This document shows, piece after piece, positions 1-64,000 of a DNA stretch of 64,000 bases. Position numbers and translations under genes: made by a program. Numbering within the stretch: position 1 is the first letter of the stretch; the number at the start of each line of letters is the position of its first letter. The notes under the pieces are model-generated. The model had not been told where the DNA came from, searched no databases, and was given only the letters and a program-made list of their open reading frames with translations. This DNA comes from Escherichia phage vB_EcoM_WFbE185, in sequence record MK373778.1, one strand, 5' to 3'.

Positions 1-2214
1 TTATTTGGCCGCTTCCACGGCCTTCATGAATTTAACGATTTGAGCGACCTGTTCTTTTGAAAGAGTACCACGTCGTCCCATGTATTCTGACACAATATGA
101 TAATTGGTTTCGAATTCAATAACCATTTTATCATCATTATCATAAGCATTATCTTTAAGCTTATCGAAAATTTTAGCACACAATTCTAACTTCTTATTCA
201 GGTCTGTATTAGTAGCACCTGCGAATCGATTCCATCCCCAACGATTATTTACTGTTGAGAGTTTTGCAAAGTCTTTACTGATTTCTTTGTTCTTAGAGCT
301 AAAATACTTACTAAGGAAGTTAAGCTCTTCATTACGAGTAATATGATTCAAATAAGGCTGTGCTCTACGACTTGGTGATACATACTCATCATAATCTACT
401 TTATCGATTAGCATAATATAGTCATTAATTGATTTTTCAAACAAACATTCTACTTCACCAAGTTTACGAACTTTCTTAGCAATCTGTGGACGGACTACAG
501 TGAACTCTTTAATACCTGACAAATCGGCAATACGGGTCAAGAAATTAGAGTCGTAGTTCAACCAACCTTTATCTGCGTCAAGACATTCAGCATTAGAACG
601 ATTACGAACTATAGCATAACCTTGGATTTCATCAGCTTCACTCGCTGGAATAAAGAGATCTTCCGATACCCAAACATCGTTTTCATTCTTAAAGAACCGA
701 TGAGCACTTGGGGATTTAGGACGAGGCCCATTAGAACGAGTCTTGACTTCAATCCATGGCTTAACGATTTGTAAAAGCTCTGAAGTCTTGTACATGTTAA
801 TGTTGTCGCCATCAAAGATAACTTTAAGGCGTTCCAGAAGTTTCATTGCATCTTCGTCTGTAGGGTCAACGAATAGTACGCTTTTACCAAAACCGCGTGG
901 AACTTTACCGGTTAATTTAACCTCGTCTTTAGACATTTCAATTGAATTAAGAGCTCGCATTAATGGAACGCGTCCCTTAACGTCGTCAATAACAATTTCA
1001 ACGTTTTTAATGTTAATGCCAATCAGACTGTTAATTGAAATAGTTGTCGATGAGCTACCACTTTCACGAATACGACGAAGACGAGGGGATTCAACGATAT
1101 CGTATACGACACCAAGATTACACCACTCAGGCCCCATTTTAAAACGTTTGTACAACTCAGAATAAGTTAGTTGTTCTTTAGAGTATTTCAGTGATTCAAT
1201 ATTAGACCCAGCCTTTTCCATGTATTTACGAGCGGTATAACCAAGAGAATCAATTTCACGGAACACATGACGCGGGTATTTACAATCAATCCATTTCTTA
1301 GAATCTTCAGCGAACAATTTAGCATCGATTTCTGCAACGCGTTTATGGATATTTGCTACTGTACGTTTATCAAATGACAATGCTTCACGAGACGGGGCTA
1401 CATCTAGTTCACCCATAGGGAATTTAATATAAGCTGTAGTGCATCGCGTCATCATCCATGTTTGTTCTTTAATAACACTTCCGATTGGATATACAATACC
1501 ACCATAAACAGCCATGATATTACCACGTTCACCCCATGGAGCTTCCTTGGCCAAATATACATCGTCAAATTCAGGAAAGTATTTAATATCTTTAACACCA
1601 CGAACTTCTGCAATATCACCTAGAGGACGCATAACATATGCAATTTCAGATGCGAACTTTTCAAAATCTTCTGGGTTAACAGGCACAACTACTTCAACGC
1701 CGGTCTGGTCATCAGGACCCATCTTATCTACAAAGGTCGGCTTAATTTGTGGACCCGTGTCATCTTGGTAGATTACGTAACCACGAACTTCACCGTTGTG
1801 ATAAGACGTAAGGTTAAACGTATCGGTATATGCTAGTGGAGCTTTAGAGCCGAGTCCGAATCCACCAATGAAATCGTTACTCGATGTTTTAGTTGAAGCA
1901 AAATATGAGTTATAGATTCCTGGCTCTTCGTCATTACCTCTAATGGTGAAATCGCTCATACCAGGACCAAAGTCTCGAACTACAAAACGTGGGTCCAAAC
2001 GACCTGGAGCCTGAACAATAAACTTATCGGTGCAACCATTAAGAATTTGTCCATCGATACAGTTTGTGATTAATTCACGTACACAAGCCAATTCTTTGTT
2101 TGTATAAAGGTCATTAGACAAAATCTTATAAACTTTGCTATTGCCTTGAATAGTGAATGCTGTGCTCTTACCGCCTGAACCAATAATCGTTTCTTTAGCC
2201 GTTTCAATAATCAT
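1..2214 (-). CDS. rIIA: rIIA protein (737 aa), GHKL/Bergerat-type ATPase-like N-terminal region
   Basis: Size and position match T4 rIIA (about 725 aa, next to gene 39 region); N-terminal motifs ELITNCIDG and DFGPGMS resemble ATPase N and G1 boxes. Confidence 0.8.
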   Translation of the reverse strand: MIIETAKETIIGSGGKSTAFTIQGNSKVYKILSNDLYTNKELACVRELITNCIDGQILNGCTDKFIVQAPGRLDPRFVVRDFGPGMSDFTIRGNDEEPGIYNSYFASTKTSSNDFIGGFGLGSKAPLAYTDTFNLTSYHNGEVRGYVIYQDDTGPQIKPTFVDKMGPDDQTGVEVVVPVNPEDFEKFASEIAYVMRPLGDIAEVRGVKDIKYFPEFDDVYLAKEAPWGERGNIMAVYGGIVYPIGSVIKEQTWMMTRCTTAYIKFPMGELDVAPSREALSFDKRTVANIHKRVAEIDAKLFAEDSKKWIDCKYPRHVFREIDSLGYTARKYMEKAGSNIESLKYSKEQLTYSELYKRFKMGPEWCNLGVVYDIVESPRLRRIRESGSSSTTISINSLIGINIKNVEIVIDDVKGRVPLMRALNSIEMSKDEVKLTGKVPRGFGKSVLFVDPTDEDAMKLLERLKVIFDGDNINMYKTSELLQIVKPWIEVKTRSNGPRPKSPSAHRFFKNENDVWVSEDLFIPASEADEIQGYAIVRNRSNAECLDADKGWLNYDSNFLTRIADLSGIKEFTVVRPQIAKKVRKLGEVECLFEKSINDYIMLIDKVDYDEYVSPSRRAQPYLNHITRNEELNFLSKYFSSKNKEISKDFAKLSTVNNRWGWNRFAGATNTDLNKKLELCAKIFDKLKDNAYDNDDKMVIEFETNYHIVSEYMGRRGTLSKEQVAQIVKFMKAVEAAK

Positions 2215-2226
2215 ATTTTTCTCTCA

Positions 2227-2427
2227 TCACAAGTTACGTTTAAAAATTTCTGCTACTTCAAGAAGTTCTTCTTTAGTAGCTGTATCGGTTTGTATTTTAT
2301 ATCGAATTTCTTTAAAGCGTTCTTTAAAGGACTCTGCTGATTCGATATCAAAAAATCTTTGGATAAGCCGGAATTCCCGGAGCACTGCTTTATCAAAAAG
2401 TTCCAAGTCCACGTTATATGTTCTCAT
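2227..2427 (-). CDS. small protein, positional counterpart of T4 rIIA.1
   Basis: 66-aa ORF immediately upstream of rIIA on same strand. Confidence 0.5.
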   Translation of the reverse strand: MRTYNVDLELFDKAVLREFRLIQRFFDIESAESFKERFKEIRYKIQTDTATKEELLEVAEIFKRNL

Positions 2428-2519
2428 AATATTCTCTTCAGTAGATTCCTAGGGCACTATTACTAAAGACCATATAATCTATCATCTTATGTGTAATAGT
2501 TCCTCAGGCGATTCAGGAT

Positions 2520-3620
2520 TTACGCTGTGAAGATTTTATCCCACATCGCAACAACTGCATCTCGGTTATACTTCTTCCATACGGCTTCAGCACGTTTAAC
2601 TCGAGCTTCGTATGTGTCAGTGAATTCTAATACAGCTTTTGTGTAAAGCGCAACTACTTCTTTCTTAGGAGTAGAGGAATCAATTTCTACACGCACAGTA
2701 TCTGGGTCGTATTCGAATGTCGCGTGCGGATAATCCTTAAAAACTAACTGAATCACAGGGACACCTTTAGAGATGGCTTCAATAGAACTATTCTCTACCG
2801 TACCCGTGTCAGGACACGTATTGATAAGTGCTTTAGCTGTTTTAAGACGTTCCATGATTTCACTGTGTGGAGCATCAATAATAACAGGATACTTAGCCGG
2901 TGGTGCCCATTTACTAGGACAGTATCCTGCACCATTTTCGCCTAGTGCTTTAATCGCTTCAAGAGCAACATCAGTACGACGCATTTTAGTGTCATAACGT
3001 TGTGCACTAATAATCAGATCAGTCGCCGGAAGAACTTCAGGTTTCTCATTCAAACAAATAACCGGATAATCTTCGGCTTCAAACAATGGATTTGCTCGCC
3101 AATAATCATAATCAATTTTGTCAGTAAGACCTGAAGTCATATAACAATATTTGCGTTCAAATTCACGGAAGGCTTTAGTAGGAGCATAACTCTTACCACC
3201 ATTCTTATGAATTTGAATAGTCTGGTCCCAAATTTGAACAATGCCACGAGATACCGGTTCAAATGGTGTTGCCATAAAATTCTTATGAACTTTAGAGAGA
3301 CCTGCGTCTTTAATTGCCTGAACGGTTAGTTTGGTCGGTTCCATTGTAACAACGAAATCGTACTCATTAATGCCGGCTAGTTCAACAATCTTACGAGCCA
3401 TAGTATAACTCATACCTAGACTGAATTTAGTCAGATGACCAACAGGATGATGATTAACCTTCCAGTCACCAAACGTGTCATTATCAAAGCCGATATAATC
3501 AATATCAGCACCGATGGACACAAGATATTTCAACACATTTAAATGTACTGCTTCAAGACCACCTTGTACACGTTCTGGGTTAAATGGGACTGCGCGAGAT
3601 GGGATAAACATAACTTTCAT
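2520..3620 (-). CDS. GT-B fold (GT4-like) glycosyltransferase, candidate DNA hmC sugar transferase
   Basis: 366 aa; N-terminal MKVMFIPS...GGLE and C-terminal GTVENSSIEAISKGVPVI resemble the GT4 E-x7-E donor-binding motif; occupies the slot where T4 has gene 60/mobA. Confidence 0.6.
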   Translation of the reverse strand: MKVMFIPSRAVPFNPERVQGGLEAVHLNVLKYLVSIGADIDYIGFDNDTFGDWKVNHHPVGHLTKFSLGMSYTMARKIVELAGINEYDFVVTMEPTKLTVQAIKDAGLSKVHKNFMATPFEPVSRGIVQIWDQTIQIHKNGGKSYAPTKAFREFERKYCYMTSGLTDKIDYDYWRANPLFEAEDYPVICLNEKPEVLPATDLIISAQRYDTKMRRTDVALEAIKALGENGAGYCPSKWAPPAKYPVIIDAPHSEIMERLKTAKALINTCPDTGTVENSSIEAISKGVPVIQLVFKDYPHATFEYDPDTVRVEIDSSTPKKEVVALYTKAVLEFTDTYEARVKRAEAVWKKYNRDAVVAMWDKIFTA

Positions 3621-3629
3621 AATTAAGCC

Positions 3630-3664
3630 TTATTAAAATTAAAATGAAGCTCCCGAAGGAGCTT
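3630..3664 (-). terminator. intrinsic terminator hairpin (AAGCUCC-UUCG-GGAGCUU) followed by U-rich tract, overlapping gene 39 stop
   Basis: Perfect 7-bp GC-rich stem with UUCG tetraloop on minus-strand RNA, then CAUUUUAAUUUU. Confidence 0.6.
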
Positions 3665-5480
3665 AGGACATCCATTCTTTACGAAGTTCTGAATCATCAC
3701 CCAACAACATTTCAAAGAGTTCTTTCCAATTTTCAGGAAGTTTAACTACGTCGTACACAGGGTTCTGAATCATTTCACGATACTCTGACTTTTCAAGGGA
3801 GCCTAATCCCTTGATGTATCGAATACTATGCTTAGGCAGTGTATCTTTAACTTCTTCATACTCAGCTACAGTATAAAACCATTTTTGAGTTTTGCCAATT
3901 TGTGCAATAATTACAGGTGTTTTAACAAAGCGAATACGTCCTTGTTCAAACAATTCGGGCCAATTACTAAAGAAAGCAAGCAAAGCAGGATAAATACTTC
4001 CAAGACCGTCGTGATCGGCATCGGTCATAATTGCAATATTACGATAGTTCGTATTCTCTGCCTTTTCACCAAGAATAAGACCTGTGATAGCACAGATATC
4101 AAAGAGTTCTTTGTTCTTCATCATATCAGCATATGACATACCCCAGCTATTCATCACCTTACCACGTAATGGGAATCCGCCGTGTAGTTCACGGTCACGA
4201 ACATCAATGAGATAACCAATTGCCGAATCACCTTCTGTTAAAAACAATGTCGTATCTGCATCTTTACCACATTGGTTAGCTTTAATATGCTTATGAACCT
4301 TAGCTTTAGTTGCCTTTTTAGCTGCTTTAGTTTCTGCAGCCTTTTCTGCTGCCAATTTACGAGCTAATGCTGCTTCAACAATAGGCATAATCAAGGCTTC
4401 GTTTTTAAGAAGTGCCTGAGCAATTTTCTTAGCATCTAATTGGATATGATTACGAATATCACCATACGTTGACGTTAAACGTTCTTTAGTCTGAGAATCA
4501 AAACGCATGTTGCTCATGTCTCTAATAAACATCAACATTGTGAGACATTCTTTAACACGAGCTTTAGTGACTTCAATACCCTTATATTTCTTTTTAATAC
4601 CGGGCAAAAGATGTTCGCAGATATCATCCATTACACATTCAACATGATGACCACCATTTTTAGTATGGATGTTATTCACATAAGTTAAATGACGGAAGCC
4701 ATCTGGTGATGTTGTGAATGCTATAGAGACTTTATCATTTTCTTGAATGATGTTATCTTCACCAAATTGTTTAGCAAATCGTTTAAAATTACCATCAACC
4801 TTTTTACCATTAAATGTGAACTTGATATCAGGATAAACGACTGCCAATGTTTGAAGTCTGTCTAAAGTAATATCTAAATAAATTTGAGATAAATTATGCT
4901 CTTCAAATGAAGAGAAATCAGGAGTGAAGATTACTTTAGTGCCTTTACCTTTAGATTTCTTAGAAGACCATGATTTGTTTTCCATTCCGTTTGAACAGTT
5001 AACAGTGATTTCGTTTTCGCCATCTGACGTGATGCCTGTAAACAACGTAGAGAAGATATTAGTTAAACTACTCCCGACGCCGTTCATACCACCAGTCTTG
5101 CGTTCAGAGTCATCACCAAAGTTACCACCGGCCTTTGGAATAGTCCAGGCTGCTACAGGTCCAGGAATTTGTTCACCTGTTTGGTCGGTAACTAAACCTT
5201 GAGGAATACCACGTCCGTTATCTTCCACAGAAACTTGATTATTTTTAATTTGCACATCAATTTTATTTGCAAACTTAAATGATGTACGAATAGCTTCATC
5301 AACCGAGTTGTCAATAATCTCATCGATTAATTTAACCAGACCAGGAACATATTCAACTTGTTGATATTTACCAAACAAAAAACGCTCGTGGGCTTCTTTA
5401 GCAGAAGAACCAATATACATACCACTACGTTTCTTAATATGTTCTACATCTGACAATACCTTAATTTCATTTTTAATCAT
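3663..5480 (-). CDS. 39: DNA topoisomerase II large subunit, unsplit (T4 gp39+gp60 equivalent), 605 aa
   Basis: GyrB-like signature KKRSGMYIGS and EDNGRGIP; continuous 605-aa ORF with no gene-60-type interruption. Confidence 0.9.
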   Translation of the reverse strand: MIKNEIKVLSDVEHIKKRSGMYIGSSAKEAHERFLFGKYQQVEYVPGLVKLIDEIIDNSVDEAIRTSFKFANKIDVQIKNNQVSVEDNGRGIPQGLVTDQTGEQIPGPVAAWTIPKAGGNFGDDSERKTGGMNGVGSSLTNIFSTLFTGITSDGENEITVNCSNGMENKSWSSKKSKGKGTKVIFTPDFSSFEEHNLSQIYLDITLDRLQTLAVVYPDIKFTFNGKKVDGNFKRFAKQFGEDNIIQENDKVSIAFTTSPDGFRHLTYVNNIHTKNGGHHVECVMDDICEHLLPGIKKKYKGIEVTKARVKECLTMLMFIRDMSNMRFDSQTKERLTSTYGDIRNHIQLDAKKIAQALLKNEALIMPIVEAALARKLAAEKAAETKAAKKATKAKVHKHIKANQCGKDADTTLFLTEGDSAIGYLIDVRDRELHGGFPLRGKVMNSWGMSYADMMKNKELFDICAITGLILGEKAENTNYRNIAIMTDADHDGLGSIYPALLAFFSNWPELFEQGRIRFVKTPVIIAQIGKTQKWFYTVAEYEEVKDTLPKHSIRYIKGLGSLEKSEYREMIQNPVYDVVKLPENWKELFEMLLGDDSELRKEWMS

Positions 5481-5502
5481 GTTGTCTCCTCGTTATGAAG
5501 GT

Positions 5503-5527
5503 ATTCTATCATCCGAAATCTAAAGCA
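5503..5527 (-). promoter_or_regulatory. MotA-dependent middle-promoter-like element for gene 39 (MotA box TGCTTTA, 12-bp spacer, -10 TAGAAT)
   Basis: Minus strand reads TTGCTTTA-N12-TAGAAT about 20 nt upstream of the gene 39 SD GAGGAG; same composite repeated upstream of gene 47. Confidence 0.5.
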
Positions 5528-5546
5528 AAAAGGGCCGAAGCCCTTA
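5524..5546 (-). terminator. intrinsic terminator (AAGGGC-UUCG-GCCCUU + UUUUUGCUUU)
   Basis: GC stem with UUCG loop and U5 tract directly after the stop of the 140-aa gene; the U tract overlaps the MotA box. Confidence 0.6.
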
Positions 5547-5966
5547 TTTAAATTTAATTTTCTGAAGTGCATCAATTGCAGCTAAACGCCCTTGTTCACT
5601 TTTAACTGTAATGACCACATCGCCTGATACGATCACCGAACCATCAACAAATTCTATAGAGCCTTTTTTGAAATCGACAGCTGTATCTGATTCAGGAACT
5701 TCTTCAAAGAATTTAAATTCTGCACCGTAAATTAGAATATCACCTTGCATACTAATGATTGTACGTCCAGGTCCATCGGTTTCAGCGGCAATCATTGAAA
5801 CACCATAACCAATCATCTCTTCTACAATAAAATCTCTTGATAATAAAACTGTATGCAGAGTAGTGTTAAGACGTTTACCAGTCGTATTAAGAATTCTCAA
5901 GAAATTATCTTCCTGTCCTTTGATAATACGATATTTCTTACCAACTTCAAAACCTTTAAAAGCCAT
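5544..5966 (-). CDS. hypothetical protein (140 aa)
   Basis: ORF with ATG start adjacent to upstream stop; function unknown. Confidence 0.5.
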   Translation of the reverse strand: MAFKGFEVGKKYRIIKGQEDNFLRILNTTGKRLNTTLHTVLLSRDFIVEEMIGYGVSMIAAETDGPGRTIISMQGDILIYGAEFKFFEEVPESDTAVDFKKGSIEFVDGSVIVSGDVVITVKSEQGRLAAIDALQKIKFK

Positions 5967-5968
5967 AA

Positions 5969-6148
5969 TTAACCCTTCTTAAGTAAGTCGTAAAAACCAC
6001 CGTTCACATGTTTAGGAGCAGAAACCCGACGAGTAGACAGACGATGACATTCAGGGCAAACATCGTTTTCTCGTTCAGAAATTCTTTTAATTTTTTCATA
6101 TTCATGACCACAATCTTCAGATTGACATTTATAGTCGTATAACGGCAT
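5969..6148 (-). CDS. FmdB-family zinc-ribbon small protein (59 aa), not in ORF track
   Basis: Translation [18 protein letters not shown]...CPECH has the two CxxC pairs typical of FmdB-type zinc ribbons; fills the gap exactly, TAATG overlap with upstream gene. Confidence 0.55.
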   Translation of the reverse strand: MPLYDYKCQSEDCGHEYEKIKRISERENDVCPECHRLSTRRVSAPKHVNGGFYDLLKKG

Positions 6149-6579
6149 TATTGTTCCTTAAAGTGAGCTTTCAACATTTGATACAAAGACCATGCCTGGT
6201 CATTATTTTCGATAGTAATCGTCATCACAGGAAATTCAGACAATTCGTCAAGTTCACCAGAATCTTGCTCTTCGGACGCTTGATATGGATTTCCAACTTC
6301 GTCAAAGAACTCTGCTTCATTCGTGGAGAGCCAGATAAAGTTTTCATCAAGGATATCACCGCCTGTTGCGTATCCAACCGTGCCAGTAGATGTCACAATT
6401 TTAGTAGGACGACCAAGATGGTCAACATCTAATACTTTAAATGGTTCCATGCCAAGACGTCGTGCATAAATCCCATTATCAGTGTGGTCTTTAATAAACT
6501 CTTCTTGGGCACGTTTATCTTTAAATTGGTACCATGAGTTAACGCTAAATTTATTAGCCATTAGTAAGTTTCCTTCCAA
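6148..6579 (-). CDS. hypothetical acidic protein (143 aa)
   Basis: ORF in operon context; no recognised motif. Confidence 0.5.
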
Positions 6580-6788
6580 TAAGTTGTACCATTTTCAGTG
6601 ATTTCACGGAAGATACCATAGATAGGCATTTCATCACCGAGTTTTTCGTAAACGTAAACCACTTCGGTGTAGCATAAAAATCCGGTCCAGTTTTTCTGTA
6701 CAACAACTAAATCAGGATTAAACAGAACATCTTCAAACTCATCGATGTTTGAATCAGTAGTTACGTTTTTAATGATTTGACGTTTCAT
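6561..6788 (-). CDS. hypothetical protein (start moved to Met16)
   Basis: ATG at 6788 preceded by GAGGAG SD; the longer track ORF would include the promoter. Confidence 0.45.
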
Positions 6789-6814
6789 AATATTCTCCTC
6801 TTGTTTTGATAGGT

Positions 6815-7369
6815 CTATAGTATCATAGACCATAGTTGTTGTACATCATTTAGCAAAATAAAATCAACTTGTTCTGCCAATGAACGTCTGAACATTAATT
6901 GACAACTTCCGAGGATGAAATCAGGTGCTTCATAGACCGCGATGTAGTATCCTTTAGCTTTCAAAAGTTCAACATCCACCTGGTCATCAAACCATGCATA
7001 AACCGCGTCAACACTTTCAAATCCAAAATAGAACCCTTTAGCCCAATCTTCACTCAATTCAAATGTGTGCTCAATTCTATAGTATCTTAAGATATTTTGT
7101 TCAAGGAGTTTGTCTTCATTTACTGTAGGACGATTAGGGACATTATAGTTGTCGCCGTGATGGTAGAAGTTACCTGAGAGTATTCCATGCTTATCAAGGA
7201 ACTCCCATGTTTCTTCAGAGTTGTCGGTGCCCGACCAACCGTATGGCGAACGAGGTTCTTTATTCCAAGAGGTTTCCCAAATTCTGACGGCTTTACCGTC
7301 TTCGATAGCAATTCCTGGTAATGATTCACGTTGAGTACAAAAACTACGTTCTACGCGGTAAACTAACAT
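6815..7369 (-). CDS. hypothetical protein (184 aa)
   Basis: ORF with upstream promoter at 7396-7424. Confidence 0.5.
   Translation of the reverse strand: MLVYRVERSFCTQRESLPGIAIEDGKAVRIWETSWNKEPRSPYGWSGTDNSEETWEFLDKHGILSGNFYHHGDNYNVPNRPTVNEDKLLEQNILRYYRIEHTFELSEDWAKGFYFGFESVDAVYAWFDDQVDVELLKAKGYYIAVYEAPDFILGSCQLMFRRSLAEQVDFILLNDVQQLWSMIL
6817..6845 (-). promoter_or_regulatory. early-type sigma70 promoter (-35 TGTACA, -10 TACTAT with TGn)
   Basis: Member of a repeated intergenic consensus TGTTAtTATAGACCTATCAAC with GTTTAC/TGTACA 17-18 bp upstream. Confidence 0.5.
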
Positions 7370-7395
7370 ATTATTCTCCTCTGGTTGATATGGTT

Positions 7396-7424
7396 ATAAT
7401 ATCAAAACCAGAGGAGAAGTAAAC
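7396..7424 (-). promoter_or_regulatory. early-type promoter (-35 GTTTAC, 17 bp, -10 TATTAT)
   Basis: GTTTAC-N17-TATTAT on minus strand; flanking inverted repeat CTGGTT...AACCAG. Confidence 0.55.
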
Positions 7425-7428
7425 TACT

Positions 7429-7848
7429 TTATGCAAAAGATGCTTGGCTATATCCTTTGATTTGGAATTCAGGAACTACCATGAACTGTCCAGCGAAAAC
7501 GATGTTATAAAGCTTAACACCATCTTCTACCCAATGGTCGCTAATAAATCCGGCGATTTGCTTAGTTTTCCATGGTGTTCCATCAGTTGCCGCAGCAATA
7601 GTGAATTCATGGTCTTTTTCAACAGAAACTGATCTGCATAGTCCCCATTTGAACGCTTTTTCTTCTGGTTCAATGAATTGGCTTTTAACGTAGCCAATGT
7701 TACCATCGGCGTCACGAACTTTAACTTCGTTACGTCCAAAAACCGGATCACTCACAGAAAGAACTTCAACCAACTTCCCAGCAACTTTAGAGCGAGAAGC
7801 AACAGATACATATACGTAATCACCTGTAGAGAGATTTACAATATTCAT
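7429..7848 (-). CDS. paralog family protein A (139 aa)
   Basis: Shares RSK(V/A)AGKLVEV and D(H/Q)WVEDG.KLYNIVF.G.F.VV motifs with the next two genes. Confidence 0.5.
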   Translation of the reverse strand: MNIVNLSTGDYVYVSVASRSKVAGKLVEVLSVSDPVFGRNEVKVRDADGNIGYVKSQFIEPEEKAFKWGLCRSVSVEKDHEFTIAAATDGTPWKTKQIAGFISDHWVEDGVKLYNIVFAGQFMVVPEFQIKGYSQASFA

Positions 7849-7857
7849 AATAATTCC

Positions 7858-8322
7858 TTAAGCTTTACGAGGAGACACATAGCGAGTGATTTCAGATTCT
7901 TTAACAACTCGGAAGTCACCTAAGAATACGATATTGTATAACTTTTCACCATCTTCAACCCATTGGTCACTAATGAAGCCACACATAGTATCAGTTTTGC
8001 TTGGATAACCGTATTCATCGATGAAGTCAAATTCTTTATCAGTCTGGAATTCAACGCCTTTGCAAAGGGCCCATTTGAACTGTGTAGTAGGCTCAACTAT
8101 ATCGCTTGAAGCAAAGTGGGCACTTACACGAGTTTCCAAGAATTTAGGACTTACATAGGCGAACTGAGTTTCAGTTTTTCCAGAACTAGGAATGATTCGA
8201 ACTTTAACTTCTTTAATACGGCCCATGCCATTAGTACGAAGTCCTACTACTTCAACCAGCTTTCCTGCAGCTTTAGAACGAGACGCTGTCGATACACGTT
8301 TAATTTCACCAATATTAATCAT
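7858..8322 (-). CDS. paralog family protein B (start moved to Met22; alternative start 8385)
   Basis: Paralog of 7429-7848; the promoter-like element at 8354-8382 lies inside the longer ORF. Confidence 0.45.
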   Translation of the reverse strand: MINIGEIKRVSTASRSKAAGKLVEVVGLRTNGMGRIKEVKVRIIPSSGKTETQFAYVSPKFLETRVSAHFASSDIVEPTTQFKWALCKGVEFQTDKEFDFIDEYGYPSKTDTMCGFISDQWVEDGEKLYNIVFLGDFRVVKESEITRYVSPRKA

Positions 8323-8353
8323 ATTTTTTCTCTCTTTGTTTAAATTGAATTCA

Positions 8354-8382
8354 TTATACTCCATCCATCCTTGGATGTACAA
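8354..8382 (-). promoter_or_regulatory. promoter with palindromic spacer (TGTACA, CATCC-TT-GGATG, TATAAT)
   Basis: Variant of the repeated hairpin-promoter element seen at 8911, 51151 and 52171. Confidence 0.4.
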
Positions 8383-8384
8383 CA

Positions 8385-8879
8385 TTAATTTAGAATATTA
8401 ACTACTGCACTACGTGGAACAACGCTAAAATCACCGGCATGAACAACGTTCAGAAGTTCAACCCCATCTTCAATCCACTGATCAGTTACCCATCCACTCA
8501 CTGGACCTGCGAACGGACGACGAATTGAAACAGCTTTACACAACAAATCAGTAGGCTCAATAGGCTTAATCAGAGTACCGTACATACAAGCGATATCCAT
8601 ATCAGTACAGATGTCTTTAACGGGTTCTACTTCTTCAACCAACAGTTCAAAGTCGGTGCTTGGAAGGGCGGTAGTAGAAATTGTACCGTATGAATTTTTA
8701 ATTTCTAAGAATAACCAAGGGCCTTCAGCTTGTTTGATGAAGTTAATAATAGTGAAACTATTACCTTGAGTGGCACCTAAAATTTCACAAAACTTTTCAT
8801 AAGCTCGCACTGAAGCACCGTACCAGTTGATTTGTTTTTCGTCTTTCAGGATGTAAGTAGCCGTAGTATTGATATTCAT
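8385..8879 (-). CDS. paralog family protein C (164 aa)
   Basis: C-terminal WVTDQWIEDGVELLNVVHAGDFSVV matches the paralog motif. Confidence 0.5.
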   Translation of the reverse strand: MNINTTATYILKDEKQINWYGASVRAYEKFCEILGATQGNSFTIINFIKQAEGPWLFLEIKNSYGTISTTALPSTDFELLVEEVEPVKDICTDMDIACMYGTLIKPIEPTDLLCKAVSIRRPFAGPVSGWVTDQWIEDGVELLNVVHAGDFSVVPRSAVVNILN

Positions 8880-8910
8880 AATGTTTTTCCTGTTTGGTTA
8901 AGATAGAAAG

Positions 8911-8940
8911 ATTATACTCCAACCATCCTTGGTTGTAAAC
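8911..8940 (-). promoter_or_regulatory. early promoter (-35 GTTTAC, -10 TATAAT) with 6-bp stem hairpin CAACCA-AGGA-TGGTTG in the spacer
   Basis: A 46-bp element identical to the one at 51135-51180. Confidence 0.55.
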
Positions 8941-8945
8941 TGGTT

Positions 8946-9623
8946 TTATCGCTGTTTTACACTTAACGGGTCAGGATTCTCAGGGACATCTTCAAGGCCA
9001 AGCGCATAACGCTGAGCATATTTTAACATCAAAATATCTTTAGCACAATCGTGAATACTATCATGGGCAACGAATCCTTTCAGCGTACCCATCGGTAATG
9101 GACACATACTTAATCCTCGTGTCAACGAGTAAGCTTCGATTGCCGTACGAATATCGCGTTGAGCCCAGAATTTAACCGGTTCTAATTTATCAGTATCAAT
9201 ATCTGGTTCAAGAACACCTTCATCACGATAGAGGTCACGAATCAAATCGACCAAGATCGGGAAGTCAAAGCTCATACCACGGCACCACATCTGTGATTTC
9301 CATTGGTCAACTTTATTAGCTCGACAATAATCTAAAAAGATTTTAATGCCTTCAAGCGTAGTGACATCGTCTTCAGACGGAGCCAAGTTTTTACGCGCTT
9401 CAGCCGATTGTTCTTTCCACCATTTCATAGTGGATTTAGCGAAAACTCGCTTCCCTTTCTGAGAAGCTAAATTAAATTTAATTCGCTTACCTCGTTGAAC
9501 AAGTTCTTCAAATGATTCAACAACTTCAGGGTCGGAATTATATGCAATAACCGCAAGGTCAATAACAGCCGCTTTTGATGTATTGCCGAATGTTTCAAAA
9601 TCTATAATAACATCAGTGCTCAT
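8946..9623 (-). CDS. dexA: exonuclease A (DEDDh 3'-5' exonuclease)
   Basis: 225 aa; VIIDFETFG motif; size and position match T4 DexA next to dda. Confidence 0.8.
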   Translation of the reverse strand: MSTDVIIDFETFGNTSKAAVIDLAVIAYNSDPEVVESFEELVQRGKRIKFNLASQKGKRVFAKSTMKWWKEQSAEARKNLAPSEDDVTTLEGIKIFLDYCRANKVDQWKSQMWCRGMSFDFPILVDLIRDLYRDEGVLEPDIDTDKLEPVKFWAQRDIRTAIEAYSLTRGLSMCPLPMGTLKGFVAHDSIHDCAKDILMLKYAQRYALGLEDVPENPDPLSVKQR

Positions 9624-9632
9624 AATTTTCTC

Positions 9633-10946
9633 TCAAATAAAATGGACGTCAAACCGGCCACGAGTTGTGCCGACATACAATAACTGTTTAGCTAATTCTG
9701 AATCGGCATAATGGATACACGGTGTATAAACAAAGGCCGTGTCAACAGACATACCCTGGGCCTTATGGAAGGTTGATACTGGTAGTGCCTTCACCTTAGT
9801 GAACATACGTTTAGCATCCCAGAATTCGCTCCATGGAGCTTTACCACCTTTATTCCAGAATTTGTATGTTTCTGCGGTCTTAGCCAAAAACAAATTGAAT
9901 TTATAAAGCTCTTCTTCAGAAGAAATAACCTTTATATCTTCTCGGATATATTCTTCATCATCCCCATATGTTTCTACTGTAAGATTCCAGTATCGTATCA
10001 TATATTCGCCTGAAACGCCACGTGCTTTAACGAATGTAGACGTTTCTACAGCATCTCGAATACGAACGAATTGCCCGTTATTGAAAAGCATTTCAGTCAT
10101 ATTTTTGCCATCTAGCTTGTACGTCTTAGTAAACGGCTCTTGTAGAACAATGACTTCGTCTTTAATAAATGGTTTTTCTGTTTCAAGAAGTTTTCGGCGA
10201 ATAATTGAATTTAACTTGTCCACCGACTTATTTGTGAATGCCATCATTCGATTTTCGAAAAGGTCTTCAGGAGTTTTAACGACGTTAAAATAGTTCATCA
10301 TATACGATTTAAGGTCTGTATATCCATGAACACCGTGCCCATCAACTACTTTATCGTAAATCCATTTGCCATTACGAATATCAGTCGCAACATCAATAAT
10401 TGGTGCATTGCTACGTTTAACTTCTGTAAGGTTGCATTGCACGAAGTCTTTGTGAGTGAAGAAAGGACTTAGATACGCAGCTGATTCGCCTGGGTCTACC
10501 GGACGAATCTGGCATCGGTCACCAATTCCAATTACTGTGCACCATTTAGGGATACTAGCTAACATTATTTTAAACAGAGAACGGTCACACATTGACGCTT
10601 CATCAAATAACAGTACACGACACAAGGCTAAGTCGGGAACCTTTTTCTGTTCAAACAATACGTTTTCTTCGTATGTAGTTGGGTTGATTTTAAGAATGCT
10701 ATGAATAGTCGATGCTTCTTGACCGGCAAGTTTGCTTAGAACCTTTTTAGCAGCATGTGTAGGGGCTGCTAAAATAATACCTGATTCTCCGGCAGAAATA
10801 AGAGCTTCAACGATGAATCTAGTAAGGGTTGTTTTACCTGTACCAGCGGGCCCATTAATAGTTACGTGATGTTTCTTTTCTTTAATAGCGTTCATAACAA
10901 CGTTGAAGGCGTTTTTCTGACCTTCAGTCAAATCATCAAATGTCAT
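9633..10946 (-). CDS. dda: Dda DNA helicase (SF1)
   Basis: 437 aa; Walker A INGPAGTGKTT; size and context match T4 Dda. Confidence 0.85.
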   Translation of the reverse strand: MTFDDLTEGQKNAFNVVMNAIKEKKHHVTINGPAGTGKTTLTRFIVEALISAGESGIILAAPTHAAKKVLSKLAGQEASTIHSILKINPTTYEENVLFEQKKVPDLALCRVLLFDEASMCDRSLFKIMLASIPKWCTVIGIGDRCQIRPVDPGESAAYLSPFFTHKDFVQCNLTEVKRSNAPIIDVATDIRNGKWIYDKVVDGHGVHGYTDLKSYMMNYFNVVKTPEDLFENRMMAFTNKSVDKLNSIIRRKLLETEKPFIKDEVIVLQEPFTKTYKLDGKNMTEMLFNNGQFVRIRDAVETSTFVKARGVSGEYMIRYWNLTVETYGDDEEYIREDIKVISSEEELYKFNLFLAKTAETYKFWNKGGKAPWSEFWDAKRMFTKVKALPVSTFHKAQGMSVDTAFVYTPCIHYADSELAKQLLYVGTTRGRFDVHFI

Positions 10947-11254
10947 CGTAAAGTCCCTGCAATTGGAATACTAACAATACGGCCTGTGTCCAGAATTCGT
11001 TGATACAATCTTTGCGTCTCCGCATCTAGTTTAACGTGTTTCATTTCAAGCTTATTAAACCAAAACTTACGCGGAGTTTCGACCATTCTTAGAACTCCCA
11101 TTTTTAAATCTGTTTTATACTGTGTTTTCAAAGTATCGAAAACTTTATCTGCAATATCCTTTCTAAAAAATACTGCAGGACGATGCTCATCAAGTGGAAC
11201 CGGGACAGTAAATCCTTCCATATCTCGATAAACTATTGCATATACATAAACCAT
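10943..11254 (-). CDS. hypothetical protein (dda.1 position)
   Basis: 103-aa ORF overlapping dda start by 4 nt. Confidence 0.45.
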   Translation of the reverse strand: MVYVYAIVYRDMEGFTVPVPLDEHRPAVFFRKDIADKVFDTLKTQYKTDLKMGVLRMVETPRKFWFNKLEMKHVKLDAETQRLYQRILDTGRIVSIPIAGTLR

Positions 11255-11256
11255 AA

Positions 11257-12003
11257 TTAACCTTTAATCAGTTGGAATAATGATGCGCTAAGTGGTAAGC
11301 CACGTTTCAATTTTAATTTACCAATGAAACCAATCTTTTCAAAACGTTGCAGACCTTGGATAACTTTATCATATGTATCGAAAAGCGATTCAGCGTCAGT
11401 TAATTTAGTTTTAGTTTTCCAGTCAGAGCCTTTAAGAAGAACGTTGAGTTTAGTAAGTTCATGGCCTTCTGCTTGATGTGAGCCATTAATGCGTGCTTTC
11501 AAAGCAACAATTCTAAGTTTAGATTCGTTAGATAAAGGTTGATTTTTCATCATGTTCGCCATATGCTTAACACGATTTTCACGTTTTGCTCGTATTTTTA
11601 AAATAGTATCATAAACCTTTTTAATTTGGGCCCATTTCTTCTCGTCGAGATTAAGTTTCTCTACTTTACGGGCAGAAGGATTAGCAATACGTCTTGCAAC
11701 AGCGTCACGTTTCTCAATAAGTTCTTCTAATGTTAAATCAGAACGAGCCGTGTTATATTTTTTCTTAACTGGGATAACATTACCTTTAATGTAGCCGATA
11801 TCGTTATTAAAACGTTCTAAGGATAATTTCTCACCTTCAACAGAGTTATTGAAAGATTCGCCTGAGTAAGCGCAGACCTTTTGATCAAGAATGTTTTTAA
11901 GGTAATTAAAGTCTAAGTTAAAATCCTTAGAGCGTCTCTTCGCAGAAGCTCTGGTGTGGTCAAGACGACGATTGATTTTGTTAATTTTATTATTTGATAA
12001 CAT
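11257..12003 (-). CDS. basic hypothetical protein (248 aa), positional counterpart of T4 srd
   Basis: Size and position only; contains SLERFNNDIGYIKGNVIPV, which loosely resembles an HNH-like motif. Confidence 0.4.
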   Translation of the reverse strand: MLSNNKINKINRRLDHTRASAKRRSKDFNLDFNYLKNILDQKVCAYSGESFNNSVEGEKLSLERFNNDIGYIKGNVIPVKKKYNTARSDLTLEELIEKRDAVARRIANPSARKVEKLNLDEKKWAQIKKVYDTILKIRAKRENRVKHMANMMKNQPLSNESKLRIVALKARINGSHQAEGHELTKLNVLLKGSDWKTKTKLTDAESLFDTYDKVIQGLQRFEKIGFIGKLKLKRGLPLSASLFQLIKG

Positions 12004-12053
12004 AATATTTTCCTCTGTCTTACGGACGTTAAGGTCATTTAGCTGATAAGTCT

Positions 12054-12082
12054 ATAATATCATGCCCTCAGGTAGTGTACAC
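12054..12082 (-). promoter_or_regulatory. early-type promoter (-35 GTGTAC, -10 TATTAT)
   Basis: Same consensus family; upstream of the 248-aa gene with SD GAGGAAA. Confidence 0.5.
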
Positions 12083-12097
12083 TCTTTTTTCGTAAAA

Positions 12098-12123
12098 TGC
12101 TTTAATTTTTTATGTGTTATAAT
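12098..12123 (+). promoter_or_regulatory. plus-strand middle-promoter-like element (MotA box TGCTTTA, 13 bp, TGt-TATAAT)
   Basis: aaaTGCTTTAattttttatgTGtTATAAT read on the plus strand, pointing antisense into the ADP-ribosyltransferase gene. Confidence 0.4.
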
Positions 12124-12156
12124 GGTTCTGAGTTCCATCCGGTTATTCCAATTCAG

Positions 12157-12765
12157 TCAGTAACTGACAATAGACAGATTCCAGATTGTATAACGTCCAT
12201 CTTGAATAATAGAATCTACACGCAGTGTAGTCCCTATAGGGAGCATAAATTCACATTCGTCGGATATAAGTCTAGCATTAGACCGTCTTGTCGCTTCAGG
12301 GAAAGCTCCATTGAACTCACAAGATGGCGCAGCCAGAATCATGTTAAGCATATGTTCACGGAAGTTGAAAGCAAATGGTGCATCTTTGATGCAGAACATA
12401 TTAAATGTTCCGTAAAAATTATACGAAGCAAAGTTACGTGCTACACCGAACACTGGGCTGAAGCTCATTACTCTGTCAAATTTAATAATACTACCAATGC
12501 CTTTATCATCGAGTGCGGCCATAGTTTTCTTAGAGATTCCACGATACATTGTCTCAGGAACAGAAGACGTCCAATTTCTACGAACGATTGAACTTAACTC
12601 CTGTTGAATACAGTCTGGCTTGTTTTCCATACACTGCCACAGTACACTTTGTTCAATGTCACTGAATTGACTATCAATTTCATACTGCAATTCATCTTGA
12701 TATTCAGGGTTTTGAGCACGACGAACCATTTCTTCAATTTCACACTCGTTATACGGCATAAACAT
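12157..12765 (-). CDS. ADP-ribosyltransferase, ModA/ModB family
   Basis: R-S-ExE triad: YRGIS, SFSPV, ECEFMLP; 202 aa, comparable to T4 ModA/ModB. Confidence 0.7.
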   Translation of the reverse strand: MFMPYNECEIEEMVRRAQNPEYQDELQYEIDSQFSDIEQSVLWQCMENKPDCIQQELSSIVRRNWTSSVPETMYRGISKKTMAALDDKGIGSIIKFDRVMSFSPVFGVARNFASYNFYGTFNMFCIKDAPFAFNFREHMLNMILAAPSCEFNGAFPEATRRSNARLISDECEFMLPIGTTLRVDSIIQDGRYTIWNLSIVSY

Positions 12766-12793
12766 TTAGGTTTCTCCTGTGGTTGATAGGTCT

Positions 12794-12822
12794 ATAGTAT
12801 CATCATCGGAAGAGTTTGTACA
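12794..12822 (-). promoter_or_regulatory. early-type promoter (-35 TGTACA, -10 TACTAT)
   Basis: GATAGGTCTATAGTATCAT consensus block between the two mod-like genes. Confidence 0.5.
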
Positions 12823-13404
12823 CTAAAAATTCAACATTTTCAAATGAATGATTTTGTATAATCGAGATAAAGGGTCATATTCTAAGTCTTCAATTTCCAC
12901 AATCTCAAATCTAGAGATACTTGAGACCATGTACTCTTGTTCAGATTCAATCATATCTAAGACGTCAACACGCGTTTCTTCCATAACATGTTTAGGGTTC
13001 TTTCCGGCGAGTACAATGTTAACCATGTTTTGGTAGTAATCAAAAATGAATGGAGCATTCCTGAGACTAAGAATAGTGTACGTCTGATATTCCCATCTCC
13101 CGGAGAATTGACGAGCCGTACCGAAATCAGTTGTGAACGATGTTACTCGTCCAGGAGACCAATGGCATCCAACAGAAAGAAGGGAAAGACGTTCTACTTC
13201 TTCTGGAGTTACACCACGGTAGAGTTCTACTGGTACTGTAGAAGTCATATGCTTACGAACAAGATGGTCTAATTCATAGTGGAAATCTGGGTCTTCCTTA
13301 GAATCGGTGCAAGCCCAGAGAATGTTTTGTTCTTGGCGGGTGAATTTGCTATCAATCAGATTTGTTAGGTATTCACGTTCTTGAAGTTCAGATTGACATG
13401 TCAT
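12823..13404 (-). CDS. ADP-ribosyltransferase, ModA/ModB family (second copy)
   Basis: YRGVT, TSFTT, EQEYMVS motifs; 193 aa. Confidence 0.7.
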   Translation of the reverse strand: MTCQSELQEREYLTNLIDSKFTRQEQNILWACTDSKEDPDFHYELDHLVRKHMTSTVPVELYRGVTPEEVERLSLLSVGCHWSPGRVTSFTTDFGTARQFSGRWEYQTYTILSLRNAPFIFDYYQNMVNIVLAGKNPKHVMEETRVDVLDMIESEQEYMVSSISRFEIVEIEDLEYDPLSRLYKIIHLKMLNF

Positions 13405-13431
13405 GATAGACCTCCATTTAAAGATAAGCCT

Positions 13432-13460
13432 ATCATAACACGAGAGGAGGGAATGTAAAC
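13432..13460 (-). promoter_or_regulatory. early-type promoter (-35 GTTTAC, 17 bp, TGt-TATGAT)
   Basis: GTTTAC-N17-TATGAT directly upstream of the second mod-like gene. Confidence 0.5.
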
Positions 13461-13620
13461 TACTTTTTAAGCTTTCCTACTAAAGGTCCATCAGGTCCAG
13501 GTTGTTCTAACATGAATAAGGATGCTTTAAAAAGCAATGTCATCCCTTTCACCATTCGATACCATGTCTCAAAGTCTTTTTCCTTGATTTCTAGTAAGAA
13601 TTTCTCTTTAAATTTCTCTT

Positions 13621-13809
13621 TCATTTCCAAGGACTCCATGGTGGAGGGTCGTCATAATAGGACGCAAGGTCTTTCAGGGCTTCAACAGGTAAACTAAAGC
13701 CGTGTCGTTGTATAATACTATCTAGTTCATCAACAAGTTCACTACGATGCACTTTAGGAGCCTCAACTTCAGGCTCGTCAAACATACTCATAAGGTCCAT
13801 ATTACTCAC
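13621..13809 (-). CDS. hypothetical acidic protein (62 aa)
   Basis: ORF in operon context. Confidence 0.4.
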   Translation of the reverse strand: MSNMDLMSMFDEPEVEAPKVHRSELVDELDSIIQRHGFSLPVEALKDLASYYDDPPPWSPWK

Positions 13810-14266
13810 CTAAATAAAAACTAGGCTGCTCGGAGAATGTTTCTAGCGCTACACCTTTTGTCTTAAAAAATTTCCAAATGGCTCGTTGCAAATGGATTAA
13901 ATCCGCTAATGATGTAATAAAGTATTTTTTGGCAAAATACTTATGGTCTCGCTTTTCAAACAAGTCTAAACGCTTTTCAGGATTCACATAAACGGCATTT
14001 TCCGTAGATTCATAACCTAAGTCCTTTATGCCTTCTTCAAGACTAAACGGAGAATTTTTAGAACGAGTAATAGCTCCAACTCGCTCTACACGAATTTTGT
14101 AACCTTTAGGAATCTGCAATTTGCAGAATTCTTCTACGATATATTGCGGATTATTTAGACTTTTGTTAATGAGAATAGCTATTTCTAGTGGAGTCTTATC
14201 TTCCACTGGTATATGTTTAAACGACTTGGCTTCAAGCAAGTACATTTTAAATAACATAGCATCCAT
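13802..14266 (-). CDS. hypothetical protein (154 aa)
   Basis: ORF; no recognised motif. Confidence 0.5.
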   Translation of the reverse strand: MDAMLFKMYLLEAKSFKHIPVEDKTPLEIAILINKSLNNPQYIVEEFCKLQIPKGYKIRVERVGAITRSKNSPFSLEEGIKDLGYESTENAVYVNPEKRLDLFEKRDHKYFAKKYFITSLADLIHLQRAIWKFFKTKGVALETFSEQPSFYLGE

Positions 14267-14445
14267 TATAATTTCCTCGATGGTTCACCCATATAAAGTT
14301 TTACAATACGTTCGCCTTCATCTTCGACGAGCTTCTCTTCATGTTTCTGGAATTCTTTAGCCATATTCTCTTCAAGAACATCTAACCAATCTTCTGGTCC
14401 GACTCCATCATTCCAGCTTTTAAACCATTTAACTATCTTGTTCAT
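14266..14445 (-). CDS. hypothetical small protein (start moved to Met10)
   Basis: Moved start removes overlap with the upstream ORF. Confidence 0.35.
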   Translation of the reverse strand: MNKIVKWFKSWNDGVGPEDWLDVLEENMAKEFQKHEEKLVEDEGERIVKLYMGEPSRKL

Positions 14446-14633
14446 TCGCAGCTCCCTGAGCTTGAACCACAATCGGAATAACTTGACCCAGAATCACCAG
14501 GCCAAGACGATACGTATGAATGATTATAACTTGAAGAGTTTGAAGCAGACTTAGGACGAACAACTTCTTCCATCATTCCGTCACCGATATATTCCCAACT
14601 TTTTTCGTGTGTATCAGGAATAGGCATCATACC
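14442..14633 (-). CDS. hypothetical Ser-rich small protein (start moved to internal Met)
   Basis: Internal ATG preceded by GAAGG; the longer track ORF overlaps the upstream gene. Confidence 0.35.
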   Translation of the reverse strand, partial: GMMPIPDTHEKSWEYIGDGMMEEVVRPKSASNSSSYNHSYVSSWPGDSGSSYSDCGSSSGSCE

Positions 14634-14643
14634 TTCGCCTGGC

Positions 14644-14871
14644 TTAACAGCAAACAACTTCTTCAGTATCGTAAGCATTAATTGTTCCTCGAACAAAACG
14701 AACACCACCATCGTCCCAACGGATTTCGGCATTAAATTTGACGTCTTCACCATCCATCATGAATGAGTGTACGACTACATCATCGTAATATCCAAGACCG
14801 TATTTCAACGAAACTTCTTGAGCAATCAAAGCACCTAATGTGTTATTAGGTTTAATCCAACGATTTAACAT
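14644..14871 (-). CDS. hypothetical protein (75 aa, start moved)
   Basis: ATG at 14871 with GAGGAG SD, downstream of promoter 14900-14929; the track start lies inside the soc terminator. Confidence 0.45.
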   Translation of the reverse strand: MLNRWIKPNNTLGALIAQEVSLKYGLGYYDDVVVHSFMMDGEDVKFNAEIRWDDGGVRFVRGTINAYDTEEVVCC

Positions 14872-14899
14872 ATTGTTCTCCTCTTGAGTAAGTAGGAAT

Positions 14900-14929
14900 A
14901 TCTTAACACAGTTTTTAGTGGTTGTAAAC
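14900..14929 (-). promoter_or_regulatory. early-type promoter (-35 GTTTAC, 18 bp, TGt-TAAGAT)
   Basis: GTTTAC...TGTGTTAAGAT, immediately after the soc terminator. Confidence 0.5.
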
Positions 14930-14935
14930 TGTAGA

Positions 14936-14964
14936 AACAAAAAAAGGAATCCCGAAGGATTCCT
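14936..14964 (-). terminator. intrinsic terminator after soc (AGGAAUCC-UUCG-GGAUUCCU + U7)
   Basis: Perfect 8-bp stem with UUCG loop followed by UUUUUUUGUUU on minus-strand RNA. Confidence 0.7.
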
Positions 14965-14972
14965 TAAATTAT

Positions 14973-15209
14973 TTAACCACTTACCGGTGTAGGGGTAAAC
15001 ATTGCAGCGTTCTTAGTTTTCCAAGTTGCTGCATCAGAAACGACATCAGAATAAGCTGCCTTTTCTGATGGAAAGATTTGGTAATGAGAATCTGCAATCC
15101 GATGTTCGTTTGAATAAATCTCAAACGGTACAGAAACTTCCATACCTTTAACTTCTTTGCCTTCACCAGCCGGATGTGTAAAGGTTTTGATATTAACGTA
15201 ACCACCCAT
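14973..15209 (-). CDS. soc: small outer capsid protein Soc
   Basis: 78 aa; YVNIKTF...HYQ.FPSEKAAYS matches T4 Soc; late promoter upstream and terminator downstream. Confidence 0.8.
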   Translation of the reverse strand: MGGYVNIKTFTHPAGEGKEVKGMEVSVPFEIYSNEHRIADSHYQIFPSEKAAYSDVVSDAATWKTKNAAMFTPTPVSG

Positions 15210-15240
15210 AATTAACTCCTTTGTTGTTTAATTACAGGTG

Positions 15241-15248
15241 TATTTATA
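15241..15248 (-). promoter_or_regulatory. late promoter box TATAAATA for soc
   Basis: Exact TATAAATA on minus strand about 30 nt upstream of soc ATG, followed by AAGGAG SD. Confidence 0.65.
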
Positions 15249-15254
15249 ACTTAA

Positions 15255-15791
15255 TCAGTAACCATTATCCTGGCGTTCAAAGTTGTGTTGGTTTTTCAAG
15301 TAGTAAAGTTTAAAGATTTCTTCAGCGGAAAGACCCAGACCTTGGAACATGTTCAGAACGAAATGGAGAATATCAATCATTTCAAACTTAATTTCCAGTT
15401 GGTCTTCAGGAGACAGTTCATCGATACGACGATTTCGATATTCAGCATGTTGTGCTTTCCATGGCTTCCATACAGAGCTAGCGGCTTTCTCGCCATTGCT
15501 CATACCGCCAAGTGAAGTCAGCAGTTCACGGAATTCATCATCAATATAATCTTTCTGATTACGCAGCCAATCAACAACATCACCAGCAGTAGCCAATTCA
15601 TCAGGATGTTTGTTATGTTCAGGCTTGTCATTTGCCAGACGAACCTGTAAAGATTTCTGCATATCAAGCATTACCTGCAGTGGGTCTTTATCTTCGTGAA
15701 TCAGAGCATTAAAATAAGCTTCTTCTGCTTTATCAACACCAGAAATAAGTTGTGAACATTCGTTAAAGTGCGCCATTATTTTTCCTTTCAA
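15255..15791 (-). CDS. 56: dCTPase-dUTPase (gp56-like nucleotide pyrophosphohydrolase)
   Basis: 178 aa; position between soc and primase as in T4; assignment by position and size. Confidence 0.6.
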   Translation of the reverse strand: MKGKIMAHFNECSQLISGVDKAEEAYFNALIHEDKDPLQVMLDMQKSLQVRLANDKPEHNKHPDELATAGDVVDWLRNQKDYIDDEFRELLTSLGGMSNGEKAASSVWKPWKAQHAEYRNRRIDELSPEDQLEIKFEMIDILHFVLNMFQGLGLSAEEIFKLYYLKNQHNFERQDNGY

Positions 15792-15864
15792 TTCAGTATA
15801 AGAGAGTTAATTCTAACATTAATTTTATAAAGCGTAATAAATAATAGGTAACTAAGGAGATATT

Positions 15865-16062
15865 ATGTTTAAACTTCCATCGTTAATCAACGCTATTAAA
15901 GGCAATAAAAAGAAAACTGCTATCGCTGCAATAGTTGTAGGTGGCATTATTTCATGGAACTTCGGGATTGCGCCATTGTTAGTTGCCCATGGTATTATAG
16001 TTCCTTCTGTTCCATTGGATACTGTAGTTGATTTGGCCTTTGCTATTATAGGGCTTGTTTAA
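15865..16062 (+). CDS. small hydrophobic membrane protein (65 aa) on plus strand
   Basis: Strong SD AAGGAG 7 nt before ATG; lies in the gap between 56 and 61, convergent with primase. Confidence 0.5.
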   Translation: MFKLPSLINAIKGNKKKTAIAAIVVGGIISWNFGIAPLLVAHGIIVPSVPLDTVVDLAFAIIGLV

Positions 16063-17081
16063 ATCTTCGAATAACGAGATAATCTCATTTTAGCATGCAA
16101 CCCACTTGAAATATTCTGTTTCATATATTCTAAAATTTCTTGTGGTGTTGCATTTTCTTTCATTACCATATCATTCACATCCTTTGATCTCCATGGAGCT
16201 CGGTCCCAGAACATGACACGTTCGCCTGCATCAACTAATCGCTTCATGCGAGCTATAGTATCCGGATGCCTAGGTTCATTATCCATTACCCATACCCGAC
16301 GTTCTTTAAATGGTACCACATCTAAATCTATTGAGCCGCCTGTAATAGCGATTGCATTGGGTATGAATAAACTATCAATAGGACCTTCCATTACCCAGAC
16401 GTCTCCTTCCTTAACACGTTCAACACCATAAATTTTTGTTGCAGACTCAAACGCTTTAATAGTGATATATTTCTGAGGAGCATCTTTACGAAGTGCACGT
16501 CCTTGGAATGACTCGGCCTTCCCATCTTTATTAAAAATAGGAATCACTAAACGTGGTTCGGGAATCTCTTTCTTATACGTACCAGGTTGAATCTTGTTGA
16601 CCAATTTAGGCCATTCTAATGTGAACCATAATCTGTTCCATGATTCTTTAGGAATACACCGAGACTTAACATATTTCACAATAGGATGCTCTTCAGGCAA
16701 CTTGTCCAGACGAGAACAAGACGGCAAAGAATTTATAGTCTTTTTCTCTGGCTCCGGCTTAGCTTCAGGAACCTTTTCAATCTTTGGTTCCATTCTAGCT
16801 TTTTCTTTACGAACTTCCATTAGATATTCGCGATAAAGCTCTTCATCATACTCTTTTAAGTATCCGGAAATTGTATTGTGGTATTGACAATTATAGCAAT
16901 GTACATTACCAGGAGTACCACCGTAATACCATCCGCGGGCTTTCATTGCATCTGTCTGGGAGTCGCCACAAACTGGACATCGAAATGTTAATTTAAATGT
17001 GCTTGAATTATTGATTTGTCTAAAACGAGGGAGGTGAGAAAACGCACGATAAGCAAATTCATTATCTATCCATTCAGCCAT
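16059..17081 (-). CDS. 61: DNA primase gp61
   Basis: 340 aa; N-terminal zinc ribbon CPVCGDS...CYNC; context next to helicase gene cluster. Confidence 0.85.
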   Translation of the reverse strand: MAEWIDNEFAYRAFSHLPRFRQINNSSTFKLTFRCPVCGDSQTDAMKARGWYYGGTPGNVHCYNCQYHNTISGYLKEYDEELYREYLMEVRKEKARMEPKIEKVPEAKPEPEKKTINSLPSCSRLDKLPEEHPIVKYVKSRCIPKESWNRLWFTLEWPKLVNKIQPGTYKKEIPEPRLVIPIFNKDGKAESFQGRALRKDAPQKYITIKAFESATKIYGVERVKEGDVWVMEGPIDSLFIPNAIAITGGSIDLDVVPFKERRVWVMDNEPRHPDTIARMKRLVDAGERVMFWDRAPWRSKDVNDMVMKENATPQEILEYMKQNISSGLHAKMRLSRYSKI

Positions 17082-17120
17082 AGTATTCTCCAGAGGCCTT
17101 AAATTAATAAGGCCATCATA

Positions 17121-17615
17121 TCACAACTTATTAATATTTACTTTAATTCGCTTTCTTTTCTTGGAAGGAATTTGTTCTGGACCTTTATTTACGACTGCAC
17201 CTGTAGTTGTTCCTGATGCAATAGCTTGAGGACTGCCGCCTGAATCACCAGCAACCATATCCTCAAATAAAGGGAGTTCTTTAAATATTTCTTTCTGTTG
17301 TTCTTCCGTAATGTTATAGCGTGAAGCTACAGCACTCCAAGCAGACATCATTGAGGCCATTCCATTAAGACCTGGAACAGTGCTCATCATTCGCTTCATT
17401 GAACGAACTGAAGCATGAAAAGGTGTATACGCCGCTTTTTCTTCGGGAGTAGAAGGACGTTTAAGAACACTTCCACGTTCATCGATGATTTTGGCTTCGT
17501 ATGCTTTCCATTCGGTAAAAGGTTTTTGCATTAGTCGAATAAACTTATATGCGTAAACAGAATCTATTGCAGTGTTAATAATACCCATAGGTACCTCCTG
17601 AGTATATTTAATCAA
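17121..17615 (-). CDS. hypothetical protein (164 aa, 61.1 position)
   Basis: ORF; C-terminal basic tail. Confidence 0.5.
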   Translation of the reverse strand: MIKYTQEVPMGIINTAIDSVYAYKFIRLMQKPFTEWKAYEAKIIDERGSVLKRPSTPEEKAAYTPFHASVRSMKRMMSTVPGLNGMASMMSAWSAVASRYNITEEQQKEIFKELPLFEDMVAGDSGGSPQAIASGTTTGAVVNKGPEQIPSKKRKRIKVNINKL

Positions 17616-17805
17616 TTACAAAGATTGCTTTGTCACCATTTATATCTGTGACTTCATATGTAGTGCCTTCATACTGTGGAATATTCCAAATTACACCGTC
17701 ATTAGCTTTTACGCTAATATGGCATTGGTGTTTTGAAACAACTTCATAATCTTCAAAACTTGTAAAAACACTAATTTTAGAACCAGTGCAAATTGCAGTA
17801 GTCAT
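17608..17805 (-). CDS. hypothetical small protein (65 aa)
   Basis: ORF in operon context. Confidence 0.4.
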   Translation of the reverse strand: MTTAICTGSKISVFTSFEDYEVVSKHQCHISVKANDGVIWNIPQYEGTTYEVTDINGDKAIFVID

Positions 17806-17806
17806 T

Positions 17807-18466
17807 TTAACCTCGATTCATAAATGCATTAAATATTTGGTCATCAACAGAAATTTCTAATTCGACTTCAATTGCTTCAGCCTTTTCTTCAGGTGGTAAT
17901 TCGTATCCACACACTACAATTTTTTCATCGATATCAAAATATACAGAAGCAATACGATTAATGTTATTTTCAGTTAAGTCTAAATCAACATCAACATCTT
18001 TTTGGCCTACACTTAGAGGATAACTAATACGGGTTATTTTATTATCTTTAACAAAGAGTCCACCAACATACTCTGTACTACGTTTGAAGTTTACACGTTT
18101 CCGAATTGAAAGATATGATGCATCTTTACCGTGAGCTCGGCTCATAGGACATAATGAATAGCTAGAATAAGAGATGTCAAATCCTACACCTTCAATATGA
18201 GCCAACGTGTCATGATTAAACCAATTATAATCATATGCCAAATCCATTATATTGTAATATGTGAAAGGCACAGGATTAACATCATATGTTGTACCTTTAA
18301 AATCTGCCCAGGCAACGATTTCGTTATCTTTAACAATTACAAAAATTACACCAATATGGTATCCGTTATTATTTTCATTCGGCGTTATATTATAACATTG
18401 TGCATTAGGAAATTTACCATATTTAAATGGCGCATTTTTGTGCATATAATAAATCATATTATTCAC
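17807..18466 (-). CDS. hypothetical protein (219 aa)
   Basis: ORF; no recognised motif. Confidence 0.5.
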   Translation of the reverse strand: MNNMIYYMHKNAPFKYGKFPNAQCYNITPNENNNGYHIGVIFVIVKDNEIVAWADFKGTTYDVNPVPFTYYNIMDLAYDYNWFNHDTLAHIEGVGFDISYSSYSLCPMSRAHGKDASYLSIRKRVNFKRSTEYVGGLFVKDNKITRISYPLSVGQKDVDVDLDLTENNINRIASVYFDIDEKIVVCGYELPPEEKAEAIEVELEISVDDQIFNAFMNRG

Positions 18467-18752
18467 CTGTGATTTCGGTTACGATATCTTTGTTATCGAA
18501 ATTAGGGTCACAATACAAAACGTAGTTGTACTGCATGATACCACCAGACTTAAGTTGTTCAACAACTTTATTAACCATATTAGGACGGTCTCGTTTAGTG
18601 ATGTTCATGATATCAGAGAAGATTTGTTGTTCAACATCTTCTTGATTTGCAGTCATTGACCACTCACAGAGGTCTTTATCATAACCTGCCGTAACTGGAG
18701 CCGGTGCACATGATACTGCAAGTAAGATTGCTGCCAATGATAACTTTTTCAT
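18459..18752 (-). CDS. sp: periplasmic Spackle-like protein with signal peptide
   Basis: 97 aa; signal peptide MKKLSLAAILLAVSCAPAP; GYDKDLCEWSMTA and YNYVLYCD match my recollection of T4 Sp; same size. Confidence 0.55.
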   Translation of the reverse strand: MKKLSLAAILLAVSCAPAPVTAGYDKDLCEWSMTANQEDVEQQIFSDIMNITKRDRPNMVNKVVEQLKSGGIMQYNYVLYCDPNFDNKDIVTEITGE

Positions 18753-18781
18753 TTTAACTCCTTAGTTGATTTGATAGGACT

Positions 18782-18811
18782 ACTATACTATAGTCCATCT
18801 ATAATGTAAAC
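18782..18811 (-). promoter_or_regulatory. early-type promoter (-35 GTTTAC, -10 TATAGT)
   Basis: Consensus family with GGACTA/TAGTCC inverted repeat; upstream of sp with AAGGAG SD. Confidence 0.5.
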
Positions 18812-18815
18812 AAGT

Positions 18816-19064
18816 TTATTCTTTTTCGCGAATAATAATTACTTGTTGAGGCTGCTGAGCAGATTTCTTTTCGGCAACGATAGACCAAATTAAAGTTCCA
18901 ATCCAACCAATCATCGTCCAGTTAAAGAGTAAAGATACAAAGAAGATTGCTGTTGTGCTTTTTGTGCCACGAATAAGTGCGATTACCCAAGGCAACATGT
19001 AAATGATGATTGAACCAATACCTGCGATTAAAACTGCTACTGAACTAGCTACGAATAATTCCAT
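18816..19064 (-). CDS. small inner-membrane protein (82 aa, two hydrophobic segments)
   Basis: Hydrophobic composition; possibly superinfection-exclusion type, unproven. Confidence 0.5.
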   Translation of the reverse strand: MELFVASSVAVLIAGIGSIIIYMLPWVIALIRGTKSTTAIFFVSLLFNWTMIGWIGTLIWSIVAEKKSAQQPQQVIIIREKE

Positions 19065-19092
19065 GTTAATTTCCTCTTGATTTGTTATGTTT

Positions 19093-19122
19093 ATAATATC
19101 TTGTTTTAACTTTGGTGTAAAC
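19093..19122 (-). promoter_or_regulatory. early-type promoter (-35 GTTTAC, -10 TATTAT)
   Basis: GTTTAC-N18-TATTAT upstream of the membrane protein gene. Confidence 0.45.
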
Positions 19123-19125
19123 CAA

Positions 19126-19494
19126 TTAATTAAATTTGTTTAAACGTTCAATACACTGGACGTAGTTATTCGCGATTTGTTTCTGGGTAGGCTCTTTACC
19201 GGTTGTTTCAACATAGCGAATGAATGCGATTTCAGTAGCCTGTAAGCAATGTTCTTTAACGCGTTGTTCTTTTGACAATGCTACAGTATCAGAGTCACGA
19301 TAACGTTGAGCATGGGCATCAGCTTGAATCATTCGATTACCTACAGTAACCGGGTCTTCCACTTCAACTTTAGGTTGGTCGTACTGTTTAACGTTCGGAT
19401 TGTAAATCAATTGGCCAACGTTATTAGGGATAAAGCCGTGGGCACCACATCCGGTTAATCCAAATACCATTGCTAAAGCGATTAATTTTTTCAT
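19126..19494 (-). CDS. lipoprotein (122 aa)
   Basis: Signal peptide with lipobox LTGC. Confidence 0.5.
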   Translation of the reverse strand: MKKLIALAMVFGLTGCGAHGFIPNNVGQLIYNPNVKQYDQPKVEVEDPVTVGNRMIQADAHAQRYRDSDTVALSKEQRVKEHCLQATEIAFIRYVETTGKEPTQKQIANNYVQCIERLNKFN

Positions 19495-19522
19495 TTCAAT
19501 TTCCTCTGTAGTTGATAGAAAG

Positions 19523-19552
19523 ATAGTAACACAGTATGTGGTGCTTGTAAAC
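19523..19552 (-). promoter_or_regulatory. early-type promoter (-35 GTTTAC, -10 TACTAT)
   Basis: Consensus family element in the intergenic region. Confidence 0.5.
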
Positions 19553-19554
19553 AG

Positions 19555-19791
19555 CTATTTTAAACTTTTGCGAAATTTGCGTTTTTCTTGACGAATCTGT
19601 CGTTTAGTCGGACGTACGGCAAATTTAACGAAGTCCACTTTGCCGTGTGGAAACTTTTCAGATGCTTCACAGTCCATCATTAGTTCCCATCCTTCCAGAA
19701 TAAGAGCTTTCCATTGTGTAGTTGATGCAAATTCGTATGTTGATGGTTTAAACACAGTTGAATACATATTATCCTCTGAAATCAGCTTCAA
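19555..19791 (-). CDS. small basic protein with C-terminal RPTKRQIR motif (78 aa)
   Basis: C-terminus VRPTKRQIRQEKRKFRK shared with ORFs at 47627-47806 and 48231-48401. Confidence 0.45.
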   Translation of the reverse strand: MKLISEDNMYSTVFKPSTYEFASTTQWKALILEGWELMMDCEASEKFPHGKVDFVKFAVRPTKRQIRQEKRKFRKSLK

Positions 19792-19963
19792 AAACTTTCA
19801 CATCGTTGACAAAGGCTTTTACCAACGCTTTATTTACTTCGGCAAATTGAGAAGTGGCCCACTGGATTTGGTCTTTATCGGACACATCTAGTGTCATTTC
19901 TTTGGTAAACATATTACCATTTTCAAACCAACCAATAAAAACTACTTTAGCAAAATCACCCAT
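19769..19963 (-). CDS. dmd: Dmd (antitoxin-like inhibitor of host RnlA/LsoA)
   Basis: 64 aa; VVF.GWF.N..MFTKE...QWAT.Q.AEVNKALVKAF closely matches T4 Dmd. Confidence 0.7.
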   Translation of the reverse strand: MGDFAKVVFIGWFENGNMFTKEMTLDVSDKDQIQWATSQFAEVNKALVKAFVNDVKVFEADFRG

Positions 19964-20281
19964 TTATATTTCCTCACAGAACGCCCATTCAGCGTGATAA
20001 ACTGTAGCACCTTTAGTATCATTCATTTGAACTACGTCTACCGGAGAAATTACTCGATAGAGACGTGGTTCACCTCCATAAGAGCGTGCAGCTCGTCCTG
20101 CATAAATCTTTGCTAAACCGATATCTTCAGTAAAGAATACACGATCCAAGTTTTTCTTACGTCCAGTTTCAGACAGAACTCCTGTTTCCTCAGGAGGACA
20201 AAGCATGTTTTCGATGTTAGCTGAACTACTTGAACCGTGATAAAAAATCTTAAATTCTGCTTTACAATCGATGGTTTTCAT
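19964..20281 (-). CDS. hypothetical protein (105 aa)
   Basis: ORF directly downstream of a hairpin promoter. Confidence 0.5.
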   Translation of the reverse strand: MKTIDCKAEFKIFYHGSSSSANIENMLCPPEETGVLSETGRKKNLDRVFFTEDIGLAKIYAGRAARSYGGEPRLYRVISPVDVVQMNDTKGATVYHAEWAFCEEI

Positions 20282-20307
20282 TTTGTTCTCCAGTAGTTGA
20301 TAGGTCT

Positions 20308-20336
20308 ATAATAACACAACTACTGGAGAAGTAAAC
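20308..20336 (-). promoter_or_regulatory. early promoter (-35 GTTTAC, 17 bp, TGT-TATTAT) inside a 14-bp perfect inverted repeat
   Basis: Arms 20286-20299 and 20317-20330 (TTCTCCAGTAGTTG / CAACTACTGGAGAA); the 3' arm contains the SD GGAG of the downstream gene. Confidence 0.6.
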
Positions 20337-20711
20337 TTAAAAACGTAATTTAGATATATCTGCGTTGATTTCGTTTTGGTTCGCGTCATATGCAATTAAA
20401 CGAACCGCTTTAGATGGGTCATTCAATGCATAGAAATGATGGAACATTGCTCGAACGATATCGCCATTTACGAGTTCTACCTGGATAGGAGAACCTTTTT
20501 CGAGTTGGAAATGTTCATAAGCTTTGATGGTTCGCAGATAATCAAGTTTTTGATTTCCAGCTCCAACTATTTGTACGATACGTTTGTCCATGTTTTCCAT
20601 ACGAGATACAATAGTTTTAGGAGCAAGAATAACGTAGGTTGCCAGCGGAGAAACTACTTCAACAGTTGTGTTTTCGGTGATTGCAGTAAAAATTGCTTGA
20701 GACATATTCAT
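20337..20711 (-). CDS. hypothetical protein (124 aa)
   Basis: ORF; no recognised motif. Confidence 0.5.
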   Translation of the reverse strand: MNMSQAIFTAITENTTVEVVSPLATYVILAPKTIVSRMENMDKRIVQIVGAGNQKLDYLRTIKAYEHFQLEKGSPIQVELVNGDIVRAMFHHFYALNDPSKAVRLIAYDANQNEINADISKLRF

Positions 20712-20740
20712 AATGTTTTCCTCTTGGTTGGTGTAAGTAC

Positions 20741-20770
20741 ATCATATCATGCCTAGAGGAAGATGTAAAC
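20741..20770 (-). promoter_or_regulatory. early-type promoter (-35 GTTTAC, 18 bp, TGa-TATGAT)
   Basis: Downstream of the gene 41 hairpin, upstream of the 124-aa gene. Confidence 0.5.
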
Positions 20771-20777
20771 CCCGAAA

Positions 20778-20798
20778 GGAGACCGAAGTCTCCTTTTT
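20778..20798. terminator. GC-rich hairpin (GGAGAC-N4-GUCUCC) at the 3' end of gene 41; T-tract on the plus-strand side
   Basis: Minus-strand RNA has a UUCG loop but is followed only by UUUCGGGG; plus-strand reading is followed by TTTTTATT; orientation ambiguous. Confidence 0.4.
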
Positions 20799-20799
20799 A

Positions 20800-22242
20800 T
20801 TAAAATTTTAACTCATTGGCTAAGCTATCTAGGTCAGCACGTGTTGCTTTGGCTTTACCTACGCGTTCCGTACGATTCACCTCTGCCTGACGCATCTGAG
20901 CACCTGCGTTTTCATTTACTGTGTTAGGTGTGTTCATGCCTTCTTGCTCAATCTCAACCCATTTCTGATTGCCTTTACGTACACCCATCAGGAATTTATT
21001 CCACTTATTCTTATCGCCGTATCGTGATTTGATTTGTTTGATAAGTTGTTGTTCAGCTTGTGCAAGTTCTTCGGTTTCAATTACAGCCAACATGAAATCT
21101 GCCGTTGCTGGTAAACCTGCTGATTCTGCGATATCACTCATGTTCATGTCTGAAGCATCCCATGCTGCACGTCCTACTTGAGCTGCAGTCCATAGAACTG
21201 TTTCAGATTCTACTGCTAATGCACGAAGTTCTTCTGCGATAGCTTTAACTAATGTGTAGCTATTTTCAGTGTAAACTCTGATACGACAAGACCCACAAAT
21301 ACCTAAGTAATCAACCATGATTACAGATGGCACAAAGTTCTTCTTAAGTTTTAACTCATTAAGCAATGCACGGAATGTATTAGCATTAGCTTCGCCAGTA
21401 GGATACTGTTTAACTACTAAACGTCCTAATGTTGTTTTTGAACGCCATTTTTCCATCTTGGCTTTATATTCAGCATAAGATACGTTACCATCATCGATAT
21501 CATCGAGTGATACGTCAAGCATGTTTGCATCTATACGCTTAGCACAAACTTCTTCAGCCATTTCCATGGAAATATAAAGAACATTATGACCTGTTTGAAG
21601 ATAATCTGCAGCAAGTGAACAAAGGCCTAAAGATTTACCGACGTTAACACCAGCCATTAAAACGTTTAGTGTACCTGTTTCTGCGCCGCCTTTGGTGATT
21701 TTATTCAAAATGTTTAATTTGAACGGGACCTTACGTGCTTTATTTAGATAAGAAAGCCAGCGTGCTTCGTAGTCTTCCATCCAGTCATGTCCAACATAAC
21801 TATCGAACGAAATTGAAAGTGCTTGACGCATAATATCAGGAATAGCTCCTACGTCAGGCATTTTCTTGTTACGTTGTTCTGGAGGTAGTTCAGCATTAGA
21901 CTGAATCTCAATGATTTTGGATGTAGCATTATACATCGCTTTTTGCTGGACATATTTCTCAGTTTCTTTAACCAACCATTCGTGGTCTTCAGGAGTATCA
22001 GCCAATTTTTCAATTAGGTCTGAAGTTCCTTTATATTCGGCTTCAGTTAAAGAACTGTTATCTAAAGCCACCTTTAATGCATTGATAGATGGCATTGCAT
22101 TATATTCGTTAACGTGGCTCTTTATAATTTTAAAGACATTTTTTGCCGGTCCACGCTCAAAATACTCAGAATCCATATAAGGCCAGACCTTAGAAAAATA
22201 AGCCTGGTCATATACGAGATGAGACAAAATAATTTCTACCAC
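20800..22242 (-). CDS. 41: replicative DNA helicase gp41 (DnaB-like)
   Basis: 480 aa; N-terminus MVEIILSHLVYDQAYFSKVWPYMDSEYF matches T4 gp41; Walker A GVNVGKS. Confidence 0.9.
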   Translation of the reverse strand: MVEIILSHLVYDQAYFSKVWPYMDSEYFERGPAKNVFKIIKSHVNEYNAMPSINALKVALDNSSLTEAEYKGTSDLIEKLADTPEDHEWLVKETEKYVQQKAMYNATSKIIEIQSNAELPPEQRNKKMPDVGAIPDIMRQALSISFDSYVGHDWMEDYEARWLSYLNKARKVPFKLNILNKITKGGAETGTLNVLMAGVNVGKSLGLCSLAADYLQTGHNVLYISMEMAEEVCAKRIDANMLDVSLDDIDDGNVSYAEYKAKMEKWRSKTTLGRLVVKQYPTGEANANTFRALLNELKLKKNFVPSVIMVDYLGICGSCRIRVYTENSYTLVKAIAEELRALAVESETVLWTAAQVGRAAWDASDMNMSDIAESAGLPATADFMLAVIETEELAQAEQQLIKQIKSRYGDKNKWNKFLMGVRKGNQKWVEIEQEGMNTPNTVNENAGAQMRQAEVNRTERVGKAKATRADLDSLANELKF

Positions 22243-22251
22243 GATAACTCC

Positions 22252-22614
22252 TTAAAAGAATTTAAATTTTTTCTTGGTTCGTTCATTAAAAGCTTGTTGT
22301 ACTTGCATTGTAACACATTTTTCAACATGTGGTGCAAGTTCTGCTTTTCTGTCCTGGTCAAGAACTGCAAAGTCCATTACGATTTTACCATCAACCCAGT
22401 CTAGTTTTGTAATATAGACTATATGATGGGAACCGTCTTCAAGTGTAATCAGAATCTCTTGAATGACATTTTCCATTGCTGAACGGATAATTTTAAGAGA
22501 TTCATTAAACACTCGTTCTTTGCGAATGTCTTCCCCTTCCGAAGAAGGGGATTCATCAACGATTTCTAGATTTAAATCATCGAGATTATTCATCGAAATC
22601 TTCCATTTTGTCAA
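22252..22614 (-). CDS. hypothetical protein (120 aa) at T4 gene 40 position
   Basis: Position between 41 and uvsX; no motif recognised. Confidence 0.4.
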   Translation of the reverse strand: MTKWKISMNNLDDLNLEIVDESPSSEGEDIRKERVFNESLKIIRSAMENVIQEILITLEDGSHHIVYITKLDWVDGKIVMDFAVLDQDRKAELAPHVEKCVTMQVQQAFNERTKKKFKFF

Positions 22615-23758
22615 GGTCGTTTTCTATATCTGCTGCAGACGGAGCATCAGAAGTTTTAACCGGAACTTTAGTTGTTGCTTTGCAATTAATAAGGTCATTA
22701 ACAGCGTCATCAACTTCTTTAATAGAAGAGATAGCACCTAGTTTATATTTAGTTTCAATTGCATCTCGGAAAGGTTTGTGTTTAAACAACGGTCCCCAGA
22801 ATTCTACACAATCAGTAGCTTTAGCACGCCATGATTTCTCTTCACGAATCATTTCGCCTGTTTCTTCGTCAAGGAATTCGCGAGCATACCAACCGGCTTT
22901 AGGCTTAACTACAAAACCAATTTCAGTTGCCATTTCTAACAAGCCACTGAATGGGTCAATACCGCCATCAAAATTAACCGTGATCGGGAAAGTAGATTTC
23001 TCTTTAACTGTGCGAGATTTTTCTGCTTTCAACGTGAAGTCATAACCGGTCAATTCTGTACCTTCTTTAACCTGACGTTTAGATATAAAAAATACCGTGT
23101 TGGCAGAATAAAGAATACCTGTACCACCGCCCATAATCTCTTTAGGATACAATCCGCCGATTTCCATTGCTGTATGGTTAATTGCAACACATGGAATATC
23201 TTTAATAGTCAGATAAGGAGTCACAATGCGGAACAGAGATTTAAGTGCCTTAGCACGAGACATATCACCTACAACTTTCTCGTTCAATGCATCTTCGGTT
23301 TCTTTCTTAGATGCAGTATTACCAATTGAATCGATAAAGATAATAACTTTATCACCGCGTTCAATCGCGTCAAGCTGATTAGTCATATCAACTTTAAGTT
23401 GTTCAACAGATTGAATCGGAGTATGAACTACTCGGTCTAAATCAACACCCATTGATCGAAAATAAGATTCTGAAGCACCAAATTCAGAATCATAGAACAA
23501 ACAAATTGCATCTTTATATTTCTTCATATATGCTGCAACCATAGTCAGCCCAAACAACGTTTTAAAGTGTTTAGAAGGAGCAGCAAAAATAGTCAAGCCT
23601 GATTGCAATCCTGCATTCAGAGCACCACCTAGTGCAATATTCAACATCGGAATACGAGTAGGGACTTCATCACGATTATTAAACAGCTTAGACTTAGTCA
23701 AGTCTGCAGTCATTTTAGAAGTAGAAGCTTTAATCAGACGAGATTTTAAATCAGACAT
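22586..23758 (-). CDS. uvsX: UvsX recombinase (RecA/Rad51 family)
   Basis: 390 aa; N-terminus MSDLKSRLIKASTSK matches T4 UvsX. Confidence 0.9.
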   Translation of the reverse strand: MSDLKSRLIKASTSKMTADLTKSKLFNNRDEVPTRIPMLNIALGGALNAGLQSGLTIFAAPSKHFKTLFGLTMVAAYMKKYKDAICLFYDSEFGASESYFRSMGVDLDRVVHTPIQSVEQLKVDMTNQLDAIERGDKVIIFIDSIGNTASKKETEDALNEKVVGDMSRAKALKSLFRIVTPYLTIKDIPCVAINHTAMEIGGLYPKEIMGGGTGILYSANTVFFISKRQVKEGTELTGYDFTLKAEKSRTVKEKSTFPITVNFDGGIDPFSGLLEMATEIGFVVKPKAGWYAREFLDEETGEMIREEKSWRAKATDCVEFWGPLFKHKPFRDAIETKYKLGAISSIKEVDDAVNDLINCKATTKVPVKTSDAPSAADIENDLDKMEDFDE

Positions 23759-23811
23759 TGTATTTTTCCATAGGCATCATTATATTTTACTCATGTTTAA
23801 AAGATAAGACG

Positions 23812-23836
23812 ATTATATACTAAGGGTTATACAGCA
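23812..23836 (-). promoter_or_regulatory. middle-promoter-like element for uvsX (TGCTGTA, 12 bp, TATAAT)
   Basis: MotA-box-like ATGCTGTA (6/7) 12 bp upstream of TATAAT on minus strand. Confidence 0.35.
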
Positions 23837-23857
23837 TTTAAAACTTTAAAACGGCTC

Positions 23858-24406
23858 TTAACGAGCCCATTTGATGATTTCTGTAATCAAACCATTACGT
23901 TCGCTTGCATTAAATCCTATAACTTTGTTAGCACCATCATGATTAAGTAATTGATATGTTTGGATTTTGTTATGAATTGCAAACTCTTCAAAATGTGAAA
24001 TGACTGTATTAAAACCGAATGAAGACAAAGTAATAAGGTCGTCTTCAAAACTTTCAGTCATTTCGTTACGTGTTAAAATAATTGTGAACACATCATGGTT
24101 TTGGCAAAGACGAACATAGTCCTGTTCATAAACGTCAAGAATCGAGTCCGCATCTTGTCGAATACGTCCATAAACCCAGTTACTAATATATCCACGGTCT
24201 AACAGATAAATCTTAGTAGGGTCTAAATAATTCAACATCGTTTCGAAACAGCCAACTTCATTTCGAGACTTAACATCGAAACGCCCATCAACTGTTCGTT
24301 TAGGGAAATCAATCTTTACATATCTTTCACTAATTTCCATTATGTCATTAATGAAAGTTGTTTTACCAGCATTATCTGGGCCATCTACTAAAATAATTTT
24401 AGCCAT
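23858..24406 (-). CDS. P-loop nucleoside/nucleotide kinase-like protein (182 aa)
   Basis: Walker A VDGPDNAGKTT resembling thymidylate-kinase-type P-loops; occupies the T4 segA/beta-gt slot. Confidence 0.5.
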   Translation of the reverse strand: MAKIILVDGPDNAGKTTFINDIMEISERYVKIDFPKRTVDGRFDVKSRNEVGCFETMLNYLDPTKIYLLDRGYISNWVYGRIRQDADSILDVYEQDYVRLCQNHDVFTIILTRNEMTESFEDDLITLSSFGFNTVISHFEEFAIHNKIQTYQLLNHDGANKVIGFNASERNGLITEIIKWAR

Positions 24407-24407
24407 T

Positions 24408-25307
24408 TTATTCCTCGATTACGACATCTTCGTATTTAGGTATATTATACGGCGAAGAAATTAAAGCATTAAAGTAGATGAACTCACCAAGACCTGGATG
24501 GAATACTTCTTCAGGATTTTCGAAATATTGAATTTTCGGACGCCCTTTAAGAATTTGATAGTACTCTGTTTTAGTTGGTTTAAAAATTCGAATCAGCGCT
24601 TCTTCAGGATACTTATTTCTGTCGAAGCTATTATTTGGATCGGTTATATAAAGCGGTTGGCCTAATTGAATTGCACATTCAACCACTTGTTCAAAACGAT
24701 AGCACGGGTCACTAATTCGAAATGGATGAAAAATACCATCTAGATGAATAGTAGCCAAATCACCTACAAGACGCTGCATGATGGAAGGACGTATAACTTT
24801 CTGCGTTACGATAATCTTATTACCATCTGCACCGGCGTTAACCAGCACTTCTTTTTGACGTTCATTCAACACAGTAGTTTGAAGTGAACGATTAACCGAC
24901 AACATGTCGGTTTTTAAGAATTCGTCAATATAAAAACGTGGTTTATTAGGGTCTGCAGTGATATTGAAATTGAATTCTACGTCAAAAGCGCCATCATATC
25001 CAGTGATATCTGTGATTAGAAAATCACAATCATAATAAGCAATTAATGAATCAACCACAAATTCATTTTCAGACCAGAAATATTTACGAGTGTTATACGC
25101 GTTATCTTTATACCATAATGGAACAAACTTAAATTCTGGGAAAAGACGTTCACATTCTCTAATATCAGATGCATTACGTGGATATGTAATCACATCACCT
25201 GGATTAGCACGGTGCAAATGAAGTTGGAAGTTGCCATCCTTAAGGATAGCATACTGTCCAGTTTCATAAGACCGCATACTCAAGATAGGTACGCGGAAAA
25301 TAGCCAT
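24408..25307 (-). CDS. hypothetical protein (299 aa) at the T4 beta-gt position
   Basis: No motif recognised; location between uvsX and gene 42 is where T4 has beta-glucosyltransferase. Confidence 0.5.
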   Translation of the reverse strand: MAIFRVPILSMRSYETGQYAILKDGNFQLHLHRANPGDVITYPRNASDIRECERLFPEFKFVPLWYKDNAYNTRKYFWSENEFVVDSLIAYYDCDFLITDITGYDGAFDVEFNFNITADPNKPRFYIDEFLKTDMLSVNRSLQTTVLNERQKEVLVNAGADGNKIIVTQKVIRPSIMQRLVGDLATIHLDGIFHPFRISDPCYRFEQVVECAIQLGQPLYITDPNNSFDRNKYPEEALIRIFKPTKTEYYQILKGRPKIQYFENPEEVFHPGLGEFIYFNALISSPYNIPKYEDVVIEE

Positions 25308-26023
25308 TAGTCAAGAAATCCTTTAACATAATCAAAATCACGTTCAAACACATGGGCACTTACCATGGTATGAGTATAATCACCAACTTCTACACCACAT
25401 TCGTTAGCGATATAATGAAGTAATTTTCCTTGGAGATAAAAATCCAACTGCATAACAACAGCGCAGTTCTGAGAACGCATATGACAGTGGGTATAAAGCT
25501 TACCATCACGAATATAATAAGTCACTGAGTCAGTACATGGATATTCAAGCGTTTCGTCCGAATCAAGCAAAGCCTGATCAGAACTTTCTAGAATTTGGAA
25601 CACAACTCTTCGAGAGTTAGGCTTCTCTTTAAGTTCTTTTAGAAGAGCTGGTAATTGGGCCGCAATGCGAGGACCGTAGAAAGTGTTGAAGTTCGCAGGC
25701 AAAGCATCTGATTTTGGTTTAGAAATAAATTTAGCGACATTAGGATATGCCTTAAACGCTTCTTCTGCATCAGTACCACCAGAAATCATAAACTTCCAGA
25801 AGTCTTCGGCATATTCATAAGAGATGCGGTTAATACGTGGGTCGGTCATTTTGAATGATGATGGAGTGTCAACAACTACTGTCATAGACCCAATTTCATT
25901 ACAACGTCCAATACGAGAATCAGTTACGAATTCCGGGTTTTCTAAAATTTCACGATTGACTGCTTTAAATGCGGTTTGAAAATCTGCGGCTTTGATATAT
26001 TTCATTGTGTTATGTTTTCCCAT
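25307..26023 (-). CDS. 42: deoxycytidylate 5-hydroxymethyltransferase (thymidylate synthase family)
   Basis: 238 aa; NSRRVVFQ, YPCTDSV (catalytic Cys) and HMRSQN align with T4 gp42/TS motifs. Confidence 0.7.
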   Translation of the reverse strand: MGKHNTMKYIKAADFQTAFKAVNREILENPEFVTDSRIGRCNEIGSMTVVVDTPSSFKMTDPRINRISYEYAEDFWKFMISGGTDAEEAFKAYPNVAKFISKPKSDALPANFNTFYGPRIAAQLPALLKELKEKPNSRRVVFQILESSDQALLDSDETLEYPCTDSVTYYIRDGKLYTHCHMRSQNCAVVMQLDFYLQGKLLHYIANECGVEVGDYTHTMVSAHVFERDFDYVKGFLD

Positions 26024-26042
26024 GTTTACCTCAATACAATTT

Positions 26043-26066
26043 ATTATATACTCAATTCGTAAAGCT
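26043..26066 (-). promoter_or_regulatory. middle-promoter-like element for gene 42 (AGCTTTA, 11 bp, TATAAT)
   Basis: MotA-box-like motif and TATAAT upstream of gene 42 SD GAGG. Confidence 0.35.
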
Positions 26067-26305
26067 TATTTGAATTTCTTGACAATGTTGATATAACGTA
26101 AAGCTTCAGCATCGATACTTCCAAGAACACTATGAAGAAATGCATCAGCGTAGTATTCCAATTGAACAGGTTCTTTAATCACTTTAGCCGCTTTAGTTTC
26201 AAACAGGCCCATCAGGGCCTTTTTAAGAATTTGTTCATTAGTGTTCAGTTTAATAGTCAAAATCTCTTCATTAAGTTGGTGGTTAAAAGTTTTTCTAGAA
26301 ATCAT
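26066..26305 (-). CDS. hypothetical protein (79 aa)
   Basis: ORF in operon context. Confidence 0.4.
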   Translation of the reverse strand: MISRKTFNHQLNEEILTIKLNTNEQILKKALMGLFETKAAKVIKEPVQLEYYADAFLHSVLGSIDAEALRYINIVKKFK

Positions 26306-27477
26306 TCCGGGTACCTCAAAGCGTCATCAGAGTTAGTTATATCAATAATAGATATAGAGTTTTCTGCTAACCCGTTTTTAGATAATTGACGTTTATAATA
26401 TCTTTCACAATATGTACACGTCGTCCCGCAGATTTCATTAGCACAATCGAAATCTGGATGTCTGAACCACCTTTTTTCTAAAAAGCCATCTAACAAAGAG
26501 GTTTCAATATTTACTGTATGTGAAAACTCGGTCTCATTTTCAAGAGTGAAAATAGTCTCTAAAGGCTTCCACAGTTCTAACAAATTACCTTCAAACTTTT
26601 CAGAAGCGTATGCTTCAAGAACTTTCAAAATGTAGTCTGTGCTACCTGTACGTCCTGAAACTTTGAATTGAGTGATACCAATATCATTATAAAGTTTCAA
26701 ATCTTGAGGACGAACAAAACGAGTTCTCAGCCAGTTAAATGGGTCTGTATCACGAGCTTTAATGCAGTGTTGCATTGGATATCCATTTAAGGATTTAGCA
26801 TCATCAGCGGTAACATCAGTACTATGGAAAATATAGCAAGAGTCACGATAGCTACAATGTGTTGTATACCCTTTACCAGCATTAGAACAGAACTCATTTA
26901 CAAGAACTTCAAATATTATATTGTTCTTATTGCAAAACTCTGCTGCACGCTTCAGGAAAGAAACTGAACGGTTCTTATGAATTCCGCAGCAGACCTTTTT
27001 GATATTATACTGGTCATGCAAGTATTTGATTTGAGTTACAGCATCGACATGTAGAATTGTTGAAACTTCAATCTCAATGTCTTTATTGACTTCACGAACA
27101 ATTTCCATAACAACAGGGTTAGCGATAGTAATACGCCATACGCCTATTGACCAAAGATACTGAACATAATCCTGAATAGCTTTCTTCTTCCACTCAACTA
27201 GTTCTCTTTTTGAACCAGGATTTATCGTGTTGAGTGTATAGTTAAAGCAAATACCTAATTCGTTACAACGTTTAACGTAATCTTCTAACATCTTTTTGTC
27301 AACGTCAGGAAGCCTAAAATCAGGTCTGGCTGCTACAAAAGCCATTTCTCTTGTAGAGCCGTATACTTCGTTTATCAAGCTATTAGGATAAGTTTTATTG
27401 AGCTCTACGATTTTATCAAGAAGAGCTAAATCAAAATTCGTTCCAATTTTAAAAGTATTCATTTTTTTGCATCTCAC
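26302..27477 (-). CDS. hypothetical protein (391 aa, Cys-rich), part of the sugar-modification cassette
   Basis: No confident family; Cys cluster FCSNAGKGYTTHCSYRDSC and C-terminal CGTTCTYCERYY; weak resemblance to peptidase-U32-type fold only. Confidence 0.5.
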   Translation of the reverse strand: MRCKKMNTFKIGTNFDLALLDKIVELNKTYPNSLINEVYGSTREMAFVAARPDFRLPDVDKKMLEDYVKRCNELGICFNYTLNTINPGSKRELVEWKKKAIQDYVQYLWSIGVWRITIANPVVMEIVREVNKDIEIEVSTILHVDAVTQIKYLHDQYNIKKVCCGIHKNRSVSFLKRAAEFCNKNNIIFEVLVNEFCSNAGKGYTTHCSYRDSCYIFHSTDVTADDAKSLNGYPMQHCIKARDTDPFNWLRTRFVRPQDLKLYNDIGITQFKVSGRTGSTDYILKVLEAYASEKFEGNLLELWKPLETIFTLENETEFSHTVNIETSLLDGFLEKRWFRHPDFDCANEICGTTCTYCERYYKRQLSKNGLAENSISIIDITNSDDALRYPE

Positions 27478-27518
27478 GTTAATTGATGCGATGGTTTTTG
27501 CAGGTCTTACTTAAATTA

Positions 27519-27920
27519 TTATAGATTCGGTTTATATGATTTAAATGTTTCGAATTCGCCTTTATTCATAAGAGCTTTGAATTCGTCAGGACGCATAGCT
27601 TTGTCGTCGATAATCCAATCATATACTGGTTTATGTGTTAGCAAATTATGGTACTTCAAACCAATGTTTTCCAAGTTCTGAATCAGACTTGGGAGAATGT
27701 CAATTGCTATACGACCAGGACCTACTGACTTCATACCGCGAGCAGTGTAAAGCGTTATGGTATGCCCTGCATCATACAGGGCATTAATGGCAGACACCAT
27801 TTCGACGTCCGGTTTGAAGTTCACGTAATCACGATTGTTATTCCACTCTGTTATACAATCGTCGACATCAAAACAAAGATTAAGCATGTTTTCTACACGG
27901 TGCATTAGATTCGTTCCCAT
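27519..27920 (-). CDS. HAD-superfamily phosphatase (sugar-phosphate phosphatase-like)
   Basis: 133 aa; HAD motif I FDVDDCIT (DxD); small KdsC/GmhB-like size. Confidence 0.55.
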   Translation of the reverse strand: MGTNLMHRVENMLNLCFDVDDCITEWNNNRDYVNFKPDVEMVSAINALYDAGHTITLYTARGMKSVGPGRIAIDILPSLIQNLENIGLKYHNLLTHKPVYDWIIDDKAMRPDEFKALMNKGEFETFKSYKPNL

Positions 27921-29645
27921 TGATGAGTGATATCGCCACCGATTGGACGATAGGAAACACCAGTTTCTTTATCAGTTAGTACCCATTTACCAGGATTTTT
28001 TGTAATCAGAGTAGCCGTTACAGGTTCTGCTACGTCATAACTAATAGAGCCGTCCTGAAGTACACGGCCCATGTTACGTAATTGCTTAGTCAGAAGTTCC
28101 ATGCCTTTATAATATGCGGCTACAGCTTTAAGTGGATTATTCTTGAAATAACCACCTAATGCAATCCAGATAATTGCTACAGCCAAATGATGATATTCAT
28201 TAAACGAACTCAGCTTTCCATATTTGTAAACTAATGGATTGATGTTAATAGTCACATTACAAGTTGTTTCATCAATAGTAAACTGTCCCCAGGTCGGATT
28301 AGCGTTGAATTCATCATAACCTGAAACAGCATAAAGCACTTTAGCTTCATCATACAATTTTGGCCCGTAAATCTTGGTTTCGCCAAAATATCCACGAGGG
28401 TCGATAAACTTGACTTCGCCATTATCAGTAATCATAGTATTACTGAAGTTCGGGTCACCATGAATAACAGAGTACTGTCCCTGAGAACGGTTATGATAAC
28501 GAATAAGGTGTTCTAAAGCTTGTTTCAGCATTGGCTTCAGACGTCCAATCTTAGTGTAGTTCACGTGTGTGATTTTACCAAATGAATCAATCAATGGTTG
28601 AATGCTTTCACAACGATCAATAACTTTCGTATAGAATTCTTTAGTGAAATCACGACGAACAGTTTCAGGACTTACAAAATAAGTGTCTGTGCTGAATTTC
28701 AGTGCATCTAAAATCGCATCAACAATTTGTGGACGAGCAAGACTTGATTTGGATTTAATATATTCAAATGCTGGCTTACCTTTAATGCGTTCCATTTCAA
28801 AGTTATTTTCATTAACAGAAACTAACTGAGGAACTGAATCTGATTTCACTTTCAAATACCACGAAATCTCATCTTTCTGAAGAGCTCGACCCTGTTCGGT
28901 TAATGCGAATTTAGTTACAGTTTCTTCACCAATTTCAACTGCATTAAAACTACGATTAAGTTCACGAACTTCATGGGCTTTTTCAAGTTTAGGCATATCA
29001 CCTAAATCAATTAGATTCATAAGCTCTGATTTATTGAATGCGCTGCCGTAAAGGAATTCTACGAAATCACGTCCTTTGCAGTATTCATGAATTTCCTCAT
29101 CGGTAGAACCCATATAGAATTCCCAGTCTTTGAACTGATAAATTCCTACAACATTACCGCCTGTTTCACCTACATTAGTGATATTTTCACCATCGAAATT
29201 ATACCGACATTCATCACCCTTAACATAGATTGCGTTAACATTCCAAGACCATGAACCAAAATCGGGAATAATATCACACCAGTTAACAATTACGTTATGG
29301 CCGTCTAAATCTTTGTGTAATTTAGCAAGAGCATAAGCAGAACCGTATGCTTCATCAACTGTACGAATAGTCACATTGAACCCTTCTTGCTCACAATAAG
29401 CTCGCTTCATCAACTGTACGAATAGTCACATTGAACCCTTCTTGCTCACAATAAGCTCGAACAGTTTCAGCAAATTTTGAATGAACTACTACAATAATTT
29501 CATCTGCGCCAAGGTCAGAATAAATTGTATACAAATTGCTCAGAATAGTGTCTTGTTTATAGTTAACAAGCACCTTAGGAATATGATGCGTTATTGGATA
29601 TAAACGAGTTGCCAATCCAGCACCAAGAATAACAGCTTTTTTCAT
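27905..29645 (-). pseudogene. bifunctional sugar-1-phosphate nucleotidyltransferase / APH-fold sugar kinase, reading frame broken by a 55-bp tandem duplication
   Basis: N-terminal fragment (29391-29645) has the NTase signature ILGAGLATRL; C-terminal ORF (27905-29413) has kinase motifs HGDPNFSNTMI and FIDPRGYFG; both fragments contain RAYCEQEGFNVTIRTVDEA; deleting one repeat copy restores a 561-aa ORF. Confidence 0.65.
29350..29459. repeat. perfect direct tandem duplication, 2 x 55 bp (cttcatcaactgtacgaatagtcacattgaacccttcttgctcacaataagctcg)
   Basis: Two identical adjacent 55-nt copies at 29350-29404 and 29405-29459; 55 is not a multiple of 3, so the nucleotidyltransferase gene is frameshifted. 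Confidence 0.9.
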
Positions 29646-29686
29646 GTTGAAGTCCTCATTGGTAAGTAGGAGTATTGTACACTATT

Positions 29687-29830
29687 CTAGTTAAAGCATT
29701 CATACTTTGCTTGTAGTCCAATCATAATCCATCCAATTACAAGTGGTGGAATCATTACTGGAGCCGTTAAGCTCCAGTAGATAGTCATGACAAGCATCAA
29801 TAGTAAAAGTCCTATTGTTATTGCTTTCAT
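29687..29830 (-). CDS. small hydrophobic membrane protein (47 aa), not in ORF track
   Basis: MKAITIGLLLLMLVMTIYWSLTAPVMIPPLVIGW...; ATGA start/stop overlap with the SIS gene. Confidence 0.4.
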   Translation of the reverse strand: MKAITIGLLLLMLVMTIYWSLTAPVMIPPLVIGWIMIGLQAKYECFN

Positions 29831-30462
29831 TGTTCGCCTCGTAACATGGCACCTAGTGCACCGCCTGGATGGAACTTAAGGAAATCATTAGAGGTAAATC
29901 CACGTTCAGACGAAAGGTTGATAGCAAACGTATCGATAAGTGCTAACAACAATGTAGTAGACATTGTCGGAGCTAAAGAGTTCTCGTCAACTTCTACCGC
30001 GATACCGGTACAGAACGTATAATCAAAAAGAGCTTCGTATTCTTGTGGAATGTCAGGGTTACAATGTAACAGAATCTGTTTAACCTGAGGACGAATCATA
30101 CGAAGATGTTTAGCAACACCTATCATTTCTTCAGTCTTACCAGAACGGCTGATGTGAACTAATACATCATTAGGTGCAATAAATCCTGCGTCACCATGAG
30201 AATAATGCCCAGTGTTCAAGTACATACTTGGGATACCGAGTGAAGCAAAAGTCTCGGAAGCTTTAGTTGCGATATTAGCGTTCTTACCAACACCTGTAAT
30301 AATTACACGACTTTCATAATTACTCAGTCCAGGGCGACGAAGAGTTTCAAGAATAGCATTATACCGAGCAGGGTTTTGACTAATTACTTTAGCCATAGTG
30401 GCAAGAGATGAAGCTTGTTTTACGATTGCGTCAATAGCGATAGTGATTGGTGTAGTTTTCAT
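29827..30462 (-). CDS. SIS-domain sugar-phosphate isomerase (arabinose-5-phosphate/phosphoheptose isomerase-like)
   Basis: 211 aa; SIS signature VIITGVGKNANIA and SRSGKTEE. Confidence 0.65.
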   Translation of the reverse strand: MKTTPITIAIDAIVKQASSLATMAKVISQNPARYNAILETLRRPGLSNYESRVIITGVGKNANIATKASETFASLGIPSMYLNTGHYSHGDAGFIAPNDVLVHISRSGKTEEMIGVAKHLRMIRPQVKQILLHCNPDIPQEYEALFDYTFCTGIAVEVDENSLAPTMSTTLLLALIDTFAINLSSERGFTSNDFLKFHPGGALGAMLRGEQ

Positions 30463-30496
30463 ATTTCTCTCATTTAATTAGTTGGCCGTCCTTGGC

Positions 30497-30505
30497 ATTA
30501 TATCA
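30497..30505 (-). promoter_or_regulatory. extended -10 element TGA-TATAAT (the TG comes from the gene 43 stop codon)
   Basis: TATAAT abutting the polymerase TGA stop, about 35 nt upstream of the SIS gene ATG; no good -35. Confidence 0.35.
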
Positions 30506-33214
30506 AAAATCAAACATATCGAACAGAGATGCTTTCTTCTCGTAATCGAGTTTAGCTGCTGATGTGAATCCTTCAAGTGGTTTAATAAATGTCTTCTCAA
30601 GGAGAACAGTGTAGTCCATCCAATGAAGTACATCGTCTTTAATTAAATCTGTGATTTCAGTACCAGAAGGCCATGCGATACATTTATCACCGAACGGGTT
30701 TCCATCACGTAAAGGCAGAACGTATACCTTTTCGCCTTCTACAACTTGTGGAGCATCAATATTACCTTTGATAGCTCGGTTATATGTCAGAATTCCACGA
30801 ATATGGAACGGGCATTTAGGTCCTGGATATCCACCTACATCATATTTAGCAATGTTATTCGCAGAAGATACCGACGCGATGCTAATATAATTCAATTGAC
30901 GGAATTCTTTTTCAAACTCTTTAAAATATTCTTGTAATGATTCTTCACCTTCTTGAAGCATACGACGAATACATTCTTTAAGAGCTTTCTGTACTGCTTT
31001 AGGGGTCGAAGATTTCTGAGTTTCTAGACCCATGATTTTGAGTTTAGGCTCAGCGTAACGAGTACCTTCCATATCCCACACGTTTAATGCATAACGTTTC
31101 TTACCAGTCCAAAATCCGCCAATACCTTTAGAACCGAGCGGAGGACCAGCGATAGCTTCTCGGTCCATGAACATTAAGTGTTGTTTATTGTTCATGTATT
31201 CACACATTTCACGGAAACCTTTATCAATAGCTGGTTCCATACGTTCACGTGCAAACTTATCTAAGAAGTCTACCCAATGGTTGGTATCACGGAATTTAGA
31301 TTCACCAACCTTATCAATAATTTTATCCGCAGATACGTAAATGGAGTCTGTATCACCATAAAGAACGAAAGCTTCACCTTCTGTACCACAAACTTCATTC
31401 AGATATTCATTAACTTTACGTTCAATCCACTGTAAAGCCATTTGCCCGAATGTTGTGATTGCAGTAGCATTACGCAAATCATAATAACGGAACCAAACGT
31501 TGCCAAGTGCACCATAAAGTGAGTTGATGAGCAATTTACGGTTAATTTGTGCAGTCATACCTGCAACTTCAGTACGTTGAGCTCTAAACAACATTTCATT
31601 AAGAGATTTAGCAGACAACTTTTTAATCTTTTCTTTAATCTCATCGCTGAAGTCGAAACGATAATCAACATCTAATGGTTCGTCAACAGAAAGATTAGGA
31701 TTATGCAATGCCTCTTTAATTATTTCACCATTACGTTGAGCTGCAAGCATGTAACCTTTATGTTCTTTACGTTGATTAAAGACCTTAGTGATTTCAGTTG
31801 GAACTACACCATCACGGTCTTTATAATACATCATGCCGTTAGGAGAACAACTGTACACATCTGAAGGACGTTCAGCGATTGCGTTAATATAATCATGTAA
31901 TGGAGCTACTTTAAACGTTCCTGCTATTGTTTCTGGGCTAATATTCACTTGGCGAATGATGCTTGGATACAGAGATGTAAGGTCGAAACTCATTACATAT
32001 TTGTATCGATTTGGAATAGGTTCCTTAACAAAAGCGCCAGGATAAGGTTGAACCGGGTGAGAACGACCTTGTGGAATCACCTTGTTCTGCTCTTTAAGGC
32101 TATTAAAAATAATAGCATCCCATGTTTTAATTGGGCTAAACACAGATTGAATCTGTATCTTAGCATAATAACCCATGTCCAAACTCAAGTTGATGAACTG
32201 ACGCTTAGCATCAATTTGCAATACACGATACACGTCGATAATGTTATAAGAAATATATCGTTGGTGATTGCTTTCACGAAGCTTAGAAATAGGGCCGTCG
32301 TATTTCAGTTTACCAACGTTCAATTCAAATTCTGAAATGTAATCCAGAGAATACGACGGTTGATTGGTAAAAGAGAATTTTTTGTAAAGGTCAATGTAAT
32401 CAAGAACAGAGATACCGAACAATGTAATGATTTCACGAGAACCATACATGTTTTCGATAACTTTAACACGAGTTTTACGATGCGGTGATAAACGTTTCGC
32501 AGTAGATTCGCCAAAAATATTCTTGATTCGGTTATACACATATGGAATATCAAATGACTCAACGTTCCATCCAGTCAAAATGACAGGAGTTTTCTGTTGC
32601 CAGAAGTTGAGATATTCCATCAACAATTCTTTTTCGTTATTGAATGGCATATAAATGATTTTATCGATAATTTCGGATGGAACTTCATCACCGCCTTGTT
32701 CTTGAAGCTTAGCAGCGATTTCAATAGACCATTCTTCTACATTACCATACGGAGAATTCAAAAGGTCAAATACATAAAACCTGTCATCAATTGAGTCATA
32801 ATGGGTGATAGCATCAATCGGATGTTTTGCTTGTGACGGCTCAGGGAACCCATCCGGAGATGTTACTTCGATGTCGAAGTTAGCCACACGAATTTTTGTA
32901 TGGTCGTATTTGATTTCATAGTTATAAGTGTCAGACAAATACGCCAATTTGAAATCGTCCATGCCGAGTGCTTCAAGTCCGATATCTTCCATGCGTTTAA
33001 TCCATTGGGAGGCATCACGCATATTAGCGAACAACTTACGAGTACACGGCTTACCGTAGATATCGAAATATTTCGTAGCCTGACTTTCCGGACAATGAGC
33101 AAACAGTGATGGTTTATATTCTACTTCACGAGTACGTTCACGGCCATTAGAATCGATGTAACGTTCAAAAATTGAATCACCAATCTGTTCAACCGTTAAG
33201 TAAAATTCTTTCAT
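30503..33214 (-). CDS. 43: DNA polymerase gp43 (family B), 903 aa
   Basis: Exo motifs FDIEV and YNIIDV; pol motifs SLYPSII, KILINSLYG and YGDTDS; length and N-terminus MKEFYLTVEQIGDSIFERYIDSNGRERT match my recollection of RB69 gp43. Confidence 0.95.
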   Translation of the reverse strand: MKEFYLTVEQIGDSIFERYIDSNGRERTREVEYKPSLFAHCPESQATKYFDIYGKPCTRKLFANMRDASQWIKRMEDIGLEALGMDDFKLAYLSDTYNYEIKYDHTKIRVANFDIEVTSPDGFPEPSQAKHPIDAITHYDSIDDRFYVFDLLNSPYGNVEEWSIEIAAKLQEQGGDEVPSEIIDKIIYMPFNNEKELLMEYLNFWQQKTPVILTGWNVESFDIPYVYNRIKNIFGESTAKRLSPHRKTRVKVIENMYGSREIITLFGISVLDYIDLYKKFSFTNQPSYSLDYISEFELNVGKLKYDGPISKLRESNHQRYISYNIIDVYRVLQIDAKRQFINLSLDMGYYAKIQIQSVFSPIKTWDAIIFNSLKEQNKVIPQGRSHPVQPYPGAFVKEPIPNRYKYVMSFDLTSLYPSIIRQVNISPETIAGTFKVAPLHDYINAIAERPSDVYSCSPNGMMYYKDRDGVVPTEITKVFNQRKEHKGYMLAAQRNGEIIKEALHNPNLSVDEPLDVDYRFDFSDEIKEKIKKLSAKSLNEMLFRAQRTEVAGMTAQINRKLLINSLYGALGNVWFRYYDLRNATAITTFGQMALQWIERKVNEYLNEVCGTEGEAFVLYGDTDSIYVSADKIIDKVGESKFRDTNHWVDFLDKFARERMEPAIDKGFREMCEYMNNKQHLMFMDREAIAGPPLGSKGIGGFWTGKKRYALNVWDMEGTRYAEPKLKIMGLETQKSSTPKAVQKALKECIRRMLQEGEESLQEYFKEFEKEFRQLNYISIASVSSANNIAKYDVGGYPGPKCPFHIRGILTYNRAIKGNIDAPQVVEGEKVYVLPLRDGNPFGDKCIAWPSGTEITDLIKDDVLHWMDYTVLLEKTFIKPLEGFTSAAKLDYEKKASLFDMFDF

Positions 33215-33220
33215 TTAATT

Positions 33221-33242
33221 TCCTTTAGACGAGTTATTGTCT
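33221..33242 (-). promoter_or_regulatory. gene 43 translational operator: hairpin AGAC-AAUAACUC-GUCU plus SD AAAGGA
   Basis: 4-bp stem, 8-nt loop AAUAACUC immediately 5' of the SD; gp43 autoregulation through such an operator is established T4/RB69 biology. Confidence 0.55.
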
Positions 33243-33261
33243 TTTGTTTGTTGATGAACTT

Positions 33262-33292
33262 ATTATACTCCAAATGGGACCGAAGTCCCATT
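33262..33292 (-). promoter_or_regulatory. -10 TATAAT preceded by hairpin AUGGGAC-UUCG-GUCCCAU after regA
   Basis: Hairpin with UUCG loop directly followed by TGGAGTATAAT; variant of the repeated hairpin-promoter module. Confidence 0.45.
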
Positions 33293-33295
33293 GCT

Positions 33296-33664
33296 TTAAT
33301 TACCAATTGTATATTTTGCTTTCAAAGTCCAGTCATCTTTCTGTTTAAAAGAGATAACACGGAAGTTATTAGTCAGGCCAAACAGATCTTCACGAGCAGA
33401 GTCTTCAATAACAATCAAGCCCCAGTCTTCAAGCAACTGAGCAATCGAATCACGTCGCTGATAGTCTTCACCATCGATATCAACCTGACGTCCGTCCATA
33501 CGCAGCATTTCTTTAAAGTGGACGATGTAGTATTTACCTTGCTTTTGGAGGATATGACAGGACTGATAAAGGATTTTATCCTTGTTATTAGCGATGCCCA
33601 TACGGGTCAAAGTCTCTTTGACTTTCAGAAAATCTTCAGGGTTCTTCAATTTAATTTCAATCAT
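33296..33664 (-). CDS. regA: translational repressor RegA
   Basis: MIEIKLKNPEDFLKVKETLTRMGIANNKDKILYQSCHILQK matches T4 RegA; start set at Met4 by analogy. Confidence 0.85.
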   Translation of the reverse strand: MIEIKLKNPEDFLKVKETLTRMGIANNKDKILYQSCHILQKQGKYYIVHFKEMLRMDGRQVDIDGEDYQRRDSIAQLLEDWGLIVIEDSAREDLFGLTNNFRVISFKQKDDWTLKAKYTIGN

Positions 33665-33666
33665 TT

Positions 33667-34230
33667 TTACCATTCCAATGCTAATTTTTTAAATTGTTTT
33701 TGTTCTTTCACATTTTTTGTAACTTCTTTGAGAAACTCATCAGTGACCATGGCCTTCAGTTCTTTAAGGACTATTGGCAACTTGTTATTTTTTTCAAGGA
33801 GCCGCTTATACTCGGTAGCATCATTCATGTTGATTGTGTAATGTTTCATCAACAGTTTGATAACTAGTAACTCTGAAGTGTCTTCGACTAGTTTAGCCCA
33901 TTTAGAGAATCGACGACCACGCGGAATTGCAGCCATCATATAGTTGAAGTGCGCTTCATCACTTAATTCAGAACCGACTAAGTTCATCATGTAAACGGCT
34001 GGCATACATTCTGGGAACTGGGATAATGAGTTCTCAACCATAAATTTTGAGTAGTCGACCTGAGCAATTGACATAGATTTCTTTTCATTAATAGCATTAA
34101 TGATTTTAAAGAATTCATTCTCAGGTTTTTCTTTAAACATGTCAGCACATTTTTGAATCGCATCAGCGTCGTTAGACTTCCATGCAATTTGGTGCTCGTT
34201 AAGTTGGACGTCATCATCAAATAAGTTCAT
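33667..34230 (-). CDS. 62: clamp loader small subunit gp62
   Basis: 187 aa, same as T4 gp62; N-terminal and C-terminal sequence closely similar. Confidence 0.85.
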
Positions 34231-34231
34231 A

Positions 34232-35194
34232 TTATTTCCAAGTCAGTTCGCAGGTCAGTTGAAGAAGCATATACATAACATGTAATTCAATATTACTTGC
34301 TAATCCATGAAACTTATTATTTTCGCCTGCAATTTCATAAAGCGAAATAATACTTTTACCTGGTGCAACTTTGTCATAACACTCAGAAACTAATTTATCG
34401 ATGAACCATGAATAATCAGCGGCATATTTTGGAGCTAACGCACGAAGCTGTTTGATATCTTTATTTTTCATTGCTTCTATGACATCATCTACCGTGCCAC
34501 GATCATTGGTTACAATCGACAAAATACCTGCATCAAGAACACCTTTAGACGAGTACTGGTCTAATTGACCAATTGTACGTCGAAAGTCCGGGAAGTTCTT
34601 TTTAACCAGAGCTGCAACAACTTTCATATCAGCGATTTCGATATTTTCGTTCTTACAGATTTCAACCATGCGATGAATCATTTTCTTCATCATTGAGATT
34701 TTATCTTCTTCGGTTGGACGTCCGAATTCGATAACTCGACAACGACTACGTAACGGTTCGATAATTCCATCGATGTTGTTGGCAGTAATAATAATAGAAC
34801 AGTTACTAGAGAATTCTTCCATGAATGTACGAAGGTGACGTTGTGATTCAGCGAGGCCACTACGGTCAAATTCATCAATAACAATAACTTTAGGCTTGCC
34901 TTCCATTGAGACTGAACGAGCGAATGCAGTTAATGGGCCACGCACAAAATCAATCTTACAATCAGAACCGTTGACGAACATCATTTCAGCGTTGATATCG
35001 TTACATAATGCTTTTGCCACGGTTGTTTTACCGGTACCAGGAGAAGGAGAGTGTAAAATAATATGAGGAAGTTTTCCTTTAGATACTAAAGACTTGAATG
35101 TTTCATGGTCATACGCGGGCAGAATACATTCGTCAATGGAAGAAGGACGATATTTCTGTTCTAGAATGTGTTCTTTGGAATTGATAGTAATCAT
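34232..35194 (-). CDS. 44: clamp loader large subunit gp44 (AAA+)
   Basis: 320 aa; Walker [11 protein letters not shown]; N-terminus [17 protein letters not shown] matches T4 gp44. Confidence 0.9.
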
Positions 35195-35220
35195 GTAATT
35201 TTCCTCATTATCATTAAACT

Positions 35221-35236
35221 GGAGGATTTCTCCTCC
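35221..35236 (-). promoter_or_regulatory. intercistronic RNA hairpin GGAGGA-GAAA-UCCUCC between genes 45 and 44
   Basis: Perfect 6-bp stem with GNRA tetraloop about 25 nt upstream of the gene 44 ATG; no U-tract. Confidence 0.4.
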
Positions 35237-35269
35237 ATAATCGTACTACATTAAACGTAAAGCTTTGAC

Positions 35270-35956
35270 TTAGAAGTCGTGGGTAGAATCGGCTTCCATC
35301 GCAATAACATAACTTACTTGAGAGCTTTCAAACTTAGCTGCAACTTTATCACCAGCTCCCCACAACATTACTTTATAGTTACCTGGCTGGATTTTCATAT
35401 TAGCCATATTGATTACGAAGTTAAAGTTGTTAGAACCATCATAATCAGTAAGAGTCAAAGAATACTTAGGACGAGTCAAGCCAGAATCTTCAACTTTATT
35501 ATAGCCATTGATAACAATTTTACCATCTTTATTTGTAATAGCAATTGTATCAATCTGAAGACCACGTGAAACTCGAAGCAATTGTTGAAGGTCTTCAGCT
35601 TTAATTTCAGTAATCACAGAAGCCACTGGGAATTGAATTGGCTTATTAGGAAAAACAATGGTGCTCTTGTCAGCGGCAGGCCAATAAACTGTGGAACGTG
35701 TATCTGCAATTTTAATATTGCCATCAGTGTGCATTGAAATTTCAGCATCATCAGATACTAGACTCAAAATGCTTAAGAAGCTATTCAAATCATAAAGTGC
35801 TACGTCAAAATCAATTTCATCAGAGATATTTGCTTCCGCATAAGTGGTGCCATTAACTGCACGAGTCATAATAAATTTACCTTGACTCAGCAGAATGCCA
35901 GAGTTAATAGAGGCAAAGTTTTTCAGAATAGCGATAGTATCTTTAGACAGTTTCAT
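35270..35956 (-). CDS. 45: sliding clamp gp45
   Basis: MKLSKDTIAILKNFASINSGILL matches T4 gp45; start set at Met6 (AAGGAAA SD), the track start is TTG. Confidence 0.85.
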   Translation of the reverse strand: MKLSKDTIAILKNFASINSGILLSQGKFIMTRAVNGTTYAEANISDEIDFDVALYDLNSFLSILSLVSDDAEISMHTDGNIKIADTRSTVYWPAADKSTIVFPNKPIQFPVASVITEIKAEDLQQLLRVSRGLQIDTIAITNKDGKIVINGYNKVEDSGLTRPKYSLTLTDYDGSNNFNFVINMANMKIQPGNYKVMLWGAGDKVAAKFESSQVSYVIAMEADSTHDF

Positions 35957-35998
35957 TTTATTTCCTTTCAAGACAATTCAAAGTTTATAACAAATTTA

Positions 35999-36415
35999 TT
36001 ATGCAGCAACCATCTGCTTTTTAATAGCTTCAGGCAGTGATTCAATATATTCTGGAATTTTAGAAGCAACAATTTCGCCAGCTGCAATTAGTTGTTCGTC
36101 GGCATCAACACAGTAAAAATCTTCAAGGCGTTCAGAACCGTCTTTATCAAGAACGATTTTAGCACCTGCTTCGATAGAATCTTTATAGTGCTTACGCATC
36201 AAATGAATCCACATATCAGACACATCGTTATCAATAAAACCATAAATCATAAAACGAGTTTCTTGTGGCAAAGATTGGAGTTTTTTAGCACTTGCGTCAT
36301 CACAATGCAGGACCCATGCTTTACGAACACGATTATGGTTATGCGGGTTAGCGTCAGTACGGATAGAAGTAACTTTCAGATCAGCAGCGGTAAAACCTTT
36401 AGCAGTAGTAAACAT
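35999..36415 (-). CDS. hypothetical protein (138 aa) at T4 rpbA position
   Basis: Position between 45 and 46; assignment positional only. Confidence 0.45.
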   Translation of the reverse strand: MFTTAKGFTAADLKVTSIRTDANPHNHNRVRKAWVLHCDDASAKKLQSLPQETRFMIYGFIDNDVSDMWIHLMRKHYKDSIEAGAKIVLDKDGSERLEDFYCVDADEQLIAAGEIVASKIPEYIESLPEAIKKQMVAA

Positions 36416-36427
36416 ATTATTTCTCTC

Positions 36428-36628
36428 TTATTCGTAGAAGTCGGTAACTGTCCATGCGGAATTGCGATTAGACATTATTTTATTATACTCATCTTTAAAA
36501 GCAGATTTGAGCATTTGTTCAGTGACAATATGTTCTTCACCTGAAAACGTATTGGTCAAAACATATTTTTTAATTTCAGGGACAACGAGAAGATGTTGTC
36601 CAGTTGAATACTCCATGTTGTTCTCCAT
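36428..36628 (-). CDS. hypothetical small protein (66 aa)
   Basis: ORF in operon context. Confidence 0.4.
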   Translation of the reverse strand: MENNMEYSTGQHLLVVPEIKKYVLTNTFSGEEHIVTEQMLKSAFKDEYNKIMSNRNSAWTVTDFYE

Positions 36629-36670
36629 TTAATTTGATGTGGTCATTATAACCACATCGTGTTAAAGCGT

Positions 36671-38359
36671 TTATGAAACAGTCATTACAGTAAATCGTCC
36701 AACTTTGCTCATTTGCAAATGTTGTCCATAACGTTGAGGGTCATGGTCCCTATGAGAAATAATGAACACGTTAGTATTTTGTAAACTTCCAAGAATGGTA
36801 TCTATAGCCTTAACAGCTTCAGAATCAACTGCCCCATCAAAAACCTCGTCAAGAATCAGAGTGTTGATTTTAACACCAGAGACCTTTTCAGCAATATCTC
36901 GCCATGTAAACAACAACGCGATATCAATGCGTGCTTTTTCACCTTGACTAAATGAAGCATAACTAAAATCTTCACGACCACGTGATTTTATAGATTCATT
37001 GAATTCTTCATCAATAGAAAACACGTAATCAGCTTCCATAATTTTAAGATAATGGTTAATCTGCTTGTTGAACAGAGGCACATATTTTTTAATGATAGCA
37101 CCTTTAATACCAGAATCTTTTAACATATCTGTGATAATACCACGATGGTATTTTTCAAGAACGATATCCGATTTTGTTTTAATGATTTTATCAAGTTCTT
37201 TTTGAAGCAAAGCTATCTCATCGGCATGGTCGATAAATTCTGCTGAGGCTTGCTCTATTGCAGCTTTAACTTTCTTAGCTTTATCAATAGTGGCAATCAT
37301 TGCTTGTTTCTTGGTACGAATATCAGATGCAAGGTCCTGCTTAGTCTTAACATTAGCTCTATATTCATCAACTAGGACACTCAGATTATCTCTGTGACAG
37401 GTAAGTTGCTCGAATGAGTGATTACATTCATGAAGCTTATCGGTAATCTTAGAGACAATAGGATCACCCTGGTGCAACTGTGATGCACAAGTAGGACATG
37501 TACCACCATCATGATACATCTTAATAACTTTGTTATATGAGTCAATTTTAGATTTAATCAAGAATGCTTCTTGTCCGATCTTGTTGAATGCCTCAGTAGG
37601 GTCTTCGTCCAGAACGATATTAAGTAGACGCTCGTTAGCTTCTTCAATTTCTGCTTTTAATGAACGAGCTTCTTTGGCTAGGTCGTCATACATATTCTGT
37701 AGACGAGCTACATTATCACCAGATAATTTCTTTTGACGTTCGATATTCTCGTTATAAATCTTAATTTGTTGGATAACACCATCTTTCTTGGCATCGAGAA
37801 CTTGTCCCTGAGAATTAAGTTCGCGAACTTGAGACTTATTGATTTTATCCATTTCAGCGAGTGTGCCAACTTCTAAAAGGTCTTCGACAAGTTTTCTACG
37901 AGCAGGGGTGCTAAGAGCCATGAAAGGGGTATACCCTGCCGTCCCAAGCACAACGATTTGTTTAAAAGACGCGTATGACATTCCGATGCTACGTTCAAAT
38001 TCTTCTTGGAAGTCACGACTGCTGGCAGATTCATCAAGACGAACACCGTCAACGGAGATTTCGAAAATATTGGGCTTTTGGCCACGTCTAATGAAGTATT
38101 TTTTATCATCGAATTCCATCCAAAGCTCAACTAAGAGCTCTTTCTTGTTCGTGCTATTAATGATTTGTCCTTTCTTAACATCACGAAATGGTTTGCCGAA
38201 AAGTCCAAAAGTGATGGCTTCTAACATCGTAGATTTACCGCCGCCATTTTTACCAGTGATTAATGTCTTTTGGACTTTATCTAATTGGATATCAATAGGA
38301 TTCCCACCTACCGACATGATGTTTTGATAACGAACACGATTTAATTTAAATGATTTCAT
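36671..38359 (-). CDS. 46: recombination endonuclease subunit gp46 (Rad50/SbcC-like ATPase)
   Basis: 562 aa; Walker A TGKNGGGKST; N-terminus matches T4 gp46. Confidence 0.9.
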   Translation of the reverse strand: MKSFKLNRVRYQNIMSVGGNPIDIQLDKVQKTLITGKNGGGKSTMLEAITFGLFGKPFRDVKKGQIINSTNKKELLVELWMEFDDKKYFIRRGQKPNIFEISVDGVRLDESASSRDFQEEFERSIGMSYASFKQIVVLGTAGYTPFMALSTPARRKLVEDLLEVGTLAEMDKINKSQVRELNSQGQVLDAKKDGVIQQIKIYNENIERQKKLSGDNVARLQNMYDDLAKEARSLKAEIEEANERLLNIVLDEDPTEAFNKIGQEAFLIKSKIDSYNKVIKMYHDGGTCPTCASQLHQGDPIVSKITDKLHECNHSFEQLTCHRDNLSVLVDEYRANVKTKQDLASDIRTKKQAMIATIDKAKKVKAAIEQASAEFIDHADEIALLQKELDKIIKTKSDIVLEKYHRGIITDMLKDSGIKGAIIKKYVPLFNKQINHYLKIMEADYVFSIDEEFNESIKSRGREDFSYASFSQGEKARIDIALLFTWRDIAEKVSGVKINTLILDEVFDGAVDSEAVKAIDTILGSLQNTNVFIISHRDHDPQRYGQHLQMSKVGRFTVMTVS

Positions 38360-38610
38360 ATGTATTCTCTTCGAATGAAGTCCTCTACATATTTTAACAT
38401 GTCATCTCTATCAGCAAAATATTCATCTAGTTCTGCATACATAACAACACCTGGTGCATACTCACAGGTAACATACATTGTTCCAAAGAAACGAGGAGTT
38501 GATTCCTCGTAATTCTCAGTCCATTCAACGATGCCAATATAACCGTCACCAATACTAAATTCATGGCGATGGATTTCATAATCAGTCTTCGTCATTATAC
38601 GCATCCTCAA
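38356..38610 (-). CDS. hypothetical protein (84 aa)
   Basis: ORF with 4-nt overlap to gene 46. Confidence 0.45.
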   Translation of the reverse strand: MRMRIMTKTDYEIHRHEFSIGDGYIGIVEWTENYEESTPRFFGTMYVTCEYAPGVVMYAELDEYFADRDDMLKYVEDFIRREYI

Positions 38611-38839
38611 TACACGCTTCAGCCATTTTAAGAATAGAGCCAGGAGTATCGTTGTCCATTATATTAAAGCTAAATTCAATAGCCCAGTCGGTGCAGACAT
38701 GAACTGCTTTAACTTCATTGCCTTCAACGTGTAATGGCTCAATCCAATACTTGATAGTGTTCTCGAATCCATCATCATCTTTAATGTCTATTTCAACTTC
38801 AAGCCCGAGCCCAGCATTGTTAAATTCATCTAAAGTCAT
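38582..38839 (-). CDS. hypothetical acidic protein (85 aa)
   Basis: ORF in operon context. Confidence 0.45.
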   Translation of the reverse strand: MTLDEFNNAGLGLEVEIDIKDDDGFENTIKYWIEPLHVEGNEVKAVHVCTDWAIEFSFNIMDNDTPGSILKMAEACIEDAYNDED

Positions 38840-39855
38840 TGTGTTGCCTCAATATAAAGTTCGTTGGAATATTTGACCAGTGCTTCTCTGTCTTCGTCTG
38901 AGATATCTGGAATCGCGTCAATATATTCTTTAATGATATCTTGAAGTGATTTAATCTCGATTTCCTGGTCGTCATCAGATTCAACATTGTTATCAACTTT
39001 AGAAACCATACGAAGAGAGTGAACTACTTTTTCAAGTTCAGATTCAAACTTAGTCAACTCTGAATCAATTTCTGATACTATAACACGTACGGCTAGATTA
39101 GTATAATCAGAATAATTGATTTTGCCTTTAAACGGATAAGTGATTCGTCGATGCCATGTTGTTTCATTAGGAATAAATTCCATACGTTCAACATCAGTAT
39201 CAAATACCCAGAATCCGCGCGGGTCGTTCTCATCGCCTGCAGTAAGGGTCCATGGTGTCCCAATATATTTGACGTTAGCAGCTTCAGAGATTGTGTGGAA
39301 GTGGCCAGACCAGACTTGTTTATAGGTCTTTAAGAAATCAGGTTCAAGCCCATGAGACTTCATTCCTTTATAGAAATAAAAGCCATTCAGTTCCCAGTGC
39401 CCAACACAATACGCTGCGGAAGAAGTCTTGATGTGCTCTAAGATTTCACCTGTATTTTCTTCACACATCCATGGAACGATATCAATCAGACATCCGTCAA
39501 AATCTACAGTAGTCGGATGCTCGTAAATAGTAAAGTTTTCAAATTGAGTTAACAATTCAGAAACAGTGTTAGGTGTTATTGTATTCTTAAACGCCATGTC
39601 ATGGTTTCCTATCGTGACATGAACGTGAATGCCTGCTTTAGAAATCATATCAACGATTTCACGATTGAATTCCATTGTACGATGTGTTATTGCTTTACGG
39701 ACGTCAAACCAATCACCGTACTGAATCCAAGTTTTAATCCCGTGTTTCTTAGAGTATTCAATTGCTTGTTGAATACCATCACGTTGAATATCTTGAACCC
39801 ATGGGTCGTCTTGTTTGACTCCGATATGGAAGTCGCCTAAGTGCAAAATTTTCAT
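38836..39855 (-). CDS. 47: recombination endonuclease subunit gp47 (Mre11/SbcD-like)
   Basis: 339 aa; phosphoesterase motifs MKILHLGDFHIG, GDWFD, GNHD, GHWE; same length as T4 gp47. Confidence 0.9.
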   Translation of the reverse strand: MKILHLGDFHIGVKQDDPWVQDIQRDGIQQAIEYSKKHGIKTWIQYGDWFDVRKAITHRTMEFNREIVDMISKAGIHVHVTIGNHDMAFKNTITPNTVSELLTQFENFTIYEHPTTVDFDGCLIDIVPWMCEENTGEILEHIKTSSAAYCVGHWELNGFYFYKGMKSHGLEPDFLKTYKQVWSGHFHTISEAANVKYIGTPWTLTAGDENDPRGFWVFDTDVERMEFIPNETTWHRRITYPFKGKINYSDYTNLAVRVIVSEIDSELTKFESELEKVVHSLRMVSKVDNNVESDDDQEIEIKSLQDIIKEYIDAIPDISDEDREALVKYSNELYIEATQ

Positions 39856-39878
39856 ATTATTTCCTCATTAGTTAATTC

Positions 39879-39902
39879 ATTCTATCATCCGTTTATAAAG
39901 CA
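39879..39902 (-). promoter_or_regulatory. MotA-dependent middle-promoter-like element for gene 47 (TGCTTTA, 11 bp, TAGAAT)
   Basis: TTTTTGCTTTA...CGGATGATAGAAT; the CGGATGATAGAAT block is identical to the gene 39 upstream element. Confidence 0.5.
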
Positions 39903-39926
39903 AAAAAGGAACTCCGAAGAGTTCCT
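39902..39926 (-). terminator. intrinsic terminator (AGGAACUC-UUCG-GAGUUCCU + U6)
   Basis: Perfect 8-bp stem with UUCG loop and U-tract; the U-tract merges into the MotA box. Confidence 0.65.
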
Positions 39927-40098
39927 ATCCACATAGTACACCGTACAGAGGCTCATTTGAACTTTTAAATCGAATGGGCTTGTACGTAATAGTTCCTTCG
40001 GCTTTAGCTTTATCATAAGACTCTTTAAAACGTCTCATTCTTTCTGCTTTGCCTTTACGGATTTTATCGAAATTTTCAGAAGTCGGGATGTTCGTCAT
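39925..40098 (-). CDS. small basic protein (57 aa), not in ORF track
   Basis: MTNIPTSENFDKIRKGKAERMRRFKESYDKAK...; stop overlaps the terminator stem. Confidence 0.35.
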   Translation of the reverse strand: MTNIPTSENFDKIRKGKAERMRRFKESYDKAKAEGTITYKPIRFKSSNEPLYGVLCG

Positions 40099-40137
40099 GC
40101 ATAAGCACCTCTCAGAAAATACCTAAATCGATTTCTC

Positions 40138-40359
40138 TTATCGTTTCCACCATTTCTTAACTTGAAATGAATCGACCCACACGAGTTGTTTTGGGTCTGC
40201 CTTTACAATAGGCGGACAAATTTCTGTAATAGAACCGTCGTGATATTCCTTTTCAGAAATTTTAACACAAAGAGGACCTCCCAATTTAAGGGTGAACCCT
40301 GCGTTCAGCTTTAGACGTTTAAACTTTGTTTGAACTAGCGCCATTAATGATGTCCTCAA
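40138..40359 (-). CDS. hypothetical protein (73 aa)
   Basis: ORF. Confidence 0.4.
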   Translation of the reverse strand: MRTSLMALVQTKFKRLKLNAGFTLKLGGPLCVKISEKEYHDGSITEICPPIVKADPKQLVWVDSFQVKKWWKR

Positions 40360-40642
40360 TAGCCTGACGAGTAGTAACCCACTGGATTTTAATTAACTTG
40401 TCATTGTATGGTTGTCGTAGAATATCCCGAGATTTCTTAATAGCATATTCGTAAGCTTCGAAGTTGTTTTGAATTGCTGCTTCTTGAGCATGAGCATAAA
40501 GACGGTTTAGTTCAAAACGATTCTTTTTAAGAATCTTTTCGGATTTTTTACGTGCTTCAGCTTCATTTTTCTTTTGGATTTCTTGTAGCATTTTAGCTAC
40601 TGCATCTTCTGCTTCTTTATTTTCAATAATCTCGGTAGTCAT
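40319..40642 (-). CDS. hypothetical protein (107 aa, coiled-coil-like)
   Basis: ORF. Confidence 0.45.
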   Translation of the reverse strand: MTTEIIENKEAEDAVAKMLQEIQKKNEAEARKKSEKILKKNRFELNRLYAHAQEAAIQNNFEAYEYAIKKSRDILRQPYNDKLIKIQWVTTRQAIEDIINGASSNKV

Positions 40643-40643
40643 A

Positions 40644-40859
40644 TTATCTCATTAAATTAAAATAAAAACGTCCATCCTCTTCAATACAGAACTCATATTC
40701 AACTGGAGTCCCGTTTATCGAAAATGACACGTCATGTGGGTTCAAAGGGTCGATGTCAAAATTAATTTTAAATTCACGACCCAACAGTTTTACCAAATAA
40801 GGGATTGCTTCGTCAAAAGGTTCTTCTAAGTAGTTAGAGATGTCAATTGTCATCCTCAT
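40644..40859 (-). CDS. hypothetical protein (start uncertain)
   Basis: Track ORF overlaps the gene 55 3' end; an internal Met was chosen; no good SD. Confidence 0.3.
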
Positions 40860-41400
40860 ATAAAAAATCCAAACTAGGCGAATCGCTAACAACTTCCTTC
40901 TTTTCAGCCCCAGGAGCTTTATAAGCGGATTCTTCATAATGCGTCATTTTATCGTAGATGTCTTGAATAAATGTTTCATCTACCAACGCTACCATATCAT
41001 CGTCATGACTGTCGTAGACATTATGAACGAAGTAACTATATTTCTTTGCAACTTCCTTACGTTCTTTTTTGATACGTTGGACAAAAGCATTAAAACAAGC
41101 TCGAGTTATGTATGCATGTGGGTTATTGTACTTAGTTTCGTCGAAATTATGAAGTCCCTTAATAGAGGCTTCAATCCCATCTGCAATCATCTCCTGCTTC
41201 CAAGACTGGGTATATCCTGAAAAGTTGAAACGTTTGGACAGGCCTTCGGCGATAAGCATAATTGCTAAACCGATGGTATCATTCTGACGAATAATTTTGT
41301 TTGGGTCTTTATTATTTAAGAGCTCCTTTTTCCACTCGATTATAGCGGCGAGAAGCTCTTTATTATTCACATAGTTATTTTTAGGTTTTTGTTCAGTCAT
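40843..41400 (-). CDS. 55: late-transcription sigma factor gp55
   Basis: [16 protein letters not shown]...[41 protein letters not shown] nearly identical to T4 gp55; start set at ATG Met7 with AAGAGGT SD. Confidence 0.9.
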
Positions 41401-41419
41401 AAGTACCTCTTGGCTCAAT

Positions 41420-41458
41420 TCATAGGTCTATTATATCATAATATTTAGAGACCTATCT
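41420..41458. promoter_or_regulatory. about 35-bp imperfect palindrome (ATAGGTCT...AGACCTAT) containing extended -10 TGa-TATAAT upstream of gene 55
   Basis: 8-bp inverted arms around an AT-rich core; the minus-strand TATAAT lies inside. Confidence 0.4.
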
Positions 41459-41472
41459 TAAAGCACGAGATA

Positions 41473-41742
41473 CTATCGGAGCAAACAATAAGCCTGAAAC
41501 ACTTTTTCCATTAAACGTTTGAACTCATGGATATCGATATAAAGCTCAGTAAGACCGGCATTATAAAGAAAATCTAAAAAGTTCTCATGTGTTTCGTTAT
41601 AGTCGCCTTCGTTTAATTGAGATACATGAGTTTCCCAAAAACCAACACCTTTAACGAATGGAAAATACGTGACTTTCATGTATTCGTCAACATAAAATTC
41701 GCCCAGCTTTTCTTCAGTTATACTGATTCGAGTTAATTTCAT
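41473..41742 (-). CDS. hypothetical protein (89 aa)
   Basis: ORF. Confidence 0.45.
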   Translation of the reverse strand: MKLTRISITEEKLGEFYVDEYMKVTYFPFVKGVGFWETHVSQLNEGDYNETHENFLDFLYNAGLTELYIDIHEFKRLMEKVFQAYCLLR

Positions 41743-41966
41743 TCTAGTTCCTTTGCTGCTTCAAGAGCAGCATCCAGCGAATCAAATTGGTCAACGAAAT
41801 CAATATTCAACGCATCGTCAACCGTAGCATATAACCACCATTGTTTGAATTCGTATTCTAGAATAAATCCAGGACCTTCAATCTGAGGAAGACCTAGACT
41901 ATTTGTACCAACTTCGTAACCAGCTAGACGCAGGTCATTAATCAAAGTTTCTGTTAATACGCTCAT
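41739..41966 (-). CDS. hypothetical acidic protein (75 aa)
   Basis: ORF with 4-nt overlap. Confidence 0.45.
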   Translation of the reverse strand: MSVLTETLINDLRLAGYEVGTNSLGLPQIEGPGFILEYEFKQWWLYATVDDALNIDFVDQFDSLDAALEAAKELE

Positions 41967-42343
41967 TTTACCGCCTTAACAATTTTAAGGTCAACGAATT
42001 TTTTCTTACGTTGATTTTTCATACGACGGATAGTCTTTTCAGAGATTTCATGTTTCTGATAAGCTTTAGATTCAACACCAAATGCAGCAACGTCAAATTC
42101 AGAAAGAATATATTGTACTAGAATTTCGCGAATAGAATTACGTCCAATTTTCTGGTCGTGTTTTTGCATGATTTCATAAAGACGGAATTCCCACGCGTCA
42201 AGAACTTGAGGAGTAACAATATTGCCGGATTCCAGAAGAGCAACAACTTTATCGAAAGCGAAAGAATTAACTACGTTTTTGATTTTAGTAGACATATTAT
42301 TTTCCTCGGTTATTTTATTATCCAACGAGAGAATTATACTCAT
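41963..42343 (-). CDS. hypothetical protein (126 aa)
   Basis: ORF. Confidence 0.45.
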   Translation of the reverse strand: MSIILSLDNKITEENNMSTKIKNVVNSFAFDKVVALLESGNIVTPQVLDAWEFRLYEIMQKHDQKIGRNSIREILVQYILSEFDVAAFGVESKAYQKHEISEKTIRRMKNQRKKKFVDLKIVKAVK

Positions 42344-42361
42344 CTCTCAAGAGTTTGTATA

Positions 42362-42601
42362 CTATTTTTTAAGCATGAAAAGTAAGTAATTTGTATCACG
42401 TGGAGTAATATCAACACCCATATCAAAGATGCCTTTATAGATTGGGTATTTGTTTTCGGTTGTATCGAAGCTGAAACTATTTCCATCACAACTAACAGTA
42501 ATAGCATCTGTTAAAATGTCATACTCAATCCTAACAATTGAATCCCCAATTTTAACGTCGAGGTGTTTTTTGAATTTGATAAAATCTAATTCTTGGGCCA
42601 T
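42362..42601 (-). CDS. hypothetical protein (79 aa)
   Basis: ORF downstream of the 12-bp inverted-repeat promoter at 42612-42655. Confidence 0.45.
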   Translation of the reverse strand: MAQELDFIKFKKHLDVKIGDSIVRIEYDILTDAITVSCDGNSFSFDTTENKYPIYKGIFDMGVDITPRDTNYLLFMLKK

Positions 42602-42611
42602 GATATTTTCC

Positions 42612-42655
42612 TCATTTTAAGACGATAGGAAGATAATAACATGTCTTCCTATCGT
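42612..42655 (-). promoter_or_regulatory. early-type promoter (-35 TGTACA, -10 TATTAT) flanked by 12-bp perfect inverted repeat ACGATAGGAAGA / TCTTCCTATCGT
   Basis: Inverted repeat arms sit in the spacer and just downstream of -10; coordinates approximate. Confidence 0.45.
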
Positions 42656-42664
42656 TGTACATTA

Positions 42665-42865
42665 TTAACCGAACTTTTTAGCGCCTTTCCAGCCTTCGTA
42701 CATAACTGCACAAGTCAGTAGTACAGCGTGCTGGCATTCTTTGTATTTGTAAATCCAGAACCAGCGTAAGAAGTCTTCATCCTCAACGCCGTTGAGTTTC
42801 ATATTGGCAAAGAATTCGGCACGTTCTTCACGAAGCTTTTGCGATAACATAGATTCAGGATTCAT
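42665..42865 (-). CDS. hypothetical protein (66 aa)
   Basis: ORF. Confidence 0.4.
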   Translation of the reverse strand: MNPESMLSQKLREERAEFFANMKLNGVEDEDFLRWFWIYKYKECQHAVLLTCAVMYEGWKGAKKFG

Positions 42866-42996
42866 TTTGTGTTCCAGGCCCCATTTTCATCGATGAACTT
42901 AATCCAGTCATTTACAGACCATTTAGTTGTATCACCCTTTGGATTAACATTTAAAGTATATAATCCCTGCTTAAAAAGCATTCGTTTGATATTCAT
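42862..42996 (-). CDS. hypothetical small protein (start moved to internal Met)
   Basis: Moved start removes overlap with the upstream gene. Confidence 0.3.
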   Translation of the reverse strand: MNIKRMLFKQGLYTLNVNPKGDTTKWSVNDWIKFIDENGAWNTK

Positions 42997-43003
42997 AATT
43001 TCC

Positions 43004-43297
43004 TCAACTGTAACGATAACATTCGTTAGCTTTACGTTTGGCTTCAGTATGAGAAGTATTATAATCATACTCTTCTTTACTGTAAACATCTTTTTTCAAC
43101 TTACGAACTTCTTTGCGGAGTTGTCGATTCATTTCGTTCTTGACTTCAGAATCAACGCCTTTCATACGTTTCCATTTATCTGAGCGGAAGATGTTTTCAA
43201 CCATGTCTTTGTGGCTAACACCGTCAGGAGCTTTACGCTTACCAAAATAGTCGTAATCGCGAACTTTCAAATCTTTACGACGATATGTTTTACCCAT
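43004..43297 (-). CDS. hypothetical basic protein (start moved)
   Basis: Lys/Arg-rich ORF. Confidence 0.35.
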   Translation of the reverse strand: MGKTYRRKDLKVRDYDYFGKRKAPDGVSHKDMVENIFRSDKWKRMKGVDSEVKNEMNRQLRKEVRKLKKDVYSKEEYDYNTSHTEAKRKANECYRYS

Positions 43298-43304
43298 AAG
43301 TACC

Positions 43305-43553
43305 TCAGAGGTTGATTGATACAATGCGTTTGATAAAATTCACTTCACTTACTGAAAGGTCTTTAAGACCGATTGATTCTAAACGCTGAGTAAGCGTCAA
43401 CATCGGGATATAATCCCAATGAGTTTTATTTGCTTGATAAGTACGAACGCCATTAGCAATTTCAACATACAAATCGGAAATGGTAACGAATACCGGTCGC
43501 TCGTCATTAACTTTAAGGGTTAGAACAACTTTCTTTGAATCTAAACTAATCAT
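43305..43553 (-). CDS. hypothetical protein (82 aa)
   Basis: ORF. Confidence 0.45.
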   Translation of the reverse strand: MISLDSKKVVLTLKVNDERPVFVTISDLYVEIANGVRTYQANKTHWDYIPMLTLTQRLESIGLKDLSVSEVNFIKRIVSINL

Positions 43554-43732
43554 GGCTTAATTTCCTTCGCAATTGAACAGAAGATACCACGGTCACAAAG
43601 CATTTCACCAATTTCTGGATATTTGATTGAACGGTACCAAACATCCAGGCTTGAAACTCTGGTTATCTGTACGGCATTACCATTGACAGAATAGTACTGG
43701 TCAACCTTAATTTCTTTATCTTCAATTGTCAT
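43550..43732 (-). CDS. hypothetical protein (start moved to internal Met)
   Basis: The track start is TTG and the longer ORF contains promoter 43761-43790; internal ATG has GAGG SD. Confidence 0.4.
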   Translation of the reverse strand: MTIEDKEIKVDQYYSVNGNAVQITRVSSLDVWYRSIKYPEIGEMLCDRGIFCSIAKEIKP

Positions 43733-43760
43733 TTTATTTTCCTCTATAGTAGATGGTTTA

Positions 43761-43790
43761 ATCTTAACACATCTATTGAGGATGTAAACT
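43761..43790 (-). promoter_or_regulatory. early-type promoter (-35 GTTTAC, TGt-TAAGAT)
   Basis: Consensus family; imperfect inverted repeat around it; coordinates approximate. Confidence 0.4.
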
Positions 43791-43897
43791 GTTTTATGAA
43801 AATATTTTTGATTTGAGAGGGGCACAAGGAGATAGTGAAGTGAAGATTCCAATGGATTATATTAGAAATGAGATAAAGAAGACCAGGCGGCCCCTGG

Positions 43898-44221
43898 TCA
43901 ATCTTCTATGATATCAGAGTCGTATCCTAATGAAATCAAGGACTTTTTAAACTCTGCAATATTCTTTTGTTTCTTATCATTTAAAAATATGACAGGATAA
44001 CGAATATTAAGTGAAGTGAATCCTGCACGTTTAGCAAGAGATACGATTAAAGGACGGTCATATTCAATCTTACCATTATTAGTGAGGACTTTATAAAATG
44101 TATAAGGAGCATTGAGCTCCTTTAAAAGTTTTGTAACAGTATAACATCCTGGACAACGTCCAACTTCTTCAGGGATGCCATAAATTTCAATCTTGTTCTT
44201 TAAGTTCGAGTTTTGTTCCAC
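43898..44221 (-). CDS. glutaredoxin-like protein (NrdH-like), start uncertain
   Basis: CPGC redox motif in IEIYGIPEEVGRCPGCY; the N-terminal part of the track ORF overlaps the upstream gene, so a later start is likely. Confidence 0.5.
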   Translation of the reverse strand: MEQNSNLKNKIEIYGIPEEVGRCPGCYTVTKLLKELNAPYTFYKVLTNNGKIEYDRPLIVSLAKRAGFTSLNIRYPVIFLNDKKQKNIAEFKKSLISLGYDSDIIED

Positions 44222-44504
44222 GAGAAATAATTCCTTGGTAAGCCCAATAAGGAGGATTAACAGAATCCTCACCAGAGTTTTCTTCAGGAAAATAAACCTG
44301 GATAACGAAGCCGGATTCATCAAAGGTAAAATAAACCGTAGGCAGTTCACCTAACAAATCGGTACGAGCGTTGATTTCTTCGAGGTCTTGTTCACGTCCG
44401 GCCCAGAAGCTTGGGTTCAGACTACATTCATAGAAATAATAGTCATTACCGAACATATCAAAACCATTCCAACTCTCTACTACATACAGCTCAAAACTAA
44501 TCAT
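44187..44504 (-). CDS. hypothetical acidic protein (105 aa)
   Basis: ORF. Confidence 0.45.
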   Translation of the reverse strand: MISFELYVVESWNGFDMFGNDYYFYECSLNPSFWAGREQDLEEINARTDLLGELPTVYFTFDESGFVIQVYFPEENSGEDSVNPPYWAYQGIISRGTKLELKEQD

Positions 44505-44506
44505 AA

Positions 44507-44722
44507 TTAAGCCTTTTTATCAAGAACAGAATTCAGTTTATTAGTAATTTTGTCCAAACGTTCATTGAATTCGCTGGAGGATAAACCCTTTTCTGGAGAA
44601 ATTAAACTAATCACGAAAAATACACCAGTAAAAGGAATAAGAAAAATAGCTCCAACTGCCATAAACAAAAAGAACGTTACAGTTGTAAGAAAATCAGCTA
44701 AACCTTTACGAAATTTGTACAT
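44507..44722 (-). CDS. small membrane protein (71 aa)
   Basis: One hydrophobic segment FFLFMAVGAIFLIPFTGVFFVISLI. Confidence 0.45.
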   Translation of the reverse strand: MYKFRKGLADFLTTVTFFLFMAVGAIFLIPFTGVFFVISLISPEKGLSSSEFNERLDKITNKLNSVLDKKA

Positions 44723-44832
44723 ATTTACCCTTAATTAACTAAGCATTGATAATCATTAAACTATATTGCGAATAAAATTCTGGACCAAAACGAAAAATCA
44801 TATCATTTATAGTATCCATAATGTAATTCAAT

Positions 44833-45303
44833 TTAATCATGTTTCCACACCCCATCGGTATTTGACCAAAGTCGCTGATTATCTGATCCTCGCCACAGCT
44901 TTTTAGTCGGAAGATTTTTCTCATACTTCCCATCAATAATAACATCAACATATTTAAGCATTTCTAGTTGTTTAATATCTTCAAACTTATATCCTGTCCA
45001 CAACCAAATGCTTTTATTGGGATAAAGATTTTTTACTGTTTGAGCAATGCAATGAATAACATCTCGGTTATCAGGATAGAGAGGGTCACCTCCGGTTATA
45101 GTTAATCCTTCTATATAATCATTATTCAAACATTCAATTAATTGTTCTAGTGTTTCACCAGTGAATGGAACACCATTTCTAGCATTCCATGTTGATTTAT
45201 TATAACACCCTTCGCATTTATGCAAACAACCCGTAACGAAAAGAACGACCCTGCATCCGGGGCCATTCACAAAATCGCAAGGATAAAATCTATCATAATT
45301 CAT
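44833..45303 (-). CDS. nrdG: anaerobic ribonucleotide reductase activating protein NrdG (radical SAM)
   Basis: 156 aa; CLHKCEGCYN (CxxxCxxC); directly downstream of nrdD. Confidence 0.85.
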   Translation of the reverse strand: MNYDRFYPCDFVNGPGCRVVLFVTGCLHKCEGCYNKSTWNARNGVPFTGETLEQLIECLNNDYIEGLTITGGDPLYPDNRDVIHCIAQTVKNLYPNKSIWLWTGYKFEDIKQLEMLKYVDVIIDGKYEKNLPTKKLWRGSDNQRLWSNTDGVWKHD

Positions 45304-47117
45304 TGGTGTTTAACCCTATGCATGATTTCTTTATTTTTACCGAGATTAAATCCGCGTTCGTTCGGATTTCCCAAATAACCGCATGTTCTTCTTATGGTGT
45401 TCATCTTTTTAGGATCAGTTTCTCCACAAATAGAACAAACAAATCCGTTTTCAGTAGGAGTCATTTCATGGGTACTTCCACATGTAAAACATTTATCCAC
45501 TGGCATATTAACACCAAAATAATCTAAATGTTGTGCAGCATAATCCCAGACGGCCTCAAGCCCCTTTAAATTGTTTTTCATATCTGGAAGTTCAACATAA
45601 GAAATGTGACCGCCGGTCGCTATGAAATGATAAGGAGCTTCACGAGAAATTTTTTCAAACGGAGTAATATTTTCTTCTACTGAAACATGGAAACTGTTAG
45701 TGTACCAGCCTTTATCTGTAACATCCTTTACACTTCCATATTTTTCTGTATCAAGTTTACAGAAGCGATAACAAAGGTTTTCAGCAGGAGTAGAATATAA
45801 ACTAAAAGCAAATCCAGTTCTTTCAGACCACTGTTTAAGATGAGCATTCATTTTAGTTAAAATTTCTTGCCCAATATCACGACCAACAAGAATATTCAAT
45901 TCGTGAATACCAATGTATCCTAAAGACACTGAACTTCTACCGTTTTTAAATAACTCAATTATGTCGTCATCAGGTTTAAGACGAACCCCGAATGCACCTT
46001 CTTGGTAAAGAATAGGAGCAACAGTCGCTTTAACTCCTTTTAAGGAACTAATTCTACACATCAAAGCTTCAAAACACAGGTCCATTCGTTCGTTAAATAG
46101 CTCAACAAATTTCTGTTCATTGAACTGTGTTCCAATATAAGAATCTAACGCAATACGAGGAAGATTCAGTGTTACAACACCAAGATTATTACGTCCATCA
46201 AGAATTTCATTGCCAGTCGAATCTTTCCATACACTCAAGAAACTACGGCAGCCCATTGGAGAAACAGGAACTGAAGAACCGGTAATAGCTTTATTATTCT
46301 TAACCGAAATAATGTCAGGATACATTCTTTTGCTTGCACATTCTAACGCAAGTTGTTTAATATCATAGTTCGGATCATCTTTATAAAGATTAACACCTTC
46401 TTCAACAAACATAACAAGTTTAGGAAAAATAGGAGTTATTCCATCACGACCAAGACCTTTAATGCGGTTTTTAAGAATTGCCTTCTGAATCATTCGTTCA
46501 GTCCAGTCAGTTCCCGTACCAAATGTAATTGTTACAAAAGGCGTTTGTCCGTTTGAACTAAAGAGAGTATTTACTTCATATTCATAAGCTTGGAACGCGT
46601 CATAGACATCTTTTTCTGTTTTGGATTGAGCATAATTCAACGCATCAGCAATTTGCCATTTTTCTGCATCTTCAACATGTTTAGCGTATGTGCGTTTAAC
46701 ATAAGGAGAAAGAACTTTATCGACATTCGCAAATGTAGTTCCGCCATACTGGTGTGAAGCAACTTGTGCGGTAATTTGTGCCATAATTGCAGTAGCAACG
46801 CCAATAGATTTAGGCGTTTCAATTTGAGCATTGCCTAATTTAAATCCATTCTCAAGCATCCCCTTTAAATCGACTAAACAGCAATTGGTAAACGGAAGAG
46901 CAGGAGAATAATCAATATCATGCATGTGAATGATTCCGCTTTCATGCGCATTCATAATAAAAGACGGGACCATATTTTTGGCAATGTGCTTAGACACAAT
47001 ACCAGCCATAAGGTCCCGTTGAGTTGGAAAAACACGAGAATCTTTATTAGCATTCTCGTTCAAAAGATCTTTATTAGTTTTATAAATTAATCCTTCAATT
47101 TCTTTTTCAATTTTCAT
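45300..47117 (-). CDS. nrdD: anaerobic ribonucleoside-triphosphate reductase NrdD (uninterrupted)
   Basis: 605 aa; C-terminal glycyl-radical motif RRTCGYLG and zinc ribbon CFTCGS...CSICG; no intron. Confidence 0.9.
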   Translation of the reverse strand: MKIEKEIEGLIYKTNKDLLNENANKDSRVFPTQRDLMAGIVSKHIAKNMVPSFIMNAHESGIIHMHDIDYSPALPFTNCCLVDLKGMLENGFKLGNAQIETPKSIGVATAIMAQITAQVASHQYGGTTFANVDKVLSPYVKRTYAKHVEDAEKWQIADALNYAQSKTEKDVYDAFQAYEYEVNTLFSSNGQTPFVTITFGTGTDWTERMIQKAILKNRIKGLGRDGITPIFPKLVMFVEEGVNLYKDDPNYDIKQLALECASKRMYPDIISVKNNKAITGSSVPVSPMGCRSFLSVWKDSTGNEILDGRNNLGVVTLNLPRIALDSYIGTQFNEQKFVELFNERMDLCFEALMCRISSLKGVKATVAPILYQEGAFGVRLKPDDDIIELFKNGRSSVSLGYIGIHELNILVGRDIGQEILTKMNAHLKQWSERTGFAFSLYSTPAENLCYRFCKLDTEKYGSVKDVTDKGWYTNSFHVSVEENITPFEKISREAPYHFIATGGHISYVELPDMKNNLKGLEAVWDYAAQHLDYFGVNMPVDKCFTCGSTHEMTPTENGFVCSICGETDPKKMNTIRRTCGYLGNPNERGFNLGKNKEIMHRVKHQ

Positions 47118-47587
47118 TTTAAACTCTTTCTAAGCTGCTTTTTGAATGAAGCTATTAATTGTGTTTTAGTATCAGATTCATTATATTCAAATCCTCTTTG
47201 AAGCATCTCGGACATCATTTCCTCTTTACCTAGTCTTGAGAACTCTTTAGTTTTGTCTGGAACAAAATTAGGATGGATATTATTATCAGAATAATCTTGT
47301 TTCAAATAAGCAAGAAGAGATTCAAGCCATTCGAGGTAGTCGACATCACGACCTTTAAGACCAGAACGGTTGAACTTATGCTTCATTTGGCCTTCTGCTG
47401 CGTTGCACAGATTACAGAGTAACCCACGAACTCTACCTGCTTTTGGCCCGTTTAATTCGTGGTCGTGGTCAAGATGGTTACCTTGAACATCAGGGTCTAA
47501 TTCACGGTGGCAAATAGGACACTTACCGTTCTGTGCATCATAAAATTTTTGTTTTTCTTCTTTGTATAATTTGCCAGATAATAACAT
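47114..47587 (-). CDS. 49: endonuclease VII (Holliday junction resolvase) gp49
   Basis: 157 aa; MLLSGKLYKEEKQKFYDAQNGKCPIC and HLDHDHELNGPKAG closely match T4 gp49. Confidence 0.85.
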   Translation of the reverse strand: MLLSGKLYKEEKQKFYDAQNGKCPICHRELDPDVQGNHLDHDHELNGPKAGRVRGLLCNLCNAAEGQMKHKFNRSGLKGRDVDYLEWLESLLAYLKQDYSDNNIHPNFVPDKTKEFSRLGKEEMMSEMLQRGFEYNESDTKTQLIASFKKQLRKSLK

Positions 47588-47593
47588 AATAAA

Positions 47594-47624
47594 CCCTTAC
47601 CATATATAGATAAGGGTATTTATA
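47594..47624 (-). promoter_or_regulatory. late promoter TATAAATA plus RBS-sequestering hairpin (CCCUUA...UAAGGG) upstream of gene 49
   Basis: TATAAATA box at 47617-47624; 6-bp inverted repeat whose 3' arm is the SD-like AAGGG 7 nt before the ATG. Confidence 0.55.
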
Positions 47625-47626
47625 AT

Positions 47627-47806
47627 TTAGTAAACGTTATAAAAGTCTCGATGAAAACGTTTATACTGTCGAATCATTCTTTTAGTAGGACGTGTTACCG
47701 AAATGATTGAAGTCCTCATGTTCGGATTGTTTGGAGCCCCAATCATAATAAATTTCCAGGATTTTTGGCCGTTTGTTCTTTCGCCATAAAATAGTTCAGT
47801 TTTCAT
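47627..47806 (-). CDS. small basic protein (59 aa) with RPTKRMIRQYKR motif, not in ORF track
   Basis: C-terminus TRPTKRMIRQYKRFHRDFY is paralogous to the C-termini of 19555-19791 and 48231-48401. Confidence 0.4.
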   Translation of the reverse strand: MKTELFYGERTNGQKSWKFIMIGAPNNPNMRTSIISVTRPTKRMIRQYKRFHRDFYNVY

Positions 47807-47815
47807 AATAAACCT

Positions 47816-48229
47816 TTAACTTAAACGTCTTTCTAAATATTCAATGTATTCCGCTGCGGCTTGCATCAGATTACCTTCATAACCGTCATTATTTTCTTGG
47901 GCGGCTAATTTAGCTAAAGCATAAGAAATACGTTCACCTTCGAATTCGCCAAGTCCACCATCACAAACTACTTGGTCAATTTCTTCGAGTTCATCTATTG
48001 AATGGGATTCCCAGAAGCACCAAAGAGAAGTATCACGGTCATAGATGCAAAGTTTCTCACCTGTGTTCAACATCACTTCAATAATGCCATGGTCGCCATA
48101 ACCATCTTCGGTAGTAGTACCAATTACCTTGATGATCGTATCTTTCTTTAATTCAGGAAACTTGACTTGTAGTTCTTCATCTTCTTTAACAATCTTGAAC
48201 CATTTACCGCGAGTTTCAGAAATATTCAT
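47816..48229 (-). CDS. hypothetical acidic protein (start moved to Met47)
   Basis: The track ORF N-terminus overlaps the upstream gene; position corresponds to the T4 pin region. Confidence 0.4.
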   Translation of the reverse strand: MNISETRGKWFKIVKEDEELQVKFPELKKDTIIKVIGTTTEDGYGDHGIIEVMLNTGEKLCIYDRDTSLWCFWESHSIDELEEIDQVVCDGGLGEFEGERISYALAKLAAQENNDGYEGNLMQAAAEYIEYLERRLS

Positions 48230-48230
48230 A

Positions 48231-48401
48231 TCAATATTCTCTATAAAAGTTACGATGAGAACGTTTAGCTTTGCGAAGCTGACGTTTAGTAGGACGAACT
48301 GTAAATGGTTGTCCAGAGAAAAAATTCGGATCGGTTTTAATAAGCAAATACCAATCATGCTTGCCATTTTTTAATAAACGGTACAATAATTTAACTTGCA
48401 T
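48231..48401 (-). CDS. small basic protein with RPTKRQLRKAKR motif (start moved)
   Basis: C-terminus VRPTKRQLRKAKRSHRNFYREY; promoter 48451-48480 upstream. Confidence 0.4.
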   Translation of the reverse strand: MQVKLLYRLLKNGKHDWYLLIKTDPNFFSGQPFTVRPTKRQLRKAKRSHRNFYREY

Positions 48402-48450
48402 AATAATCTCTTCCCATCTCCATATCAATTAATTCATTTATTGAAGGTTC

Positions 48451-48480
48451 ATCATAACACGTTTCTTCGTCGTTGTAAAC
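48451..48480 (-). promoter_or_regulatory. early-type promoter (-35 GTTTAC, 18 bp, TGt-TATGAT)
   Basis: GTTTAC...TGTTATGAT in the intergenic region. Confidence 0.45.
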
Positions 48481-48529
48481 TGTTTCGACGTCTGGCTCGA
48501 CTGTCTCCCATCGAGCCGAATACCATGGC

Positions 48530-48886
48530 TTAACCCCGGAGTTTATTGAGCTCTTCATAATCAATCCAGGATTCTAGCCCTGACGGCAGGTCACATTCAA
48601 TGTTCCACAGAAGCTCTTCAATGGCTTGCAGGCGATTATATTCTTCAACGGTAATGGTAACCATTGGTGCAACCGGTTCTGCCTTTTTAACCATCATGTC
48701 GTTCATCAGGACGTAAAGGTCATCACGAACGACAGTGTCGTTCCATCCCCATGATTTGGCTTCGTAAGCTAATGATGAAGGGAGCACATTTAAAACTTCA
48801 ATAATAGTTGGAGCATCAGGACCAAGTTCATTGGCACAAACTTCGTATACATCTTGGAAATCTTTAAGATTTAATGAATATGTCAT
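48530..48886 (-). CDS. hypothetical acidic protein (118 aa)
   Basis: ORF. Confidence 0.45.
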   Translation of the reverse strand: MTYSLNLKDFQDVYEVCANELGPDAPTIIEVLNVLPSSLAYEAKSWGWNDTVVRDDLYVLMNDMMVKKAEPVAPMVTITVEEYNRLQAIEELLWNIECDLPSGLESWIDYEELNKLRG

Positions 48887-48904
48887 TTAAAATTTTCTCG
48901 CAGG

Positions 48905-49201
48905 TTATTGTTCTACCCATGAACAAGAGACTTCAAAATCAGGACCACCGTATTCCCAGTGATATTCACCAACAGGAATCCAGTCACCGTGCTCGTTTTC
49001 TTCATAGTCCTCAGGCTCAAGGCCAACGAATCGCCATTGGACACCGATGATTCGATTACCCATCATTACTCGAAATTCGCCCCATGGATTATCGATAGCA
49101 TACTGAATATCGTTCTTGGCACGAGAGCACATTTCTTGATATAATAAAGCTTCTAATTCACCCTGGTCATAAGGGCCAGGGAAAGTTAAATCAATACTCA
49201 T
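48905..49201 (-). CDS. hypothetical protein (98 aa, Trp-rich)
   Basis: ORF. Confidence 0.45.
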   Translation of the reverse strand: MSIDLTFPGPYDQGELEALLYQEMCSRAKNDIQYAIDNPWGEFRVMMGNRIIGVQWRFVGLEPEDYEENEHGDWIPVGEYHWEYGGPDFEVSCSWVEQ

Positions 49202-49461
49202 TTAAAATATTCTCGTAGTTGGTCAAATCCACCAATGTGACTTCCGTCAGGAGCAAACACCTGAGGCATAGTCAATCCAACTTGTGATTCACGTCCAAGC
49301 TTAACCAGAAGCTCAGTAATTTTCTCATCATCGAACACACCTTTTTCCGGCATAACATTAATGAATTCGAATGGTTGTTTCTTAACAGTCAGCAATCGTT
49401 TCGCATTATCACAATAAATGCATTTATGAATAGTAGAGTCATACCCGTACACTTTAAACAT
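49198..49461 (-). CDS. nrdC: thioredoxin/glutaredoxin NrdC
   Basis: MFKVYGYDSTIHKCIYCDNAKRLLTVKKQPFEFINVMPEKGVFDDEKI nearly identical to T4 NrdC; CxxC active site; start set at Met6. Confidence 0.85.
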   Translation of the reverse strand: MFKVYGYDSTIHKCIYCDNAKRLLTVKKQPFEFINVMPEKGVFDDEKITELLVKLGRESQVGLTMPQVFAPDGSHIGGFDQLREYFK

Positions 49462-49867
49462 TATTTTTCCTTTCATCGATTAAATATGCAATGCCAAATA
49501 CAATACATGTAATAAAACCTGTGATACAGATAGAAACCAACAATACTGTACCAAAGAACCAAATCAAGTTATCTTTGGTAGTTTGTTTGATATCCATCTC
49601 ACGAATTTCTATAGCTATCGTATCACCTTTATTCAGAAGCGTATAAAACGATGGCGATACACGCCTGTCAAAAACTCGTCCTTGCTCATCTTTATAGACT
49701 GCAATAAATTCTAATTTAGAATATTTTCCTGTAGATTGGCCTGAGATTAATTCCACTACCTCCACAGGAATTACTTTAGTTTCCATGTAAGTATTCTGGC
49801 TGTTCCAAATGAATGGAATAATAGCAAAAACTAAAGCTGTGATAAAACAACGAAGGCTATATCTCAT
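49454..49867 (-). CDS. membrane protein (137 aa)
   Basis: N-terminal and C-terminal hydrophobic segments. Confidence 0.45.
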   Translation of the reverse strand: MRYSLRCFITALVFAIIPFIWNSQNTYMETKVIPVEVVELISGQSTGKYSKLEFIAVYKDEQGRVFDRRVSPSFYTLLNKGDTIAIEIREMDIKQTTKDNLIWFFGTVLLVSICITGFITCIVFGIAYLIDERKNNV

Positions 49868-50172
49868 TATAATGTTCTCTCAAATTTGTGGAAGCATTTA
49901 CGGCATTTCAATTTCAAGTTATCAGTTGTCCAGTTAACCAGTTGGACTTGGATAGTTCCACATTCCGGGCATGGATGTTTTGCTGCCGATTTGGCAGCAT
50001 TTTCACGTCGTTCAACCATTTTCATTATTTCGTTCCATGCCGGAGGAACAAACTCTTCTTCACCGTGGATTTTATCTCGCTGAACAAATTCAATCTTTGA
50101 ACTATCGTCAATAAACTTAACCAAGCCATGATTAGTGCTCATATCAATATCCTCTAAAAGACGTAGTTTCAT
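49867..50172 (-). CDS. zinc-ribbon protein (101 aa)
   Basis: CPECG...CRKCFH four-Cys motif. Confidence 0.45.
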   Translation of the reverse strand: MKLRLLEDIDMSTNHGLVKFIDDSSKIEFVQRDKIHGEEEFVPPAWNEIMKMVERRENAAKSAAKHPCPECGTIQVQLVNWTTDNLKLKCRKCFHKFERTL

Positions 50173-51122
50173 TATAACACCTCAATGGCATTTCGTAAAC
50201 CATCCGCTTTCGCATTCAGAGCTTTTAACGATTTAGTTTGTTCTGCAATCTGGGCTTCGACTTCTTTCAGACGAGATTTGAGATATTCGCGTTCTTCTCT
50301 TAAGTTATCAACTTTTTCTGCTTTAGGCTCTTTAATAGGCTTAGGCTTATACTCGTTAGGGTTCTTCAACTTAATTTGAATGCGAGAACTGTATAACATT
50401 GAACCATTATCTTCGGTTTCATCATACATTTCTACCACGTCCATGATTCTTAACATCATGCGAAGTTTATAAGACAGCGAACGAATGGTTTTATTGTGCT
50501 TCTTAATTTCTTCAGCTTTCATGGTGCCGAGATTACGTGAGTAATAATAAGGAACCTGAATATCAATTGATAATGATGCGGTACCATTACCGGTTGGTTT
50601 GAACACTGCAGTAACCCAATCTTTAGCATGAACTGTATTTGTACGATCATCGCCGCCTGTGAATAATTTACGAGAATGTTTAAAAAGCATATTCACTTGG
50701 TTATTGAATTCACAAGCAAATTTATCAGCAAATTTAGTTTCAGGAATGGTAGATAACCAATCAGCCAAATGAGTCTTTTTAACATCATTAACAATAGTGA
50801 ATTCAACCAAATCGGTTTTAGATGTCACAGATTTAATAAAGCTCGGCTTCATAAAGTTTTTAATGTTATCGCGAGCTACAGTAGAAGATAATAAACGAGA
50901 ACGTTTGAACCATTGAAGCAGTGTCCCTAATGAATGAGAATATGCATTTTGAGTATCTTTACAGATATGATTTTCTTGGCCTATGTATGTACCAAAATCT
51001 CGAAGAATACCACTTACTACATCTCGGTGTGGAACATCAAATCCTAGTGCACCAGAAGCACGTTGGGCATGAACGTTAGCGATAAGACCTGCAAAGTATT
51101 CAATGTAATGTGAACGTGTCAT
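50172..51122 (-). CDS. hypothetical protein (316 aa) with C-terminal coiled coil
   Basis: C-terminal heptad-rich region LREEREYLKSRLKEVEAQIAEQTKSLKALNAK. Confidence 0.5.
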   Translation of the reverse strand: MTRSHYIEYFAGLIANVHAQRASGALGFDVPHRDVVSGILRDFGTYIGQENHICKDTQNAYSHSLGTLLQWFKRSRLLSSTVARDNIKNFMKPSFIKSVTSKTDLVEFTIVNDVKKTHLADWLSTIPETKFADKFACEFNNQVNMLFKHSRKLFTGGDDRTNTVHAKDWVTAVFKPTGNGTASLSIDIQVPYYYSRNLGTMKAEEIKKHNKTIRSLSYKLRMMLRIMDVVEMYDETEDNGSMLYSSRIQIKLKNPNEYKPKPIKEPKAEKVDNLREEREYLKSRLKEVEAQIAEQTKSLKALNAKADGLRNAIEVL

Positions 51123-51150
51123 AATATTTTCCTCTCGTTAAGATAGAAAG

Positions 51151-51180
51151 ATTATACTCCAACCATCCTTGGTTGTAAAC
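51151..51180 (-). promoter_or_regulatory. early promoter with spacer hairpin (copy of the 8911-8940 element)
   Basis: 46-bp identity with 8895-8940: gttaagatagaaagattatactccaaccatccttggttgtaaactg. Confidence 0.55.
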
Positions 51181-51184
51181 TGAT

Positions 51185-52144
51185 TTATGATTTTAACGCA
51201 TTCATTGCGTTAAAAAGTTTAGAATACTGCAACTGGAGATTCGTTACAACACTTTGAGCATCACGAAGCTTAGCTTGTGCTTTGTCAAGTTCAACAGACA
51301 GTTGGTCCATAGTGGCCTTGATTTGATTGTAATGGTAATCTTCGGCCGGAAGAAGGTCATTATAAACATTTAGTTTTACTGCAGACAGTTTGCACACATT
51401 TGGCAAACCTTTAAACATTGATTTAGCCGAAGTAGAATAAGCACTTAGGACTTCGGCTTGTTCAATTGGGGTCCCAGTAAGCGATGATTCAAACAATGCA
51501 TTTTCCTTTTTAAGATTTTGATAGTATTCAGAGTCTTTGTGCCACCATGGCGCAGGAACCTTTTTACCAATAGATACACGTGCCTGGATAGCGATATGGC
51601 CTTTATTCTTGATAGGGTTGATAATATTAAGCTCGCGAGAATAAATTGCTTTAATCTGGTGGATATTATCACCTAACACTTCCAACGCTTGGTGAAATAC
51701 ACGAGCAACGTTATCATTCTTAGGTTTATACGTAAGAGTGAACTCGTTCTCACTGATAACCATGATTTCTAACTTATCGTAAGTATATTTCAAATGTTTC
51801 ATGTTAATTGCTTGAGGACGAATACGAGAAGCAATGGCCATCAGATTGTTAAGGTTATTTCTGAACTGTTTAGCAAAATATTGTCCATAACCGCCAATGC
51901 AAAAATTACGAAGTTTCTGTTTGGCCAATAAACGGCTGAACTCGCCATTTTTAATGAACTCTTTAACGGGTGTGTTAGTAACGCATTCAAATTGAGTAAA
52001 CTTACGAGAATTAATCCCATAATACGAACAGATTTCCTCAATCTCTTCAGGAGTCTTTACAGGCATACGGATAGGATTAGGTCCTGGAGTATATGCGTTC
52101 GAGGTAAATTCTTTGATAAGTTCTCTACGTGTAATAAAAGCCAT
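51185..52144 (-). CDS. hypothetical protein (319 aa) with C-terminal coiled coil
   Basis: C-terminal MDQLSVELDKAQAKLRDAQSVVTNLQLQY. Confidence 0.5.
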   Translation of the reverse strand: MAFITRRELIKEFTSNAYTPGPNPIRMPVKTPEEIEEICSYYGINSRKFTQFECVTNTPVKEFIKNGEFSRLLAKQKLRNFCIGGYGQYFAKQFRNNLNNLMAIASRIRPQAINMKHLKYTYDKLEIMVISENEFTLTYKPKNDNVARVFHQALEVLGDNIHQIKAIYSRELNIINPIKNKGHIAIQARVSIGKKVPAPWWHKDSEYYQNLKKENALFESSLTGTPIEQAEVLSAYSTSAKSMFKGLPNVCKLSAVKLNVYNDLLPAEDYHYNQIKATMDQLSVELDKAQAKLRDAQSVVTNLQLQYSKLFNAMNALKS

Positions 52145-52170
52145 TTTATATTCCTCATGTTGAAAAATTT

Positions 52171-52199
52171 ATTATACTCCAACCATCCTTGGTTGTACA
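52171..52199 (-). promoter_or_regulatory. early promoter with spacer hairpin (third copy; -35 TGTACA)
   Basis: Shares ttatactccaaccatccttggttgta with the 8911 and 51151 elements. Confidence 0.5.
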
Positions 52200-53195
52200 T
52201 CATTCCTTAAGAAGTTTTACTACTTGAATAAGATTAGCTCGTTCTGTTTTATTTTTACCGTTTAAGCCTGCTAATCGTGAGATTTCATCGTCAGTCTGCT
52301 GAATAGTTACATTAAGTTCGTTAATCAAAGCTTCAAAGTATTTGATTTGCTCAGCATGTTTTGATTCAAATTTCTGAACTGGAATAACGTCTTGGTTTAG
52401 TTCATCAATAAGGTCTTTAAGAGCATCTTCTTGGTTGATATCATATTCAACTTCTTTTATTTCTTCAACAAGCTCGTCTTTATATCTAACGTCTTTTAGT
52501 CCTGGTGCTGGTCCTGAAATCTCTTCTTTAAGAGTACAAACATACCCAATACGGTATCCAATGCCGTCTCGCTTGATATCAACTTCGTCGATAAATCCAC
52601 AATGTTTAAGACCAGAGCCGATTAGGTCAAAATATCCTTGACGTCGTCCTTCAAACGTTACACGAACTACTAAGACAGTTTTGCCTGCAACCTTTTGAAG
52701 CTCACATTTATAAAAGTCAGTTGAACCTGAATAACTTGGATGAGTTTTAAAGTTCATCTGACGATCTAGGCCCATTTGTAAGCGTGCTGTTACGGCCATA
52801 AAACGTGTTTGGTTCTCGTTAAGATGAGCAACAATCCATTTCAAAGGCATTTTACACTGTTCACGGCCGAACAAATCAGTACGTCCTAGATTACGCAGGA
52901 TGTTGTTAGAGTTAATCATCGACAGAACGTTAAGTTTATTCAGCGCGCTGAAGATTCCATCAGCCATTGATTTTCCATAACCTTTACACGCTTTAATAAG
53001 TGCTCGCGGCAGATTAGTATAGATTTCAGACGGCATATGAAAATCAAATTTACTAGTCAGTAATTGATGAACTTGGATAGCAATTTGTTCATAATTAAGT
53101 GCCCTGCGATCATTATGGTCTTTAAACCATACTTTAATCTGTGAAGCACATAAACCGTTAATTTCATGTTTTACCGCATCAGATGTAATGCTCAT
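52200..53195 (-). CDS. hypothetical protein (331 aa) with C-terminal coiled coil
   Basis: C-terminal IKYFEALINELNVTIQQTDDEISRLAG. Confidence 0.5.
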   Translation of the reverse strand: MSITSDAVKHEINGLCASQIKVWFKDHNDRRALNYEQIAIQVHQLLTSKFDFHMPSEIYTNLPRALIKACKGYGKSMADGIFSALNKLNVLSMINSNNILRNLGRTDLFGREQCKMPLKWIVAHLNENQTRFMAVTARLQMGLDRQMNFKTHPSYSGSTDFYKCELQKVAGKTVLVVRVTFEGRRQGYFDLIGSGLKHCGFIDEVDIKRDGIGYRIGYVCTLKEEISGPAPGLKDVRYKDELVEEIKEVEYDINQEDALKDLIDELNQDVIPVQKFESKHAEQIKYFEALINELNVTIQQTDDEISRLAGLNGKNKTERANLIQVVKLLKE

Positions 53196-53257
53196 AACTA
53201 TTTCCTCAGATTGAATTGGAACTCAAAACCATTATAACCCGTCCTTGGGTAAAGCGT

Positions 53258-53785
53258 TTATGCGTGAACCGTCTTTAAACGTTCTTCAAATTTCCGAAGA
53301 GTACTAATACGTTCTGCTTTCTGTTTTGTATAGTTTGCAATACGTTCTGAAGTGAGAGCGTATCGTTCGTTTACTGTTTCTTTCATGAAGTCAGGGATTT
53401 CACGAGAAGCTTTAATTTCATCAAACTTATCGAGTACTGCCTGGTCTTCAGCAATTAAATTTTCGTACATCTCGATATCTTTCTTGATGAAGTCGATATC
53501 TTCCTGGGTTACTTTGGATAAACGAGATGCCTTATCCTTTTTGTACTGCTCGTTAGTTTCACGAGACCAGAATAATGTACGTTTTTTGTTAGTGTTTTTG
53601 TAGACTTCCACAATTCCAACTGAATCGATGATAACAATCCAATTCCAGCGAGATTTGAAAATCTGACCTCCGTCCACGGTAATCTCGTTACCATAAGCAA
53701 TGTCATTAAAGAACTTACTTTGTGCTTCAGATTTAAATTTACCGTCGTTATAATTTACCAGGTTGAAAATATCTTTAGCGTTCAT
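53258..53785 (-). CDS. hypothetical protein (175 aa), coiled-coil rich
   Basis: ORF downstream of promoter 53813-53841. Confidence 0.5.
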   Translation of the reverse strand: MNAKDIFNLVNYNDGKFKSEAQSKFFNDIAYGNEITVDGGQIFKSRWNWIVIIDSVGIVEVYKNTNKKRTLFWSRETNEQYKKDKASRLSKVTQEDIDFIKKDIEMYENLIAEDQAVLDKFDEIKASREIPDFMKETVNERYALTSERIANYTKQKAERISTLRKFEERLKTVHA

Positions 53786-53812
53786 GTTTTACCTCCAGTA
53801 GTTGATAGGTCT

Positions 53813-53841
53813 ATAATAACATAACCATAGACCTTGTAAAC
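53813..53841 (-). promoter_or_regulatory. early-type promoter (-35 GTTTAC, 17 bp, TGT-TATTAT)
   Basis: Same consensus block as 20308-20336; GGTCTAT/ATAGACC inverted repeat. Confidence 0.55.
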
Positions 53842-53843
53842 AA

Positions 53844-54131
53844 CTAAAAGAAACTTTTTTCGGTATTTTTTCCACTGAACCAAACAGACTTCGGGATTTT
53901 TTGTAATTTTTCAGATTTAAGTTTCTCTTCCTGTTCTTTCTTATATACACCCTTGTCGTACTGGAGCATCTCTATGGCATTCTTTTGCAAACGATCTAAG
54001 GTAATTAAGGCTTTAGTTTTTCCTTTCAAGGAAGAGTCCTGGCGAACCTCCTCGCTATATTGCATTGTAGAACTAACCATACGATGAGCATAGAGTTCGA
54101 CTGCGGCTTTAATTTTTTGCATAAAATCCAT
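53844..54131 (-). CDS. hypothetical protein (95 aa)
   Basis: ORF. Confidence 0.4.
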   Translation of the reverse strand: MDFMQKIKAAVELYAHRMVSSTMQYSEEVRQDSSLKGKTKALITLDRLQKNAIEMLQYDKGVYKKEQEEKLKSEKLQKIPKSVWFSGKNTEKSFF

Positions 54132-54269
54132 AACATATCCTCTTTGATTTGTACATCATTATTTTTAAATATTTCTATGCCCTCAGTAGGTTCCAGGTGT
54201 CCTTCTTTGAGGTAAGCCATATGATTATTCATCTTTATGGCTTTTGTTACCTCAGAACTTCCTATAAGC

Positions 54270-55250
54270 TTATTTCAGTAAAGTTACTTCAGAGATTTCC
54301 TCCCAGCCATCTTTATCAGTTGAAATAAAATCTGCTACATAAAGAGCGGTACGTAATGATACATTGCGAAGACGAGATACATTAGCCTTCATCCAGGACA
54401 ATGCTTTGTACGTTTCTGCATCCGTCAGGCCACGTTTCTGCATCATGTCAGTAGATAATATTACATCTTCAACTCGAACCATAATCTCTTCATTAGAGTG
54501 TACTCCAAGATCGAGATATACTGAACGAGATACTAAAGCTTGAAGGTGTGGAGCAAGTTTCGAACCCCGTTCTAACTCTTTATCGATATCAACGTTTGTA
54601 ATGAAAACGATAGTACCTTCAAACTCAAATTCTTTATCGATACCCTTATCATCAAGATAAGATGATGCAGTGCTCCAGCAAACTTTGCGTTTATCACCGG
54701 TATCTAATGCTGCTTTAAGAAGGTTCAAGATGTCCATATCCGAGAATACGTCAACGTCGTCGATTAAGAGAACGCTGTCTGCATCACGGTTGAGCCAAAG
54801 TTGTTCGTAAAGGCCAATACCTGAGATTTTACCATTAATGCTTTTGTATTTGATGAAACCATTATCATTAGCATTATTAAGTGCTTTATCCAGAGAATAC
54901 GTCTTACCAATACCGGCTGCACCTGAAATAATGAGTGAACGAATTTTGCCATCGATAATACCATTAGTCATCATGTTCATTACTTTAAAGCGTTTGTTGA
55001 TACGAGTTTTCATATCTTCAGTGCTTTCAACAACTGCAACTGGTGATGTCTCAGCTCCTTCCATTATGATGTCTGATTTGAAGACCCATACTCCACGTTC
55101 AGAACCATCGATCATAACGAAAATTTTACCATCACCTAAGTGGGAACATTCAGGATTAAGCTTTGCCGGGAACCATGTCTTTGTGGCAACATAAGAACCA
55201 GAGATTTCGTTATTACGATAGATACCTTTTTTGATTTGAACGTTGAACAT
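54270..55250 (-). CDS. P-loop NTPase (AAA-like), start set at ATG Met5
   Basis: Walker A GAAGIGKT and Walker B LLIDDVDV; the track start is TTG. Confidence 0.55.
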   Translation of the reverse strand: MFNVQIKKGIYRNNEISGSYVATKTWFPAKLNPECSHLGDGKIFVMIDGSERGVWVFKSDIIMEGAETSPVAVVESTEDMKTRINKRFKVMNMMTNGIIDGKIRSLIISGAAGIGKTYSLDKALNNANDNGFIKYKSINGKISGIGLYEQLWLNRDADSVLLIDDVDVFSDMDILNLLKAALDTGDKRKVCWSTASSYLDDKGIDKEFEFEGTIVFITNVDIDKELERGSKLAPHLQALVSRSVYLDLGVHSNEEIMVRVEDVILSTDMMQKRGLTDAETYKALSWMKANVSRLRNVSLRTALYVADFISTDKDGWEEISEVTLLK

Positions 55251-55289
55251 TTTATTCTCCAAATTTACTCATTTCGTTTCGATAGGTCT

Positions 55290-55318
55290 ATAATAACATG
55301 TTTAAAGCAAAAGTAAAC
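55290..55318 (-). promoter_or_regulatory. early-type promoter (-35 GTTTAC, 17 bp, TGT-TATTAT)
   Basis: Consensus GATAGGTCTATAATAACA block. Confidence 0.55.
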
Positions 55319-55320
55319 AA

Positions 55321-55539
55321 TTATTTGCGACGAGATTTTTTGGTAAGAGGTTGAAAGAACACTGCTTTACCGGCAGGAGTCAAAGTGACTCGTAATGCAT
55401 TACCGATTCCCAAGGATGCTTTAACCAGACCTTTAGATTTCAGTTCACCGAATGCTTGACGTTGGTCTGCATTACGAGTGTTAACCATAAGACCTTTATC
55501 ACCAGCTTCACGAATCATTTCTAGCATTTTGGTTTTCAT
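55321..55539 (-). CDS. small putative DNA-binding protein (72 aa, start moved)
   Basis: Internal ATG with AGGAGA SD downstream of promoter 55571-55599; basic C-terminal tail. Confidence 0.4.
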   Translation of the reverse strand: MKTKMLEMIREAGDKGLMVNTRNADQRQAFGELKSKGLVKASLGIGNALRVTLTPAGKAVFFQPLTKKSRRK

Positions 55540-55570
55540 TTTGTTTTCTCCTCTTGTTTTGATAGGTCCT

Positions 55571-55599
55571 ATAATAACATATCCTAAAAGCATGTACAC
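55571..55599 (-). promoter_or_regulatory. early-type promoter (-35 GTGTAC, 17 bp, TGT-TATTAT)
   Basis: Consensus block GATAGGTCCTATAATAACA. Confidence 0.5.
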
Positions 55600-55620
55600 T
55601 ACTTTTTAAAAATATTTTGA

Positions 55621-55646
55621 CCCCCTAAAAGGGCCCGAAGGCCCTT
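55621..55646 (-). terminator. intrinsic terminator (AAGGGCC-UUCG-GGCCCUU + UUUUAGGGGG)
   Basis: GC stem with UUCG loop immediately after the nucleotidyltransferase gene stop. Confidence 0.55.
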
Positions 55647-55647
55647 A

Positions 55648-56637
55648 TCATTTATAGTATGAATTATGATTTTCGAGATAGACTTGCTCAAGGAAATCAT
55701 CCCAGAAACTCATATCTACTTTTTGTTGCATACCGTTCTTAGCGGCTTGTTCTGACGCGTGTTCAACTTGGACAACGATATCTTCTAGGAATTCTTGTAC
55801 AGTTTTAAACGTATGTTTACCAAGCTTAACATCGAGAATAAATGGAGCATCTTGAAGTGGGTAAACCAGGTCGCCGGTTTTGTAAATTTCCAATAATTGA
55901 AGTCCACCACGACATGCATGACTCAATGCTTTCCAGTCAATACCTTCGTTAGCTTCTGCCTTACGAGCACGTTCACCATAGTTCTCTTCCAGTTTAACCA
56001 GGATGGCATTGAACTCTTTATTGGTTAACGTGTCTTGGAATTTACGGTCTAACAGATTATAGAATGTTTGCTTACCTGTTTTCTCATTTTCGGTTTCAAC
56101 CCACGAAGCAAATTCACCTATAGGCAGAACATTCTTCATATGTGATAAACGAATTACTGCACCGTTATCAAAGTATCGTCCCCATTCATTAGAACGTTTA
56201 AGGGCTTGACGAAGAACAGCCAGTCGAGAACCCTTGACGCCATATTTAGAAGCTTGCTTACGGACATACCCTAAATAAGATTTCATGTTAGTGGTATAGA
56301 AACGAGACCTGTTATCTTGAATATACTTCCATACATAAGGCAAATCAGATTTAACTACTAGACTTGGTGGAGTGTGAAGCATATCTAATGCGACGGTTTC
56401 ACCATCAGCAGCTAGTTTAAAGAAATATTTGAGACTATACAACTCATGGTCCACGTCGTCTTTTGTGTTCTTAGAAGATGTGTTATTCGTGTTCTTGCTC
56501 ATATGTTCTTTAACGTTACCGGTCAAGATATCACGAGCATGAGGGACATAAATTTCTTTAAAATCGACGTCAGATTCAGGAGTAGACGTTCCATAAAGGT
56601 GGCTACCAAAGTAGCCTTTCATAATTGTTTTCATCAT
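55648..56637 (-). CDS. polymerase-beta-superfamily nucleotidyltransferase (329 aa)
   Basis: N-terminal hG[GS]-x10-DhD motif (YFGSHLYGTSTPESDVDF). Confidence 0.55.
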   Translation of the reverse strand: MMKTIMKGYFGSHLYGTSTPESDVDFKEIYVPHARDILTGNVKEHMSKNTNNTSSKNTKDDVDHELYSLKYFFKLAADGETVALDMLHTPPSLVVKSDLPYVWKYIQDNRSRFYTTNMKSYLGYVRKQASKYGVKGSRLAVLRQALKRSNEWGRYFDNGAVIRLSHMKNVLPIGEFASWVETENEKTGKQTFYNLLDRKFQDTLTNKEFNAILVKLEENYGERARKAEANEGIDWKALSHACRGGLQLLEIYKTGDLVYPLQDAPFILDVKLGKHTFKTVQEFLEDIVVQVEHASEQAAKNGMQQKVDMSFWDDFLEQVYLENHNSYYK

Positions 56638-57107
56638 TTAGCCTTATATTCAAGAGTAGGACAGACTTTTTCTTTACGAGCTTTAAGGTATTCACCTATT
56701 AATGATTTCTTACGTTCAATAGGCTCAAGTCCATTTTTAATTCGTTCTTGGTTTTGCGCAATGAGCTCAATTTCTTTATAATACTTCCGCTCTCTATATA
56801 AGTCGATTAGCCACGGTATGCCTAATACTAAAACTATAGAAATACCAACACATAATGCAATGAATAAAACACCTACACCAATTGAGGCCGGAACCAATGA
56901 CCATAAACTACTAAAGACAAAGAATTTAGTTAAAATTTCATGGCCAACGATTGTGGCCGCTGCTAAAATCGCAAATCCAATAATCGAAACAAACAATACC
57001 GGGAGAAACGTTTTCCAAAAATAAGCACACAACGTTTTCGGACGATTCCATGTACTATTAAACGCGGCATAAATTTTAAAGTGCCAAGAGTTTTCATTGA
57101 TAATCAT
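56634..57107 (-). CDS. membrane protein (157 aa)
   Basis: Three or four hydrophobic segments. Confidence 0.5.
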   Translation of the reverse strand: MIINENSWHFKIYAAFNSTWNRPKTLCAYFWKTFLPVLFVSIIGFAILAAATIVGHEILTKFFVFSSLWSLVPASIGVGVLFIALCVGISIVLVLGIPWLIDLYRERKYYKEIELIAQNQERIKNGLEPIERKKSLIGEYLKARKEKVCPTLEYKAK

Positions 57108-57116
57108 AATAATTCC

Positions 57117-57647
57117 TTATTTCAAAGTTGGGATAATAGAATCGAGATAAGCTTTAAGAGCAACTGCTTCATCTTTGTCTAATGTAACGATATGTTGACG
57201 AAGGTCATCAATTTGGCGAATAACTACAACATCGCCATCTTCATAAGAAGGATTAACGCCTAGGACCGTTGTATAGTCAGGGCGGTCCTGATTTGTAATA
57301 AAAGCATTACGGCATTTAGCCCATTGAAGTTTAGCCTTTTTGGCTGTTTCAGATTCCATTAATTCTTTCACCTTAGTGACAAACGTTTTCCAATTATTAA
57401 TAGAAAGGCATTCATCTTCTGTTTCGATATTAACCCCACTATAAAGACCGTGATAAAACCGAACTTGAAGGTCTTCATCGATGTTAATTACAGATGCATG
57501 GCCGGGCGGATTGAGTTTCAAAATCTTGTCCAGTTCCATAGGAAGAATAGTAACAGAATCATCTTCTTGTGTCAGAACATACACATAACCACGTTTTTCG
57601 ATAGACAAATCACCAAACAACTCGGTTGTTTCAATTACGGTTTTCAT
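57117..57647 (-). CDS. hypothetical protein (start set at ATG Met5)
   Basis: The track start is TTG; TAATATG junction with the upstream small ORF. Confidence 0.5.
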   Translation of the reverse strand: MKTVIETTELFGDLSIEKRGYVYVLTQEDDSVTILPMELDKILKLNPPGHASVINIDEDLQVRFYHGLYSGVNIETEDECLSINNWKTFVTKVKELMESETAKKAKLQWAKCRNAFITNQDRPDYTTVLGVNPSYEDGDVVVIRQIDDLRQHIVTLDKDEAVALKAYLDSIIPTLK

Positions 57648-57648
57648 A

Positions 57649-57828
57649 TTATTCACCAATTAAAGTTTCAACAAAATTCACCAAATCATTCAGACAAGCA
57701 TCAACCTGATTTTCATAAAAGTCTTCGTTATCATTTACTGCATGATAAGCTACATCATTCAAATCTGAATCGGCTTCACGTAAGTTACGGATAAGTTCCA
57801 TCAATTTATTAGCTTGTTCACGGGTCAT
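57649..57828 (-). CDS. small acidic protein (59 aa), not in ORF track
   Basis: MTREQANKLMELIRNLREADSDLNDVAYHAV...; ATGA coupling with the upstream 36-aa ORF. Confidence 0.35.
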   Translation of the reverse strand: MTREQANKLMELIRNLREADSDLNDVAYHAVNDNEDFYENQVDACLNDLVNFVETLIGE

Positions 57829-57935
57829 TTTACCATACTCGTTTCAATAAGATTCACTATGCCGTTTACCATGTTATAAGTAAACATCGGATAATTGTAT
57901 TGTACTACAACATAAGCGATAAGCAAAAGTTTCAT
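57825..57935 (-). CDS. small hydrophobic peptide (36 aa), not in ORF track
   Basis: MKLLLIAYVVVQYNYPMF...; GGAG SD; downstream of promoter 57964-57993. Confidence 0.3.
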   Translation of the reverse strand: MKLLLIAYVVVQYNYPMFTYNMVNGIVNLIETSMVK

Positions 57936-57963
57936 TTTGTTCTCCGTTCGTTTTGGTAGGACT

Positions 57964-57993
57964 ACTATAACATAATCCTACCAAGATGTAAAC
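57964..57993 (-). promoter_or_regulatory. early-type promoter (-35 GTTTAC, -10 TATAGT) within 9-bp inverted repeat TTGGTAGGA/TCCTACCAA
   Basis: Consensus family; the 3' arm overlaps the SD region. Confidence 0.5.
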
Positions 57994-58226
57994 TACCGAT
58001 TGTGTTTTAAATGTTGATAAAGTTCTTCAACTTGTTTAGGGTCCAAAACAATTAGGTCATTTTCTTGGCGAAGATAAATCCATCCCTTATCACCAGGGCC
58101 ATTTTTACAAAACATCACCACCGTATCATCATCTTCAGCGCTTTCAGGTAAAAGTTCAAGTACACCGTCTTCAGATTTTCCAGTATAATCGTAAAGCATA
58201 ATATCCTCACATAATCTCGTTAACAT
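57993..58226 (-). CDS. hypothetical acidic protein (77 aa)
   Basis: ORF. Confidence 0.4.
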   Translation of the reverse strand: MLTRLCEDIMLYDYTGKSEDGVLELLPESAEDDDTVVMFCKNGPGDKGWIYLRQENDLIVLDPKQVEELYQHLKHNR

Positions 58227-58386
58227 ACATTTGCAATTCGGTGTGGGTGTCAGCCATCTTTTTCATTGCCTTATTGATATCAATATCGCCATCTTCGCAC
58301 CCATGGGCATTCTCCCAATCAGATACGGCATTAGCGTACTCTTCAATCAAAAACATTAACTTAGAAATTTTTTCTTTACGTGACAT
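58207..58386 (-). CDS. hypothetical small protein (start moved to Met14)
   Basis: ATG with GAGGAG SD downstream of promoter 58414-58442. Confidence 0.4.
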   Translation of the reverse strand: MSRKEKISKLMFLIEEYANAVSDWENAHGCEDGDIDINKAMKKMADTHTELQMYVNEIM

Positions 58387-58413
58387 AACGTTCTCCTCTA
58401 GTAAGTAAAGACT

Positions 58414-58442
58414 ACTATAACACAACCTGCGGAGAAGTAAAC
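58414..58442 (-). promoter_or_regulatory. early-type promoter (-35 GTTTAC, 17 bp, -10 TATAGT)
   Basis: Consensus family, sequence GTTTACTTCTCCGCAGG...TATAGT. Confidence 0.5.
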
Positions 58443-58457
58443 TGATAGATACAAAAA

Positions 58458-58481
58458 AGCCCCGACCTTTCGGAAGGGGCT
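58458..58481 (-). terminator. intrinsic terminator (GC-rich hairpin GCCCC...GGGGC + U6)
   Basis: 5-bp GC stem enclosing a small inner stem-loop, followed by UUUUUUGU on minus-strand RNA. Confidence 0.5.
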
Positions 58482-58487
58482 AGTAAA

Positions 58488-58688
58488 TTAGATAGATGTA
58501 GGCTCTAATTTTATTTTCATGAACTCGGCAAATTGTCTGGCAGTTTTTATGCCTTGTTCATGACATTCAAATGCATCATCACAGGGGCTATTTTTGTAAT
58601 GCTTTGCCATATACTTATAGAATTTTTCAGAATTCTCGACATTTTGAATTTCAAACAAAGTATATACGTTTTTAATACCTGATTCCAT
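58488..58688 (-). CDS. hypothetical small protein (66 aa)
   Basis: ORF. Confidence 0.4.
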   Translation of the reverse strand: MESGIKNVYTLFEIQNVENSEKFYKYMAKHYKNSPCDDAFECHEQGIKTARQFAEFMKIKLEPTSI

Positions 58689-58710
58689 AAAGTTATCAAA
58701 ATATGGGTCA

Positions 58711-58791
58711 ATATGTGCAGTACCAACGATAGGAGTTGTTGCTGCAAAAAAACCCCAGCATCGCTATGACAGCTATCGCTCTTAAGGCCAT
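58711..58791 (-). CDS. very small hydrophobic peptide (26 aa) with perfect SD AGGAGG
   Basis: MALRAIAVIAMLGFFCSNNSYRWYCTY; locally GC-richer sequence than surroundings. Confidence 0.25.
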
Positions 58792-58803
58792 ATAGGCCTC
58801 CTG

Positions 58804-59016
58804 TTAATTTTGGCCAGTATTTATTTTTCGCCTTTGGACGGCCTTAACATCTGCGAGGTATTTTTCCAGCTTGCGCTTGCGTGTATAATCAGCTTTAGAA
58901 CCAGTTTGACGAATATCCTCGTTTAAATGAGAAATAGAATGTCCTAATTCTCTTCGGATTTCGTCCAATTGGGTTACAGTAAGATTACGAAGTTGTCTTT
59001 CGTTTAATTGCTGCAT
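58804..59016 (-). CDS. hypothetical basic protein (70 aa) under a late promoter
   Basis: TATAAATA box 23 nt upstream of the ATG. Confidence 0.45.
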
Positions 59017-59038
59017 ATACCTCTTGGTTAGATATTAG

Positions 59039-59046
59039 TATTTATA
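59039..59046 (-). promoter_or_regulatory. late promoter box TATAAATA (overlaps tk stop codon)
   Basis: Exact TATAAATA on minus strand. Confidence 0.55.
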
Positions 59047-59623
59047 ACAACCCTGTCAAATCGTTCCAATGCTTCCGGCATAATGACACATATCTATCGG
59101 TATCACCAATTTCAATTTGACTGCCATCTGTAATTGGAAGTCCGTCTTCCGTGACTCTAGCTACCATTGTGGCCTTTTTACCACAATGACAGACACCTTT
59201 AAGTTCAACAAGCTTATCGGCAATAGCCATTAATGCTTGAGAACCTTCAAATAGATTACCTTTAAAATCTGTTCGTAGTCCATATGCCATTACCGGCACA
59301 TTGTACACGTCAACAATACGACTAAGTTGATACACCTTTTCAGTAGTTAAGAACTGAGCTTCGTCAACAAATACACAGTGAATATCCTTTTGTGCTGCAG
59401 CCCATTTATAGAATTCAAAGATATCCATGTCTTTTGTAATTATATTGGCGTCCTTACGAATACCAATACGAGAGACTATTTCACCTTTTGAATCGCGAGT
59501 ATCAATAGCCGGTTTAAGAACTAATACACCCATGCCACGTTCTTTATAGTTATGTGCGGCAGTAAGTAATGAAGCAGACTTACCAGCGTTCATAGCAGCA
59601 TATGTAAAAATTAAACTAGCCAT
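59042..59623 (-). CDS. tk: thymidine kinase
   Basis: 193 aa; MASLIFTYAAMNAGKSASLL and CHCGKKA...CRKHW closely match T4 Tk. Confidence 0.9.
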   Translation of the reverse strand: MASLIFTYAAMNAGKSASLLTAAHNYKERGMGVLVLKPAIDTRDSKGEIVSRIGIRKDANIITKDMDIFEFYKWAAAQKDIHCVFVDEAQFLTTEKVYQLSRIVDVYNVPVMAYGLRTDFKGNLFEGSQALMAIADKLVELKGVCHCGKKATMVARVTEDGLPITDGSQIEIGDTDRYVSLCRKHWNDLTGLL

Positions 59624-59632
59624 AAGAGTCCT

Positions 59633-59815
59633 TTATAGTGAATTCACATAGTCAATGAGTTCTTGTTCTTTCCTGTCAAATGATTCCATCAATGCTTGAT
59701 ATTCTTCGTCTGTTAAAGGAGCATATTCATCGTACGCATTGGTGGCTGCTTGCTCATCCAATAGGTCATGGATAAGTTCGAACAGTTTAGTTTTCTCTTC
59801 TTTAGTCAATTTCAT
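59633..59815 (-). CDS. hypothetical acidic protein (60 aa)
   Basis: ORF. Confidence 0.4.
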   Translation of the reverse strand: MKLTKEEKTKLFELIHDLLDEQAATNAYDEYAPLTDEEYQALMESFDRKEQELIDYVNSL

Positions 59816-60033
59816 TTAGGTTCACCTTCTTTAACGAAATCTGGGTAAGGGTAAAATCCTGAGTAAAACCCTTCACCTTTATGATTGCTACAACCTTTGT
59901 TCGAACAGTAACACCAATAATCAAAATCACAAGCCATTTCGTCATTGCATAAAGCAAAAACTACAGGCCATTCGCATTTTTCGCATTTAGCACCTGTAAG
60001 AATTTTTGTTTGGCTCATAACAATGGTTCCCAA
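59812..60033 (-). CDS. Cys-rich small protein (73 aa), possible zinc binding
   Basis: CEKCEW...C..CDFDYWCYCSNKGCSNH. Confidence 0.4.
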   Translation of the reverse strand: MGTIVMSQTKILTGAKCEKCEWPVVFALCNDEMACDFDYWCYCSNKGCSNHKGEGFYSGFYPYPDFVKEGEPK

Positions 60034-60512
60034 TCAACAATCACAATTTCTAGTTTAGTGGAATACGTATCTAAAATCTCTTCGATGACATCCCAGTTTC
60101 CACCACCAATACCTGCACCAATTCTTGGCATATAAATTACAGGCTTTGTTATCTTATTTTTTCCGAATTCATTTAATTCTATTATACAATTCATTAAAGC
60201 AGAGTACTCAAAATTAGGTCCCGGCTCAAACTGTGTATAAAGATTAAAGCAATAAGCTTTATGGGTCTTAAAATATTTTTCATAAACCGAATAAGTCCCG
60301 AGTTTAGACTTGTCTCCGAATTCGGTTTGAAGTTTATCGGCTTCTAAAATTTTTGGATAAGCCTTTGCCAATTGACCTGCTACACCGGCACCCATTGTAT
60401 GAAAACAATTGCACCCATGAGCAATATTATTACCTTTAGAAAACAGGGCGACAATATCGCCCTTGATATAGTTTTTAATCACTTGCTGCAAGTCCTCTAG
60501 TATAAGAGTCAA
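60015..60512 (-). CDS. macro-domain protein (ADP-ribose binding/processing), 165 aa
   Basis: Macro-domain-like N-x5-GxGV signature in IAHGCNCFHTMGAGVAGQL and second Gly-rich loop IGAGIGGG. Confidence 0.55.
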   Translation of the reverse strand: MTLILEDLQQVIKNYIKGDIVALFSKGNNIAHGCNCFHTMGAGVAGQLAKAYPKILEADKLQTEFGDKSKLGTYSVYEKYFKTHKAYCFNLYTQFEPGPNFEYSALMNCIIELNEFGKNKITKPVIYMPRIGAGIGGGNWDVIEEILDTYSTKLEIVIVDWEPLL

Positions 60513-60822
60513 CTAGGCGGTCTACCATAGAATTGCATGCTGCCTTATCTTTAGGCTCCGCCACCGAGCATTCTAATATTTGCCATTTTTTATGATATCG
60601 TTTAATTAAGGTAGACGCCTTGAACCTACTAGACGCCCCATCTTTTTCTCCGTCTTTATATGCGTATAACAATTTTTGTGAAAAATCTACTTTACACTCT
60701 TGACTTTTACCACAATAATCAGACGCCGTTCTGTTTGTATACTCCGTTACATCAGTATATGTAGTATTAGCAAGAGCGTTAAATGAAACCAAGCCAACTA
60801 TTAAAGCCAACATTTTGGTCAT
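60475..60822 (-). CDS. secreted protein with signal peptide (115 aa)
   Basis: N-terminal MTKMLALIVGLVSFNALA. Confidence 0.45.
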   Translation of the reverse strand: MTKMLALIVGLVSFNALANTTYTDVTEYTNRTASDYCGKSQECKVDFSQKLLYAYKDGEKDGASSRFKASTLIKRYHKKWQILECSVAEPKDKAACNSMVDRLVDSYTRGLAASD

Positions 60823-61361
60823 TCTTTTATTTCCAGTAGTTTATTTGATTTAAGGTAATTAGCCTTTTCTAGGACTTCAGAAGCATATTTACTTCCGGCA
60901 CTTGTCTTCCATCCCGCATTATATGAGGATATAGCTTTTCTTATATCCCCGTTATGTATATTTAACCAATAAGAAAATTCGATATAAGCCCATCTGGCTG
61001 AATTAGACCGCTTAGATAGCATTTTCTTAATTTGGGCATCAGTCATATTATAACCAAGTTGGTTAATTCTTGCCCTCATTGTTGGTAGATAATTTTGGAA
61101 CATTCCATACGCATGGTGACCTTTCTTATCTTTAAGATTAATACCGGCCGATGATTCCTGCCATAGTATTGCGGCCATTATGTATCCAAGTCCTTTCTTA
61201 TGCATATTTTCATGCGTTTTAAATTTTCCATCCTTAGAAAACTGTTCCCCAAACTGATAAGCATAATTCAAGTTATCGAGTTGGACATTACTAAAAGTAT
61301 GCTCGGAGCTATGTGCTGATAATGAAAGAGCAAATAGACCAGCGAGTAGTGCTTTTCTCAT
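60819..61361 (-). CDS. lytic transglycosylase-like protein with signal peptide
   Basis: Signal peptide MRKALLAGLFALSLSAHS; SLT-type motifs ESSAG, YGMFQ and SYNAG. Confidence 0.5.
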   Translation of the reverse strand: MRKALLAGLFALSLSAHSSEHTFSNVQLDNLNYAYQFGEQFSKDGKFKTHENMHKKGLGYIMAAILWQESSAGINLKDKKGHHAYGMFQNYLPTMRARINQLGYNMTDAQIKKMLSKRSNSARWAYIEFSYWLNIHNGDIRKAISSYNAGWKTSAGSKYASEVLEKANYLKSNKLLEIKE

Positions 61362-61369
61362 GTTTACCT

Positions 61370-61828
61370 CTAGATTTTAATCACTGCTTTAGAAGCTTTT
61401 CCTGGTAGTCGTTTACTGTTAATAATAGCCATTCTACATTGAAGAGTCTTCATTTTAAATGCTGGATTTTCGCGACAAACTGTAAGTCCTAACCAAAGAT
61501 TTCCGTCAGTTATTTCTAAACGGCCCGGGCGATATTCGACACCTTCGTCAAAATCTTCATCAACATCTGGACGTGCCGGCATTGATAAAAATTCTGCAAC
61601 TTCTTTAACATGATTTTTTACTTTATGAAATAATTCAAAAACGTAATTCTCATCTATTTCTCTCTGGATGGCACGATCTAAGAGATGTTGAGAATACTTG
61701 ATATGAAAGCCTGGTAGTCCAAGAGACTTTGCAGCATCTTTTATACTGGCATTTATTTTGCGGAACTCCGTTTCAAAGATTCGACGGAGTTTATTACGGC
61801 GGATAAAAACGTCTGAATTGATAGTCAT
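61370..61828 (-). CDS. regB: RegB endoribonuclease
   Basis: MTINSDVFIRRNKLRR...FHIKYSQHLLDRAIQREIDENYVFELFHKVK matches my recollection of T4 RegB; start at ATG Met9 with GAGGAG SD. Confidence 0.7.
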   Translation of the reverse strand: MTINSDVFIRRNKLRRIFETEFRKINASIKDAAKSLGLPGFHIKYSQHLLDRAIQREIDENYVFELFHKVKNHVKEVAEFLSMPARPDVDEDFDEGVEYRPGRLEITDGNLWLGLTVCRENPAFKMKTLQCRMAIINSKRLPGKASKAVIKI

Positions 61829-61856
61829 TTTGATTTCTCCTCTAGTTGACAAGTCT

Positions 61857-61885
61857 ATAGTAACACAACTAGAGGAGAAGTAAAC
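61857..61885 (-). promoter_or_regulatory. early promoter (-35 GTTTAC, 17 bp, TGT-TACTAT) inside a 14-bp perfect inverted repeat
   Basis: Arms 61835-61848 and 61866-61879 (TTCTCCTCTAGTTG / CAACTAGAGGAGAA); the 3' arm carries the regB SD. Confidence 0.6.
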
Positions 61886-61889
61886 TACT

Positions 61890-62105
61890 TTATTGATAAA
61901 ATGGAGTTAAAGCCCAAGATTCTTTAGATACCATATTGGCGAAATGCCTCATCTCTTCGATTTGGCGACGACGCTGGTCAGCATAGTCTTCTTCGCCTTC
62001 TTCCTTACAATCTTCAAGGTCTTCTTCAAGATACTTTAAGTATTCACTACAAATTTTGTTGACCTTTTCTTGAAAGTCCAATAACCCAGTAATAGTAGAA
62101 GCCAT
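61890..62105 (-). CDS. hypothetical acidic protein (71 aa)
   Basis: ORF. Confidence 0.4.
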   Translation of the reverse strand: MASTITGLLDFQEKVNKICSEYLKYLEEDLEDCKEEGEEDYADQRRRQIEEMRHFANMVSKESWALTPFYQ

Positions 62106-62539
62106 TAGTATTTTTCCTCAGGACGAAATACTGCACGACACGCCCACATGCTGGCTTCTTTTAGATGTTGCTTAGCATACTTAAGAGCCTGCACTGCATC
62201 CATATCTTCTTTGGTTTGTTCCTCTGTTTCATTTTCTTTCAAGATATATGCTTCTTCAATCAGAGCATCAAACAACAATCCAAGACGGACTTCGGCATCT
62301 TTAATAGCGTTCACTTTACTGATTTTATCATCGGTATGCGGCTTGTAGCCTTTGATGTCTTCAATCGACATAAGGAATTTCCTCATCGGTGGCAAGGTCG
62401 TATTCGACCAATTGGATAGGCTCATTAATACCATATCCACGTACAGTGATATCAGTTGCCGGATAGTTTCCAGTAATATCACCCATTCTAAATGATTCAA
62501 TGAATGATTGCTCGCCTGAGCAACTAAACCAGGCGGCAA
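62105..62539 (-). CDS. hypothetical protein (144 aa)
   Basis: ORF. Confidence 0.45.
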   Translation of the reverse strand: MPPGLVAQASNHSLNHLEWVILLETIRQLISLYVDMVLMSLSNWSNTTLPPMRKFLMSIEDIKGYKPHTDDKISKVNAIKDAEVRLGLLFDALIEEAYILKENETEEQTKEDMDAVQALKYAKQHLKEASMWACRAVFRPEEKY

Positions 62540-62584
62540 AACATTTTAAAACATCTTCGGACCCTTCTATAATCAATTTAGCCA

Positions 62585-62947
62585 TTATAGACTCTCAGTA
62601 AAGGTACGAGCAATAACGTCACGCTGCTGTTCCGGAGTCAGAGAGTTAAAGCGAACTGCATAACCGGATACACGGATGGTCAACTGCGGATATTTTTCTG
62701 GATGCTTAACTGCATCTTCCAGAGTTTCACGACGCAGAACGTTAACGTTCAGGTGTTGACCACCTTCAATTTTAACTTTAGGTTGATGTTCAATTTCAAT
62801 TTCACGGGCATTCAAACCGTAGAAAATTTCCGGGTCTACAATAGCGTCTTCTTTAAAAGTCTTAGAGACAATAATCCGGGCCTGAGTACCGTCTTCAAAA
62901 TAAATAGTGCCTTTGTGTGCACCTTCAAGAATTTGATATGCTTTCAT
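62585..62947 (-). CDS. autonomous glycyl radical cofactor (GrcA/YfiD-like)
   Basis: C-terminal glycyl-radical signature [27 protein letters not shown]; a T4 homologue (Y06I) is known. Confidence 0.7.
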
Positions 62948-62953
62948 ATAACC

Positions 62954-63262
62954 TCAATTAGAAAATAAATTTATCCAAGTTTTTTCTTTAATCAAAAATG
63001 GGTCGGAATTAAACGCCATTAAACTTTGAGTGATTAATCCCTTAAATGGCCCGTCAATAAATTCCATTTTGAAATGCGGAATACTAGTCATCAACCGTGC
63101 ATTAGGAGCAGTACAAAGAACCTGCTGCCCTGCAAACGGTCCTTTAGTTAAACGGTATCGTTTAGGTTTAAAATGGTAAATCTCGTAATTTTCTACAAGA
63201 GCCCTTTTATTGCATACTGGGCTGTTATAACAATACTCAAAAACTTCAATAGTTGTCATCAT
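62954..63262 (-). CDS. hypothetical protein (102 aa)
   Basis: ORF. Confidence 0.45.
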   Translation of the reverse strand: MMTTIEVFEYCYNSPVCNKRALVENYEIYHFKPKRYRLTKGPFAGQQVLCTAPNARLMTSIPHFKMEFIDGPFKGLITQSLMAFNSDPFLIKEKTWINLFSN

Positions 63263-63798
63263 TGCATTCCAATCACAAAAAATTGAGGACGAGCATTACC
63301 GCCGATGCAATATTTGCTTTTGCAGCAGTGCTGTACTGTTTTAATGTGGACATTGTAAATCTTATCCATATCAGGAGCTTTAATAGGCTCGTCAATTATA
63401 TACAGAATACGAGAAAGCGTTAATCCACGGAATTTAGAACCTTCATTGCCAATAAAACTACGAACAGAATCAGTAAATAAACGGAATCGAATATCGTCGC
63501 TAGAATAACGAAAAAATTCTTTTTCAATGTTGCCAGCAGAAATTTTAGCATAAGCTGAAGTATTAGAAAGAACAATAACTGTTCCGCCATCATACAGCCA
63601 ATTAGCAGCAAAGTTAGTCACAGCAATTGATTTACCTGATTGTCGGCCGCCGTCTAAACGAAGTGTACAGTACTGCTTGAGTACGTCTTCAAATGGTGTG
63701 ACATAACCGTTCTTACAAATTTCTTCTACTCTAGCATCAGAATGGTGTGTAAAAGCATTCATCAGGGATAGATAAGGTCCAGTTAAAAATGTTCTCAT
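63259..63798 (-). CDS. P-loop-containing hypothetical protein (start set at ATG Met13)
   Basis: Walker-A-like GGRQSGKS; the track start is GTG. Confidence 0.45.
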   Translation of the reverse strand: MRTFLTGPYLSLMNAFTHHSDARVEEICKNGYVTPFEDVLKQYCTLRLDGGRQSGKSIAVTNFAANWLYDGGTVIVLSNTSAYAKISAGNIEKEFFRYSSDDIRFRLFTDSVRSFIGNEGSKFRGLTLSRILYIIDEPIKAPDMDKIYNVHIKTVQHCCKSKYCIGGNARPQFFVIGMQ

Positions 63799-63879
63799 AT
63801 TATTTCTCTTAAGGTTTGGGCCATTCCGTGGCACATGAATTGTCCATTTCTGTATTTACCCCTCCAAGTAATTATGAAT

Positions 63880-63909
63880 ATACTATCACAATTCTAGGAG
63901 AAAGTAAAC
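63880..63909 (-). promoter_or_regulatory. early-type promoter (-35 GTTTAC, 18 bp, -10 TAGTAT)
   Basis: GTTTACTTTCTCC...TAGTAT. Confidence 0.4.
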
Positions 63910-63917
63910 TGTTATTT

Positions 63918-64000
63918 ACCTTTAATTACTTTAGCTGCTTCGATAGCCGCTTGCTGAAGGTCATCCATAGACATACCGAATTTAGAAGCAAAGTTATCAA
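63918..64000 (-). CDS. 3' end of a minus-strand gene that continues beyond the window
   Basis: Open reading frame ending ...FASKFGMSMDDLQQAAIEAAKVIKGK then stop at 63918; 5' part outside window. Confidence 0.3.

Follow-up and report, generated by a model that had tools for sequence, protein, structure and literature searches.

The region immediately upstream of gene 49 in Escherichia phage vB_EcoM_WFbE185 is very probably a Mosigvirus element orthologous to the leader of T4 gene 49, in which a late promoter and a translational operator are combined. In the window, by which we mean the whole 64,000-nt stretch of DNA that was analysed (from record MK373778.1), a perfect copy of the T4 late promoter box directly abuts a hairpin whose 3' half contains the ribosome-binding site of the gene. 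The element itself is already known from T4, and what is described here is its counterpart in a close relative. What the analysis adds is breadth, and a clean covariation signal for a structure that had earlier been argued mostly from the T4 sequence alone. It also corrects a terminator annotation.

Organisation of the gene 49 leader

The sense strand of gene 49 is the minus strand, and all elements of the box and the hairpin lie there (Table 1). Read along this strand, the order is TAA AT TATAAATA CCCTTA TCTATATATGG TAAGGG TTTATT ATG. A sequence-only reading of the window had placed a late box followed by a CCCTTA...TAAGGG repeat at 47594-47624, and these coordinates do bracket exactly the box and both arms on the minus strand. 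That reading had also named the gene as encoding endonuclease VII, which the domain content bears out. The 157-aa ORF matches Pfam PF02945 (Endonuclease_7) with 71.9 bits (cutoff 23.6) and PF09124 (Endonuc-dimeris, the T4 endonuclease VII dimerisation domain) with 110.2 bits (cutoff 22). The gene 49 product thus carries both domains by which endonuclease VII is recognised, the catalytic one and the T4-type dimerisation domain.

Over positions 47000-48400, the window matches Escherichia phage vB_EcoM_WFL6982 and Shigella phage JK36, two Mosigvirus phages, at 100% identity, and it is itself assigned to Mosigvirus as an RB69/JS09-like T4 relative. The neighbouring ORFs of gene 49 are all co-oriented with it on the minus strand, and the stop codon of the 59-aa DUF7279 ORF lies 2 nt ahead of the late box. 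At the place corresponding to the nearest upstream promoter match, at 48451..48479, an early promoter is annotated in OL960576; this match is a likely source of read-through RNA.

Table 1. Features of the gene 49 leader and its surroundings in the window.
Feature	Position	Strand	Basis or remark
Late promoter box TATAAATA, T4-type (gp55)	47624..47617	-	Exact match; 29 nt before ATG
Inverted-repeat arm CCCTTA	47616..47611	-	5' arm
Spacer between the arms, TCTATATATGG		-	11 nt
Inverted-repeat arm TAAGGG	47599..47594	-	3' arm; Shine-Dalgarno element UAAGGG
Start codon ATG of gene 49	47587..47585	-	Follows TTTATT
Gene 49, recombination endonuclease VII, 157 aa	47114..47587	-	Pfam; annotated as endonuclease VII in many records
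DUF7279 ORF, 59 aa, upstream and co-oriented	47627..47806	-	CDS in MK373774 and OL960576
5' arm of upper stem, ACCCUUAUC	47609..47617	-	RNAfold and covariation; complete only in upstream-initiated RNA (early/middle read-through)
Hairpin loop UAUAUAU	47602..47608	-	RNAfold; sequence and length vary among relatives
3' arm of upper stem, GGUAAGGGU	47593..47601	-	RNAfold and covariation; includes UAAGGG (47599-47594)
Lower helix, UUAUG (start codon region) with the RNA copy of TATAA 47624-47620	47585..47589	-	RNAfold, 5 bp
Predicted late transcription start, A	47611	-	Spacing rule for a box at -13..-6; six bases past the last A of the box
Nearest upstream sigma-70/T4-early-like promoter match (TTTACA, 17 nt, TG, TATGAT)	48451..48479	-	Consensus scan, 10/12 matches; pattern match only
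Further T4-early-like promoter match	50199-50171	-	Consensus scan

Predicted structure and accessibility of the initiation region

In RNA that begins upstream, RNAfold predicts a 9-bp stem, A47617-C47609 with G47601-U47593, closed by a loop of 7 nt, and a lower helix that takes in the start codon; an equivalent lower helix is present in the T4 leader. The earlier suggestion that the 3' arm is an SD-like (Shine-Dalgarno-like) element can thus be refined. TAAGGG does lie in that arm, and the structure is a 9-bp stem plus a lower helix over the AUG, not just 6 bp over the SD. Six positions of UAAGGG, one of them through a G.U, can pair with the 3' end of 16S rRNA, and its spacing to the AUG is normal.

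The local early fragment of the window folds at -12.8 kcal/mol. Taken by itself, the fold of this one sequence is not significant (z = -1.83, with 12/200 shuffles equally stable). Calculated over the ensemble, the cost of opening the region from -14 to +5 is 14.4 kcal/mol in the long RNA against 4.3 in the predicted late RNA, which adopts a weak alternative fold of -3.5 kcal/mol. The corresponding medians over the 42 related sequences described below are 14.8 (long) and 4.2 (late) kcal/mol. Among minus-strand positions, 14.4 kcal/mol falls within the highest 1.8%, and among 117 ORF starts (median 5.45) it ranks 5th. De Smit and van Duin reportedly related the stability of the initiation region to expression; by that relationship, a difference of ~10 kcal/mol should shift translation by orders of magnitude. 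For the analogous structure of T4 lysozyme, the measured effect was 100-fold (PMC3014915).

A further outer helix in the 81-nt fold, AUAACGU (47640-47634)/AUGUUAU, was rejected as part of the element: T4 and other clades have unrelated sequence upstream, and the helix is taken as not conserved. Elsewhere in the window, the ORF starts at ~7369, 20281, 61828 and 13404 (minus strand) are even more occluded, at 18-19.5 kcal/mol to open. These four may be further translational operators, or terminators of the upstream gene that overlap the next start.

The late promoter box and the predicted start

In T4, the late consensus TATAAATA spans -13 to -6; relatives vary in the T at -13, and in Aeh1-type phages the late box is CTAAATA (PMC1524935). 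TAAATA is invariant in the 31 distinct relatives that were aligned, and loci L043-L046 carry CTAAATA, as Aeh1-type phages do. OL960576, which is 99.8% identical, marks the same box as a late promoter (47340-47347 of OL960576).

With the box at -13 to -6, the late RNA would begin at A47611, within the 5' arm, and this A is an invariant column of the alignment (A16; MAFFT, 31 sequences). A late start upstream of the 5' arm, on which the sequence-only interpretation would have failed, is geometrically unlikely, because this spacing puts +1 inside the arm. In the predicted late RNA, only 3/9 of the 5'-arm bases remain and the lower-helix partner is wholly gone.

Copies of TATAAATA are under-represented in the window, with 3 found against 7.15 expected from shuffles. 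All 3 lie on the minus strand in intergenic DNA, 22-31 nt 5' of an ORF start, and this scarcity and placement suggest selection against stray late promoters in the early region. The third copy (59046-59039, minus strand) is found just past the thymidine kinase ORF, 22 nt ahead of a 70-aa ORF at 58804-59016. A strong occluding hairpin was not found at 59016-59046 on the minus strand (opening 5.7 against 2.9 kcal/mol).

Conservation of the box and hairpin among relatives

Searching IMG/VR with gp49 yielded 44 loci, with 52-96% identity in gp49. With the window, T4 and six more distant GenBank phages, these gave 42 distinct upstream sequences. The six are Shewanella phage Thanatos-2, Citrobacter phage Miller (Pseudotevenvirus), Raoultella phage Rpl1 (Slopekvirus), Acinetobacter phage Acj61 (Lasallevirus), Aeromonas phage UP87 (Biquartavirus) and Enterobacteria phage Cognac (Krischvirus). 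The named representatives cover nine Straboviridae genera and the unclassified Shewanella phage.

In all 42 distinct sequences, a (N)TAAATA box stands 21-33 nt before the AUG, with the 5' arm of a hairpin immediately next to it. In these sequences the end of the 3' arm falls from -7 to +12, counted from the A of the AUG, and the arm covers the SD, the spacer or the AUG. Judged from this comparison, the feature conserved across the family is the occlusion of the whole initiation region, and not of the SD specifically. The local early fold has a stability of -12 to -22 kcal/mol (37 distinct sequences), and the median z against shuffles is -4.2 over the 42.

The arm pairs diverge between groups while their complementarity is kept, as in CCCTTA/TAAGGG, GGTTCA/TGAACC, CTCTTA/TAAGAG and GAGTCAT/ATGACTC, and also in AATGACACC/GGTGTTATT and AAGAGCATA/TATGCTCTT. 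From group to group, the stem sequences are thus completely exchanged. In its RNA form, the promoter box is often part of the anti-initiation arm, and the 3' arm sometimes shifts into the coding sequence.

Covariation was assessed for an eight-pair core; the alignment (MAFFT, 31 distinct sequences) was made without reference to any structure. Within this core, 90.6% of cells are paired, compared with 40.7-50.2% after sliding the 3' partners 1-3 columns. Both-sided (compensatory) changes are seen in five of the eight pairs, and two of the eight take on all four Watson-Crick types. Covariation scored 0.568, compared with 0.176 for shuffles, and none of 500 shuffles scored as high. RNAalifold recovered just 3 pairs from the MAFFT alignment, because loop indels misalign some rows; the pair count for the named structure was used in its place.

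The sense fold beats the antisense fold in 41/42 sequences, and G.U pairs are present in 38/42. This strand asymmetry, along with the G.U pairs, argues for selection on an RNA helix and against a DNA cruciform or an antisense element. The comparative data thus indicate that selection acts on the hairpin in its form as a sense-strand RNA helix. A DNA cruciform or a self-target of endonuclease VII had been considered as a candidate and is rejected on the same two observations.

It is because of this comparative evidence (covariation, compensatory changes and G.U pairs) that the hairpin proposed by the sequence-only reading is accepted as real; the single-sequence statistics are not significant. 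Furthermore, the box abuts the 5' arm in every relative examined except the KVP40-like Va3. In this Vibrio phage, gene 49 lies between opposite-strand genes, with no co-oriented upstream gene, and has neither box nor hairpin, an exception that fits a module existing to silence read-through RNA.

We favour, with moderate confidence, a broader reading in which box and hairpin form one co-evolving module, kept before gene 49 across most Straboviridae. Its range would take in the Tevenvirinae, Krischvirus, Pseudotevenvirus, Slopekvirus and the Acinetobacter, Aeromonas and Shewanella phages, with loss only where co-oriented upstream genes are missing (Va3). Early silencing of endonuclease VII would then be among the most deeply conserved post-transcriptional controls of the family. 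Such breadth across the family was not found stated in the literature consulted; it extends a known principle and introduces no new mechanism.

Two further results concern individual comparisons. In Shewanella phage Thanatos-2 (L049) and Aeromonas phage UP87 (L053), the 3' arm lies within the coding sequence, at codons 2-4, and the hairpin surrounds the whole SD-AUG region, the SD not being paired directly. A search of Rfam gave one sub-threshold chance match only, to a plastid group II intron (27.4 bits, where the gathering score is 140).

Alternative explanations

The alternative that survives best is that the hairpin is mainly an intrinsic terminator or attenuator, ending early pin/DUF7279 transcripts before gene 49. 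Public annotations conflict on this point: MK373774, identical to the window, annotates the hairpin as a putative terminator (ARNOLD, -11.0, 47559-47581 of MK373774), whereas OL960576 marks the late promoter TATAAATA alongside. Our consensus scan also calls the hairpin terminator-like (9 pairs, 4 G-C, loop 7, tail TTATTATGTT), and, like an intrinsic terminator, it has a short stem with G+C pairs ahead of a T-rich run; both ARNOLD and the scan predict it. In addition, T4 is listed as having a middle promoter for nrdD within gene 49, and OL960576 annotates one, so that downstream expression would not depend on read-through.

The details of the tail, however, fit a terminator poorly. The tail UUAUUAUGUU is broken by A's, leaving no uninterrupted U run, and it is at the same time the spacer and start codon of gene 49. 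Terminator-like tails are absent from most relatives: even a lax criterion (5 T in 8 bases) holds in only 16/42 distinct homologous sequences and fails in 26/42, and in most clades the stem ends on or past the AUG and is followed by coding sequence. What is conserved, instead, is the overlap with the initiation region and the abutment to the late box. Terminator-like matches in the region number 4 against 2.5 expected by chance in the consensus scan. Finally, multi-omics supplements (PMC9697503) place the transcript of T4 gene 49 in the early class, so RNA does reach the gene. On balance, a mainly terminating role is unlikely, although a partial, secondary role as an attenuator is possible in the T4/Mosigvirus clade. 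The terminator label in the identical GenBank genome is thus the less likely reading, and for the window this is mainly a point of annotation.

Considerably less probable is that the hairpin acts chiefly in RNA processing or stability, through a cleavage site in the loop or as a protective stem at the 5' or 3' end, and so sets mRNA half-life. Barth et al. reportedly found in 1988 that the long transcripts of T4 gene 49 undergo cleavage within or close to the hairpin, which counts towards such a role, as does the AUCU at the loop-proximal end of the 5' arm, which is nearly invariant in many relatives. However, AUCU is complementary to the SD core AGGU/GGU and includes the predicted +1 A, so its conservation is explained without cleavage. 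The loop, moreover, varies freely in sequence and length, while the pairing of SD, spacer or AUG is the constant feature. Processing would in any case add to a translational block and not substitute for it.

That the inverted repeat and TATAAATA are a chance occurrence in AT-rich intergenic DNA, or are elements of the plus strand, is barely credible: the single-sequence z of -1.83 and a plus-strand sigma-70-like match (TTACCA-18-TATAAT, 47597-47626, 10/12) lean that way, but chance is contradicted by the compensatory changes, the slid-partner controls and the invariance of TAAATA across relatives, and a plus-strand role by the greater stability of the sense strand in 41/42 sequences, by G.U pairs whose counterparts on the opposite strand would be A.C mismatches, and by a regional count of promoter-like matches barely above chance (19 against 13.2 expected in the consensus scan, a slight excess). 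The plus-strand match itself was taken as a chance match on the strength of this near-chance count and the strand asymmetry.

Proposed function of the leader

The reading that we prefer is a late promoter and a translational operator acting together. The analysis shows the sequence elements, how they are spaced, their computed energetics and selection on the sense-strand helix; promoter activity, the precise +1 and the extent of the translational effect are inferred. Features of a T4-type switch seen here are the late box at -13 to -6, a hairpin pairing with the SD and AUG, and co-oriented upstream genes. From this arrangement we infer read-through from the upstream genes into gene 49 in this phage. 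Early and middle transcripts would start upstream, in the nrdC-pin region, and cross the 59-aa ORF into gene 49. Such a long RNA would hold both arms, so that ACCCUUAUC could pair with GGUAAGGGU and hide the SD UAAGGG, while the RNA copy of the TATAA box would pair with UUAUG and hide the start codon. Binding of the 30S subunit would be inefficient, and little endonuclease VII would be made during DNA replication and recombination.

Late in infection, RNA polymerase carrying gp55 would recognise TATAAATA (47624-47617) and start at about A47611. The short late RNA would lack six of the nine 5'-arm bases as well as the lower-helix partner, and because these are missing its initiation region should be open. 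Endonuclease VII would then be produced when branched DNA needs resolving for packaging. Endonuclease VII cuts branched DNA, and delaying its synthesis until packaging would be a classic temporal control exerted through the 5' end of the transcript.

Relation to T4 gene 49 and similar switches

The sequence-only reading had likened this arrangement to that of T4 gene 49, and the comparison stands, as does every part of that reading that could be examined by sequence analysis. At the orthologous site in T4 (NC_000866), the 9-bp stem ACCCUUAUC/GGUAAGGGU is identical, the SD and the box-to-AUG distance of 29 nt are the same, and in both phages nrdD lies downstream of gene 49 and the upstream genes are co-oriented. 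For T4 gene 49, Barth, Powell, Trupin and Mosig are said to have described in 1988 a hairpin in the early RNA, a late start inside it and processing of the long RNA. Reviews list gene 49 with e, soc and I-TevI as T4 genes in which inhibitory structures sequester the SD and/or AUG in early RNA (Uzan and Miller, PMC3014915; PMC2988022). The late promoters encode the 5' strand of such structures (Uzan and Miller, PMC3014915), and for this class Edgell et al. (PMC2988022) refer to Barth et al. 1988.

The two leaders also differ in several respects. The T4 box is AATAAATA, whereas the window has the perfect consensus TATAAATA, and the T4 loop is UAUUUAA in place of UAUAUAU (three bases differ, and a tenth pair is gained). 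In the window, the DUF7279 ORF (59 aa) lies between pin and gene 49, whereas in T4 pin reaches the box. Furthermore, the GUG at codon 53 from which T4 starts the nested 12-kDa gp49' is GTT in the window (47429-47431, minus strand). In most relatives codon 53 is GTA, GTT, GTC or ATT, with GTA in close T4 relatives. A nested 12-kDa product is probably not made in the T4 way in the window, and this product looks specific to T4, since codon 53 is not a start codon in most relatives, even those close to T4.

Protein data for T4 agree with such a delay. LFQ values for END7 are zero from 0 to 8 min, appear in 2/3 replicates at 12 min and rise at 20-30 min, like those of baseplate proteins (PMC9697503). 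This timing is no more than suggestive of late translation, because many early-transcribed proteins of low abundance were also scored as late in that dataset (PMC9697503).

The T4 genes e (lysozyme), soc and I-TevI resemble the present case in that a late gene lies inside an early unit, a hairpin in the long RNA sequesters the SD or AUG, and the leader made from a late promoter within the 5' half is unstructured (PMC3014915, PMC2988022). They differ from it in gene, in stem sequence and in the number of late promoters, and these systems are analogous, not homologous. What appears to be a second switch of this kind in the window lies before soc (15209-15248, minus strand), where a 78-aa Soc-like ORF (14973-15209) follows gene 56. 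There, TATAAATA is found at 15248-15241, and a hairpin of -12.4 kcal/mol pairs CACC... with the AUGGGUGG start region. Opening costs 13.3 kcal/mol in the long RNA against 7.5 in the predicted late RNA, which agrees with the known T4 soc arrangement.

A last observation concerns the genes upstream. In the window, pin is flanked by two small DUF7279 ORFs (53-54 bits), at 47627-47806 and 48231-48401, both on the minus strand. The last 17 residues of T4 Pin (T4 locus L002, 1898-2383), SDRMIQQYKRLHQMFYN, share 65% identity with the C-terminus of the downstream DUF7279 ORF, and the Pin of the window ends earlier. For these reasons, T4 pin looks like a fusion with the tail of a deleted DUF7279 gene, the gene 49 leader having been left intact.

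Follow-up and report, generated by a model that had tools for sequence, protein, structure and literature searches.

The genes for three consecutive proteins of 316, 319 and 331 aa in the 64,000-nucleotide stretch of DNA analysed here (the window, from Escherichia phage vB_EcoM_WFbE185, MK373778.1, a Mosigvirus or RB69-like T4-type phage) are, as far as can be judged from profile comparisons, true and very diverged tandem paralogues over most of their length. They belong to a superfamily that is specific to T4-like phages and whose T4 members are NrdC.3, NrdC.4, NrdC.5 and NrdC.6. Paralogy, family membership, distribution, dispensability in nature and promoter anatomy are established by the present analysis; as to function, the reading to which we incline, and which we hold to be probable though not strongly so, is that the three are fast-diverging, dispensable, early-expressed counter-defence paralogues that would neutralise their targets by binding.

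All four open reading frames of the original prediction, which included a 175-aa neighbour, are present, and all lie on the minus strand (Table 1). In T4, NrdC.3, NrdC.4, NrdC.6 and NrdC.8 are “conserved hypothetical proteins” of the nrdC-mobD region. The 316-aa protein is 56% identical to T4 NrdC.3 over its full length, the 331-aa protein is 29% identical to T4 NrdC.6 (E 5e-18; 29-33% as a range), and the 175-aa protein is 83% identical to T4 NrdC.8. The 319-aa protein matches the DUF7235 model over its full length with 407 bits (cut-off 30), as does T4 NrdC.5 with 421 bits; the two are 25% identical over 304 aa (E 8e-10; 25-27% overall) and are alike in size, motifs, terminal coiled coil and gene-order slot. 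With a profile of Mosigvirus-type NrdC.5, an exhaustive HMMER search recovered none of the T4-type proteins when the database-wide E threshold was 0.001. Neither the 316-aa nor the 331-aa protein matches DUF7235 itself, and these two are more distant paralogues of T4 NrdC.5 than is the 319-aa protein.

Table 1 Positions in the window of the four genes, their core motifs and C-terminal segments, and their promoter cassettes.
Feature	Position	Strand	Description
316-aa gene	50172..51122	-	T4 nrdC.3 orthologue; precomputed Pfam PF26897, PHROG 1435; superfamily member
319-aa gene	51185..52144	-	Mosigvirus-type nrdC.5; Pfam DUF7235/PF23882, PHROG 2351; family of T4 anti-Dsr1 protein
331-aa gene	52200..53195	-	nrdC.6-type; precomputed Pfam PF26899, PHROG 2257; distant superfamily member
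175-aa gene	53258..53785	-	T4 nrdC.8 orthologue; PHROG 2274; conserved neighbour, non-member
Core motifs 1 and 2, 316-aa protein	50640..50912	-	residues 71-161 (WFKRSRLLSSTVARDNIKNFM ... FACEFNNQVNMLFKHSRKLFTGGDDRT)
Core motifs 1 and 2, 319-aa protein	51794..51958	-	residues 63-117 (EFSRLLAKQKLRNFC ... FAKQFRNNLNNLMAIASRIRPQAINMKH)
Core motifs 1 and 2, 331-aa protein	52758..52946	-	residues 84-146 (ALNKLNVLSMINSNNILRNLG ... IVAHLNENQTRFMAVTARLQMGLDRQ)
Predicted coiled coil, 316-aa protein	50175..50300	-	residues 275-316; heptad score and AlphaFold helix
Predicted coiled coil, 319-aa protein	51188..51340	-	residues 269-319; heptad score and PDB matches
Predicted helical segment, 331-aa protein	52206..52379	-	residues 273-330, broken at GLNGKNK; model helices
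Early-type cassette, 316-aa gene	51151..51179	-	TTTACA, hairpin CAACC.AAGGAT.GGTTG, GAG-TATAAT; 17-bp spacer
Early-type cassette, 319-aa gene	52171..52199	-	as for the 316-aa gene, with first hexamer TGTACA
Degenerate middle-type (MotA-box) cassette, 331-aa gene	53231..53256	-	AAACGCTTTA-ACCC.AAGGAC.GGGT-TATAAT
Early-type promoter-like site, 175-aa gene	53813..53840	-	TTTACA-N16-TATTAT with TG

Gene content differs by genus: Tequatrovirus carries four copies, Mosigvirus lacks the NrdC.4 that T4 possesses, and Dhakavirus lacks NrdC.3. At least five further genera have retained just one copy, at one and the same place, flanked by NrdC.10 (an AAA-type protein) and nrdC. The gene thus stands alone beside nrdC in several T4-like genera, and has multiplied in the T4/RB69/Dhakavirus clade, where three or four copies are present and every copy is provided with a promoter cassette of early or middle type. 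Copies that are deleted, truncated or split are found naturally in ACG-C40, in Pinarejo, in T4 nrdC.6 and at locus L010; isolates with lost, split or frameshifted copies remain viable, and the 316-, 319- and 331-aa genes are dispensable in nature. Orthologue identity is 27-56% for the three paralogues, as against the 83% of NrdC.8. Taken together, loss, divergence and copy-number variation form an arms-race pattern that is atypical of housekeeping genes.

The one superfamily member whose function has been assayed is T4 NrdC.5, which counteracts the NAD-depleting Dsr1 sirtuin defence (Srikant, Guegler and Laub, eLife 2022; PMC9391042). A T4 clone lacking nrdC.5 grows normally on the laboratory host, and supplying nrdC.5 on a plasmid allows the deletion clone to plate again on dsr1 cells (PMC9391042). 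Since the 319-aa protein falls in the same curated family, a host-range or counter-defence role is the most likely one for it, although at 25-27% identity the specificity may not carry over; the ability of its T4 relative to disarm Dsr1 likewise makes the other copies good candidates for similar host-range factors, so that all three window proteins would have counter-defence activity. No published account of the mechanism of NrdC.5 was found in the literature searched. A parallel of function, with no claim to shared ancestry, is offered by DSAD1 of Bacillus phages, likewise a phage protein countering a defence-associated sirtuin, which inhibits the sirtuin defence protein DSR2 (rather than Dsr1) by binding it directly. 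By this analogy, which is not itself a result, direct binding to a defence protein may also be the mode of action of the T4-like proteins. In keeping with a non-enzymatic binding role, the start Met is the only residue invariant across 16 superfamily representatives.

A possible but rather doubtful alternative is that the superfamily, while real, serves infection early on in some general way, for instance as a scaffold or as a regulator linked to replication or nucleotide metabolism, the anti-Dsr1 activity being lineage-specific or indirect. A single copy conserved at one place in so many genera could reflect a long-standing role in infection that is general rather than host-specific; genes for thioredoxin, a nucleotidyltransferase and ribonucleotide reductase lie nearby, and the coiled coil, as the best or second-best conserved part, would fit a structural or assembly role. 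Against this must be set the viability of isolates with damaged copies, the normal growth of the T4 clone lacking nrdC.5, the differences in copy number between genera, and a divergence between sister genera that is extreme (27% for NrdC.5), and we therefore prefer the counter-defence reading.

The relationship between the paralogues is beyond the reach of pairwise BLASTP, which found nothing among the four window proteins (best E 0.18-5). Profile-profile comparison, however, matches NrdC.3 to NrdC.4 at 97-98% (E 1e-11 to 3e-13, 210-227 columns), a signal that is kept at 97.6% when the last 65 residues are removed and is accompanied by HMM cross-matches down to E 1e-14 against a background of 897 ORFs. 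NrdC.4 matches NrdC.5 at 90-92% (E 1e-6, about 240 columns, z=14), and the single-copy members from Winkler-, Gelderland-, Moon- and Jiaodavirus match NrdC.3, NrdC.4 and NrdC.5 at 94%, 95% and 96.5% respectively. Counting the single-copy relatives of five other T4-like genera, the links among NrdC.3, NrdC.4 and NrdC.5 are put at 92-98%. The NrdC.6 family is joined to the remaining superfamily at 87% (E 4e-6, z=15; none of 100 column shuffles reached the real score, and the reversed profile gave 13.3), and at 91.3% (E 1e-6, 148 colinear columns) with a dedicated profile-profile tool. This last link is carried by the globular domain, not the coiled coil, and was seen in profile-profile mode only, at about 90% rather than 99%, with no HMM-to-sequence cross-match. 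Further evidence comes from orf085 of Karamvirus VPA32, which was part of no profile and is matched both by the merged profile (94%) and by the NrdC.6 HMM (E 2e-6), while 29 other ORFs of like size score at most 0.5%. The control families NrdC.10 and NrdC.11 reach at most 1.4% against the superfamily profiles.

The 175-aa protein behaves quite differently, scoring 0.1-0.9% probability against every family profile (z = 0.4-0.6, the null level), and as far as can be detected in its sequence NrdC.8 is probably a conserved neighbour unrelated to the paralogue family. One might suppose instead that it is a truncated member that kept only the helical tail and diverged past detection, given that its gene immediately precedes the array and is transcribed in the same direction, and that it has a long helix-prone C-terminal half and gives, in its best C-terminal-only comparison (with NrdC.6), 9% (E 0.004). 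This is improbable: not only are the full comparisons null, but both core motifs and the terminal L..A..L signature are missing, conservation with T4 NrdC.8 is high and even (80-90% identity per 40-residue block) while the paralogues diverge fast, and its promoter contains a different inverted repeat. The description of the array as a diversified accessory gene family thus stands for the 316-, 319- and 331-aa genes, in view of their paralogy and natural losses, and not for the 175-aa gene, whose product alone lacked a detectable relationship in sensitive alignments. As for the earlier view that all four N-terminal regions are unrelated and share only a C-terminal heptad segment, through independent acquisition or domain shuffling, it could draw on the empty BLASTP result, the separate Pfam and PHROG family of each protein and the weak signals from the C-terminal 65 residues compared alone, but it is very improbable indeed, because the profile signal linking the three larger proteins sits in the N-terminal and central domain and persists without the coiled coil, colinear alignments across the superfamily span 150-240 columns, bridging sequences join all its families, and the 175-aa protein lacks even the C-terminal similarity.

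Four parts make up each superfamily protein: a globular domain some 250 residues long, predicted to be alpha/beta, that carries a pair of conserved motifs (approximately (K/R)(S/T)x(L/I)(S/T)...(L/I)(R/K)N(F/Y) and F..N...(L/I)L...(R/K)L..GDD(R/K)), a helix L..AL..M..V, a linker of variable length, and, at the C-terminus, a predicted coiled coil whose 45-55 residues finish in L..A(I/L)..L. The core-motif region carries the profile-profile signal; the motifs of the 316-aa protein align with equivalents in all 16 representatives, and those of the 331-aa protein were placed by residue-by-residue profile alignment. Structure models of the 316- and 331-aa proteins, made independently, agree in the succession of their helices and strands, but their mean pLDDT is poor (50 and 52), so that both the shared globular fold and the mechanism are putative; in the 316-aa model, fair confidence (pLDDT about 70-83) is confined to one helix spanning residues 275-315.

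That helix agrees with the predicted C-terminal coiled coils, which were upheld for the 316- and 319-aa proteins by a crude heptad measure with the 95th percentile of shuffles as threshold (0.91 against 0.81 for residues 279-316, and 0.96 against 0.79 for residues 269-319, respectively). PDB matches of the family profiles are to classic coiled-coil chains only, and only through the C-terminal 60-70 positions, the 319-aa segment matching such chains exclusively. For the 331-aa protein the score is borderline and the segment interrupted (low-confidence model helices at 273-294, 302-308 and 316-330), though it terminates in the L..(A/V)..LLK of the superfamily; the 175-aa protein does not score above shuffles. 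In comparison with T4 the coiled coil is the most conserved block of the 319-aa protein (51% against 27% overall) and the second most conserved 40-residue block of the 316-aa protein (72%), while the C-terminal blocks of the 331-aa protein are those most conserved with PST NrdC.6 (60% and 54%).

The hairpin-promoter copies proposed for the 316- and 319-aa genes were both found, as identical copies of the 27-nt TACAACCAAGGATGGTTGGAGTATAAT directly upstream of each (51151-51177 and 52171-52197); the window holds four copies, with 0 expected. The 331-aa gene had been thought to have no promoter, but a degenerate copy of the cassette is present, with (AAA)CGCTTTA, a hairpin and TATAAT at a 13-bp spacer, comparable with the MotA-box consensus and its spacing of 12 +/- 1 bp (Hinton 2010). 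This cassette corresponds to PnrdC.7, a mapped T4 middle promoter whose start site, 53325, is 7 nt past the TATAAT of the T4 cassette. In T4 the NrdC.7 homologue lies between NrdC.8 and NrdC.6, whereas in Mosigvirus it adjoins nrdC, and owing to this difference the PnrdC.7-type promoter directly serves the NrdC.6-type gene. The heading of the original prediction, with three genes served by copies of the element, was therefore correct for the 316-, 319- and 331-aa genes, even though its own text contradicted it by counting two copies and a standard promoter. The standard early promoter suggested for the 175-aa gene is borne out by a promoter-like site within an inverted repeat of 11 pairs; T4, PST and MX01 have all preserved the upstream half of the site (TAGTTGTTTACAAG).

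The cassettes are short repeated intergenic units in which a stem-loop accompanies a strong early promoter of the sigma-70 type. In this they resemble the promoter-early stem-loop (PeSL) cassettes, which cluster where T4-type phages carry variable, non-essential genes and which have been suggested to promote the shuffling of genes through recombination (Arbiol et al. 2010, Comeau et al. 2014); a middle-promoter version, PmSL, is also described in that literature. The cassettes of the window differ in the placement of the stem-loop, which occupies the spacer separating the -35 or MotA box from the -10 (and overlaps the -10 in one variant) rather than flanking the promoter, and in having a constant AAGGAY loop, short stems of 4-7 pairs and no U-tract. 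Given these short stems and the missing U-tract, the hairpin bears little resemblance to a terminator. Neither paper contains the string AAGGA in its text.

Under the preferred counter-defence reading, the early-expressed paralogues would bind defence proteins of the host and thereby inactivate them, the fast-diverging globular domain setting target specificity and the better-conserved coiled coil providing oligomerisation. The NrdC.3-, NrdC.5- and NrdC.6-type paralogues would then be candidate host-range factors beyond the known anti-Dsr1 NrdC.5.

The four minus-strand ORFs, of 316, 319, 331 and 175 aa, have the coordinates and lengths that the original prediction gave them when the window is read for ORFs; all four lie upstream of the thioredoxin gene nrdC, in a region to which Mosigvirus (RB69-like) T4-type phages show 98-99% identity. 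Their T4 counterparts, assigned from the annotated T4 genome together with direct protein comparison, are collected with the coordinates of other features in the table. Taking membership of the family DUF7235 (PF23882) to mean a full-length match above the gathering score of 30 bits, the 319-aa protein belongs to it (407.3 bits; its residues 15-318 align with model positions 1-307, full length), as do T4 NrdC.5 (420.6 bits) and the Dhakavirus homologue (389.6 bits), while the 316-, 331- and 175-aa proteins have no match to it at E up to 1. Since the 319-aa protein and T4 NrdC.5 are both DUF7235 proteins, the former is a divergent member of a counter-defence family validated by experiment. Precomputed annotation places PF26897 on the 316-aa protein and PF26899 on the 331-aa protein, and these two families are sisters of DUF7235, not members of it. 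All four proteins are assigned to PHROG families of unknown function, and searches against NCBIfam and PADLOC gave no meaningful match. Many GenBank records call NrdC.3, NrdC.4, NrdC.5, NrdC.6, NrdC.8 and NrdC.10 "thioredoxin", labels apparently carried over from the nrdC.x gene names, and none of these six was matched by a thioredoxin model; one T6 record names NrdC.5 "tail sheath stabilizer and completion protein".

Coordinates of genes, promoter elements and related features (L-numbers are fetched phage loci; L002 is the T4 locus, AF158101)
Feature	Location	T4 counterpart or remark
316-aa gene	window 50172-51122, minus strand	NrdC.3, 56% identity
319-aa gene	window 51185-52144, minus strand	NrdC.5-type, 25% over 304 residues, E 8e-10
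331-aa gene	window 52200-53195, minus strand	NrdC.6-type, 29%, E 5e-18
175-aa gene	window 53258-53785, minus strand	NrdC.8, 83% identity
Membrane-type ORF, 137 aa	window 49454-49867	NrdC.7, 41% identity
Cassette/hairpin copies	window 51151-51179, 52171-52199, 53231-53256, 8353-8379, 8911-8939	
Hairpin copies in T4	L002 3361-3414, 4417-4473, 6804-6858	
Identical 46-nt stretch	window 8895-8945, 51135-51181	42 kb apart
Inverted repeat at 175-aa gene promoter	window 53786-53843	
Second array	window 7429-8879, minus strand	ORFs 7429-7848, 7858-8385, 8385-8879
T4 nrdC.6	L002 5567-6394	275 aa
Lost coiled-coil end of T4 NrdC.6	L002 5497-5566	"intergenic"
ACG-C40 deletion	L006 5730-6140	nrdC.5 into nrdC.3
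Pinarejo nrdC.6 remnant	L007 5936-6149	
ORF of about 260 aa, distant genera	L022 11226-11999; L023 10135-10917; L025 11295-12083; L026 11378-12154; L024 11046-11859	

Pairwise BLASTP among the window's four proteins gave no match better than chance, in keeping with the original prediction, and profiles were therefore needed. A first indication came from direct protein comparison, where T4 NrdC.4, the gene for which is absent from the window's phage, matched the 316-aa protein at E 9e-5. Family alignments were built from 21 loci of Tequatro-, Mosig- and Dhakavirus phages, and profile-profile comparison then linked NrdC.3 to NrdC.4 (97-98%, E 1e-11 to 3e-13, 210-227 columns) and NrdC.4 to NrdC.5 (90-92%, E about 1e-6, about 240 columns), the control neighbours NrdC.10 and NrdC.11 reaching a probability of 1.4% or less. 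Removal of the C-terminal 65 residues left the NrdC.3-NrdC.4 comparison at 97.6%, so that the signal does not come from coiled-coil composition; NrdC.3 and NrdC.4 also matched each other in HMM-to-sequence searches, with E-values as low as 1e-14 among 897 background ORFs.

The weakest link at first was that of NrdC.6, the family of the 331-aa protein, which scored 28-67% against a merged NrdC.3/4/5 profile, with z = 8.3 relative to 100 column-shuffled versions of the NrdC.6 profile. Using the widely conserved neighbour NrdC.10 as an anchor, the same region was taken from eight more distant genera, and in Winklervirus X20, Gelderlandvirus SEA1, Moonvirus Moon and Jiaodavirus JD18 a single ORF of 324-346 aa was found between NrdC.10 and nrdC; jointly, these four single-copy ORFs match NrdC.3, NrdC.4 and NrdC.5 at 94%, 95% and 96.5%, respectively. 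Against a merged profile that includes them, NrdC.6 reaches 87% (E 4e-6), with a score of 48.5 as compared with 12.3 +/- 2.4 (maximum 20.0) for the shuffle null and 13.3 for the reversed profile, and a dedicated comparison tool, supplied with alignments that had been made independently, puts the match at 91.3% (E 1e-6); its 148 colinear columns span both conserved core motifs of the globular region, the strands and the following helix. Karamvirus VPA32 orf085, which is in none of the profiles, matches the merged profile at 94% and the NrdC.6 HMM at E 2e-6, an Acinetobacter phage ORF adjoining its thioredoxin gene reaches 74%, and the remaining 29 ORFs of similar size in the distant-genus loci are all at 0.5% or less. 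A scan of viral contigs with the NrdC.6 alignment returned 14 loci only, all from the three genera of the family alignments. The single-copy member in the distant genera is preceded by an unannotated ORF of about 260 aa, with 65-79% identity between genera; it is split in two in phage Moon and is without counterpart in the T4, RB69 and Dhaka clade.

Through their globular regions, then, the 316-, 319- and 331-aa families join the superfamily (NrdC.3/.4/.5/.6) at 94-98%, 90-96.5% and 87-91% (z = 15 for the last), above calibrated nulls, and the original prediction was wrong to call the N-terminal regions of these three proteins unrelated. Its reading of the run of genes as one diversified family stands for three of the four: by profile comparison the 316-, 319- and 331-aa genes are genuine tandem paralogues, though very diverged ones, with the T4 anti-Dsr1 protein as a relative, while the 175-aa family scores at null level against all families (0.1-0.9%, z 0.4-0.6). 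As far as could be checked, the link between the NrdC.3, NrdC.4, NrdC.5 and NrdC.6 families is new; the families themselves are known, and mostly uncharacterised.

The 175-aa protein has none of the superfamily motifs, its heptad score on the crude scale used is not above those of shuffles, and its identity to T4 NrdC.8 stays at 80-90% through each block of 40 residues, as compared with 27-56% overall for the three paralogues and their counterparts; on these grounds it is treated as a conserved, unrelated neighbour outside the family. The NrdC.7 homologue adjoins nrdC in the window; the T4 gene is flanked instead by nrdC.8 and nrdC.6, which means that in Mosigvirus the position of this gene has shifted with respect to the paralogue array.

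The paralogues are built alike: motif 1 and motif 2 precede an L..AL..M..V helix, after which a linker that varies leads to the terminal coiled coil with its closing L..A(I/L)..L. All of these elements recur in 16 aligned proteins from nine genera, the 316-, 319- and 331-aa proteins plus 13 further representatives. Across these 16 no residue is invariant except the start Met, a pattern more readily expected of a binding protein than of an enzyme; the GDD(R/K) of motif 2, considered as a catalytic site, was rejected because it is not conserved across families. C-terminal coiled coils had been predicted for all four proteins. If a coiled coil is taken to be a helix free of Pro whose heptad pattern runs for four heptads or more, a crude score relative to shuffles places one in the 316-aa (279-316) and 319-aa (269-319) proteins, is borderline for the 331-aa protein, whose C-terminal helix is interrupted, and detects none in the 175-aa protein. 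When Mosigvirus and Tequatrovirus orthologues are compared, the coiled-coil block ranks first or second in conservation within each of the three paralogous families (72% identity for NrdC.3, 51% for NrdC.5, 60% and 54% for NrdC.6). The only PDB matches of the family and superfamily profiles were textbook coiled coils (lamin, GCN4, prefoldin, tetherin, SMC) on the last 60-70 positions, dismissed as coiled-coil noise, and for the first 250 positions neither sequence nor profile searches of the PDB found a matching solved structure. Word-indexed protein searches returned close relatives only, and the alignments are therefore too shallow for structure prediction: two independent AlphaFold models have mean pLDDT of 50 and 52, with unreliable coordinates, although both show one and the same succession of helices and strands and the 316-aa model has a helix at 275-315, in agreement with the heptad segment. 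A Foldseek search of viral models with such a poor model found only its own family, through sequence, at meaningless TM-scores of 0.2-0.3.

The array varies naturally. T4-type phages have four copies, RB69-type and Dhaka-type phages three and five other genera one. In phage ACG-C40 a deletion running from nrdC.5 into nrdC.3 has left the first 71 residues of NrdC.5 and a piece of the NrdC.3 coiled coil; in phage Pinarejo nrdC.6 is absent except for its last ~45 codons; in a metagenomic T4-like contig (L010) NrdC.4 is split into 193 and 158 aa; and T4 NrdC.6 is itself frameshifted relative to the 295-aa NrdC.6 of PST. The coiled-coil end that T4 NrdC.6 has lost, SSKAKSEREKLIKIVDLLKS, is readable in another frame after the stop.

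The two palindromic-spacer promoters proposed for the 316- and 319-aa genes, at 51151 and 52171, are exact in the sequence. They belong to a set of four near-identical cassettes in the window (TTTACA or TGTACA, the hairpin CAACC.AAGGAT.GGTTG, then GAG-TATAAT, with a 17-bp spacer), of which the other two, at 8353 and 8911, lie between the members of a second trio of tandem paralogues. The ORFs of this second array have a common C-terminal motif, GF(I/V)SDQW(V/I)EDG.(K/E)L(Y/L)N(I/V)V..G.F.VV, and their separation by the same cassette makes for the same kind of junction as in the NrdC array. The statement that the 331-aa gene has no promoter proves mistaken, as AAACGCTTTA-ACCC.AAGGAC.GGGT-TATAAT stands at 53231-53256. 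Set against the MotA box consensus, (a/t)(a/t)(a/t)TGCTTtA at 12 +/- 1 bp from a good -10 (Hinton 2010), this element (AAACGCTTTA-N13-TATAAT, with three A at 53257-53259) matches the box at 9 of its 10 positions and has a -10 without mismatch, and so fits the T4 middle (MotA-dependent) class, of which it is a predicted member. Its T4 counterpart, CGCTTTA-TATACC.AAGGAT.GGTATA(AT), is the mapped middle promoter PnrdC.7, the start site of which, listed at 53325, is 7 nt past that TATAAT. For the 175-aa gene the plain early-type promoter originally proposed is indeed there, inside a different inverted repeat, of 11 pairs. This repeat (the AAGGUCUAUGG...UUAUAGACCUA region) has a folding energy of -13.6 kcal/mol (z = -2.0), a second arm pair TAGTTG...CAACTA encloses the whole promoter, and TAGTTGTTTACAAG, upstream of it, is conserved in T4, PST and MX01.

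Over all fetched sequence (490 kb) the hairpin motif occurs 51 times, as compared with 2.9 expected; each of the 51 instances is followed by a -10-like hexamer, and all are in the T4, RB69 and Dhaka clade. The AAGGAY loop (AAGGAT or AAGGAC) is constant, while the stems covary in six different, perfectly complementary versions (CAACC, CATCC, ACCC, AGCC, CCAC and TTATACC), and the site, in early and middle promoters alike, is between the -35 or MotA box and the -10. A reading of the hairpins as terminators was rejected on sequence grounds, since they have only 4-7 pairs, lack a U-tract and are missed by a terminator scan; nor are they unusually stable RNA structures, their folding energies being ordinary (z from +1.4 to -2.9). 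They resemble the PeSL and PmSL cassettes of T4-type phages save for the position of the hairpin in the spacer: like PeSL, they recur in intergenic DNA among variable genes and carry a sigma-70 early promoter close to consensus (TTTACA-N17-TATAAT), but judging by the sequence they lack an adjacent stable terminator or attenuator stem-loop, the window's hairpin being inside the spacer. Two of the cassettes have an identical 46-nt stretch, CAGTTTACAACCAAGGATGGTTGGAGTATAATCTTTCTATCTTAAC, a length on which homologous recombination of the T4 type could act.

As to function, a T4 clone with a compensatory deletion infected neither ECOR17 nor K-12 carrying ECOR17 dsr1 (Srikant, Guegler and Laub, eLife 2022, PMC9391042), and plasmid-expressed nrdC.5 restored infection by the deletion clone, Dsr1-counteracting activity having been demonstrated for T4 NrdC.5 only (PMC9391042). 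Dsr1, a defence protein with a sirtuin domain, is believed to deplete NAD+ and is still called poorly characterised in papers up to 2026; in the literature searched, no mechanism has been published for NrdC.5. The 316- and 331-aa proteins are, by the profile evidence, paralogues of the counter-defence family member of 319 aa, and all three may have counter-defence activity, with the globular domain presumably setting target specificity and the coiled coil oligomerising. Extreme divergence of orthologues between genera, distribution in T4-like phages only, natural loss and genus-dependent copy number all fit arms-race accessory genes. When the Mosigvirus NrdC.5 profile was run exhaustively with HMMER against 1.84 billion representatives, it found only its own cluster and one fragment and no new relatives, which shows how narrow this lineage is; a superfamily alignment from a restricted sequence set was left out of that search because it misplaced motif 1 of the NrdC.3 family. 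NrdC.3, NrdC.4 and NrdC.6 are thus predicted counter-defence candidates, a prediction that is new as far as could be checked.

A more speculative model, to which we would give rather less than even chances, is that NrdC.3, NrdC.4, NrdC.5 and NrdC.6 form an expandable inhibitor array in which each paralogue has a different host immune target (Dsr1-type sirtuins or other sensors). The fast-evolving globular domain of each would neutralise its own host immune protein, the common coiled coil would assemble homo- or hetero-oligomers, and the hairpin promoter cassettes between copies would act as recombination substrates through which the array is duplicated, deleted and reshuffled, while also insulating the expression of each copy. 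If this is true, a multi-gene anti-immunity locus has gone unrecognised in T4 and RB69, and its genes can be tested one by one.

T4 and RB69 are reference phages for bacterial immunity, in which NrdC.3, NrdC.4 and NrdC.6 are still annotated as hypothetical or, wrongly, as thioredoxins; their paralogy with the anti-Dsr1 protein means that three orphan genes in each phage become specific candidates for counter-defence or host range, with a conserved core and variable regions now defined for mutagenesis and a copy number (four, three or one by genus) that could be matched to host defence repertoires. In addition, a single covarying hairpin motif unites two promoters of early type with a middle promoter mapped in T4, and bears on the duplication and shuffling of accessory genes in T4-type phages.

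Follow-up and report, generated by a model that had tools for sequence, protein, structure and literature searches.

The genome of Escherichia phage vB_EcoM_WFbE185 (record MK373778.1), a T-even phage of RB69-like type, carries nrdC.11, a gene of the host-takeover or hyperplastic region that is surrounded by genes of unknown function. A first-pass annotation, made from the DNA letters, read its product as a nucleotidyltransferase expressed from its own promoter, and held that the substrate of this enzyme is not predictable from sequence alone. The locus therefore raises the question of which family the protein belongs to, how its gene is expressed, and on what molecule the enzyme would act. 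We followed these points in a 64,000-nucleotide stretch of the genome (the window), and in homologous loci of other viruses, bacteria and archaea.

Identity and catalytic core of NrdC.11

The open reading frame called at 55648–56637 is real: the ORF list carries it on the minus strand, running from ATG to TGA (TGA at 55648–55650) and encoding 329 aa, with a second ATG that yields 328 aa and is the start used by most database entries. Antisense ORFs within it (43 and 111 aa, plus strand) are without support. At the DNA level, the locus is 99.2% identical to that of phage OLB35 and 94.5% identical to RB69 nrdC.11, and the protein shares 77.4% identity with T4 NrdC.11 over its full length. It also matches PHROG 388, the T4 NrdC.11 orthologous group, along residues 1–329 (E = 2.4e-125), and T4 NrdC.11 (AAD42629; synonym tk.-11) and RB69 NrdC.11 (AAP76005) are its orthologues. 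The position of the gene between mobD.1 and nrdC.10 is conserved in RB69 and T4, and nrdC.10 lies downstream of nrdC.11 in 30 viral loci.

A Pfam search placed the protein in PF10127 (RlaP) with 47.4 bits against a cut-off of 23 (E = 2.7e-12), the match covering residues 7–207 and profile positions 23–207 of 249; among the matches listed, 120 of 120 database homologues carry a precomputed hit to PF10127. By these sequence comparisons, the gene is the RB69-type orthologue of T4 NrdC.11; among Pol-beta nucleotidyltransferases, it falls into the RlaP (PF10127) branch as a long and divergent subtype. The gene is already known, in that it is annotated as a nucleotidyltransferase and belongs to a named family, one of whose members has published biochemistry. 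COG3541 nucleotidyltransferase annotation of nrdC.11 in T4-like phages dates from 2006 (PMC1524935), and a 100% identical GenBank protein is named "putative nucleotidyltransferase". The label "thioredoxin", which many GenBank records attach to this protein, is an annotation error.

Conservation, profile–profile alignment with hhalign and a predicted structure together delimit an N-terminal Pol-beta nucleotidyltransferase core at residues 1–100 (56338..56637, minus strand, as for all features of the gene below). The GS-x10-DVD signature on which the initial assignment was based is present, with G11-S12 (56602–56607) and D23-V24-D25 (56563–56571) exactly 10 residues apart. This is not a chance match, because the PF10127 score of 47.4 bits is joined by conservation: across 142–145 homologues of 33–56% identity, G11 and S12 never vary, and D23 and D25 are kept in 99%. 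The third catalytic Asp, D63 (56449–56451), had been missed and is nevertheless present; like D85 (56383–56385), it is conserved in 95–99% of the 142–145 homologues. The Pol-beta catalytic set, consisting of hG[GS], [DE]x[DE] and a third carboxylate on a neighbouring strand, is thus represented by G11-S12, D23-V-D25 and D63. With the catalytic Asp pair intact in the alignment and the protein a member of PF10127, its description as a Pol-beta-type nucleotidyltransferase is upheld.

A confident AlphaFold model (pLDDT 94.4, pTM 0.87) shows a two-domain layout, with an N-terminal nucleotidyltransferase sheet and a C-terminal helical domain that ends in a long terminal helix (residues 309–328). D23 and D25 are placed at the start of strand 24–31, and D63 lies on strand 62–68. 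In the middle region (residues 101–206; 56020..56337), helices are followed by a three-stranded beta insertion at residues 177–201; conserved residues here are Y124, Q128, K131, Y132 (invariant), G136 and R138. The C-terminal helical domain (residues 207–329; 55651..56019), modelled as helices between residues 206 and 328, is specific to the NrdC.11 subtype. It contains the motif Y220-G-x-R-A ... G-x-D234-W-K-A-x-S-H240-A-x-R243 (55909–55980), whose columns are nearly invariant, R243 being invariant among the 142–145 homologues.

Transcription unit and terminal hairpin

The claim that nrdC.11 has its own promoter found no support, since the start of the gene overlaps the stop of the gene upstream. 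At an ATGATGA junction (56632..56637, minus strand), the start codon or codons of nrdC.11 overlap the TGA of a gene for a 157-aa membrane protein (RB69ORF104c type, PHROG 944; 56634..57107, minus strand). This type of start/stop overlap is repeated in 8 related viral contigs, and nrdC.11 is probably translationally coupled to the membrane gene, with no intergenic space between the two. Of 83 viral loci, 38 encode a homologue of the membrane protein upstream of nrdC.11 and in the same orientation; T4 lacks one, and the homing endonuclease gene mobD takes its place there (PMC2988022).

Since the nrdC.11 ATG overlaps the upstream TGA, nrdC.11 would be the last gene of a unit of roughly 2.3 kb. 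Besides the membrane gene, this putative minus-strand unit contains genes for a mobD.1/y05I-like putative transcription factor (57117–57659) and a tk.1-like DUF7438 protein (57649–57828), as well as a 36-aa ORF (57825–57935). From 57964 to 55646, our scan of the minus strand detected no terminator-like site. The best candidate promoter of the unit lies at 57992–57964 (minus strand), in an intergenic gap about 1.3 kb upstream; it is a TG-extended TTTACA-17-TATAGT with 10/12 matches and the top scan score, and its leader architecture is common to two downstream promoter-like sites. Its match to the consensus makes a promoter function conceivable, in an AT-rich stretch where promoter-like matches occur at chance frequency (17 found, 16.4 expected). 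The only candidate for an internal promoter, at 56806–56778 (9/12 matches), falls within the upstream ORF and does not rise above chance expectation.

The site at 55571–55599 that was mentioned in connection with the promoter claim was already assigned, in the same text, to the next gene, and this part stands: it lies downstream of the terminator and is not the promoter of nrdC.11. It corresponds to a sigma-70-like site (TGTACA-16-TATTAT; 55598–55571, minus strand) before a small ORF of RB69ORF102c type (55321–55563, minus strand), and a near-identical copy is found before nrdC.10 at 55317–55290. In T4, there is no small ORF between nrdC.11 and nrdC.10.

The UUCG terminator proposed at 55621–55646 fared better, as the hairpin is present directly past the stop codon and is conserved in relatives. 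On the minus strand, one base past the TGA, the transcript would read AAGGGCC-UUCG-GGCCCUU (55646–55629) followed by UUAGGGGG (to 55621), so that the element (55621..55646) has a short U-run and a G-run tail and resembles an intrinsic terminator or an RNA-stabilising hairpin; the terminator scan reported it as a plus-strand site at 55629–55646. Its centroid fold has an energy of -12.6 kcal/mol, which does not stand out from shuffled versions of the 66-nt stretch (z = -0.71). UUCG hairpins occupy the same position with four different stems, namely AAGGGCC in the window and RB69, GGGAGCC in T4, AAAAGGCC in locus L010 and AAGGAACC in locus L011, indicating that the stem has been kept by compensatory change. 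T4 thus has the same hairpin directly past the stop, although with a longer U-tract (6 U, against 4 U before an A here). Taken together, we infer that an early-type polycistronic unit ends with nrdC.11 and is closed by the UUCG hairpin.

NrdC.11 among Pol-beta nucleotidyltransferases

Biochemical data on the RlaP family come from a non-peer-reviewed preprint (Carruthers, Fatma and Huang 2025; PMC12776372). Two Pseudomonas enzymes, PfRlaP and PaRlaP, were shown to add one or two NMPs or dNMPs onto RNA 3'-OH ends, with a preference for Mn2+, and to favour the 5' half of cleaved tRNA, while being inactive on DNA, protein and 3'-phosphate ends (PMC12776372). [quoted passage not shown] In the crystal structure of PfRlaP, an N-terminal nucleotidyltransferase domain and a C-terminal helical domain form a cleft, and the last helix packs on the nucleotidyltransferase domain (PMC12776372).

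NrdC.11 resembles Pseudomonas RlaP in its Pfam family, in the GS / DxD / D catalytic set and, according to the model, in the combination of an N-terminal nucleotidyltransferase domain with a C-terminal helical one; homologues on both sides are tied to operons with RNA ligase, RtcB or Pnkp. An hhalign comparison with canonical RlaP reached 92% probability over only the first 87 columns and matched up the catalytic residues: GS is paired with GS, D23/D25 with D42/D44, D63 with the invariant D81, and D85 with the invariant E103. An HMM of canonical RlaP detected the NrdC.11 protein at only E = 4e-4, and kinship between the two, as judged from these alignments, is distant. NrdC.11 is about 60 residues longer than canonical RlaP (~267 aa in the genes found here) and contains a beta insertion, and its C-terminal ~120 residues, which bear their own motif YGxRA...DWKAxSHAxR, do not align. 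Searched with the canonical-RlaP HMM, neither the window nor the 10 kb on either side in 83 viral loci yielded a second RlaP gene. The earlier statement on the substrate no longer holds, because the protein is a member of PF10127/RlaP, whose bacterial members from Pseudomonas add nucleotides to RNA 3'-OH ends; the occurrence of its subtype in RNA-repair operons, described below, contradicts the statement as well.

Comparisons with CCA-adding, cGAS/DncV-like and MNT-type enzymes had been proposed, and we reject all three identities because none of their models match NrdC.11. For CD-NTases (cGAS/DncV-like, SMODS), there was no Pfam hit at E <= 1, no PADLOC hit and no member among the structural matches. 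Class II CCA-adding enzymes and poly(A) polymerases gave no Pfam hit at E <= 1, and their sole representative in the PDB fold search was a very weak match to Cid1 (E = 0.88). MNT antitoxins are typically ~100–150 aa long and accompanied by HEPN proteins; NrdC.11 has 329 aa and scores below threshold (MntA 12.9 bits against 60, NTP_transf_2 13.3 against 21), and none of the HEPN-family Pfam models matched a neighbour. NCBIfam and PADLOC searches yielded no significant family for NrdC.11. Sequence searches of the PDB with the protein, the family profile and the canonical-RlaP profile gave no meaningful match among the entries searched, which did not include the PfRlaP structure.

Kanamycin nucleotidyltransferase/ANT(4') and related enzymes, the top Foldseek hits in the PDB, share the nucleotidyltransferase-plus-helical two-domain layout. 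NrdC.11 might, in the manner of aminoglycoside nucleotidyltransferases, MNT or AMPylators, transfer a nucleotidyl group to a protein or small molecule for host takeover, in keeping with the genomic region in which it sits and with NAD-salvage genes near some homologues on phage contigs (NAMPT in 5 loci, NUDIX in 2). We regard this as improbable: the structural matches are weak (TM 0.24–0.33) and generic for this fold, and the kanamycin-type enzymes, which use small-molecule substrates, reach TM-scores of only 0.3–0.4 and identities of 9–11%, with no genomic or family link. Moreover, MntA and NTP_transf_2 scores are sub-threshold, E. coli proteins remained unlabelled by Pseudomonas RlaP (PMC12776372), and the bacterial gene neighbours are RNA enzymes.

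The closest solved structure to the NrdC.11 model is not an RNA repair enzyme but HalB of the Hailong anti-phage system (PDB 9dbh), which makes tyrosine-primed poly-dA and has the membrane protein HalA as its partner (review PMC13434031). In a HalB-like scenario, NrdC.11 would polymerise dNMPs or NMPs template-free, possibly primed on its own tyrosine, and perhaps together with the translationally coupled membrane protein upstream; the product would be a decoy or a signal that counters host defences gated by DNA or oligonucleotides, for example by keeping a Hailong-type channel closed. Consistent with this, Y132 is invariant and three more tyrosines are at least 90% conserved, Pseudomonas RlaP accepts dATP (PMC12776372), and the small membrane-protein gene is syntenic in 38 of the 83 viral loci. 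HalB itself, however, is a 217-aa protein that works with the HalA channel to make long, self-tyrosine-primed poly-dA (PMC13434031); its identity to NrdC.11 is 15%, and neither sequence nor profile searches found it. PADLOC defence models matched neither NrdC.11 nor the membrane protein, and bacterial homologues reside in RNA-repair operons, not beside channel genes. No PDB chain, HalA among them, resembles the membrane protein in sequence, and T4 lacks the gene for this protein yet has kept nrdC.11; on these two grounds, the membrane protein is ruled out as a HalA analogue. We therefore consider a HalB-like activity very improbable.

Linkage to RNA-repair genes and a proposed role in tRNA repair

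Homologue loci, searched for in part with a 26-sequence alignment, revealed what is new here, namely a linkage of the NrdC.11 subtype to RNA-repair genes in bacteria and other phages. Bacterial homologues of NrdC.11 type (32–52% identity) were found in Hen1-Pnkp, RtcB and Ro60 RNA-repair operons; on an Asticcacaulis plasmid, Hen1, Pnkp, an NrdC.11-like gene (39% identity) and RlaP form one operon, and in Deferribacter, RtcB lies 2.5 kb upstream of the homologue. Pnkp-ligase, Hen1, Ro60, RtcB, T4-type PNK or canonical RlaP occurs within 5 genes in 31 of 70 bacterial or archaeal loci, with a ligase, kinase, Hen1, Ro60 or RtcB present in 15; over half of the loci (39/70) have no recognised repair neighbour. 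In about 30% of the bacterial loci, the gene directly downstream of the NrdC.11 type is a canonical RlaP; the NrdC.11 type is often found beside canonical RlaP and not in its place.

Among viruses, 13 divergent homologues (loci L003–L005 and ten metagenomic contigs, 39–48% identity) lie less than 10 kb from genes of RNA-repair type. These neighbours encode RnlA-like or other RNA ligases (4 loci), PseT-like kinases (4), COG0617 CCA-enzyme-like proteins (5), RtcB (1) and Ro60 (1), some loci being counted twice. No RNA-repair gene is adjacent to nrdC.11 in the window or in T4, with pseT and rnlA about 80 kb away; RB69 encodes both PseT and RnlA. The conserved neighbourhood with NrdC.10 and the membrane protein carries no information on RNA. 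Scans of the surrounding DNA detected no Rfam family at 52000–60000.

RNA repair was discovered in T4. We propose, with moderate confidence, that NrdC.11 is an RlaP-type enzyme that adds NMPs to the 3'-OH of broken RNA for phage tRNA repair, which of the three roles put forward in the first-pass annotation is the best supported; nucleotide signalling lacks a match to CD-NTase models. In the proposed mechanism, the likeliest substrate would be the 5' half left when a host defence nuclease cleaves a tRNA in its anticodon loop. As a first step, PseT, the phage polynucleotide kinase/phosphatase, would turn the 3' phosphate into a 3'-OH. NrdC.11, with two divalent metal ions (probably Mn2+) held by D23, D25 and D63, would then move one or two NMPs from NTPs, template-free, to this end, replacing nucleotides lost to nucleases such as RloC. 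Afterwards, RNA ligase 1 (RnlA), which like PseT is encoded elsewhere in the genome, would seal the break; RnlA requires a 3'-OH end, and this is the end that the RlaP reaction leaves. By analogy, the NrdC.11 subtype may share the chemistry of Pseudomonas RlaP, meet such RNA ends as its natural substrate and cooperate with PseT and RnlA. In 2008, it was suggested that RloC overcomes phage repair through excision of the wobble base (PMC2610378), and the idea that RlaP restores RloC-removed nucleotides before ligation has been published for jumbo phages (PMC7824862). A deletion from nrdC.11 to mobD.3 is tolerated by T4 in the laboratory (PMC9825161).

The same chemistry could instead be directed at intact 3' ends, restoring trimmed CCA ends on phage or host tRNAs, or tailing mRNAs and small RNAs and thereby altering how stable they are, and not at gaps in the anticodon loop. 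Class II CCA-adding enzymes and poly(A) polymerases (COG0617) are likewise Pol-beta nucleotidyltransferases that extend RNA 3'-OH ends without a template, and COG0617 genes lie near NrdC.11 homologues in the 5 viral loci noted above, one of them, in Vibrio phage 1.084.O, immediately upstream of and overlapping the homologue. In total RNA, Pseudomonas RlaP labels species the size of rRNA and of full-length tRNA, and it also extends single-stranded RNA (PMC12776372). T-even phages, furthermore, have tRNA genes of their own, though ARAGORN found none in this window. We nevertheless find it doubtful that NrdC.11 works in this way, as the Pfam models of CCA-adding enzymes and poly(A) polymerases gave no match at E <= 1, and CCA-adding enzymes differ from NrdC.11 in the domain beyond the catalytic core. 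The RlaP reaction lacks CCA specificity; Pseudomonas RlaP stops at 1–2 nt and is hardly base-specific, a behaviour that fits neither the rebuilding of CCA ends nor tailing. The partners in bacterial operons are end-healing and sealing enzymes (Pnkp, Hen1, RtcB), implying internal breaks.

The value of this locus lies mainly in its use as a test case, and it carries little weight as a discovery. The side-by-side occurrence of the NrdC.11 type and canonical RlaP in bacteria argues that the two are not functionally redundant. A tandem of long NrdC.11 type and short canonical RlaP within repair operons of bacteria suggests two non-redundant nucleotidyltransferase roles, an arrangement that finds no explanation in the current model with one enzyme type. 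It is possible, if tentative, and likelier than the more far-reaching HalB-like activity, that the NrdC.11 type has a role distinct from that of canonical RlaP and is the missing third enzyme that lets T4 Pnkp-Rnl1 reverse RloC-like nucleases. If tRNA repair is indeed its function, NrdC.11 would be the phage answer to RloC-type nucleases that remove nucleotides.

Reading frame, family and predicted fold of NrdC.11

In the ORF list, nrdC.11 is an unbroken frame of 329 codons, running from ATG to TGA on the minus strand (55648–56637). Direct reading of codons 11–12 (GGT AGC, 56602–56607) as G-S and codons 23–25 (GAC GTC GAT, 56563–56571) as D-V-D verified, codon by codon, the spacing of the GS-x10-DVD signature claimed by the first-pass annotation. 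The start region reads ATGATGA; both possible ATGs overlap the TGA of an upstream membrane-protein ORF, and most database entries begin at the second, giving 328 aa. The source of the window is an RB69-like Mosigvirus; over 1.9 kb, its DNA shares 99.2% identity with phage OLB35 and 94.5% with RB69, whose record names the gene nrdC.11. The window protein shares 77.4% identity with T4 NrdC.11 and 100% with a GenBank "putative nucleotidyltransferase", and matches PHROG 388 "nucleotidyltransferase" (E = 2e-125) as well as Pfam PF10127, the RlaP family of Pol-beta nucleotidyltransferases (47.4 bits versus a cut-off of 23). Homologues are contained in 1520 phage records, and 3171 cluster representatives of a 1.84-billion-protein library match at E ≤ 1e-3. 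The gene is known and was annotated before, its orthologues having been assigned to COG3541 nucleotidyltransferases already in 2006 (PMC1524935), and the RlaP family is biochemically characterised in bacteria; the first-pass annotation recognised the kind of enzyme but stopped short of this available family assignment. In T4, the nrdC.11–mobD.3 segment is deletable (PMC9825161). Dozens of phage GenBank records misname NrdC.11 'thioredoxin'; the protein contains no thioredoxin domain, and the label is an annotation error apparently spread from the gene name nrdC.x.

Across 142–145 homologues (33–56% identity), residues G11, S12, Y132 and R243 are invariant, and D23, D25, N57, D61, D63, D85, K131, R138, Y220, G221, R223, D234, K236 and H240 are at least 90% conserved. 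Profile-profile comparison (hhalign) with canonical RlaP, the short form, yielded 92% probability, pairing GS with GS, D23/D25 with D42/D44, D63 with the invariant D81 and D85 with the invariant E103. The catalytic Asp pair, on which the nucleotidyltransferase assignment hung, is thus in place and, since D63 pairs with an invariant aspartate, so is the third catalytic carboxylate.

An AlphaFold2 model computed with the homologue alignment (pLDDT 94.4, pTM 0.87) contains an N-terminal sheet, with D23/D25 opening strand 24–31 and D63 on strand 62–68, a central helical part followed by a three-stranded insertion (residues 177–201), and a C-terminal helical domain (residues 206–328). Only the first ~90 residues can be aligned to canonical RlaP by hhalign, the Pfam match extends to residue 207, and the last ~120 residues carry a motif of their own, YGxRA...GxDWKAxSHAxR. 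Judged by its sequence, NrdC.11 is a separate long subtype within the RlaP family. Foldseek searches of the PDB returned weak matches only, led by kanamycin nucleotidyltransferase (E = 3e-3, TM 0.33–0.40) and followed, in order, by a structural-genomics nucleotidyltransferase, HalB, LinB and AadA. The search of the viral structure library BFVD turned up related nucleotidyltransferases from many phages and from giant viruses, as well as HE65 proteins of baculoviruses; this hints that a module of this predicted fold may be used more widely among viruses. Named matches are Agrotis segetum granulovirus ORF132, HE65 proteins, and Klosneuvirus and Terrestrivirus proteins; the giant-virus matches (500–1080 aa, labelled exonuclease or Endonuclease V) are probably fusions.

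Proposed transcription unit, hairpin and membrane-protein gene

While its observation was otherwise correct, the first-pass annotation credited nrdC.11 with its own promoter, and here it erred: the start overlaps the upstream TGA, and the sigma-70-like site at 55598–55571 falls past the terminator. This site precedes a small ORF (55321–55563), and a near-identical copy (55317–55290) lies ahead of nrdC.10. The top upstream candidate, TTTACA-17-TATAGT (57992–57964), has a leader architecture matching the other two sites, and a minus-strand scan from there to 55646 detected no terminator-like sites. We infer a unit of ~2.3 kb comprising a 36-aa ORF, a tk.1-like gene, mobD.1 (a y05I-like putative transcription factor), the membrane-protein gene and nrdC.11. 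Promoter-like matches occur at the chance rate in this AT-rich DNA (17 observed versus 16.4 expected), so the case for these promoters is one of position and repetition rather than statistics. Behind each of the three similar early-promoter-like elements, on the minus strand, come a CCTA(T/C)C(A/G)AAAC-type leader and a strong Shine-Dalgarno sequence. Such stem-loop and early-promoter modules fit the description of PeSL cassettes in T4-type hyperplastic regions (PMC4122927). Relative to T4, the window has the small ORF (PHROG 6001) inserted between nrdC.11 and nrdC.10 together with a promoter copy of its own, an arrangement that resembles a mobile promoter/stem-loop cassette of the PeSL type.

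The hydrophobic 36-aa ORF (MKLLLIAYVVVQYNYP..., 57825–57935, minus strand) begins right after the promoter-like site and ends in an ATGA overlap with the start of the tk.1-like gene; the RB69 record shows no gene here. MobD.1 (57117–57659, minus strand) matches Pfam T4_y05I_N (E = 3e-40) and T4_y05I_C (E = 1e-19), and remains 'conserved hypothetical' in RB69 and T4 records. NrdC.10 (54270–55262, minus strand; 330 aa, PHROG 1250) carries a Walker-A-like GAAGIGKT, its Pfam AAA/STAND and HTH matches all being sub-threshold.

One base past the nrdC.11 stop, the minus strand reads AAGGGCC-UUCG-GGCCCUU and then UUAGGGGG (55646–55621), so that the UUCG terminator-like hairpin of the first-pass annotation was correctly located. 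In the centroid fold, this stretch forms that hairpin and nothing else (−12.6 kcal/mol), an energy that is unremarkable against shuffles of a 66-nt stretch (z = −0.71), and the U-run behind it has four residues only. Orthologues of the gene are followed, at the corresponding position, by a hairpin whose UUCG loop is constant on four different stems, AAGGGCC in the window and RB69 type, GGGAGCC in the T4 type, and AAAAGGCC and AAGGAACC in two more lineages; the structure is therefore upheld by compensatory change.

There is no intergenic space between nrdC.11 and the membrane-protein ORF (56634–57107, minus strand), and their translation is probably coupled. The membrane protein (157 aa; PHROG 944 'membrane protein') has roughly three hydrophobic segments, and its C-terminal tail is charged; nothing in Pfam, PADLOC or the PDB matches it. 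Of 83 viral loci, 38 have a homologue of it upstream of nrdC.11, and 30 have nrdC.10 downstream; this T-even synteny may be mere common descent. Together with the fold similarity, the coupled membrane gene is the sole basis for regarding NrdC.11 as an oligonucleotide synthase like HalB, the poly-dA-synthesising enzyme that is paired with the membrane protein HalA in the Hailong anti-phage system. We consider this very improbable, as PDB sequence and profile searches gave no link to HalB or HalA, no PADLOC model matches either phage protein, the bacterial neighbours are RNA enzymes, and T4 lacks the membrane gene, the homing endonuclease mobD occupying its position.

RlaP activity and a proposed role in tRNA repair

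A preprint on the RlaP enzymes of P. fluorescens and P. aeruginosa reports that they extend RNA 3'-OH ends by one or two NMPs (or dNMPs), prefer Mn2+, and are inactive on 3'-phosphate ends and on DNA (PMC12776372). RNA was the sole E. coli macromolecule they labelled (PMC12776372), and it appears quite improbable that NrdC.11 nucleotidylates a protein or small molecule. Their preferred substrate is the 5' half of a tRNA mimic cleaved at the anticodon, and they partly recovered aminoacylation of a tRNA missing one anticodon-loop nucleotide (PMC12776372); that NrdC.11 would instead tail intact RNAs or maintain their CCA ends is unlikely. The same preprint places T4 NrdC.11 in PF10127, in cluster 5 of a sequence similarity network, calling its function unknown (PMC12776372), whereas the two bacterial enzymes belong to cluster 1a.

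NrdC.11 is probably a two-metal, template-independent RNA 3'-end nucleotidyltransferase, and we infer that its biological role is to fill 1–2-nt gaps in nuclease-damaged tRNA. After damage by a host nuclease, the kinase/phosphatase PseT would generate a 3'-OH, NrdC.11 would fill the one- or two-nucleotide gap at this RNA 3' end, and RNA ligase 1 (Rnl1) would seal the break. The ends left by the RlaP reaction, 3'-OH/5'-P, are exactly those that Rnl1 uses. For jumbo phages, refilling by RlaP of nucleotides lost to nucleases such as RloC, ahead of ligation, has already been proposed (PMC7824862), and a 2008 paper suggested that, by cutting out the wobble base, RloC could defeat phage tRNA repair (PMC2610378).

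RB69 encodes pseT and rnlA ~80 kb from nrdC.11. In 13 viral loci (L003–L005 and ten metagenomic contigs, 39–48% identity), the NrdC.11 homologue has repair or tRNA-end genes no more than 10 kb away: RnlA-like or other RNA ligases in four, PseT-like kinases in four, RtcB in one, Ro60 in one and COG0617 CCA-enzyme-like genes in five. Sinorhizobium phage phiM7 has its homologue flanked by two such ligase genes, and a COG0617 gene overlaps its upstream end in Vibrio phage 1.084.O. Separately, NAD-salvage genes (NAMPT/NAPRTase, five proteins; NUDIX, two) and HD-domain proteins occur within four genes of divergent homologues (viral loci L055, L056, L069, L081, L084 and others), a recurrence that may reflect counter-defence gene clustering or common ancestry of the contigs.

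Gene neighbours in bacteria and archaea

Bacterial and archaeal collections contributed 80 loci with full-length relatives (32–52% identity), some on metagenome-assembled contigs that may be phage DNA; the nucleotidyltransferase gene was recovered in 70. Neighbours were assigned by calling ORFs crudely, grouping them through single-linkage BLAST clustering and annotating the cluster representatives with Pfam. Canonical 267-aa RlaP (PF10127, E = 3.5e-71) lies within five genes in 22/70 loci, in 21 of them directly downstream on the same strand. Within the same distance are Pnkp kinase-phosphatase-ligase (6/70, mostly directly upstream), Ro60/TROVE-vWA (6/70), Hen1 (5/70), RtcB (5/70) and T4-type polynucleotide kinase-phosphatase (4/70). 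At least one of these six types is present in 31/70 loci, a ligase, kinase, Hen1, Ro60 or RtcB gene in 15/70, and no recognised partner within five genes in 39/70. An annotated Asticcacaulis plasmid operon reads Hen1–Pnkp–NrdC.11-like (39% identity)–RlaP, and the NrdC.11-like gene of Deferribacter has RtcB 2.5 kb upstream.

Tandems of long NrdC.11-type and short canonical RlaP genes are seen in bacterial genomes among loci L093–L162 (for example L156:5070–5870 and L147:6981–7787) and on the Asticcacaulis plasmid (L086:6001–7790), some of them sitting within Hen1-Pnkp or RtcB/Ro60 operons. Such pairing of paralogous nucleotidyltransferases suggests separate roles or a heteromer. Since the tandem is frequent, we argue that the two types are non-redundant, an arrangement that a one-enzyme model of RlaP leaves unexplained.
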